Positions 1 to 64,000 of a stretch of DNA of 64,000 nucleotides are shown here, one piece after another. The translations under genes and the position numbers were made by a program. The stretch is from Octopus vulgaris (lineage: Eukaryota). Under the pieces are notes generated by a model. It did not search any database. It was given only the letters and a program-made list of their open reading frames with translations, and was not told the DNA's origin. Position 1 is the stretch's first letter. Each line of letters opens with the position of its first letter. The stretch spans positions 58,776,001 through 58,840,000 of the forward strand of contig OX597815.1 of assembly GCA_951406725.2 (NCBI GenBank). The letters are read 5' to 3'.

Positions 1-24445: not shown

Positions 24446-24795
24446 AGGAGTAGGAGTGGCTGTGTGGTAAGTAGTTTGCTTACCAACCACATGGTTCAGG
24501 GTTCAATCCCACTGCGTGGCACCTTGAGCAAGTGTTTTCTACTATAGCATCAGGCTGACCAAAGCCTTGTGAGTGGATTTGGTAGACGGAAACTGAATGT
24601 ATGTGTGTTTCTGTGTTTGTCCTTGCAACATTGCTTGACAACTGATGCTGGTGTGTTTACATCTCCGTAACTTAGCTGTTTGGCAAAAGGGATCGATAGA
24701 ATAAGTCCTGGGGTTGATTTGCTCGACTAAAGGCAGTGCTCCAGGATGGCCACAGTCAAATGACTGAAACAAGTAAAAGAATAAAAGAAAAAAGA
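24446..24795 (+). mobile_element. tRNA-derived CORE-like SINE
   Basis: GGAGTGGCTGTGTGG head, GGTTCAATCC B box and the shared 3' tail. Confidence 0.85.
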
Positions 24796-24828
<33 letters not shown>

Positions 24829-25015
24829 TGGGTACAGGACATCACCAACAGTAAACAACATGAAAAGCGAAAACAAATGAGTTCAATATGCAAACAATGA
24901 GAGAAACAAATGGAAAACAGGACAAGTAACACAAAGAACTACCCTTCATCAGTTGTCAGCTGTCTATCTACTCCTCATTTCGAGCATTGAATGACAATAT
25001 GAGTCTTTGAAGACA

Positions 25016-25047
<32 letters not shown>

Positions 25048-25052
<5 letters not shown>

Positions 25053-25186
25053 AATAATGAGGGAGATAAATTGAATATTAATTTAATTAATATCAATTTA
25101 AAACCAAGATTTTTGTATGCTAGGCTACTGGTTTTAAATTGATATTAATTAAATTAATATTTAATTTATCTCCCTCGTTATTTAAA
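25048..25186. repeat. AT-rich hairpin/palindrome with ~60-bp arms (MITE-like)
   Basis: TTTAAATAATGAGGGAGATAAATT...AAACCA pairs with TGGTTTT...AATTTATCTCCCTCGTTATTTAAA. Confidence 0.8.
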
Positions 25187-26225
25187 TGTTCATATATATA
25201 TCAAAGAAAAATATGGGATTTTTAAAATCCTGGCAGATACCAATTAAGCACTCAGTATAAAAGAATATGGTTAAATTTCCAACAGTCAGGCACCAGTAAA
25301 TGTAAGTAGTGTACAAATCCCAGGTATATCCTTACGCATGACAGATAAATCCAACAATTCTTTTCTAAAATTTTAAAATATGGTCACTATGATTTTCTTT
25401 GTACATATTATATGTTGCTTTATACACACACATGTATATATAAATATACGCACACATATATATACACACACACACACACACATATATATAGACATATATG
25501 CGCACATACATATATACATATATATACTTGAAATCTGTAACCCCACACTTCATCACACTATCATTCCTCACTTCATCATTTCATGTCTACTGTATTATTC
25601 TACTTCTGTAAGTCATGAAAGCACACCCTGCTATTAAATACAATACCACAATGCTATTAGTACTATTAGTCATCACACCTTCTCCTTTGTACTGTTCCAA
25701 TTGGCATCCATTTTCATTCTTATCATTCCCACTCATATTTACCACTCCACTCCACTCCATTCTTGTTCACCATTCATTGTATTCTCTGACCTCTTCTACC
25801 CAATATTTATATTCATTCCACTTTCCTCCTACACTCTCACAACCTTACCTATCTTCCTTGATTCTTCTGTATCTCTGCTCTCTTCTGTATATTTCTTGGA
25901 CATCTTACTATGAAGGTATGTTCTTGCACCTCATCATCACTGTATTTACCTCAGCTTGAGCCCCGCCACAGTCTCCTCATGCTCCCATGTGAAATGTGAG
26001 GTAGCTATAAATTTCCTCCATAAACAGTAAACCTGTTCCTACCCCATTTCCATCATACATTAATTTCTCAACACCATAGAGTGACCACGTTATTGCCTAT
26101 CTTCCCTCTCAGTTTGGGATGTCTCCAATTTTGCAAGTGAACTCACTAATGTTTGTTGTATTTTGGATTGTCAGCATGGATGGGTTTATTGTCTATACGG
26201 ACAGTAATGCTTAGATACCATGCTG

Positions 26226-26450
26226 TTATGCATAGAACAGCAGGCCTAAGGTGGTATATTTGAACTGTTGGCTTGCCAGAGGCTTGAGGTTCATTAATAG
26301 GACATACCTCTGGTGACTACTATAAAATTGTTCATTCTTCCTGTTGATGAATAATGCAGGTTGGTGAAGGATATGTATTCTCTTGTGGAGGCAAAGTTGG
26401 AAATTGCAAGATCCAGGTGAGTACAGAAGGGGCCCCACATACATACATAT
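26226..26450 (-). mobile_element. Penelope-like element remnant (GIY-YIG C-terminus)
   Basis: SCNFQLCLHKRIHIL..INRKNEQFYSSHQRYVLL resembles the PLE C.LCL.EK..I...LN.R.E...CRH motif. Confidence 0.6.
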
Positions 26451-26899
26451 TAATAATAAGGTTAAAATCTTTCAATGAAGTTTTAAAATAAGGTGAAAAA
26501 GTATAAAAATAAAATGAAAATCAAGTAATTTTTAAAATTTAAAAAAATGCTCTACTCTTCAGGCATCAAGAAAGAGAGAGAGTGAGAAGAGTAACATGTC
26601 ATATTTCTTTGGAAGATGTCACACATGTGATTAGCATGAACATCAAAGAGAAAAAAGACAATTGCTTCAAAAACTCCAGCTTCTATATCCAGATTACAAA
26701 TTTACATTTATAACAGCAATAAAGGGAAACTTTGTCTTGTAAGTAAATGCCTAACTGTCAGCCTGGATAAGCTTGGATTATCAGAAAAAGAAATCAGCCA
26801 ACTGACTCACACATTAAAAATACAATCTGTAAGTGGAATAGTAAAACTATGCAAGACTTTTCTCAGGTTTAAAACGTGACATTGTTTTAGTTACCTATA

Positions 26900-27930
26900 T
26901 TTCAATGATGGAGCTTTGTATCTATGTTAGAAACCATTTCCTTCAGAGGAATAATTCAAATGATGAAAAACCGAAGAGAAACATGAATGCATTGCACAGG
27001 TCGATTGTTTTATCACTGATAAAATACAGTATTGCAGAGATATATTTTAAGAGGACAGCCTCCCTGTGATTCTGTTCATACTTTCAGCAAACCCCTTGTC
27101 ATTCATGTTGAGGAAGTCTGAGGGGTATTTCACTGGTTCACAAGGAAATAGATATACTAAAAGTTCACACCACTTCTTTGTGGATAACTTGAAACTGTAT
27201 GCTATGCATACCATATGCATGAGATAAAAAAGAGCTTTGAACTGGTTACAGCATTTTCAAAGGATATAGAGTTGGAGTTTGGTCAGGATACATGTTGCTG
27301 TATGGTTGTGAAAAGTGGGCAAACTGTAAACCAGACTAGCATCACCTCCATCAAATGATTTAACTGTTTCTCCTATATCTGATGAGGAATGTTACAGATA
27401 CCTATGAGTAGATGAAAACATATTTTACAATGGTACCTGTAACAAGACAAGTCACTAAAAAATATTTTGGCTGGATAAGGAAATTATGGATCTTGGAACT
27501 CTTTGCATTCAATAAAACAATATGTTTGCAGTACCAGTACTCATACCAAGATCTGGGCTACATGATTGGATGTCTGATGAAATCTGAGTCATTGATGTGG
27601 AAGATACTGACCAACACAAATAATTTTCACATCAACAGAGATGTAGACCACCTCTACTTGAAATGAAAACAAAGAGGCAGAGGCTTAACATTGACCCAGA
27701 TTGCCTTTGAATATCATATCATATCCCTTTGGCAACATCTTTTAACCACAAAATGTTGAAGTTCATCCCTTGACCAAGTTTGCATACACAAGGCAAATAA
27801 CATCATGCGACTCAGAAAGTAGCTCCTCAAGCAACATTTCTTGCCTGATAACCTTGAAAACATGCCCAAAGAAGTCACCATGTCATCAGGTGAAAAGATG
27901 AGCATATTTCAGTAGAAGACCATGCATGAA
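26900..27930 (+). mobile_element. Degenerate non-LTR retrotransposon RT remnant (R4/Dong-like)
   Basis: Fragments FFVDNLKLYA (a YMDDLKLYA-type motif), AFSKDI and LEFGQD; many stops. Confidence 0.45.
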
Positions 27931-28203
27931 TATGTTAGCAGAAAGCTCCAGTAATAATTTCTCTCTTAGAGTTGAGTACCATTTAAGTACAATGCCAACC
28001 AAATAGCACAAGCAATTTCATTTCTGTACTGTTCATTTCTACTCTTACTCACAACCTCTTTTTTTTTTTTCAGAAAAATTATGTAAGTTGTTTGAGTTTT
28101 TTCTTTATTATGATTTGCATATGTACATGTGCAATTTTTTTTGTTTTTTATTTTATTTTTTTTTTCTAAGTAATTCTGATGAAATATGAATATTTACTGA
28201 TAG

Positions 28204-28259
28204 GAATGGATGAGGCGCATAAAAGCTGAAATGCTTAAAGCCAATAATAGACCCATTCG
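28204..28259 (+). CDS. Host gene candidate exon A (EWMRRIKAEMLKANNRPI-R)
   Basis: tag|GAATGG..CG|gtaagt; the phase-2 end matches exon B. Confidence 0.6.
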
Positions 28260-28436
28260 GTAAGTATTAAAATTTATTTTTTGTTTGTGTTTCATTTTCT
28301 CATTTTCACTTTTTAATTCATTTATTCATAATTTAATTTGTGGAATATTGGTTGAAGTTGATTGGAGAACAGAGCTTTAGACTTTGTTGTATTTCAGTGG
28401 CATGTGGTGACTTTTGAGGTTAGTCATGCAGTAAAT

Positions 28437-28630
28437 ATGAGGGTCAGCTGAAAAGTTTATAGGCTGACCAATACACTCTCATGGAATGTGACCAAATGAG
28501 ATTTATTTTTCAACACAGTCCCCACTAGCAGACCACACATTTCTTCCATCGGTGTTACAGAACCTGGATCCCATTGGTGAAGAAGCTTTCACTCTGTGGA
28601 TAAAAAAAAATCACCAACAACAGATATGAC
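28437..28630 (-). mobile_element. Mariner remnant (terminal repeat plus transposase C-terminus)
   Basis: TA-TGAGGGTCAGCTGAAAAGTT terminus; minus-strand FFTNGIQVL*HRWKKCV...VEK*. Confidence 0.65.
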
Positions 28631-28659
28631 ATGATCATCACTGCTTCAGGATTTTCAAT

Positions 28660-29290
28660 GATGCCTTCAAAAAGGCTGATTATGAAATTATAATTTTCTT
28701 TTGTTGTAAGTGCAAGATGTGAGAAATAATTCTATCTTGTTCCTGTAGCTTTGGGAAATCTTTTTTAACTATGTTATCTAACGCATTAGCCCTTTTAGGT
28801 GATTTCGTAAAAAATGTAACAGTACATTTATTGTAGAAAAAATATCTTGCATTCTTTTATAGCAGAGGATGCTTGTGAGAGAACTAAATTTAGGACATGA
28901 GCACAACAGTTAACAAAGATCGCACATTTATATCTCTCTCTTACCTTGGACTGCAACCCATTTAATTGTCCTGCCATTGTAGTGGCACCATCATAAGTTT
29001 GTTTCTACACTTCTACGTTTCAATGTATTTTAAAATATATTCAGATAAAGCATTTACTGAATGATCTGCACTAACATCATTAAAACTGATAAATCATTCT
29101 TTAATAACACAATCTTCGATACATTGGATGTTTCATCTACAAGAATAGCTACGAATTTAGCCTGCTTCAGTTCATTTTGTATTTCATCCAACATAACTTT
29201 CTGAAATGCATTGACCAAGTCATTTTGAATTCTGTTTGAGAAACTTGAGAAGAAAATGCCTGTATCAAGATGGCTTGCCAGGACACATAA
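28660..29290 (-). mobile_element. hAT-superfamily transposase remnant (ZMYM1/DUF4371-like)
   Basis: SNRIQNDLV..FVAILVDETSNVSK, followed by QTYDGATTMAGQLNGLQ..CCAHVLNLVL. Confidence 0.75.
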
Positions 29291-29309
29291 GAGGTGCACT
29301 AATATCAAA

Positions 29310-30432
29310 GGAAGGCTAACTGGGAAGTTAGTTTTTGTGTGTGGCAAATGCTCAGGTGCTATAAACACTGAAAATGTGCAGAAAACAGATTCCGTCACAT
29401 TCCAGGGGGAAAAAACTATATGTAGTTGATAGCTTCCGTTACCTAGGTGACCAAGTCAGTGACAGGGGTGGTTGCTCTGAGAGCGTAGCTGCTAGAATAA
29501 GAATAGCCTGGGCAAAGTTCTGAGAGCTCCTACCTCTGCTGGTGACAAAGGGCCTCTCACTCAGAGTAAAAGGTAGACTGTATAAAGCAGGTGTGCAAAC
29601 AGCCATGCTGCATGGCAGTGAAACATTGGCCATGACTGCTGAGGACATGTGTATGCTTGCAAGGAACAAAGCTAGTATGCTCTGCTGGATGTGTAATGTC
29701 AATGTGCATACATGACAGAGTGTAAGTTCCCTGAGAGAAAAGTTGGACATAAGTAGCATCTGATGTGGTGCACAAGAGAGACAACTGCACTGGTATGGTC
29801 ATGTGTTGCGAATGAATGAGGACAGCTGTGTGAAAAAGTGTCTCACCCTAGCAGTTGAGGGAACCTGTGGAAGAGGTAGACCCAGGAAGACACGGGATCA
29901 GGTGGTGAAGCATGACCTTCAGATGTTGGGCCTCACCGAGGTGATGACAAGTAACTGAGACCTTTTGAGACATGCTATGCTTGAGAAGACCCAGCAAGCC
30001 AAGTGAGACTGTAACCATGGCCTATGCCAGTGCAGCATAACCAGCCCATTTAAGAGTACCCCTCGTTCATTGAACAATAAACTTTGCTTGCAAAGACCTG
30101 TTGAGGCAAGTGAAGTCATTGTCGTGGCCAATGACAGTACCGCCTGATTGGCACCCATGGCAGTGGTACATAAAACACACCATTCAAGTGTGCTTGTTGC
30201 CAGCACTGCCTGACTGGCTCCCATGCCAGTGGCACATAAAAAGCACCCACTACACTCTCAGAGTGGTTGGTTTTAGGAAGGGTGTCCAGCTGTAGAAACA
30301 TTGCCAAATTGGATTGGAGCCTGGTGCAGCTTTCTGGCTTGCCAGCCCCCAGTCAAACAGTCCAATTCATGTAAGCATGGAACGTGGATGTTAAACAACA
30401 ACAATGATGATGATGATGATGATGATGATGAT
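29310..30432 (+). mobile_element. RTE-clade LINE 3' fragment with 3' UTR and (GAT)n tail
   Basis: VDSFRYLGDQV..ARIRIAWAKF*ELLPLL..KGRLY..AMLHGSET..; ends in (GAT)n. Confidence 0.85.
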
Positions 30433-32092
30433 CTGAAAGTGTTCTTTATAATTTCTATGATCATTGGATATTTTAGATTCAAACTGACCCAAAAATGTCA
30501 ATTCCTGGTGACTGAGTGGGGTAGGTTAGCTAATCGTTATGAAATATAAAAATGCAATTTTATTTGGACCTCACTCTCATATTAAAACAGCAAAAGGAAA
30601 TAAATGATATTCTCAATATAATGATTCCATGCTAATTTGGGGCTCTAGAAGACTTATGTAGTTCAATTCAGTGCATTTTTTCTATGAAAAAATGCACTGA
30701 ATGCACTTACCAATCTGTTTATCCATTTCTTGAAATGCTGGCTCAAACTCAATATTTGAGGCCTTAGATTTTCATTCCATTTCAGCTCTTACCTCATGGG
30801 AATATGCCATTTTGACAAGTAGCATTAGTAGTATTCCCTTTTTATTGATTTTGTGCTTTGACAATGACTACATTGAATTTGCAAGAATTCTTGATAAAAA
30901 TTTTGAAGAAAATATGTTCTCTTCTAAGTGAAAAGTAACAATAAAATGTTCACTTTTATATTCCATAATGATTATTTGACTTGCTCCCATTGATTTTTAT
31001 TACAAAATAAAGTTTTAAAATGTCCTCTTCATGACCATATCATTTTCAAACAGATCAGGTTATAGTGTTCCAGTGCATTGAAGCACTACTGTTCAGCAGC
31101 CAGAACGAAAACTGGACAAACATTGTGAATAGGTGAAAATATAATGGTGAATGAGGGGACCTGGCATGGAGTGAAAGTGTTCAATTTTGATCAAAAGTAT
31201 ATGAGAAGAAAATTCACATCCAAAACTTTCAAATGATATGTAATTTTCCACAGAAAAAATGTATTTTGACATGAAAATGATCAAGCAAAAAGTGTGATTT
31301 TGTATGGTCAAATTGTGTTTGTTGCTCCTTCTACAGAGCTCTACAGTGATACATAATTAAACATTTTTGCAATATTTGATTTTCCTCCTTTTTAACATTC
31401 TTTATTCAGATCTTCTCAGCTAAACCTTGAAGGCCAATAAATTTATTCATGCATGCATCAGATGTAAATTCAATTGAAATATGCCAGTTTTCTCTTACAG
31501 ACAGAATAGGAAGTGTGCCAATTTTGTATTTCTTTTACAATAGAATGAAATTAACTTCTTGATTCCATTTGTATTTGTATTGTAGATGTTAGATACTATT
31601 TTAGCTTTCATCGAATCAGTTACAATATACTATTAGTAATTATTGTTTTGGCCCTGGAAGGTAAAATTGAAATGCTGGATCTAAGTATGGAAACAGATCA
31701 CAAAGTAACTACTTTACTCTGATGTTTTACTATCTCTTGAAGAATACAATTTTATCCATTTGTTACCTGCTTGAGCGAGCAGATGAACAGTTTTTTCTTT
31801 GATTAATAATCTATTTTTAATTTTAATTACTATTTGATAAGCTATTTTTCTTTTCATTGTTATGTATTACCTAGAACTCGTCAGGGTCTTCCCTAAGCCC
31901 ATTCACAATTCTGTTTCAGATTTATACCATAATAAAGAAATTTTAAAATCCTCAATCATCACCAACAGTAATACCCTTTATTTTATTTTAATTTTCAGCT
32001 GTTTAACTACTTGTGCATCTCTAGTGAGCAGCAGTATTCATTACTTCATTCATTTTATGTACTCTTTAAGTATTGTTTAATTATATACGGAT

Positions 32093-32453
32093 AGGCGCAG
32101 GAGTGGCTGTGTGGTAAGTAGCTTGCTAACCAACCACACAGTTGCGGGTTCAGTCCCACTGCGTGGCATCTTGGGCAAGTGTCTTCTGCTATAGCCCCGG
32201 GCCGACCAATGCCTTGTGAGTGGATTTGGTAGATGGAAACTGAAAGAAGCCTGTCGTATATATGTATATATGTATGCGTGTGTTTGTGTGTCTGTGTTTG
32301 TCCCCCTAGCATTGCTTGACAACCGATGCTGGTGTATTTAGGTCCCCGTCACTTAGCGGTTCGGCAAAAAGAGACCGATAGAATAAGTACTAAAAGGTGG
32401 TGCTCCAGCATGGCCGCAGTCAAATGACTGAAACAAGTAAAAGAGTAAAAGAG
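32093..32453 (+). mobile_element. tRNA-derived CORE-like SINE
   Basis: GGCGCAGGAGTGGCTGTGTGG head, GGTTCAGTCC B box and the shared 3' tail. Confidence 0.9.
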
Positions 32454-32648
32454 TATATATTTCTTACTTTCAGTTATCTACTATAAAGTGTAACTGAAAT
32501 TATACTTTTTGATAGATAGTCATAAGTTAGTTCCAAAGTTACTTTTTACTAAGAGATAATAAATACAAATAGTGGGGTTTTTTTCACCCAACTTACAATG
32601 TATAATTGTGAATCATAAAGACATCTTAATTTGTTTTGTTTTATTTAG

Positions 32649-32788
32649 ATCTTTACCTGAAGGTTCTTCTGCTGAAAGAGTAGATTTTCCTCTTGCCAAT
32701 ATTAACAGTATTGAAGAAGCTATCTATGATGACATTAGTATTGAAGAAGTTATTCAAACTATTCCTGATCAATTCAAGATTTCTTGCG
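32649..32788 (+). CDS. Host gene candidate exon B (SLPEGSS..IEEAIYDDISIEE..KISC)
   Basis: Pyrimidine-rich acceptor tttag|A and donor G|gtatga. Open frame, phase 2 to 1, with a YDDI motif. Confidence 0.7.
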
Positions 32789-33499
32789 GTATGAATTCAT
32801 CTTTTTCAACATTTAAGTGTAGGAGGCTCATGTATTTCGTAATTTTACATTTTTTGCGTGGATTATTAGTAGAGTAGTAATGATTGTGCACTGTGCAAAT
32901 ACTTTTCCAACTTTATTGAATGAGCTTATTCCTTAATAGCTATTGCAGTTTCTTCAGTTGCTTTTTTACTAAATTATTTTAGCATTGTTCAGGCCTTAGA
33001 TATCCTTCATTTCAATTTAAGTGAAGGTTTTTTTGTTCAGAATGGGATTGCTAGCAAGTGTTCTTTGGGAATTCCAGCACTATGACAGATGATTCTCGTC
33101 TGCTGCAATCTATGTGTGAGCTTTTATGCACCAAGCAGCTACATGAGAGGATCACTCAAGGCTAACAATGCAGTGTTTGGTGTTCTAACAAGGTATTCAT
33201 ATTAATATGAATACAAAGATTAGCTTTTAGTATCAATCCCGCTTCTGTCACTAATAATTATTTTTTAATAAGCCTACTGACTATTTGTGACTTCAGTGTC
33301 TGAAGATTTGACTGGCACGTGGTGACTGGTACTTCCCACTGATGAGGTCCAGTAGACCGAAATCATGCAATATGGGAATTCTGCCTTCCGATGATCAATA
33401 ATATTAATCATTGGCATGAGAGAAACTATGGCAAAGTGATTTAGACATTAAAATACTGTTACTACAATACATATTCACGAATCTTCTAGCAATATATAT

Positions 33500-33995
33500 A
33501 TATATTGAGTCAAGTACATCAACATTAGCAGTATCAAAATCTAATCAAATGGAAATTATAGTTGTGAGCCCCGTGCCAATAGCACATAAAAAGCACCATC
33601 CGAACATGGCCGATACCAGTGCTGCCTTGACTGGCTTCCATGCCGGTGGCAAGTGAAAAGCACCATCTGAACGTGGCCGATGCCAAGTCAAGTACATCAA
33701 CATCAGTAATATGAAAATCAAATCAAATGGAAATTGTAGTTGTGAGCCCCATGCCAGTAGCATGTAAAAAGCACCATCCGATTGTGGTCAATGCCAGCTC
33801 CTCTGGCCCCCTGTACCAGTGGCAAGTAAAAGCACCCACTACACTCGCGGAGTGGTTGGTGTTAGGAAGGGCATCCAGCTGTAGAAACACTGCCAGATCA
33901 GATTGGGACCTGGTGCAGCCTCCTGGCTTCCCAGACCCCAGTTGAACCATCCAACCCATGCTAGCATGGAAAACGATGATGATGATCATCATGAT
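33500..33995 (+). mobile_element. RTE 3'-UTR-type repeat with internal tandem units and (GAT)n tail
   Basis: Homologous to 30100-30430 (AAAAGCACCCACTACACTC..GGAAGGG..CCAGCTGTAGAAAC). Confidence 0.75.
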
Positions 33996-33999
33996 AATC

Positions 34000-36948
34000 A
34001 AAATAAGCAACAGAATATCAAGAGGTGATGCAGTATGACCATTTCAAGCTGCTCCATTTAATTGAACAATGCAATCATTACATCAATTTAAATGCAGGGC
34101 TCTCCTCAGTTGCATAAATAAATAAATAGAATTTTTTAATCAGTTGGACAAAATATAATTTTACTCAAATGCTCTAATAGAGCATGTATAGGGAAAGAGT
34201 CCATGTTGCCACTAATGTAGCTAAGAATACACCATACTTCTAAGAACTGTATGAAGTATGTTGGGGTCATAGCTTGTAAAGGATTGTAGTTCATTTTTAA
34301 TTTATTAGTCTTATTACCAACTATCAATTCTAAGACTAGAGGACTGTCTGTTTAGAAAGGAGGGCAGGAGTGAGTTGACAGCACATAGCTGGGTATAGTC
34401 ATAAATATTGTCAGGATTTTAGGATTAGTATAAAGTAACTGTCTATAAAGGAGGCTGGGTATGGGAAAACCTCAAATCAAGATGTTAATTACCAGCTAAA
34501 GGGGCAAGATGCTAATAAAACCTTTGATGTTAATACAGAGGAATTATCATGGGGTACTATGGGTGATTGTATATAAACAATATTGTTATGTTGTATAAAG
34601 ATAAAATTTAAGATTATTAAGAATGATATAACCAGAATAGATAAAATGTGTATATATACCAATTTTCAACATTAGAAAGGGAAGATTACATATGATTAGT
34701 TTAATATTCATTCATGTACTTAATTATTTACTTATTAGGTGGTTTGGAAAAAAAACAAATTGTGCACAGATACATACACATATTTAACTATGTGCTCACA
34801 TGGAAATATACACAAATATTTCTACTTTGTTATGGATATGTTATAATCAACTCTCATAGACTTAAGTAACTAGAAGGTTTGTAACTCTACTTAAGAATAT
34901 TAACAACTTATAGGGGATAAGAGGTTAATAGGTAAAGGTATCAAAATAAGGAAACAAAATAAAAAATTATAGAGAATAGTAGGAAAATATGTATAACTTA
35001 CATTTCAAAGAGACAGTGTATTAAAATTTGAGGTAGGGGAGAGATAGAGATAATCCCACAGAAGATGCAATAGGTATGGTAGTAGTAAGGGCAGTAGGGA
35101 GTTATTCAAACTGAAGGGCTATTTTATAAGTTATAAAGTTATCTTTGTTATTACATACATGATTTTATAGTTTCACAGGGGTATATAATTAGGATGCTTA
35201 CTTACATAAAAGCCATTACAAAATACATAATATGATTAGTAGGCTAGAACATCATGGAAAGGAATAAATAGTTTAATCACCAAAAACATGATGAAGTCAG
35301 ACTAACTAGGCAGGATTATTCATAGGATAGTAACTACATGTAGCGTACCATATACTATACCATATAGCTTATAAGATATGCAATGCACTTTAATTCATCA
35401 TATGACTCAATATCCCATGATTTTATTATATATAATACTAGGAGCAAGTTCACGTCAGATATGACACTAGAAATTAATTTCTTCTATCTAGGTTCAAGTA
35501 TAGCACCTTTAAACACTAATTTTGAAAATATTTAAATGTATGGGTGACTCTATGTACGCATGATACCCTTAGGTCTAATCTATTATTAATCAGGTTGCTT
35601 TTGTTCCTATACTTAAAAATCTCATGTTTCCATAGAGAACAGCTCGCACCTGTATCAACTATCTCTATAAGGTTGCACTTTCCTTCAGTTCCCAAATCTT
35701 GCTAGATAAGGACATACAATTGGCTTTATTTTTGAGCCTAAAAGATGAAAAATGGTTATTAATAATTAATGGTTATTAAAAGTATCCAGCAAATCCATCA
35801 ATTTAAATTTTAAAAAGTAGGCAACAACAGAAAATTAGATGCTATAACAAGTAGGAATTTTAGTTTAGATAGTAAGGGTAGTGAAGGGAATGGGCGGGTT
35901 GCTCCACCCTATAAGGATAAGAAAAATACTGGTAATAGAGACATACCTGATAATCAAGTCACGATTTTGAGAGTTGTTGAGAGAGCAGATAGATTCCATA
36001 TGCTGTAAGTCTGAAAATAAAGACTTCATCTGGTACAACGTTCCCTTCAACTGTACCATATCCAGAAACATATATGGGAAATTTATGACAATTTTAGAAA
36101 AAAACTTCCCTGCTTCCCATAGATATAACAGTATATACCAATTAATCAATTTTCACAGATATCATCTGATGAGTTAGTATTTATGTATACAATATGTATA
36201 AATATTAAACTATTTCTGGATATTTTCTTTTCCTCCCTCTGTTGTGGTAAAAGCTTAGTATATACTCAAAAGTATTCATAAATTTCTATCCTTTTGTTAT
36301 GATATTCTTCTTAATAATCATTTGAATAACCCTAAACTTTAACTGTATACAATATTGCAACATAGTTTAAAATATTTAACTATAATACCACATGATAAGA
36401 CTTCTCCTGTTTCATTATCAATATTCTGCTAGTGGGTGACCCTCTTAATTATCTGCTAACATCTTGTTTTAAGTTTTCCCTTACTAAACCTCATGATATT
36501 GCTTATAATAAATCTTGATTTTTTTATGACTATACCAACTAGAATATCTGTCTACTCCCTCATCCCTACCCCTAACTGATACTGCCCTCTGTTCTCTCAG
36601 TCTTAGATATACAAGGGATTTGATAAACTAGTCTATAAATTAAAACTGACCCCATAAAGACAAAAAATCAGTGACAGGCAGAGTCTTCTTGATAAATTTA
36701 GTAACTTCTATGCTGAAGTAGAGACAACATGTTCTTTGTCTATCTCCTTAACTTCTTGGAGATTTTAGGTATAATTATACTAATGTGTCCATCTGTTCTA
36801 ATCTAATTAAATTCTATGTCTTTGTGGAGCTGAAGATTGCTCTACATTCTAAATTGATGCAATGATTGCATTGTTCAATTAAATGGAGTTGCATGAAACG
36901 ATCGTACTGCATTACCTCTGGATATCCTTGTTGCTTATTTTGATTATA
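34000..36948. mobile_element. Degenerate Penelope-like unit with ~120-bp inverted termini, each carrying a hammerhead-like motif
   Basis: 34000-34120 is the reverse complement of ~36820-36948. PLE protein remnants lie on both strands (+ KDFIWYNVPFN..KNFP at 36020-36115; - YLAKIWELKE-like near 35680-35710). Confidence 0.65.
36826..36910 (+). ncRNA. Type I hammerhead ribozyme motif, slightly degenerate
   Basis: GGAG-CUGAAGA-UUGC..GCAU-GAAA-CGAUCG-UA^CUGC, with one mismatch each in stems I and II and a palindromic stem III. Confidence 0.6.
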
Positions 36949-37329
36949 TATATATATATATGTATATACACCTTTAAGTATCATGGGCTTGTAAAACAAA
37001 CTTAGCTCTTCAGGCTTAGGCAACTAAATGGAGAAAGCTCAAGATGGCTACTGGAGACTAGGTTGCTATTGGTCAAGGCAGATCACATGTTGTTGATATT
37101 AGTAGCCATATAATTATAATAGTGATATCAAATAGAGATAGAAATTCCTATTTCTAGGACTATGTGGTTGGATGGATGTTGGTGGCTCCTCATTGTCTAA
37201 AGATGAAGAGAAAGTTACAAATGACATCAGTTGCTAATGTGTAGGGGACATACTTATTGCATAAACACATGAATGTGCATATCTGGTGCATGTTTGCTGT
37301 GTGTGTGTTTTCATGAGCTGGCAGCATTG

Positions 37330-38990
37330 TCTTATTGGTGGGCATGTACATGTGTGCTTGGGTGCATGTATCTGGTATGTGTGTACATATGGGTGTGAGT
37401 GTGTATCAGCTGTGTATGTGTATGTGCATCTATACATGTATATTGGTATCTGATGTGTGTATATGTGTGTGTGAGTGCAGGTATGTGCACATATACATGT
37501 ACATTGATATCTGCTGCATGTGTGTATATGAATACTTCTGGTGTTTATGTATTTATGCATGTGTGAACATATGGGACTGGTGTATGAGTATGTGTGGGTA
37601 GTGATGTGCTGGTGTGTTGTATTTGGTGCCACACAGTGGTAACAGTATCATTGAACAGATAATCAGATATGTTGTTAGATTAAAATTTGGATTTGCTTGG
37701 AGAAGGAAGAAAGAAAGGAAAGCAATATACATATACATGTATGTATATACACACATATATATATAAAGACAATTATGGACAATTACAGAAAACACTGGAA
37801 AGACTGAACTGATCAGTCTGTGGAGGTTAAGTGCCCTGCCCTTGCTTATGAGGCAACTAGGTCTAAGGTGGTATATCTGGGTTGTTAGCAGTCAATGACT
37901 TGGAGTTCACCAGGAGGATGTACCTCTGAGGACAACAGTAAGACTGTTTGTTTTTCCTGTTAATGGTTACTGTAGATCAATGGAGAATAAGCAGTCTTTT
38001 CTGAAGATACTGCTGGCAGTTGGGGACTCTGGGTGAGTAAAGTGAAGCCTTGATGATACTCCATTTAATGATAGGGGAATCATTCTGGAAATTGTACAGT
38101 CTCCAGATAAAGAGAGAAAAGGAGGTAGAGTTTTTCCTATCTCTTCATCTGTGAGAATACACATGCTGTGTGTGTATACTGTCTCTTGAAATCATTGACC
38201 ACCAAGCCAGTGAAGTGCCTTGTGATACTGTTGGATGGTGTGAGAGTGGCTTTGTAGACCACAGCCTTTCAGGAAGGTTCCTTCCAGAGGGCAGCTGGTA
38301 AGGTTTCCATTGCAGGTTGGGGACTGTGTGGTTTGCATCTGTTGTAGCATGTGATATTAGAAGTGATGTTGTTTGAACAAGAGTAGCTTTCTTTGATGTT
38401 TTGTGAGTTGAAAAGCTTCTTACAAAATGCTTCTTGATCAACAACAGGAAGGTCCTAGCTGTGCTGGTTAAAACTTTTAGGTTACATAGGGGGTTGAACC
38501 AGATTATCTTTCTCTTTCTGGTTGTCTTCAGATATGGGACTGTTGGGTCCTCTATATATATCAACTTCTCAGTGCATCTGCTCCTTGCTAATTGCTCATT
38601 TTTATGAGGGGCAGCTCTGTTGAAGATCTATATCTGCTGAAAGTTTATGCATACATGTTTTTATTGATTGATTTTCCTTCTTTCTTCCCCCAGCACCACC
38701 ACCAAATCTTAATCCAACAACAAATTTGGTTACTCCCATCAGTGACAATGTTGCCACTACATAGCACCAAATACAAAACAATAGCACATCATTACACACA
38801 CCAGTCCCATACGCTAGATATGCTCACACATGCTTAAATACCACAGGTATGCATATACGTATGCATACTAAATACATATGCACACATGCATATACACAAA
38901 AGATAGTAATGCACATGTATACACACACATACTTCCCACACAAATGTACACACACACACACATCAGATATCAATATACATGTATACATGC
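37330..38990 (-). mobile_element. Penelope-like element remnant with degenerate inverted flanks
   Basis: ORF 38145..38564 RKRKIIWFNPLCNLKV..FLLLIKKHF. 37594-37690 is roughly the reverse complement of 38702-38800. Confidence 0.65.
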
Positions 38991-40115
38991 ACACAATTAA
39001 TTGTTTTTTGTCTTGTTGCTGTATTGCCAGTTATCATTTTAAAATTTAGTCTTTATTCATGTACACATTTTTTAATATTCTGTGCATATTATCTTTTGTC
39101 CAAATTTACCTACATTCTTTATTCCTATTAACAGCATTTCAACCCTTCAATTTTCTGCAGATATCTTTCTGCATAATACTTCATTCTAGGCCTGCATTCA
39201 ATTTTAATGCATACTTTCCAAGGTGACTTAGCTTTGCCAGCTTTTATCCAACATTATGCATACATAACACATTGTCCTTTTGCTTTATAATGATTATTGC
39301 TACCAATTTATGGCATGAATATTTCCATTTAAGAGCATTCATCTTTTTCTGCATTCTTTAGCTTCAAACCTGTACGCATGCTTCACATAAATTTTTCTAT
39401 TGTTTTTGTCCACTTGTCTTCCAACGAACTCACTGGCAGGGGAGTATCTGTAGGTGTGGTTAGCATTTGAAACCACGTCAGTCCTGTAATGGATGATATC
39501 CGTGACATATCAGGTTATGTTAACCTACATTTCAGTCAATCATATTTCAGGTGCATCTGTATGAATGCATGATTTGAATGGTAATTTCCACAGTTTCCCA
39601 CAAAAATATGGTCATGAATGAAGATACATGAGACATGCCAGGCAGAATTTCAAGAGAACTCACAGAAGAGAGCAGATGTCTTCTTGATCAAACTATGCTA
39701 ACCTTGTGTTGAAAGAACTCTCTCGCCAGACATAACATTCTCCTCACCTCTCATCAAACATAACATTTTCTCCTCTCACACACTAGCTGCTGGCTATCAG
39801 CATAACAGCCTTTGGCAAGTAGCCCTTGTAATATCAATATAGAAACAAATATGATTCATTAAAACTAAATATCATTGATTGGTTTTATATGGGAAAATCA
39901 CATGGCCAGACCAACTAATACAGCTCCCAACCACCCAATGCCACAGTTTTAACAATATTTACAATTGTCTGTGTTATAAACATTTTTTCAAGGCCTGTTT
40001 CATTATCAATATTAACTGTGCCTTCCTGATAAAACACATACTGTAAACTATCCATTTGCAGTCCATAATTTTTTCTAGCTATTTTGGTTTTCATCTATAT
40101 TATTTTATTTTCTAG

Positions 40116-40175
40116 ATGGTGATTCAGATAATGAAAGTGAAACACCCAGACCACTTCCTGAAACCCCTTCTCAGA
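40116..40175 (+). CDS. Host gene candidate exon C (DGDSDNESETPRPLPETPSQ)
   Basis: Strong acceptor ttttctag|, phase-1 entry matching exon B, acidic and Pro-rich content. The donor is weak (A|gttgta). Confidence 0.6.
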
Positions 40176-40539
40176 GTTGTATTTTTTATTTTTTATTATA
40201 TATTCTTTGACATATAATTTATCAATTATTTAGTGCAAACATTGATACAACTTTTAAAATGTTTCAAATATTTAAACATACACCAGAACCTGTTATACAT
40301 AAAAATATCATGGAAGATAAAGGATTACTACTATCTGCTCATAAACAATATTTAGTATTATATTTTATATTTAATTTTAAGTGTTTATTTAAATCATATC
40401 TTTCTGACCAAACCTATTTTTTACATAATAAAATATAAGTTTTTAAATAGTCAAACGTTACTGAATAATGTTTGATCATTTAGTGATTTGAGTTATGCTG
40501 TAAATTTCTTAATTGTTACTTTCCTATTTTAGGCCAAAG

Positions 40540-40578
40540 GCAGACCTGCTCTCTTTGAAAAATCTAATTTGTTAGATA
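40540..40578 (+). CDS. Host gene candidate exon D (RPALFEKSNLLD), possibly alternative
   Basis: Polypyrimidine tract then ag at 40532 or 40539, and donor A|gttagc. Only the 40540 start keeps phase 1. Confidence 0.3.
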
Positions 40579-41100
40579 GTTAGCAATTTATTTAAATGAA
40601 TAATATATCTGACCTCCTTAGTTCCAAAAATTCTATATTATTAAAAAGTTTGTTCAAGAGTTTTTTCATAAACATGTAACAATAGGATAAAGTGAAATGA
40701 TTATTAAATGAAAACAAACTCAATAAACTCTAGTTAAAGATAGAGCTATTTGTTAACTCCTCTAACACCTGAACATAACACATTCTCTTCAAATCTCTCA
40801 GAAAGTCATATTTCATCATATCTATTTTTTCCACCATTGTTCAAATTAGTTGATATTTTAAAAATCCTTTATTTCATTTTACTTTCTAGTAAATTGAGCT
40901 TATTTTTTGCTATAGAACGAACATGGAATTTTTCCCATACAATAATTATTTCCTGTAGGTAGTTTTTGAAATGTTTCTTCATTCAATAATACTGAGTAGC
41001 CTTGAGTAAAATGTATAGTAGAAAAACACAGACAGTCTAATTTAATTTCGTTTTTGGATTTGGTTTGCAAGATTCTTTATGTGAGTTCGTGTGTTGAAAC

Positions 41101-41358
41101 ATATTCTGTTGTGTCTGGGGAGAGTCATTCTCTTTTTGGTGCTTCATAGTTTAACACACTCACCGGTAAAATTTCCACTTATTTCTTTTTTATTTTTCTA
41201 AAATTTTCATTGCATCTTGCACCCTTTTCAAATAATAAACAAAATACGCAACAAAAATTCTAGAAAATTAAAAAAAGAAAGAAATGGAAATTTTACCGGT
41301 GTGTGTGTTAAATTATAAGGCACCAAAAGAGAATGACTCTCCCCAAACACAACAGAAT
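41101..41358. repeat. Inverted repeat with ~115-bp arms
   Basis: ATTCTGTTGTGTCTGGGGAGAGTCATTCTC..CACCGGTAAAATTTCCA pairs with TGGAAATTTTACCGGTG..GAGAATGACTCTCCCCAAACACAACAGAAT. Confidence 0.85.
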
Positions 41359-41458
41359 CTGATTTTAAGTATTCATAAATGTAAAAACATTATATAGTCT
41401 GATTAGCTTGATATTTATGTATTTTATACTCTTACATCTTTTAATTTATTACTTTCAG

Positions 41459-41521
41459 GAAAAATGCTACTTACAAACATTAGTATTGACTCTGCCCTTA
41501 TTCCTCCTCTACCTATCATTA
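41459..41521 (+). CDS. Host gene candidate exon E (KMLLTNISIDSALIPPLPII)
   Basis: tttcag| acceptor and A|gtatgt donor; phase 1 to 1; PPLP motif. Confidence 0.6.
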
Positions 41522-41658
41522 GTATGTTGTTGTTTTTGTTGGTCTCCTATTAATACTTCGCTTTAAATTGCTTACTCTTTAGTATTCATTTTTTCTTATT
41601 TTTCTTTTTAAATTGTAATGAGTGGTTTATTGTTTTGACTACTTATTAACCCTATACT

Positions 41659-41819
41659 TTAAAACTCAATCATTTTTGAAAAGCAAATAGTTTAATGACA
41701 AAAATAGACAATTTAAAGAGAGTTAAGTATTCTTATCTATTCTTGTCATTAAACTATTTGCTTCCAGCTTACAGATGTATTTGTCAGATGTGTGCATTTC
41801 AATAATGATTGAGTTTTAA
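41659..41819. repeat. Nested palindrome (MITE-like)
   Basis: TTAAAACTCAATCATT pairs with AATGATTGAGTTTTAA, and AAGCAAATAGTTTAATGACAA pairs with TTGTCATTAAACTATTTGCTT. Confidence 0.75.
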
Positions 41820-42069
41820 ACATTTTTATACTACTTACACTGTGTTTTGCTTCTTAAGCCAATGTAATTGCTATTTACTTATACTATAGATCCATGCTTT
41901 GCTCTGTTTTTCCTTTGTATGAAAATATTTACTGATTGATTTATATAACTAATAACATATATGATGTATTATAAGCACCATATCTGTTATTAGTTATGTC
42001 AGTCAACCAGTCAAAGGGTCCATAATTCTTATCCTATGACTGTTTCTTTTGAAATGATATTTAACTTTC

Positions 42070-42800
42070 AATGATTCAGTCCACTTAAATGCATCCATTT
42101 TAACATGTTTGCATAAATCCTTGCATAGGTTAAACACAGCATTCTTCCACTTGTTGCATTCCTTTTTCAGCACTTTTGTGAGGTTGACCTTCCTGAGATC
42201 ACTTCTGCTCATGTCTTCTTTGGTTTCCTCCTCCATTGGTTTCTTCCATATGAATTTTTTGGCACTTCTTCATGCACTTTTCATCTTCTTACCCATCATA
42301 TGTTCATATCGACATAGTCATTGCTCTTGTACCCTATATTTGATTCCTCGTATACCCAATTTTTTTCTCAGTTCATCTGTACCTTGTCATTCAATAATAC
42401 TAATATTGTACATCCAAAGGATAATATTTCCTTTGTTTCTTTTCCAACTTTTGGACATGTTCTGCATTCAGTACCTACATCTTAGTATGCAGCATCATAG
42501 TTCATACACTTGCATCATACAATTTACTTTTCACTTAGAGAATCCTCTCATTGTTAACAGAGAGATATTAGCTGCCTGAACTCTTTCCACCCTATTCTAA
42601 TTCTGGCAACTAAACTTTCTCAACAACCTCCTCTACTGCTGTTTGTGTCACCTAGGTTATAGAAGGTATCAAATACTTCTATAGAGCTCTCTGAACTTTG
42701 CAAAGAATTTATTATCCTGTGCTATGAGGGTTCACTACTCCTCTACAATTAATGCAGGAAAATTCTGTATTTACTGCCAGCCTATCTTTGTTTCCACTTA
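42070..42800 (-). mobile_element. Degenerate RTE-clade LINE 3' fragment
   Basis: Minus-strand EVFDTFYNLGD and further pieces colinear with the RTE fragment at 29310-30000. Confidence 0.5.
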
Positions 42801-44089
42801 TATTTCTTGTGCACCCATAGATCACAGAGTACACTGTATGGAATTTCTACTTATTCCTTATCAGTGAAAATCTTACTACTATATGTAGAAGAGAAATGTT
42901 TTGTTTTTGGTTCAAATATATCTTTTGGTTTATCATTCCCTTGGATGATTATATAGCTTACCACACACCTTGTTGCCCTTCCATCTCATCTATCCTCCTT
43001 TATTCCTCCACTAGATTTATGGTCCTCCTCATCCCTCTGGCTCCCTCACTCTTCACTAGGCATATGTATTGGAGACTGCAGTGGTCCATCCACATCCCTT
43101 CACCAGGCCAATGTATAAGAGATTGCTTTTAGTCATTCCTATACCTCTGATTGTTTCACCCATCTTTACCTTTGTCCATCTCTGCTGTTCTAAATAACTT
43201 TGCCCACTTACCTCATACTGCTCCAATCTTTCTATCATCCAGGCCTTTCTGACATCATCATTCTCTTGGTACTTATATATTCCCTGTACCCACTTTTGGC
43301 CACTTTTGCTCCCACCTGTTTCTCATCTCTATATGTCTAGGCTCTAAATATATTCTAGAATATACTGTGTGCAAGACATCACCCTTCCTATACTACCCAA
43401 CAACTTGTGCACCTTCAAGGTATTGGGTGAGTGAGACGTTCTTCCTAGTGCAGGTACCACAAAATGCACCCAGTATGTCTTGTAAAGGTGTTGGCAAACT
43501 GAGCAGAAAATATGTAAGGTTCTGAAGTCCCTTTATTCAACCTCTCTTGTGTTTGTACTACGGAAAATGAACCCAGTACACTCTGTAAAGTGGTGATGGA
43601 AAGGGCAGACAACCATAAAAACTGAGCAAAATGACATGTACAGCCATCAATCTATGAAAGATAACTCAAACTATTAATGATCCATGCAATTTATACCAGC
43701 TTGGAAAGCTGAAATAAAAATGAGTATGATGGCTAGCTTATTATTTCTATTTCTACTGCTTACTGTCATCTCAGCAATTAACTATTTTATTTTGTTACTA
43801 AAAGTGGAGTGGTGATATTGTTAAATGCCTTAAGATATCAATTTCTGAACATTTTAAATGATTAATTATGGTGGGGTTGATTTTGGCTTTCATCTTTCTT
43901 GGTTTGAGTAGTTTATTACCAGAAATACTGAAATTAATTTAATAACCATGTTTCTTCTTTACAAATTTGATTTTGTTCTGCTTCTTTGAAACATTTCTTA
44001 ATGAAAAAAATGTATTTTTAGAGAGTATAAATTTCATTTCATCATTTATTGGTGAACTGTAAACCCAATGATAATATTGGTTTTAAATT

Positions 44090-44255
44090 TTGACACAATT
44101 GACCTCAGTGCTCAGCTGATATTTATTTTATCAACCCTGAAAGGATGTAAAGCAAAGTTAACCTCAGTGTAATTTAAACTCAGAAAATAAAGATGGATGA
44201 AATCCCACTAAGCATTTTGCCCTGTGTGCTAATGATTCTGTCAGCCCACAGCCTT
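44090..44255 (-). mobile_element. Degenerate second SINE family (Meta-domain-like); a head fragment also lies at ~22131-22173
   Basis: Minus strand CAGAATCATTAGCAC..GGCAAAATGCTTAG..TTCTGAGTTTAAAT..CTTTGCTTTACATCCTTTCAGGGTTGATAAAATAAATATCAG. Confidence 0.5.
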
Positions 44256-46789
44256 AAATTTGATGATAATACTGTTACTTTATTCATGTTTTCTCTAACC
44301 CATCTTTTATTAATTTTATGACATTTTCTGTAATTTCATTTGTCTGAGGAAATGGTGCAGTTCCTCCTAGTTTGGTTAAGTCTGTGAGATTGACATCCAG
44401 TTAAAAATGTAGGTAGAATGAAAATCGCAGAATATTTCTAGTAATTCTTGGAACTTCAGATAAACGGCTAATTAGATAAGTTGTTGGACTGCCTTGTTGA
44501 ACTGCCACTACACTGGCCTTGAGTTCAAATCTGTTGCAAATATTTTGGATGCTTTTTTTATGTTGCAAAGCATTTTGCACTAACTTTACAACATCATTGC
44601 TAGATAATGTGAGTTTCTACCATCTCTCATACCCTTGTCATCTGAAAACCAGAGTTAATTATTAGTTTTAATAAAAATATTTGATTTAGAAAAAATTCAT
44701 ATTTGCTTCCAAACATAGCTCTTGATTCCATTGTGTTAAGTGGTTCTCAGTTTAATCTCTGTATGGATCACTACTTTATTATAGATAAATTGAGTTGGGA
44801 AAAATTTTTAAATGCCAGGAAACATTTTAAAATAGTTGCAGCAAGATGTAGACAAGATCACAAGAGTCTTGTAAACTTATAATCATGAACCTTATAAACC
44901 TCTAATTTCGTGCTGACTAAATAATATGCAAATTCAGAGTCTATTTTATTACTATTAAAACAAATATATATTTTATTACTGTTTTCCTTTTACTAGTTTC
45001 ACTCATTAAACTGTAGCCTTTAGAAGTTTTTAAACCATTATATGAATTCCAGCATATTTCCATTTTGAAATTTATGTTATCTCTTTTTTTCAAGCCACTA
45101 AGGTACAAGGTATAAAACCACCAGTTTTTAAACCAGTGAAAATATAAAGCTAGCACGAATACACATACTCAAGCATATCTAATGCAGACATGCACACATA
45201 CACATGCACAGACACAAACACACATACATTCACACACATACACACATGTGCACAAATGAAAGCAAATAGCACTGTGTACATGAGTAGAGTTGATTTAGTC
45301 AGAGTTACTCAGAGTTTTGCAGACACATATATCAAGTTTATGCCTATGACTAGTCAAACAATATTATGAATTGTAACAGGTGTCATCCACTAAAATTATA
45401 GCCTCTTGCCAGCCATAATTAGAAACCTTCTTGCTTGTATAAGTTGGAAAATCCCTGAGCTATTCACAGGCAGAGGTCTTTGATAGAACAGCACCCTATT
45501 ATAATGATATCTAGCTAGGAGCAGCTTAAGTAGCAAACTAGTCTACATGAATAGAATCTTATCCACCCCACAATTGAGTATAATCAGGAAAATACATAGC
45601 TAAGAATTTCCTAGCTTTAATAAGCCATAATTTCCTACAAATACCACAAGCTTTTCCACTCACACCGTGTTAAGACTAGCTCTTCATGTATTTACAACAT
45701 TGCCTCCCAAATCAAATACTGTAACAGCAAATGCTCTAAAGCTGATGTATACTTTCTAAAATCTCTCTGTCTTTGCACTACTTCTTGGAAATGGTGTGCT
45801 GAGAAACCATAACATATTAAATAGAATTATATGAGGTTAACTATAACCATTTTCAAGGTTGTTTTGTTCAGCATCTTCAGTCACTCTGGTGAAAGAACAG
45901 AGAAAATTCTATATCTCTGTCACATATCAGCTGGATACTTAAAGATAAGATACTGGTATGCTCTCCAGTAACATGGGGTATTATGAATAGGGCCACTCCA
46001 TACATTAAACTGGTCACCCTGAAAAGTTCTAGGTCTCAAAGCAGCCTGAGAATCTCTTAACTGGCAAACAAAGATATTGTTTAATTGCTGCTACTAGAGG
46101 ATGGTACTTCTGGAATTTTTTGGTCACTCTAAAGCCACAACCGACAACAAATCAGTTTTAGACAGTTTCAACCAGCTTGAAGATGATAGAATTGAACATA
46201 GTTGCCTCTTTCGACACCACAGCATCCTGAGCAACATAAGCCTTACTGTCTATAAATTTGTAACAAATTTTATCATTTAACCCAATGAGAGTCAACCTTC
46301 CAAAGTGATAAATGGAGCTGATATCTTTTGTTATTATTCACAATATTGTCTGGCAGATCACATGCATATACCTAAAGTATGTTTCTGTTAAACTCTAGGT
46401 AACAATGGAGTAAATTACAAAATCCTTATGTGCTTCCTCCATGCTAACATTCATTTCTTACTCAAGAAATGAGTGCTAGGATAGAAAAAGCACATAAGTA
46501 GAACATTGTCATTAGTAAGGTCACAGAGTGTGATGAATCAAGAACTGTTTTCCTATAAAATGAACATGCTAGTGAAACTTTACACTGATAATGAAAAGGC
46601 AGTCTCTTATTTCCTTTATTCCTTTATGTGTTCCAGTCCTAGGATGTGACCATGTTTATGCACAGCCATTAGTATAAGTAAAAAAAATAATGCTTTCTTT
46701 CAAATGTTTTAAAATATATATTACATTTTTTATATCTCTTCATTTAAATACAAATGGATAATATTGGTCTTGTTATTCTGATTCAACAG

Positions 46790-46797
46790 AACGTAAG
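46790..46797 (+). CDS. Candidate 8-nt micro-exon F
   Basis: caacag|AACGTAAG|gtaaga. Confidence 0.3.
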
Positions 46798-47485
46798 GTA
46801 AGATTTAATTTTATTACTTTTTATCTGACTTTATGTAAATACAATATCATTTTGCTAATTACAAAGTTGTCTGTGTAGTATATATATATTGAATTTTTTA
46901 AATATTTCTACTAGAGCTCACTAACTTAGTAATCATAATGGAGGTATCTAAAATAAATAGCCTACATGAGTTTCTTTGGTTCGACAACACTAGTAAAATG
47001 TGTTCCTTCAATATATAAGAGTTAAAATATCTTTGTGTATGTCATATATATTTTTTGAAATATTTTATCTAATGTGAATTGTAGATTGATTCACTGGTCC
47101 TTGAGAACCAAACTTCTGATGAGGTTATTGCTCACAATTTTAAGACCAAAGAAGACACTTTGTTTTGTGTTTATTACCAAAGACATTTTCTTTCAAAACT
47201 ATGACTAAAAAATAGCTGATGGTGACTTGAAGATAAACTGTTTCTTGACAATTTTAAACAAATGAAAGTCTTCTGGTGTATTCAATCAGTAAAATCCACA
47301 TTCTGTTAAGAGTACTCTTACTATGAAATATGAAAAAATGAGTATATGTTAGTACATTGTTGGGTATTCATACAAGATGTAATAACTAGAAAAATCTATT
47401 TGATATTTGAAAAAATATGAAAATATACTTCCTTGTTTAATATACAGATCTACTTAAGTTTTTCTTCTCATGTTTTTTTTTAAAG

Positions 47486-47498
47486 CTGAAGGCAAAAG
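47486..47498 (+). CDS. Candidate 13-nt micro-exon G
   Basis: T-tract aaag|CTGAAGGCAAAAG|gtaact; bridges phase 1 (exon E) to phase 2 (exon I). Confidence 0.4.
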
Positions 47499-47589
47499 GT
47501 AACTTGTAAGTATATTATATATATTCAAATAAATTTTATAGTTTTACATTCTCTATATTACTCACTTTATCTCAAACTTCTTCAAGAAG

Positions 47590-48240
47590 TGTTTCACTAT
47601 TAACTTAACTTTGGTTGATCTCCAGTTTCATGCATGTCTCTGTCAATAATACTAATGTAGCTGAGTGATCCTCATCTTCTATTAGGGTATAGATGTATCC
47701 CATATACTACATGTGACATTGCCTGGTACTCAGCTCAATAGCAGTGGTCAGCAAAGCCACTGACATGGGTTTTGTGCTCATATCATGAGATGTTTTGTAC
47801 TTATGATAAACCTGATGGTTTGTTGAAACTTCTTCATAATCTAGATTTTGGCCATGTAGAGAAGAATGCTCTCTACTTATACCCTTAAGAAGGCTTGCCT
47901 TATTGAATCTGAAATACTTAACTGACAAACATTTTGGTGCTTGATACTTTTGGGCTAATTTTTGCATGTCAGAAAGTCTTTCTAACTGTCAGCAACATAT
48001 TTGGAATTACTGACTTCCTTGAGTTGAGTGCCATCATTGGAACACATCAACAATTGATTTTCATCTTCATTCACGATCATATTCTCAATATTTTTTGCAC
48101 TGACAAACAAACCCCTGTGACTACAGTATTCCCAAGGGGTATAAACAAGCCTTGCACAGCACACAATTGATGATTTATCAGTACAAAATCATTAGCATAG
48201 GCAAAGTCAGGGTGATACAAGCTCTGTTTTGATTACTTGT
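47590..48240 (-). mobile_element. Degenerate non-LTR RT remnant (RTE-like)
   Basis: Minus-strand PDFAYAND (a YADD-like motif) followed by GLFVSAK..LKEVSNSKYV. Confidence 0.45.
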
Positions 48241-50276
48241 GATTGATAGGGAAATTTTTATTTAGGAAAGGACTGAGATGGTTTGTTTAGTATTCTTCCT
48301 TGAAGCAAGTGGTATTTATATTCAATAAAAATTGAAGAAAGATAGCCAAGTAATTAAAACACCTTAATGTTCAAGGTCCATAAATTCAAATCAAATACTA
48401 GTGTTGAAGTTTTGAATAGCTAACTTTATTATATAGATCTCAATTTATATAACTGTCATGGATATGTTCCAGAACTTCTGGCTATAGTCTTAAGGGAAAT
48501 TTGTCTTAATTATTACAGAAACCCAATTTAAGCACTAAAGTTTGTAAAATGATCCAATTTTAACTTATATTTTATTGACTTTAAACATGATTAAATTGTC
48601 AAGATTCCTATTGGAAGATGTGAAGCAAAAATTGATAATAAGCAGGTGGTGTTCATTTTAAATTGGGAGAGAATTTTGAATGGAAAGTGTAAGGGTAGAA
48701 GAGTGTGTGATGTAGTTGTCATTGAAGGAAAATCATAAATGAGAAAAAATGGATTTGTGGGGGGATACTACTGACATTTAAAACTGAAAGAGTATTATCA
48801 GCATCAAGTAATATAATAGAGCCAGTTATGCATCAGATCAGTATGATTATTTTCAAGTCCAAGGATTTGTGGAAAGAGATTTGGGCCTAGAGATATGAGA
48901 ACTTTGGTAACAAAAGAAAGTTTTAATACCACTGAGATCATATGTTATCCATATAGGAAGTATTAGAATCTATACTGGAAGAAAGAGAGAGAGAGAGAGA
49001 GAGAGTAGTATAATAAGTAGTTTTCCTCATTTTAGAAATGTTAGATGTTGAACTAATTCTTGAGATAATAGAGTTTTTCTTAAGGAGGACTGGATGCATA
49101 GGTATATATTTTTATAACATAGTTTGTTAATGGAGAAAGGAAAGTTAAATAGCTTAGTTAGAATAGATCATATGCATGTCATATATGGCACATATTCTAG
49201 GGCTGGTGGATTTGACACTCCTTCATTTCTCTCCATTTTATTCATTTTACTCTTGCTTCACACCTCAAAACTCACGCAGTAGTTGTGATGAAACTCTTTA
49301 CCATATATCCTTTGGCTGTATTTCCACAGCAGTGCACTCTATCCTGCCCTATGTGTTCCCTGCAATTACTGAAATGTACCAATTCAAATTAAACATTAAC
49401 TACATTAATATAATCCAAATTTCCTAATTTTCCAATCTAGGAAGTTAAAAGAAGCTTAATACCAATCCCTTTATTTTTTCAGTCAGCTATATCAATGTTT
49501 CCACCAATCAATAAATGCCATCCTTGGTTGTTTTCCTCCCAACTTTGGTTGTTTTCCTCCCAACTTTGAAAACTAAAAAAGAAATTTAAATGTTTAACTT
49601 TTGAAACCAGTATTTTATGTTAAATAGCAAATTTTACTATGAATAACTGAAATTTACTTTTTAAATATTTATCTATGGAATAAAACTTGAGCTGATCACA
49701 CATGAATTAGAAGTTTCTTTACCAAAGAGTTTGTTCATGCTTGTATTGGTAATGTACTCTCTGAAACTTAATGCATCCACCCTACATTCTCTAAGTTTTC
49801 ATCTTTCCCTCTCTTTCCCTTTGTCTTATTGATTAACTTCTTTTGTATATTATGTATTTCTTATGTTTGTCTTGACTGAAGAGATCATATTCATTGGATG
49901 CTGTTGTAGTAGTGACAAATGTATCTCTTTGTTTGAAGAAAATTGTATATTTATTGATAAGGAATTAATAGGTTGAAGCAAGCATGCTGCAAGAACAAAC
50001 TGTGCTCCTCATGTTTCCATATGGTTTTTCATTTCATTATGAATTTAGTTTGTGTGCTATTTTTACATTCTTTGTACCTTAGAATGACTTATTATGGATG
50101 TCTTCTACATGTGCTGTAAAAAGAAATATCTTCAGAGAACCCGATAAGCTATTCTATAATATCTTATTTGATATCTTCAAATTTAATTAGCATGAACTAA
50201 AATCATTTTGACTCAATAAAATAAATATCTGTACTTCCCTGAAGCACATGTAATGTACTACATTATCTATTTTCAG

Positions 50277-50387
50277 CGTCTTCAAATTGGTTTAAATGCA
50301 TATAATAAGCAAGATAGCTTCCACCCTCCTATGATAATGTCTCAGAAATTTTTTACACTATATTTACTGATTCACAAAAAAGGAAGA
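50277..50387 (+). CDS. Candidate host exon H; frame and acceptor unresolved (RLQIG.. from 50277, or LPPSYDNVSEIF.. from 50318)
   Basis: ttttcag| acceptor and A|gtattt donor. The PPSY/YDNV-containing frame needs the internal tag acceptor at 50317. Confidence 0.35.
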
Positions 50388-50454
50388 GTATTTTCTGTGT
50401 AGCTCTAAAGAAGCTTCCTAAATGTTCCAGTTATATACTATATATCTTATTCCA

Positions 50455-50500
<46 letters not shown>

Positions 50501-51310
50501 AGAATTTTTCATCAAAAGTAGAGTCCAGAGTAATCCATAGGTAGGAGAGGTGCATCCGGAGTGTAAAAAGTCCCAAAAAGAATCCGTAAAGGGTAGAAAG
50601 GTAGAAAGCCCAGTGGAGAAGTTTGTGGGTGATGAGAGGAGACAGGATCAACTGATATATGGGGAGAATTCACGAAAAAAACAAAAGACAAAGACAGGTG
50701 GTGTAGAAAACAAACAGATGTATTAGTATAACACTCGGGAATTGAAGAAGTCTTTTATGTTTCAAGCCTACGCTCTTCCACAGAAAGAAACAAGGAGAGA
50801 AAAGAATGTGTGTAGTGGCTACCGATCTATCATAGCGACTATATATATAGTCGACTATGTGTATATATATATTTTTGTGTATATATATATATATATATGT
50901 GTATGTGCACATGTGTGTATATATGTGTATGTATATATATATGTATACATGTGTATATGTGTGTGTTTTATTTAGCTGTTTGTGTGTGTGCAATTAGTTT
51001 CGTTTAGAAATCTTCTGCGGACAGATATATATATATTCTTTCTCTATTTCTTCCTTCTCTCTCTGTCTCTTCAGTTCTCTCCCTCACGCTTCTCCTTGTC
51101 TCTTCATTACTCTCTTCTTTCTTACTCTCCTCTTTCAGCTCTCAATCTCTCTTACTCAATCTCTCTTCTCTCTTACTCTCTTCTTTTGGCTCCCAATCTC
51201 TCCTTAAGTACATAGACGCTCTCTTTCTCTATTTCTTCCCTACCCCCTATTGCACTATTAGATAATATAAATTAATATAATTAGATAAATAGATAGATAG
51301 ATAATATATC

Positions 51311-54300
51311 AAGAATGTCCAGAACCTGGAAAAGTGACAAATTGGCGTTGTTCCTGAGAGGATGGCGATGCGCTGGCGGAGAAAATCCAGATAACATAAT
51401 TACGGCTGCGCTGAAGAGCAGCGGATACAAAAGGACGTCAGCTCAAATAGAGCGGAAGAAGCAAGAATTTATACGCTCCTACGCACTTGTCAGATCGCAC
51501 ATTAACATGCTGGATGCCGTCTTTGACAGTGAAAAAAGTGAACAAAGTAAAGATGGCAAGGATGGAGACGCAAGCGCTGATGGAAAAGGTCACCCCCACC
51601 TGGTAGACGCCCAGGAAGAAAACTCCAGTGAGAAACCTGCCCGGGAGGTAAACCCAAGTGCGGGTGCTCCTACCGGCACCAAAAGCCATGGACATGGAGA
51701 TGAAAGAACCAAAAAAGGAGGAAAAACTAAAACTAAAACTCAGGCAAAACCAAAAAACGAAACAGCCAAGGATAGAAGCAAACTTAAGCAGCGCACACGG
51801 GTATGTAGGTTCTACCTGAGAGGTGCCTGCCGGCATGGAGAGGAAGGTGCAGGCTGCCGTTTTGCACATCCGGGACCCTGCTGCAGGAACCAACCACCGA
51901 AAGGAAAAGGGATGGACCACGCACCACCTGCCCCAAAACGGAGGTACGCAGATGTGGTGCGTGCCACAAACCGCCAACGTGTTGTTGAAAGGGCAGCTGC
52001 TGAACAAGAATCTTTTTTTGTGCATGGCACAAAAGATTGTACAGCAGCTAACCTGGCTCCATCAAACTCAAGCTCGCAGATGGTACTACCCACAGTTCAC
52101 AAGACCACCACAGCAAATAAACCCAAGGTGGACACCACTGGCAACAGCATACACCTCACCTCGATGCTCCTACTGAACATCAGAGGACTACTAACACACA
52201 GTAACAGGACAAAAGTCCCGTTCTTGAGAGACTTTGTTGCATGCAATCAAGCCTTATGCATAGCACTTACGGAAACACACCTGAAACCGGACATAGCAGA
52301 TGCGGAATTACACATACCACAGTATGTTGTACTACGGACCGACAGAAAAGAAAGGAGTCATGGAGGAGTTGCTATGTACATCTGTGAGGACCTCACACCC
52401 CAGGTCCTTTTGTCATACTCAAACTCGGTGTGTGACACACTAATTGTACATGTAAGGCAACTTGGTGTAGTTGTGTGTGCTACATATCGCCCTCCAGATG
52501 CCCCAAGCCATATGGGCAAGTTTGAAGACTGCCTTATAAAAATAGAAGAAGTTCTAGTCACACTAGAACAGCACATAAGTGTACTTCTCATGGGAGACTT
52601 CAACCTACCCAATGTCAGATGGCCCGAGGGCCTTTCTCTCCCAGGAATGACACGATGTGAACGGGGACAGGCGAGGTCCCTCCTGAACCTCATCAACACC
52701 CTGTACATGGAGCAAGTAATACTCCAACCAACCAGGGCAGGTAACACACTGGATCTCTGCTTCACAAATAATATGGATCTCATCCATAATGTGAAAGTGA
52801 CACCGACACTACTCTCGGATCACAACATGGTAGAGCTGACCATGTACGGGCCAAAGGAAAGCATGGACATGCAGCCTACAAGAAACTCTCAGAATCTTTC
52901 CAGCTTGAACTTCAATAAGGCAAACTGGAAACAAATTGAGAAAGAGATCCTCAAACAAAACTGGCCTGAATGTCTCTCCTCGCCGGACATCGACATGAAA
53001 CTTCAACAATTCATGTCTGTAATGCAAGCCATATGCTACAAATGTGTCCCAGAGAGAAAGGCCATTGTACACAAGAACAAAATCCCCAGAGAGAGGAAAA
53101 TTTTAATGAGACGGCGTACAAAAATCTCAAATCACCTAAACAAACAAATTGAAAGCAGTGAAAAGTCCCGCCTGAAAATAAAACTGTTGGAAATTGAAAA
53201 ATGTCTGCAACTCTCCCATGAAAAGGAAAGAGCAGACAAAGAAGCCTGGGCTATAGACAACATAAAAACTAACCCCAGAGCTTTCTACAGGTATGCCAAA
53301 GAAACAGCTATGGTGCACTGTAGGATAGGGCCACTCCTTGAAAAGGATGGCACACTCACAGGAAAACCAATGAGGGTAAGTGAAATACTGAATGAGCAAT
53401 TCAAGAGTGTTTTCACTCCACCCCTTGGGCATTTCCAAATCAGCAATCCAACTGACTTCTTTACCACTGCAGATATAAAATCAGAGGCGGCGACGATAAA
53501 TTACATCGATATAAAGGAAGACGATGTAATAAAGGCTATAGATGAAATGAAAACAGACTCAGCTATTGGCCCCGATGGATTCCCGGCAATCCTCCTAAAA
53601 GTATGTAAGAGAGTCCTAGCAAGACCATTGCAGTTCCTCTTTCAGAGCTTCCTTGCAGCTGGCAAACTTCCAAGAAAACTGAAGGAAGGTAAAATATGCC
53701 CTATTCATAAAGGAGGTAGCAGAGCGGAGGCCAAGAACTACAGACCTATCTCTCTCACCTCACACATCAGCAAGGTCATGGAACGAATAGTCAGAAGGAA
53801 ACTAATCACCTTCCTTGAAGAAAATGACTTGCTGCCTGACACCCAACATGGTTTCCAACCAGGAAGAAGCTGCTTAACTCAGCTCCTACAACACTATGAC
53901 TGGGTGCTGAAACAACTGCTCAACCACTCAAATGTGGAAGTCATATATCTCGACTTTGCAAAGGCCTTTGATAAAGTCGATCATGGAATGATATGTCACA
54001 AACTGCGTGATCTTGGCATAGTTGGAAAATTGAGAGAATGGCTTCATGACTTTCTGAAGAATAGCGGTGTTCCGCAGGGCACTGTTTTGGGACCATTACT
54101 GTTCATAATGGCCCTCTCAGACATGCCCTCAGCCACGCAGAGAGCCACGATCACAATTTATGCAGATGATACAAAAGTTTCACAGGCAATACAGAACCCT
54201 GAGGACACTAAGCACCTGCAATGTGAGCTGGACGAAATATACAAGTGGGCTGAAAAGAATAGCATGCAGTTCAATGCTGAAAAGTTTCAAGCTTTATACT

Positions 54301-55160
54301 ATCAGCATGCAAAACTGAATGCAATACCCAATGAATACACTGGACCCGGAGGGATTGCAATCCCAGAGGCACAATCAGTGTGTGACCTGGGTATTCACAT
54401 GAGTGATGACGCGACCTTTCATGTACATGTTGCTAAACTGGCAATGAAATGTAGACGGCTGGCTGGATGGATTCTTAGAACCTTTAGAACAAGAGAACAA
54501 GAAACCATGATGGTCCTCTGGAAGACACTTGTCCTAAGCCACTTTGACTATTGCTCTCAGCTATGGTCACCATCCAGTGTCAAGTTGATCACAGAACTTG
54601 AGGCGATCCAACGAAGCTACACGAAGAAGATAGCCTCTGTGCAGCATATGAGCTACTGGGAAAGACTCAAGAGATTAAAGCTCTATTCCCTGGAGCGTAG
54701 GCGAGAAAGATATGCCATAATATATATCTGGAAGATCATGGAAGGACTTGTCCCAAACTTTGGCATTGAGAGTCAGACAAATGCCAGAACTGGGCGCCAC
54801 TGCGTAGTACCAAGGACTCCAAATTTGCCATCAAGATGTAGGACAAGATACTGTGATAGCCTGGGCTTCAGAGGCCCACAGCTCTTCAATATCCTCCCGA
54901 AGAACCTGAGGGACCTGCATGGTGTAGATGCGGATGTCTTTAAAGTAGGACTGGATCACTTCCTGTCAGGTGTCCCGGATGAACCAACTTCACGGCAGGA
55001 GGTGCAGATGAGGGCAGCTGCATCGAACTCTCTCATGCATCAGATGGCGTTTGCTAAAAAGCATCCGTGAGGTAAAATCGTGTAGCAAACCAAATGGCGG
55101 TGCCCCAGCATGGCCACAGCTCATTAGCTGAAACTGGAAAAATCAAATCAAATCAAAATC
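51311..55160 (+). mobile_element. Near-full-length CR1-group LINE
   Basis: Single ORF 51315..55070, 3' stem-loop at 55096-55134 and (AAATC)n tail to 55160. Confidence 0.95.
51315..55070 (+). CDS. LINE polyprotein: Myb/SANT-like (trihelix) N-terminus, CCCH zinc finger, APE endonuclease and reverse transcriptase (ORF1 and ORF2 in one frame)
   Basis: W..L..W..I...L...GYKRT..QIERK; CRFYLRGACRHGEEGAGCRFAH (C-x7-C-x8-C-x3-H); APE motifs LLNIRG, ALTETHL, YRPP, GDFN, LDL, SDH; RT motifs YRPISLTS, QHGF, DFAKAFD, GVPQG, YADD. Confidence 0.9.
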   Translation: MSRTWKSDKLALFLRGWRCAGGENPDNIITAALKSSGYKRTSAQIERKKQEFIRSYALVRSHINMLDAVFDSEKSEQSKDGKDGDASADGKGHPHLVDAQEENSSEKPAREVNPSAGAPTGTKSHGHGDERTKKGGKTKTKTQAKPKNETAKDRSKLKQRTRVCRFYLRGACRHGEEGAGCRFAHPGPCCRNQPPKGKGMDHAPPAPKRRYADVVRATNRQRVVERAAAEQESFFVHGTKDCTAANLAPSNSSSQMVLPTVHKTTTANKPKVDTTGNSIHLTSMLLLNIRGLLTHSNRTKVPFLRDFVACNQALCIALTETHLKPDIADAELHIPQYVVLRTDRKERSHGGVAMYICEDLTPQVLLSYSNSVCDTLIVHVRQLGVVVCATYRPPDAPSHMGKFEDCLIKIEEVLVTLEQHISVLLMGDFNLPNVRWPEGLSLPGMTRCERGQARSLLNLINTLYMEQVILQPTRAGNTLDLCFTNNMDLIHNVKVTPTLLSDHNMVELTMYGPKESMDMQPTRNSQNLSSLNFNKANWKQIEKEILKQNWPECLSSPDIDMKLQQFMSVMQAICYKCVPERKAIVHKNKIPRERKILMRRRTKISNHLNKQIESSEKSRLKIKLLEIEKCLQLSHEKERADKEAWAIDNIKTNPRAFYRYAKETAMVHCRIGPLLEKDGTLTGKPMRVSEILNEQFKSVFTPPLGHFQISNPTDFFTTADIKSEAATINYIDIKEDDVIKAIDEMKTDSAIGPDGFPAILLKVCKRVLARPLQFLFQSFLAAGKLPRKLKEGKICPIHKGGSRAEAKNYRPISLTSHISKVMERIVRRKLITFLEENDLLPDTQHGFQPGRSCLTQLLQHYDWVLKQLLNHSNVEVIYLDFAKAFDKVDHGMICHKLRDLGIVGKLREWLHDFLKNSGVPQGTVLGPLLFIMALSDMPSATQRATITIYADDTKVSQAIQNPEDTKHLQCELDEIYKWAEKNSMQFNAEKFQALYYQHAKLNAIPNEYTGPGGIAIPEAQSVCDLGIHMSDDATFHVHVAKLAMKCRRLAGWILRTFRTREQETMMVLWKTLVLSHFDYCSQLWSPSSVKLITELEAIQRSYTKKIASVQHMSYWERLKRLKLYSLERRRERYAIIYIWKIMEGLVPNFGIESQTNARTGRHCVVPRTPNLPSRCRTRYCDSLGFRGPQLFNILPKNLRDLHGVDADVFKVGLDHFLSGVPDEPTSRQEVQMRAAASNSLMHQMAFAKKHP

Positions 55161-55189
55161 ATATATATATATCATGGTGACTATGTATA

Positions 55190-55520
55190 TAGTAAGAAGC
55201 TGTGTAGCAAGAAGCTTGCTTCCCAACCACATGGTTCTGGGTTCAATCACACTGCATGACACCTTGGGCAAGTGTCTTCTACTATAGCCTAAGCCTTATT
55301 AGTGGATTTTGTAGACAGAAACTCAAAAAAGCCCATATATAATATGTTTGTATGTGTGTGTGTTTGTCCCCCATCACTGCGTGATAACTGGTATTGGTCT
55401 GTTTACATCCCCATAATTTAGCAGTTTGACAAAAGAGACTGGTACAATATATACCAGGCTTAAAACAAATTTTTTTTTGAACTATGGAGTCAATTCATTT
55501 GACTAAAATTCTTCAAGTTA
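55190..55520 (+). mobile_element. Degenerate CORE-like SINE
   Basis: GGTTCAATC and ACCTTGGGCAAGTGTCTTCTACTATAGCC are homologous to the other copies. Confidence 0.75.
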
Positions 55521-55939
55521 CAAAAAGTACAACATTTTCTGCTTGACTGAAAATTAAAATTGGGTCTGGATCACAGGCCATTAGAATTATTTTTTGAAAA
55601 ACTTATGGTTTACTGAAGGTAACATCTGCACATAAGGATAGGCCTTAGAAATGATGATATTTTATTGTGAAATGTCTCTTGTAAAGGAATCTGAATCACT
55701 CTATGTTGGCACATTATCACAACTGAAGTCAATTAATAATGTGGGTTTGGATAAGCATTATCATAATGATGATAACATTTTCATTACCTTTTTAGAAATT
55801 ACTGTTATAAAATAAGAAAATTTTAAATTGGACACTACCAACAACAATAAGGTATCCATTAAAATTAGAAGCAGGGGAACAAGATGTGGAATAATATGTG
55901 TTAAAATATAACCAGAATTAACTAACACAGTGTACACAT

Positions 55940-56330
55940 GACCTAAAGGAATCAAAGTTTGGATATATGTGAATATGGATTATGATTATGTCAAAAAATT
56001 AGATCTGCTTTTAATATACATTCATGCAAACTCTGGATGGCAAGAGGTAATAAGCATTAACAATACAGAAGCAGAAATAGTTAGGCAGATATTGAGAACT
56101 GTATTTTTCAGAAATGGTGTTCCAGAAACATTATTGCACAGTTTTTCACTCAAGAAAACTTCTTAAGCCACTGGCTTTATGAATAGACAAATATAGTGAC
56201 TGGTAAGAATGTCTTACGAAACTACTACTCAAATTTAGTATCACTGTGAAGAAAAATGTCAAACCACAACTGGATTTTCATTCCAAGCAAGAAATAATAA
56301 TACAATTGCAATTTTTAAGGGTGAACACAA
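55940..56330 (+). mobile_element. Degenerate Gypsy-like integrase remnant
   Basis: HANSGWQEVI..TEAEIVRQILRTVFFRNGVPETL resembles the rve core (D..S.WPE..T....V...LR..F.R.GVPE). Confidence 0.5.
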
Positions 56331-56677
56331 TATCCTTCAGATCAAATAAGCTATGATATAAATATGCAGAATTATCCCCTCGAGCTTTAAATGTTATTTA
56401 GATAACTTACTAAAAATTGTGATTTGATAATTGATACAGAATCAAGCAATACAAATAGTATTAGATATAGTTCTCAAAAAGCAAAAGGAATTAAACCAAT
56501 TCCTCTTTATTTGAATTGTACCTGTCTTTAGATTTGTGTTTGACTATCTGTACTTCATAAATCCACTTTCAATATTGGTTTACTTTCTTCAAAAAGATTA
56601 TGTAAAACAAAATAAGTGAATAAAAAATATTTTTGTTATAAGATATTCCACAGGATGATTTTCTTTTTTCTTTTAAG

Positions 56678-56750
56678 GAGAGTGCCAGATGGTTGTGCTT
56701 CAAAAAGTCCAGCTGAGAAAGGAGCTTCACCTTCTTATGTACCAACTATG
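56678..56750 (+). CDS. Host gene candidate exon I (RVPDGCASKSPAEKGASPSYVPTM)
   Basis: Long pyrimidine tract then aag|, and donor |gtttgt; phase 2 to 0. Confidence 0.55.
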
Positions 56751-57337
56751 GTTTGTTTTGTTTGTTTGATATTCTTTTTTTGTAAAGATTTCAAAATGAA
56801 AATCTAAAATATTGTTTTGAAAAATTAATATATTTATTTTTAGTTCTTGTTGTGCAGCCTTAGGTCATCTCCAGTTGATTAGACATATGACATGTTGTCT
56901 GAATGACCAAGTGCAATCCACAGACATGCTAGTTCCCAATATATAAATAAGGGTTATCAAAAAATATACTGCACACTCTGACAATCTATGGTTGATTAAA
57001 TGTTGTACAGTGTTGCCGTCTAAACAATTTGTGCTCTGTCAACTGTCTAATCTGATTCTCTGTGTCTGTGGTTTTTGATGATAATCACAAAAGAAGCATG
57101 TAAGGTGAACTCAGTGTGACGTTGGCAACCACTGCTCCTCAAAACTTATTACTGGTGCTGTGCATCCTAGCATAATGTTTCTGGTAAATAATACAGTGCA
57201 TAAGTACTTGGAGAAGTCAGTTCAGCTGATTGTCTTGGTTTCCTTTATTTACCCCATTAAAGTACTTCTATTATTATCATTACTTTAATGAGCTTCATTA
57301 TTGTTATTTCATTAAAGAACTGATTTTCTTGTTATAG

Positions 57338-57373
57338 ATAATATCTGATGAACCTCCAACAACCACCATGAAA
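57338..57373 (+). CDS. Host gene candidate exon J (IISDEPPTTTMK)
   Basis: ttatag| acceptor and |gtaagt donor; phase 0 matches exon I. Confidence 0.55.
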
Positions 57374-57473
57374 GTAAGTAATTTATTTTGTATAAAGTTT
57401 TCTGTTCATTTAAAATCAACCTTTCTATGATCCTCCATTCAGTACTGTGTTGTGATTTTTATATGTGTATATA

Positions 57474-60352
57474 TCTCTATATATATAAAACTGAGAATGT
57501 GTCTGTCTGTCTGTGTGTTTCCCTAAAACTTGAGAACTACACAACCAATTTCATTCAAATTTTACACATGCCTTACTTAAGGTCCGGGGAGTGTCATCGA
57601 AAAAAAATTTTTAACTTTTTCCCTAGGGCGACCCCACATCAATATCATATCTTCTCCACTATTTCAGTATTACGTGTTAAAAGTGAAACAAAAACATCTC
57701 TCTATTGTGATGCAGACACTTTCACTTTAATACTGAAACTATTAAAGTGAAAGTATTATATAACAGGGATGAACCATTAACAGTGGTCATCCATTTTGCT
57801 AGAAGAAGATCCGCTATGGTCTTATATGCTACACCACTGGTTTTCAATTCATATTAATCAAACTAATATTCAATTTTTCACCCTTATTATTATGTGTGTG
57901 TGTGTATTAGCAATTCGTATAAAATTGCATCAATGACTTGAACTTGAATAAGTGGTTTCACATAAATGGGGATAAATTAAAAAGGTTTGTTGTTATTATT
58001 ATTACTGTTTGACTATTGTAATCACATTTGTTGGTTCCTCGTCAGGGAAACGTTGTTGTGTTGCATTTGTTAAATAATTGTAAACCGTAACCATCCCCCT
58101 TTTGGAGAATGGGCTTTGGTTATTGTTTAAAAATTGAATTGTGTCCCTGTTTGGGGAAATTGACAATATTTTCACCGTCTTTACGGAAGCATTTTTGTTA
58201 AAATGCCTTCGATAGAAGAAAGTCCAAAAATGAATTTCGCTGCAGCCGTACACTTCTATACAAGAGGGAGGACAAGATACAATTGATCGAAATTGCAAGA
58301 GACGAACCTACAATTCCAGTCTGTTATATATTTTGAGTATTGTTATCACTAGCGATATCAAGATATAACTTTGTATTTTGTATTTTATGTGTAGATGTAT
58401 ATATATAGATGTACATGTAATATGTACACATATATACATGCATAATATATCTACCCATACACACATACACACACACATAGGGGAAAGTGTGACTGTGTGG
58501 TAACAAACTACGTTCCAAACACATGGTCCTGGGTTCAGTCCCACTGTATGGTGACTTGGCATGTGTCTTCTGCTGTAGCCTCAGACCAACAAAAGCCTTC
58601 TCAGTGGATTTTGTACATATATACAGGCATACATACATATATATACACGCATACGTACATATTCAGCATAAACACTCTACCACTACAACTAATAACTGTT
58701 GGGAACACTTTCAAACCTGCCTTACATTCGAACCGGAATCTCAAAAACATTGTCGCCTTACATCTCATTCTCATTTCATTACCAACACAGGGAAATAAAA
58801 CTTACTTCTCACTACGGGACAATGGATGATGGTAACAGATATTTACCACATGCTACCTTATCAAGTGAAGTATATTGTCATCCACTTCACCTCTAACCTT
58901 CATAGCGTACAGACAATTCAAACGACCCACATCACTATACCACCACTGATACCTTCCAGACCAGCTGCAGGCCTACAGAACTATTCTTAACAGTGTACGC
59001 CAACGCGAGGGACGAATCTTCTTCCTCGATGCTCCTGGAGGGACAGGAAAAACATTTATTACAAAGCTTCTCCTTGCAGAAGTTAGGCAGCATCAGGACA
59101 TTGCAGTAGCTGTAGCCTCCTCTGGCACTGCAGCTACTTTGTCACCCAGTGGCAGGACAGCACACTCAACTTTTAAACTCCCTCTCAATTTAGCAGCATC
59201 CGAAATGCCTTCATGCAACATCAACAAAAGCTCAGATCAGGGACAAGTACTTAAAATGTGTCATCTAATTGTCTGGGATGAGTGAACTATGGCTCACAAG
59301 GGAGCTTTGGAAGCATTAGATAGAGCCCTGAAAGACATCTGAGACTGTCAGGCTCCAATGTGAGGTGTAACGCTTCTGTTGTCAGGTGATTTCAGGCAAA
59401 CTCTTCCTGTCATTCCGAAAGGCACTAGAGCAGATGAAGTCCAAGCATGCCTAAAGTCCTCTACCCTGTGGTATCATGTTACAATTTACAGTCTCACCAC
59501 TAAAATGAGAGCTCAGCTACACGGTGACAAAATGTCCACAAAGTTTGCACAGGACATTTTGACACTTGGTGAAGGCAAGATGCCTCTCAATGCTGCAGGA
59601 CAAATGGAAGTGTGGTCATTTTCCTCTGTTGTTAATTCTGTAGATGACCTCAAAAACAAAGTCTTTCCCAACTTCACACAAAACTACCAAAATCACAATT
59701 GGCTGTGTGAAAGAGCAATATTAGCTCCAAAAAACGTCGCTGTTAACAAAATTAATCAACAGCTAATGCATTCTCTTCCCGGCACTATACACACTTACAA
59801 GTCTGTTGATACAATTCCAGATATAAATGAAGTTGTGAACTATCCTCCTGAATTTCTCAATTCACTGGAGCCTCCGGAAAAGGTGATAATGTCTTTATTC
59901 CAAGAATTCCTCTTACTTCATCAGGAACAGAAATTCCATTTACATTCAGAAGACTGCAATTCCCTCTTCGTGTCAGCTTTGCCATGTCCATTAACAAATC
60001 TCAGGGTCAAACCCTCCCTGTACCTGGTCTTCTCTTGGAAGAGCCCTGCTTCTCGCATGGGCAACTGTATGTTGGCTGCTCAAGAGTAGGAACCAAAAGA
60101 AACCTTTTTGTATATGCTCCACAAGGAAAAACAAGGAACATTGTTTACAACGAGGTGTTATAATCTTAACAGCCAGGAGATATATACATGATCCCCTTTT
60201 TTTTAACAAACTTCATGTACTTTCATGTATTTATATTAATATACATATATAGGTGTGTATGTGTGTGTGTGTGTGTGTATCAATATATATATAACGGAAA
60301 AGTCTAATTCTTCAATTGAATGTAACTGGACAACGCCGGGTATCTCTGCTAG
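57474..60352 (+). mobile_element. Internally deleted Helitron with PIF1-like helicase pseudogene
   Basis: 5' A|TC and 3' CTAG|T (60349-60353) with a degenerate subterminal hairpin. Helicase motifs DAPGGTGKTF, SGRTAHSTFKLPL, WDE, GDFRQTLPV, FAMSINKSQGQT and HGQLYV, interrupted by stops and frameshifts (58940-60160). Confidence 0.88.
58477..58615 (+). mobile_element. 5' half of a CORE-like SINE nested in the Helitron
   Basis: GTGACTGTGTGGTAA..GGGTTCAGTCCCACTG. Confidence 0.65.
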
Positions 60353-60375
60353 TATTATATATATTTATATTTGTA

Positions 60376-61659
60376 TTGGGTTGTCCGGAAAGTTTGTGCC
60401 AATTTTTAAAGGAAAGTAAAAGGTCAATAAATACTTGCCATTACATTTTTAATCAATCAAATATGAACCATTTTGTTGCACAATGCGTCTCCATCTTTCC
60501 TTTAACTTGAAAATACCCTCTTCTCAGAATTGAGGTGGTTTCATGGCAAATAATTCATCGAGGTATCTTTTTACATCATCCAAGTAATTGAAATTTTTAC
60601 CATTAAGACTATTCTGCAGAGACCTGAATAAGTGGAAATCCGAAGGAGCAATATCTGGTGAATATGGAGGGTAGGGTAACACATCCCAGTTAAGCTGTAG
60701 CATTTTTGCCTGGTTCCCAAAGAAATATGCAGTCTTGCATTATCATGTTGGAAAACAACACCCTTCCTGTTGGCCAATTCTGGACGTTTCTCTTGAATTG
60801 CTGCTTTTAACTCATCCAGCTGTGTGCAATATTTTTCAGAATTAATTGTCTGGTTACTTGGGAGAAGCTCACAGTACAGAATTCCTTTCCAATCCCACCA
60901 GACACAAAGCAAGACTTTTTTAGGGTGAAGACCCGCTTTTGAAGTGGCTAAGGGTGGCTCATATCACTTACTCCAGGATCGCTTTCTCTGAACATTTTGG
61001 TAGATAATCCATTTCTCATCACCTGTCACAGCTATTTTTAAAAAAGGTGCGTTTTTATTCCATTTATAAAGTGAATCACAGATGGAAATGTGATCCAAAA
61101 GGTTCTTCTCACTCAACTCATGTGATAGCCAAACATCGTAGCGATTTGTATACCCAAGCTTTACTAGGTGCTCATGAATGACGAATTTTGATACGTTGAG
61201 TCTTTCTGCCAATTCTCAGGTTGTGCAATATGGGTTATTCTCAATTAATGACTTGATTTGGTAATCATCTGTAGTGCATGGTCTGTCTGATCGCTCTTAA
61301 TCAATAAGGCTACAATCTCCACCTCGGAACCTTGTGAACCACTTCCATACAGTTCTTTCGGATAAAGAAACATCACCGTAAACTGCGCATATTTATTTGG
61401 CTGCTTGTGAAGCATTTTTCCCTTTATGGAAAAAGAAAAGCATCAAGTGCCAAAAATGAACTTTCTTATCTTCCATTTTAAAGGGTTACAGAATTAACAC
61501 AGGTTATAGGAACACAAACCTTCTTCCATAAAAAGATAGCTTAAACTGTGTTCTATAATGGAGGTGTAGTCAAATCCTATTTCATGGACTCAACCATGTT
61601 CTAAAATAAGTCGAAAGGTAAGCTACTATAAATCGGCAAGAACTTTCTGGACAACCCAA
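60376..61659 (-). mobile_element. Full-length mariner (DD34D, mellifera-subfamily-like) with a disrupted transposase (61476 to 60449)
   Basis: TIRs TTGGGTTGTCCGGAAAGTTTGTGCCAATTT and AAATCGGCAAGAACTTTCTGGACAACCCAA, left TA, length 1284 bp. Motifs KGKNASQA, TGDEKW, QHDNAR and YSPDIAPSDFHLF. Confidence 0.92.
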
Positions 61660-61676
61660 GATTATAGATATATCTA

Positions 61677-61740
<64 letters not shown>

Positions 61741-61783
61741 ATGATGATGATGGTTATATATATATTTATATTATATATATATA

Positions 61784-61960
61784 TCTATTATGTAAAATCT
61801 GTTCTGTCTGTCTGTGTGTGTGTCTTCTAGGATCTTGGGCATCCTCCATCCGATTGCGCTCAGATTTGATATGTAGATACTGATGGTATCAGGGCGTGTA
61901 TAAGTCTTGAAAAAATTACAAAAATCAATTCCAGATGAGAATGTGATTGATAATGCCTTC
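61784..61960 (+). mobile_element. Possible 5' end of a second non-autonomous Helitron-like element
   Basis: TCTATTATGTAAAA..TCTGTCTGTCTGTGTG start similar to 57474. Confidence 0.35.
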
Positions 61961-62128
61961 TTTGGAATCTTTATTTCTTCTTTTGCTGGTGTCTCAAATT
62001 TAGTTTAAATCAGTGTTTCTCAAAGGGGAGGCCTATGGCACGGTCGGGCAAGTTGATTTAAGAAAATTTGACTTAAATGTTTGACAACTCAGCACTGTCC
62101 ATTGGACGGTGGGGGGGGGGGCGTTTTG

Positions 62129-62169
<41 letters not shown>

Positions 62170-62170
<1 letters not shown>

Positions 62171-64000
62171 GGAGTAATCGCATAAATGGGAAACAAAGCG
62201 GAAAAAAGAGTACTCAAATACCAGTGGTAGAGTAATATGCTTTATTTAAAGCAGCAGAAAATTCAACAAAATCTGTTACTCTGAGTTTCTCGTTGCCGTT
62301 CATCAGACAGTTTTTGCTAGAATGGAACCGATATATCAATTCAATCTAGACTCTTACAAACGCTACACCTTTAAAAAATGGACTTGTTTGATTGGCCCTT
62401 TAGAAATAACGGTCAATCTTCGAGCGATAAACAAAAAAAGCTCAAAAATATATGTATATATATATATAAAAATTATAAAAATTATAGAAATTATAAAATT
62501 CGAGGAAAAAACCTTACATTGAATAAAATACATATTGACGTTAATGAAGAAAATATAATTAATGCATAGAAATTAAAACTTATAAATATTACACTGCAAT
62601 ACATATTCATATTAAAGTGTACATATATATATCAACATACACAGAAGGATGCGTGCAAACGCCATACACATACAGACGTATAAATATAAATATAAAATAT
62701 ACACACAAATGCATGCATACATATATGTATGCAATCTATCTCGCACGCAAGTTAAAATCATCGATGTAGCGTTTCTCATTTACTGAGTAAAGCTTAAGTA
62801 AGGGGGATGTAAAGTTGTATCAGTATCAGTTAGAGAAAAAAAACGAAAGAAAGGAAGAGAGAGAAGAAGGGGGAAGGAAAAAAGAAAAAGGAGGGGTGGG
62901 GAAAAAAACGAAATAAGAAAAGTTATGTAACAAACTGTGTAACCGCGTTATTGACATATATGGAGACAAGTATACAAATACACAAGTTCGAATGGATACA
63001 TACACATACAGTCGTGTATTGTCTTTGAATAAAATGTACAGTTTTTCTAATAGGCAAAGCTTGCATTTAAAATTATTTCTGTGTGCTCCATGCCTGTATG
63101 GTGCCGCTCTGTCCAGAATGCTCCATGTCACGTTGAAAGGTGGGGTTTCCTTTTCTTTTAGTTCCCAGACATATTTTGCTAGGCTGGTCCTCTTCCTATT
63201 CTCTGGGTATTTAAATGAATTTTTATGTGAATAAAATCGTGTTTTAAATTAATTTTCTGAAGTCCCTGTGTATGTCTTGTATTCCGATGAGCCTTCTATT
63301 TGCACTTTGGCTCTATAAACTACTCCTTTCACTAGACATTTCCCTTCTAACGAACAGGAGTTTTCGTTTTTGCAATTGCATTTCTTAATGGGCTCGGCAC
63401 CATGTCTAATCTCAATCAGATTCCTATTATGTTGGCTAATGTAAGAGGCGAAATTTCTGCAACAAGAATAGCTAACCTTCAGGGTTCTTCTATTAAATAT
63501 CCTATAGAATTTATGACCCTGCTTAAAATGCTTAGAGACTAATCTCAAAAATTCCTTACCTATATTAGTCTTTACGGCCAAATTGAAAGCCGGGTTGAAC
63601 CACAAAACTTTCCTGGTCCTAGTTCTTCGTGCAGTATTATTACCAGCATTAAGCTGGTTGTACTGAATCTTCTCAGAGAATCCACTATTCTTTAATGCAC
63701 TATCGTAATAAGGTGCAGCATTATGGAATGCTGCCTCGTCCAAAGAAATTGAAGATATTCTTCTACTTACATTGCTGACTAAGTTCCTAAGGATAACTGG
63801 TGGATGGTTCGAATCTTTGCTAATATACGATAGCTTTTCATTGGGCTTACGGAAAGGTCTAAATCTATCCGACCTTACATTAAAATTTACGTCTAAAAAA
63901 TCTACACTATTCAGGTTAGCATCTATTGTAACCCGTAAGCCCATCCTTTGAAAGAAAGCAATAATGTCCTTCCTAAGTCTATCTGATTCATGGCCGTTTA
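62170..64000 (-). mobile_element. Penelope-like element, 3' part (RT C-terminus, linker, GIY-YIG endonuclease, terminal repeat); continues beyond the right window edge
   Basis: ORF 63249..63944 has VDFLDV, SNHPP, LWFNPAF, CNC..CSLEGKCL and VVY..YTG. After one stop it continues FKTRFYSHK..LAKYVWELK..CKLCLLEK. Confidence 0.9.
62273..62310 (-). ncRNA. Minimal type I hammerhead ribozyme in the Penelope terminal region
   Basis: CUGU-CUGAUGA-ACGGCAACGA-GAAA-CUCAGAG-UA^ACAG; the stem II closing pair is an A.A mismatch. Confidence 0.72.

What the first reader, a model, noticed from the sequence alone, without database searches (positions are those of the whole stretch)
51990..52180. ORF1-ORF2 fusion at a T-run heading a dual-coding overlap: candidate -1 frameshift signal in a CR1-group LINE
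Seen: in copy 1 (minus strand, ~16170-15990), ORF1 reads AAAEQDSLICMVQRIVRQLNWLHQ..RPPQ..W.PL..SP. In the 51.3 kb copy the homologous peptide (LCMAQKIVQQLTWLHQ..RPPQ..WTPL..SPRCSY*, stop 52174-52176) is in a different frame from AAAEQES, because GAA TCT TTT TTT G has one more base (7 T, 52013-52019) than the copy-1 spacing. That extra base moves translation into the ORF2 frame (VHGTKDCTAANLA..KTTT..LLNIRG). The same frame is also open in copy 1 (MHGAKNCPAAKLA..KTTT) up to a 1-nt deletion at the start of APE. Inference: the ancestral element has ORF1 and ORF2 overlapping by ~160 nt in the -1 frame with both frames open. The T-run could be a gag-pol-like slippery site, which is unusual for LINEs. 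Alternatively this copy is a real fusion allele or a homopolymer assembly error. Copy 1 has no T-run here and has an ATG at the start of the overlap, so internal initiation is a competing model.
Basis: partly seen in the sequence, partly recalled or inferred. Interest (0 to 1): 0.8.

Follow-up and report, generated by a model that had tools for sequence, protein, structure and literature searches.

The report
Conserved frameshift site in CR1 LINEs
A widespread group of jumping genes (CR1-type LINEs) keeps an HIV-type slippery sequence exactly where its two genes begin to overlap, so its reverse transcriptase is likely made when ribosomes slip back one base; the fused copy in this window carries one extra T that its sister copies lack.

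Summary
The 7-T fusion is real in the assembly but private: 1 of 53 family-B loci; 39 carry the intact 6-T form. Six T does not refute the idea: TCT TTT TTG puts a U_UUU_UUG heptamer in ORF1 phase. Copy 1's family also has it (U_UUU_UUA, 24 of 30; copy 1 itself is mutated). All 12 families whose junction I could read (5 own genome, 7 metagenome) carry an in-phase heptamer: 9 U_UUU_UUR, 3 G_GAU_UUU. In 11 families the -1 frame has 0 stops in 879 codons from heptamer to endonuclease against 83 in 1100 upstream; 6 have no AUG before the endonuclease. None of 44 control Phe-Leu pairs is slippery. A family found without using the motif fitted. Against: no 3' stimulator in this family, five families have an AUG in the overlap, no protein evidence. 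Best reading: programmed -1 frameshifting yields an ORF1-ORF2 fusion lacking ORF1's last helix (about 0.85). The scan noted -1 signals in other LINEs on other DNA (e1-8041403, e1-7350016, e1-9772336).

The parts
51315..52019 (+). ORF1 of the family-B copy up to the T-run (ATG at 51315; weak Myb/SANT-like start, CCCH finger, linker); carries a 10-codon in-frame deletion against sibling L012
51804..51869 (+). CCCH-type zinc finger of ORF1 (below Pfam's curated cut-off, E 0.005)
52001..52003 (+). TGA, last stop in the -1 (ORF2) frame, 3 codons before the heptamer in 6-T siblings
52013..52020 (+). T-run plus G: 7 T in this copy, 6 T in siblings, where it forms U_UUU_UUG in ORF1 phase (Ser-Phe-Leu); predicted -1 shift site
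52013..52176 (+). ORF1/ORF2 overlap of about 163 nt: ORF1 C-terminal helix and tail in one frame, stop-free linker to the endonuclease in the -1 frame
52164..52166 (+). ATG in the ORF2 frame 10 nt before the ORF1 stop (candidate reinitiation codon; ATA in family A)
52174..52176 (+). TGA, ORF1 stop in 6-T siblings
52164..55070 (+). ORF2: AP endonuclease and reverse transcriptase (YADD 54159-54170); this copy lacks 18 codons inside the RT region against sibling L188
55071..55160 (+). short 3' UTR and (AAATC)n tail from 55139
16140..16154 (-). decayed slippery site of copy 1 (family A); siblings read TCT TTT TTA
12989..16693 (-). copy 1, family A, 5'-truncated and frameshifted; 72% DNA identity to the family-B copy over 3.2 kb
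17238..20185 (-). third copy, family C (approximate ends); the junction and endonuclease are deleted here, siblings read AAC TCT TTT TTA

Best explanation
This CR1-type LINE lineage keeps a slippery heptamer in ORF1 phase at the head of a stop-free -1 frame that leads into ORF2, and ORF2 is likely translated by programmed -1 ribosomal frameshifting there. Shown: most copies have U_UUU_UUA/G (or G_GAU_UUU in three relatives) at codons x-Phe-Leu, 126-327 nt before the endonuclease; the -1 frame is open from there on; the window copy has one extra T that fuses the frames in DNA. Inferred: most ribosomes stay in frame and make ORF1p with its C-terminal helix; a minority slip by tandem tRNA slippage and make a gag-pol-like fusion of the ORF1 N-terminal part (Myb-like or PHD domain plus CCCH fingers), a poorly conserved linker, endonuclease and RT. 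The predicted fusion lacks the ORF1 helix, which starts at the Phe of the shift site. With no 3' structure found in this family the efficiency would be low, which would set a high ORF1p:ORF2p ratio. The window's fused allele is a private homopolymer slip (germline or assembly) in a copy that also has an 18-codon deletion in RT.
For: Copy counts with the intact in-phase heptamer: A 24/30, B 39/53, C 45/59, E 14/15, G 19/24. Seven metagenome families: 4 U_UUU_UUA, 3 G_GAU_UUU; endonuclease N-terminal identity between families 26-54%, A-B 77%; the families sit on separate deep branches. -1-frame stops 0/879 codons heptamer-to-endonuclease against 83/1100 upstream and 55/890 in the +1 frame, 11 families, Fisher p 2.5e-22. 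Synonymous-codon shuffles: summed log10 P -13.0 for the heptamers, -11.1 for the open frames (families not fully independent). 0 of 44 other Phe-Leu pairs in ORF2 of 10 of these elements read T TTT TTN. The x codon changes (TCT, AGT, ACT, CAT, AAT) but keeps its third T. No AUG in the ORF2 frame between the last stop and the endonuclease motif in 6 of 12 families (E, L138, L141, L142, L144, L145); L136 has one only, 48 codons upstream of the heptamer. Family G, found by an endonuclease query without using the motif, has the heptamer at -159 nt and 0 stops in 53 codons. Expanded subfamilies of C changed the overlap by multiples of three (-222, -210, -126). In 150 related ORF1 proteins, 125 of 138 tails of 60 aa or more have F[LF], preceded by a residue that cannot end in T in only 3 of 125 against 25.8% background. 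Hairpins 8-13 nt after the heptamer in L140, L141, L142 (z -2.4 to -4.4). U_UUU_UUA is the HIV site (PMC5009743) and G_GAU_UUU an umbravirus site.
Against: No 3' stimulator in the focal family: folding z between -1.4 and +1.5 for A, B, C; no window reaches z -2 in 7 of 12 families, and the 5 that do come from 36 tests. No conserved long-range pairing with the 3' end. Five of 12 families have an AUG inside the overlap (A, B, C, G, L140), in B and G close to the ORF1 stop. G_GAU_UUU was accepted after seeing the sequences. 13 of 138 protein tails lack F[LF]. The x-Phe-Leu motif also begins a predicted helix, so the protein-level count has an N-cap explanation; only the DNA counts escape it. The L141/L142 hairpins differ by one in inner register, so covariation is not shown. 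No protein, ribosome-profiling or reporter data.
Confidence: 0.85

Rival explanations
1. ORF2 is made as a separate protein by termination-reinitiation or internal initiation (AUG near the ORF1 stop, or non-AUG as in human L1); the heptamer is a by-product.
For: Family B has ATG 10 nt before the ORF1 stop, family G has one 3 codons before it, family A has one overlapping the T-run. ORF1 stops lie within 11 nt of the endonuclease start in most families. L1 ORF2 initiation is AUG-independent (PMC5009743; PMC1965478).
Against: The AUG position is not shared even between A and B; 6 of 12 families have none. It does not explain 0 stops in 879 codons beginning at the heptamer, nor slippery codon choice against 0 of 44 controls. 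The near-stop position of the endonuclease follows from its Leu/Ile codons creating stops in the ORF1 frame (inference).
Confidence: 0.08
2. The T-run is a polypyrimidine tract and splice acceptor (TTTTTTAG); a spliced RNA joins an upstream start to ORF2.
For: 6 of 12 families have AG right after the run (E, G, L136, L140, L141, L142); 85 of 125 protein tails have a residue with a G-starting codon after F[LF].
Against: A, B, C and the three G_GAU_UUU families have no AG there. No spliced copy among 30 G loci: two begin at the run but are preceded by (TA)n and short element scraps, not ORF1 sequence. No GT..AG joint ending at the run in contigs of four runs (contigs show presence, not absence).
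Confidence: 0.03
3. RNA polymerase slippage adds a U in the run (transcriptional frameshift).
For: The run is indel-prone: +1 and -1 variants occur in all larger families.
Against: The run is only 6 T, and 4 T in the G_GAU_UUU families; polymerase slippage usually needs longer runs (recalled). Fixed phase to ORF1 codons fits ribosomal slippage. Slipped RNAs would be retrotransposed as 7-T copies, which are rare (1/53 B, 2/59 C, 1/24 G).
Confidence: 0.02
4. Rare DNA-level fused alleles such as the window copy are the source elements that supply ORF2.
For: Fusions at this site recur: window, L040, L120, L135 and proteins P0173, P0078.
Against: Copies inherit the source's state, and 74-93% of loci per family are unfused with the intact heptamer; the window copy lacks 18 codons in RT.
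Confidence: 0.02

Closest known systems
Retroviral gag-pol -1 frameshifting (HIV-1 U_UUU_UUA)
   Same: Same heptamer in most families, same logic: zinc-finger structural ORF fused to an RT ORF, with the first ORF continuing past the shift site (PMC5009743 passages).
   Different: Non-LTR element with AP endonuclease, no protease to cleave the fusion; no 3' stem-loop found in 7 of 12 families.
Umbravirus/dianthovirus G_GAU_UUU sites
   Same: Three metagenome families use G_GAU_UUU in the same position (PMC5009743).
   Different: Those viruses use a 3' stem-loop with long-distance pairing; long-range pairing could be tested only in the four own-genome families and was not conserved.
Dictyostelium TRE5-A / TRE3-A non-LTR elements
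   Same: [quoted passage not shown]
   Different: Different lineage (L1-like, recalled); the passage names no heptamer or test; I did not see the primary papers.
Drosophila HeT-A gag frameshift
   Same: Non-LTR element reported to need a frameshift (PMC5009743; PMC5443660).
   Different: Within gag, no RT gene.
Human L1 and Bombyx SART1 ORF2 translation
   Same: Bicistronic ORF1/ORF2 LINE RNA with low ORF2 output.
   Different: They use reinitiation or stop-start coupling at or after the ORF1 stop (L1; SART1 recalled, paper not held); here the ORF2 frame opens 33-100 codons before the ORF1 stop.
CR1 clade (Jockey superfamily), octopus families of Martelossi et al. 2023
   Same: RT rows O.sinensis_104 (family B by eye) and O.sinensis_156 (family C/D by eye) are classed Jockey/CR1 (PMC10294476 supplement files 23 and 19).
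   Different: That paper has no occurrence of 'frameshift'; the ORF1 survey PMC4120745 has none of 'CCCH', 'overlap', 'frameshift'.

Membership tests
CR1-clade LINE | ORF2 with AP endonuclease and RT, no RNase H | tested here: met
   Pfam Exo_endo_phos_2 and RVT_1 only
CR1-clade LINE | RT groups with CR1 references | tested here: inconclusive
   No named references in my own tree; published rows matching families B and C/D by eye over about 90 residues are classed CR1 by tree
CR1-clade LINE | 3' microsatellite tail, frequent 5' truncation | tested here: met
   (AAATC)n in B, (GAAAT)n in E; truncated copies
CR1-Zenon | no ORF1 and a poly-A tail (PMC13343379) | tested here: not met
   ORF1 of about 296-318 aa present; microsatellite tails in B, C, E; family A ends in an A-rich tail
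Proto2 | RT similarity to Proto2 references | tested here: not met
   Proto2 rows seen differ clearly by eye; the matching octopus rows are labelled CR1
Programmed -1 frameshift signal | X_XXY_YYZ heptamer in the zero-frame phase | tested here: met
   12 of 12 families; 0 of 44 controls
Programmed -1 frameshift signal | -1 frame open from the heptamer into the second gene, stops tolerated upstream | tested here: met
   0/879 against 83/1100 codons; 0/53 in G
Programmed -1 frameshift signal | 3' stimulatory hairpin or pseudoknot 5-9 nt downstream | tested here: inconclusive
   not found in A, B, C, G, L138, L144, L145 by folding; candidates in L140-L142; Semliki Forest virus shifts without intra-mRNA structure (PMC5009743)
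Programmed -1 frameshift signal | transframe product or reporter frameshifting | not testable with these tools
   needs reporter, mass spectrometry or ribosome profiling
SART1-type stop-start coupling | conserved AUG overlapping or adjoining the ORF1 stop (feature recalled) | tested here: not met
   AUG near the stop in 2 of 12 families (B, G), none at all in 6

The most novel reading that the evidence does not exclude
An old, very diverse CR1 lineage with CCCH-finger ORF1 (1686 protein clusters at 50% identity) expresses its RT clade-wide by retrovirus-style -1 frameshifting far upstream of the ORF1 stop, swapping the ORF1 oligomerisation helix for endonuclease-RT, and in octopus does so without a local RNA structure, so that a bare slippery site or a trans-acting factor such as ORF1p's own fingers sets the ratio.
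Probability: 0.6. Interest if true: 0.88.

Novelty: new variant of a known kind. Interest (0 to 1): 0.8.

Why it matters
How LINEs translate ORF2 is a long-open question; the tested models (L1, SART1) are reinitiation types, and frameshifting has been proposed only for scattered elements from their frame layout. A heptamer conserved over families at 26-54% identity, with two interchangeable virus-type motifs, gives an exact site to mutate and a predicted transframe peptide to look for. It would mean gag-pol-style fusion also exists in an APE-LINE lineage, that ORF2p here carries its own RNA-binding fingers, and that gene callers truncate these ORF2 proteins. The families are abundant in this genome (at least 2048 first-look candidates for family B).

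Tried and rejected
Local folding of A, B, C 3' of the heptamer: nothing above shuffles; simple pseudoknot scan positive in 2 of 12 families only. Pairing of the shift region with the 3' end, a lead from note e1-9772336: rank 1-2 of 102 windows for three of four queries in family B, rank 6-37 in A, C, E, with heavily bulged duplexes; not supported as conserved. 5' hairpin: mean z 0.22. Spliced copies: none seen. Scans of viral contigs found no relative; genome contigs was not scanned. Sequencing runs: no RNA holder listed on record; four runs laid were contigs only, three guessed to be RNA; they show the run one T shorter in 56.6/56.6, 153.2/153.2 and 49/62.7 of depth and 42245/144075 in the DNA run, which confirms the 6-T form elsewhere but says nothing on expression or on whether this locus truly has 7 T. 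The count of ORF2 gene calls starting inside the endonuclease was not used: contigs may be partial. The 96-protein alignment was hand-picked, so its F/L conservation was replaced by the count on all 150. IQ-TREE run did not finish; FastTree used. Two papers sought by recalled PMC id were not held. Subfamily D was left out of the pooled statistics as not independent of C; L139 and L147 end before the junction and were left out; L137, L143, L146 duplicate L136, L142, L145.

Full report
Observation. The window holds a LINE copy whose ORF1 and ORF2 form one 1257-aa frame, 51297-55070, with a weak CCCH finger, AP endonuclease and RT. Seven T lie at 52013-52019 and the ORF1-type peptide continues in another frame to TGA 52174-52176. 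The genome is 2.8 Gb; named protein hits are from Octopus species.

The fusion is private. Among 53 distinct family-B loci covering the junction (from; only the best-scoring 30 per search were fetched), 39 have six T plus a purine in phase, 10 have five T, 2 a substitution, 1 an upstream deletion, and 1, the window, has seven T. The window copy also lacks 18 codons inside the RT region and 10 in ORF1. Whether the extra T is germline slippage or an assembly error cannot be decided here. With six T the codons read TCT TTT TTG, which is U_UUU_UUG in ORF1 phase, three codons after the last -1-frame stop.

The site is conserved. Family A (copy 1) has TCT TTT TTA in 24 of 30 loci; copy 1 itself is the one substituted locus. 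A third element in the window (family C, 33% endonuclease identity to B) has the junction deleted, but 45 of 59 siblings read TCT TTT TTA; its expanded subfamilies place the heptamer 222, 210 or 126 nt before the endonuclease, always in frame. Family E has AGT TTT TTA in 14 of 15 loci. A metagenome scan gave 12 loci; 10 reach the junction and form 7 families: four with U_UUU_UUA and three with CAG GAT TTT, that is G_GAU_UUU. I accepted the second motif after seeing it; it is a known viral shift site (PMC5009743 passage). Family G was then found by an endonuclease query that did not use the motif; it has ACT/TCT TTT TTA 159 nt before the endonuclease, intact in 19 of 24 loci, and a -1 frame that opens a few codons earlier.

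Controls. For 11 families (G came later, subfamily D left out) the -1 frame has 83 stops in 1100 codons upstream of the heptamer and 0 in 879 between heptamer and endonuclease; the +1 frame has 55 in 890. Shuffling synonymous codons gives summed log10 probabilities of -13.0 for the heptamers and -11.1 for the open frames; A-B (77%) and L141-L142 (54%) are related, other pairs are 26-48% identical over the endonuclease start, so these are indicative, not exact. None of 44 other Phe-Leu pairs in ORF2 of ten of these elements reads T TTT TTN. At protein level, a search found 1686 clusters related to the family-C ORF1; of the best 150, 138 have a tail of 60 aa or more after the fingers, 125 contain F[LF], and only 3 of these are preceded by E, Q, K, M or W, which cannot end in T, against 25.8% background. 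That count alone could reflect helix capping, because a predicted helix (residues 187-214, pLDDT about 90 in its core) starts at this Phe. Of the 13 tails without F[LF], four have [EQ]-D-F, compatible with G_GAU_UUU, and several look truncated.

Start codons. Six of 12 families have no AUG in the ORF2 frame between the last stop and the endonuclease motif; L136 has one 48 codons upstream of the heptamer; A, B, C, G and L140 have one or two inside the overlap, at unrelated positions, near the ORF1 stop only in B and G. Intact frames of 1018-1068 codons run from the heptamer to the ORF2 stop in natural copies of A, B, D and E.

What was not found. No stable hairpin follows the site in A, B or C. 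Across 12 families and three window sizes, five reach z -2 or lower (E, L136, L140, L141, L142) and seven do not. L141 and L142 both fold a stem starting 8-9 nt after the heptamer with shared closing pairs but a shifted inner register. Pairing with the 3' end is top-ranked only in B. The overlap is not strongly dual-coding: ORF1 is the conserved frame. Six families have AG after the run, but no spliced copy was seen among 30 G loci and no matching joint in four contig sets.

Mechanism. Shown: phase, conservation, open frame, absence of AUG in half of the families. Inferred: tandem slippage of Phe and Leu tRNAs (Asp and Phe on G_GAU_UUU) moves a minority of ribosomes into the -1 frame, giving an ORF1(N)-linker-endonuclease-RT fusion without the ORF1 C-terminal helix. 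Low efficiency without a stimulator would suit a low ORF2p need; a structure-free site has a precedent in Semliki Forest virus. Confidence 0.85; reinitiation 0.08, splicing 0.03, polymerase slippage 0.02, fused source alleles 0.02.

Comparison with what is known. RT rows matching families B and C/D by eye are classed Jockey/CR1 in PMC10294476 (passages and searches of supplement files 19 and 23). Zenon lacks ORF1 (PMC13343379 passages), so it does not fit. PMC4120745 (passages) does not mention CCCH, overlap or frameshift; PMC9115989 (passages) concerns an RTE element and has no 'frameshift'. Frameshifting in non-LTR elements is stated for TRE5-A/TRE3-A (PMC5911963 legend) and HeT-A (PMC5009743 and PMC5443660 passages), and +1 shifting or reinitiation is suggested for Paramecium LINEs (PMC5405496 passage); PMC7175516 and PMC1965478 (passages) added only the L1/Zorro3 initiation background. 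Ten searches found no paper describing a conserved slippery heptamer in CR1 elements; the library lacks most subscription papers and Repbase reports. Earlier AI notes of this scan report -1 signals in other LINEs on other DNA, with different heptamers next to the ORF1 stop; none matched this sequence or genome. They are unchecked and not counted as support.

Verdict. The window's fusion is ordinary copy damage, but it marks a real, widely conserved recoding signal. New variant of a known kind; interest 0.8.

Noticed in passing
L040, L120, L135; proteins P0173, P0078: Other copies and database proteins are fused at the same site by T-run indels, so gene callers sometimes report an ORF1-ORF2 fusion.
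   Followed up: partly
L226, L250 (family G): 2 of 30 copies are 5'-truncated right at the T-run, preceded by (TA)n and short duplicated scraps of the element; not spliced copies.
   Followed up: partly
G000:C28 about 6.8-10.6 Mb and 22.74-22.76 Mb: Many identical-scoring family-B endonuclease matches spaced about 5.7 kb apart, suggesting tandem arrays containing a LINE copy.
   Followed up: no
ORF1 N-termini: window 51315-51500, L056, L071 against L119, P0042, P0091: Families A, B, C start with a weak Myb/SANT-like domain while E and many relatives carry a PHD-like domain; A and B have one CCCH finger, C and E three or more.
   Followed up: partly
3' ends of families A, B, C, E (window about 55105-55135): A CATGG motif is shared near the 3' end of four divergent families, likely part of the RT recognition signal.
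   Followed up: no
L222-L251: Family G is very young: many copies about 99% identical with a 1043-codon open ORF2 frame.
   Followed up: partly
window 59364-60089 (+): PIF1-like helicase fragment (Pfam E 3.7e-16), possibly Helitron-derived.
   Followed up: no
window 1-491 (-): Fragment of a family-B RT region, 97% identical to the main copy.
   Followed up: no
window about 55160-55390; also 7565-7742, 21918-22097, 24459-24597, 32106-32323, 58493-58615: Short interspersed repeat, 72-80% identical between copies, directly 3' of the LINE tail; SINE-like.
   Followed up: no
window 1-12000: Very AT-rich low-complexity sequence (GC 3-28%) producing many spurious long ORFs.
   Followed up: no
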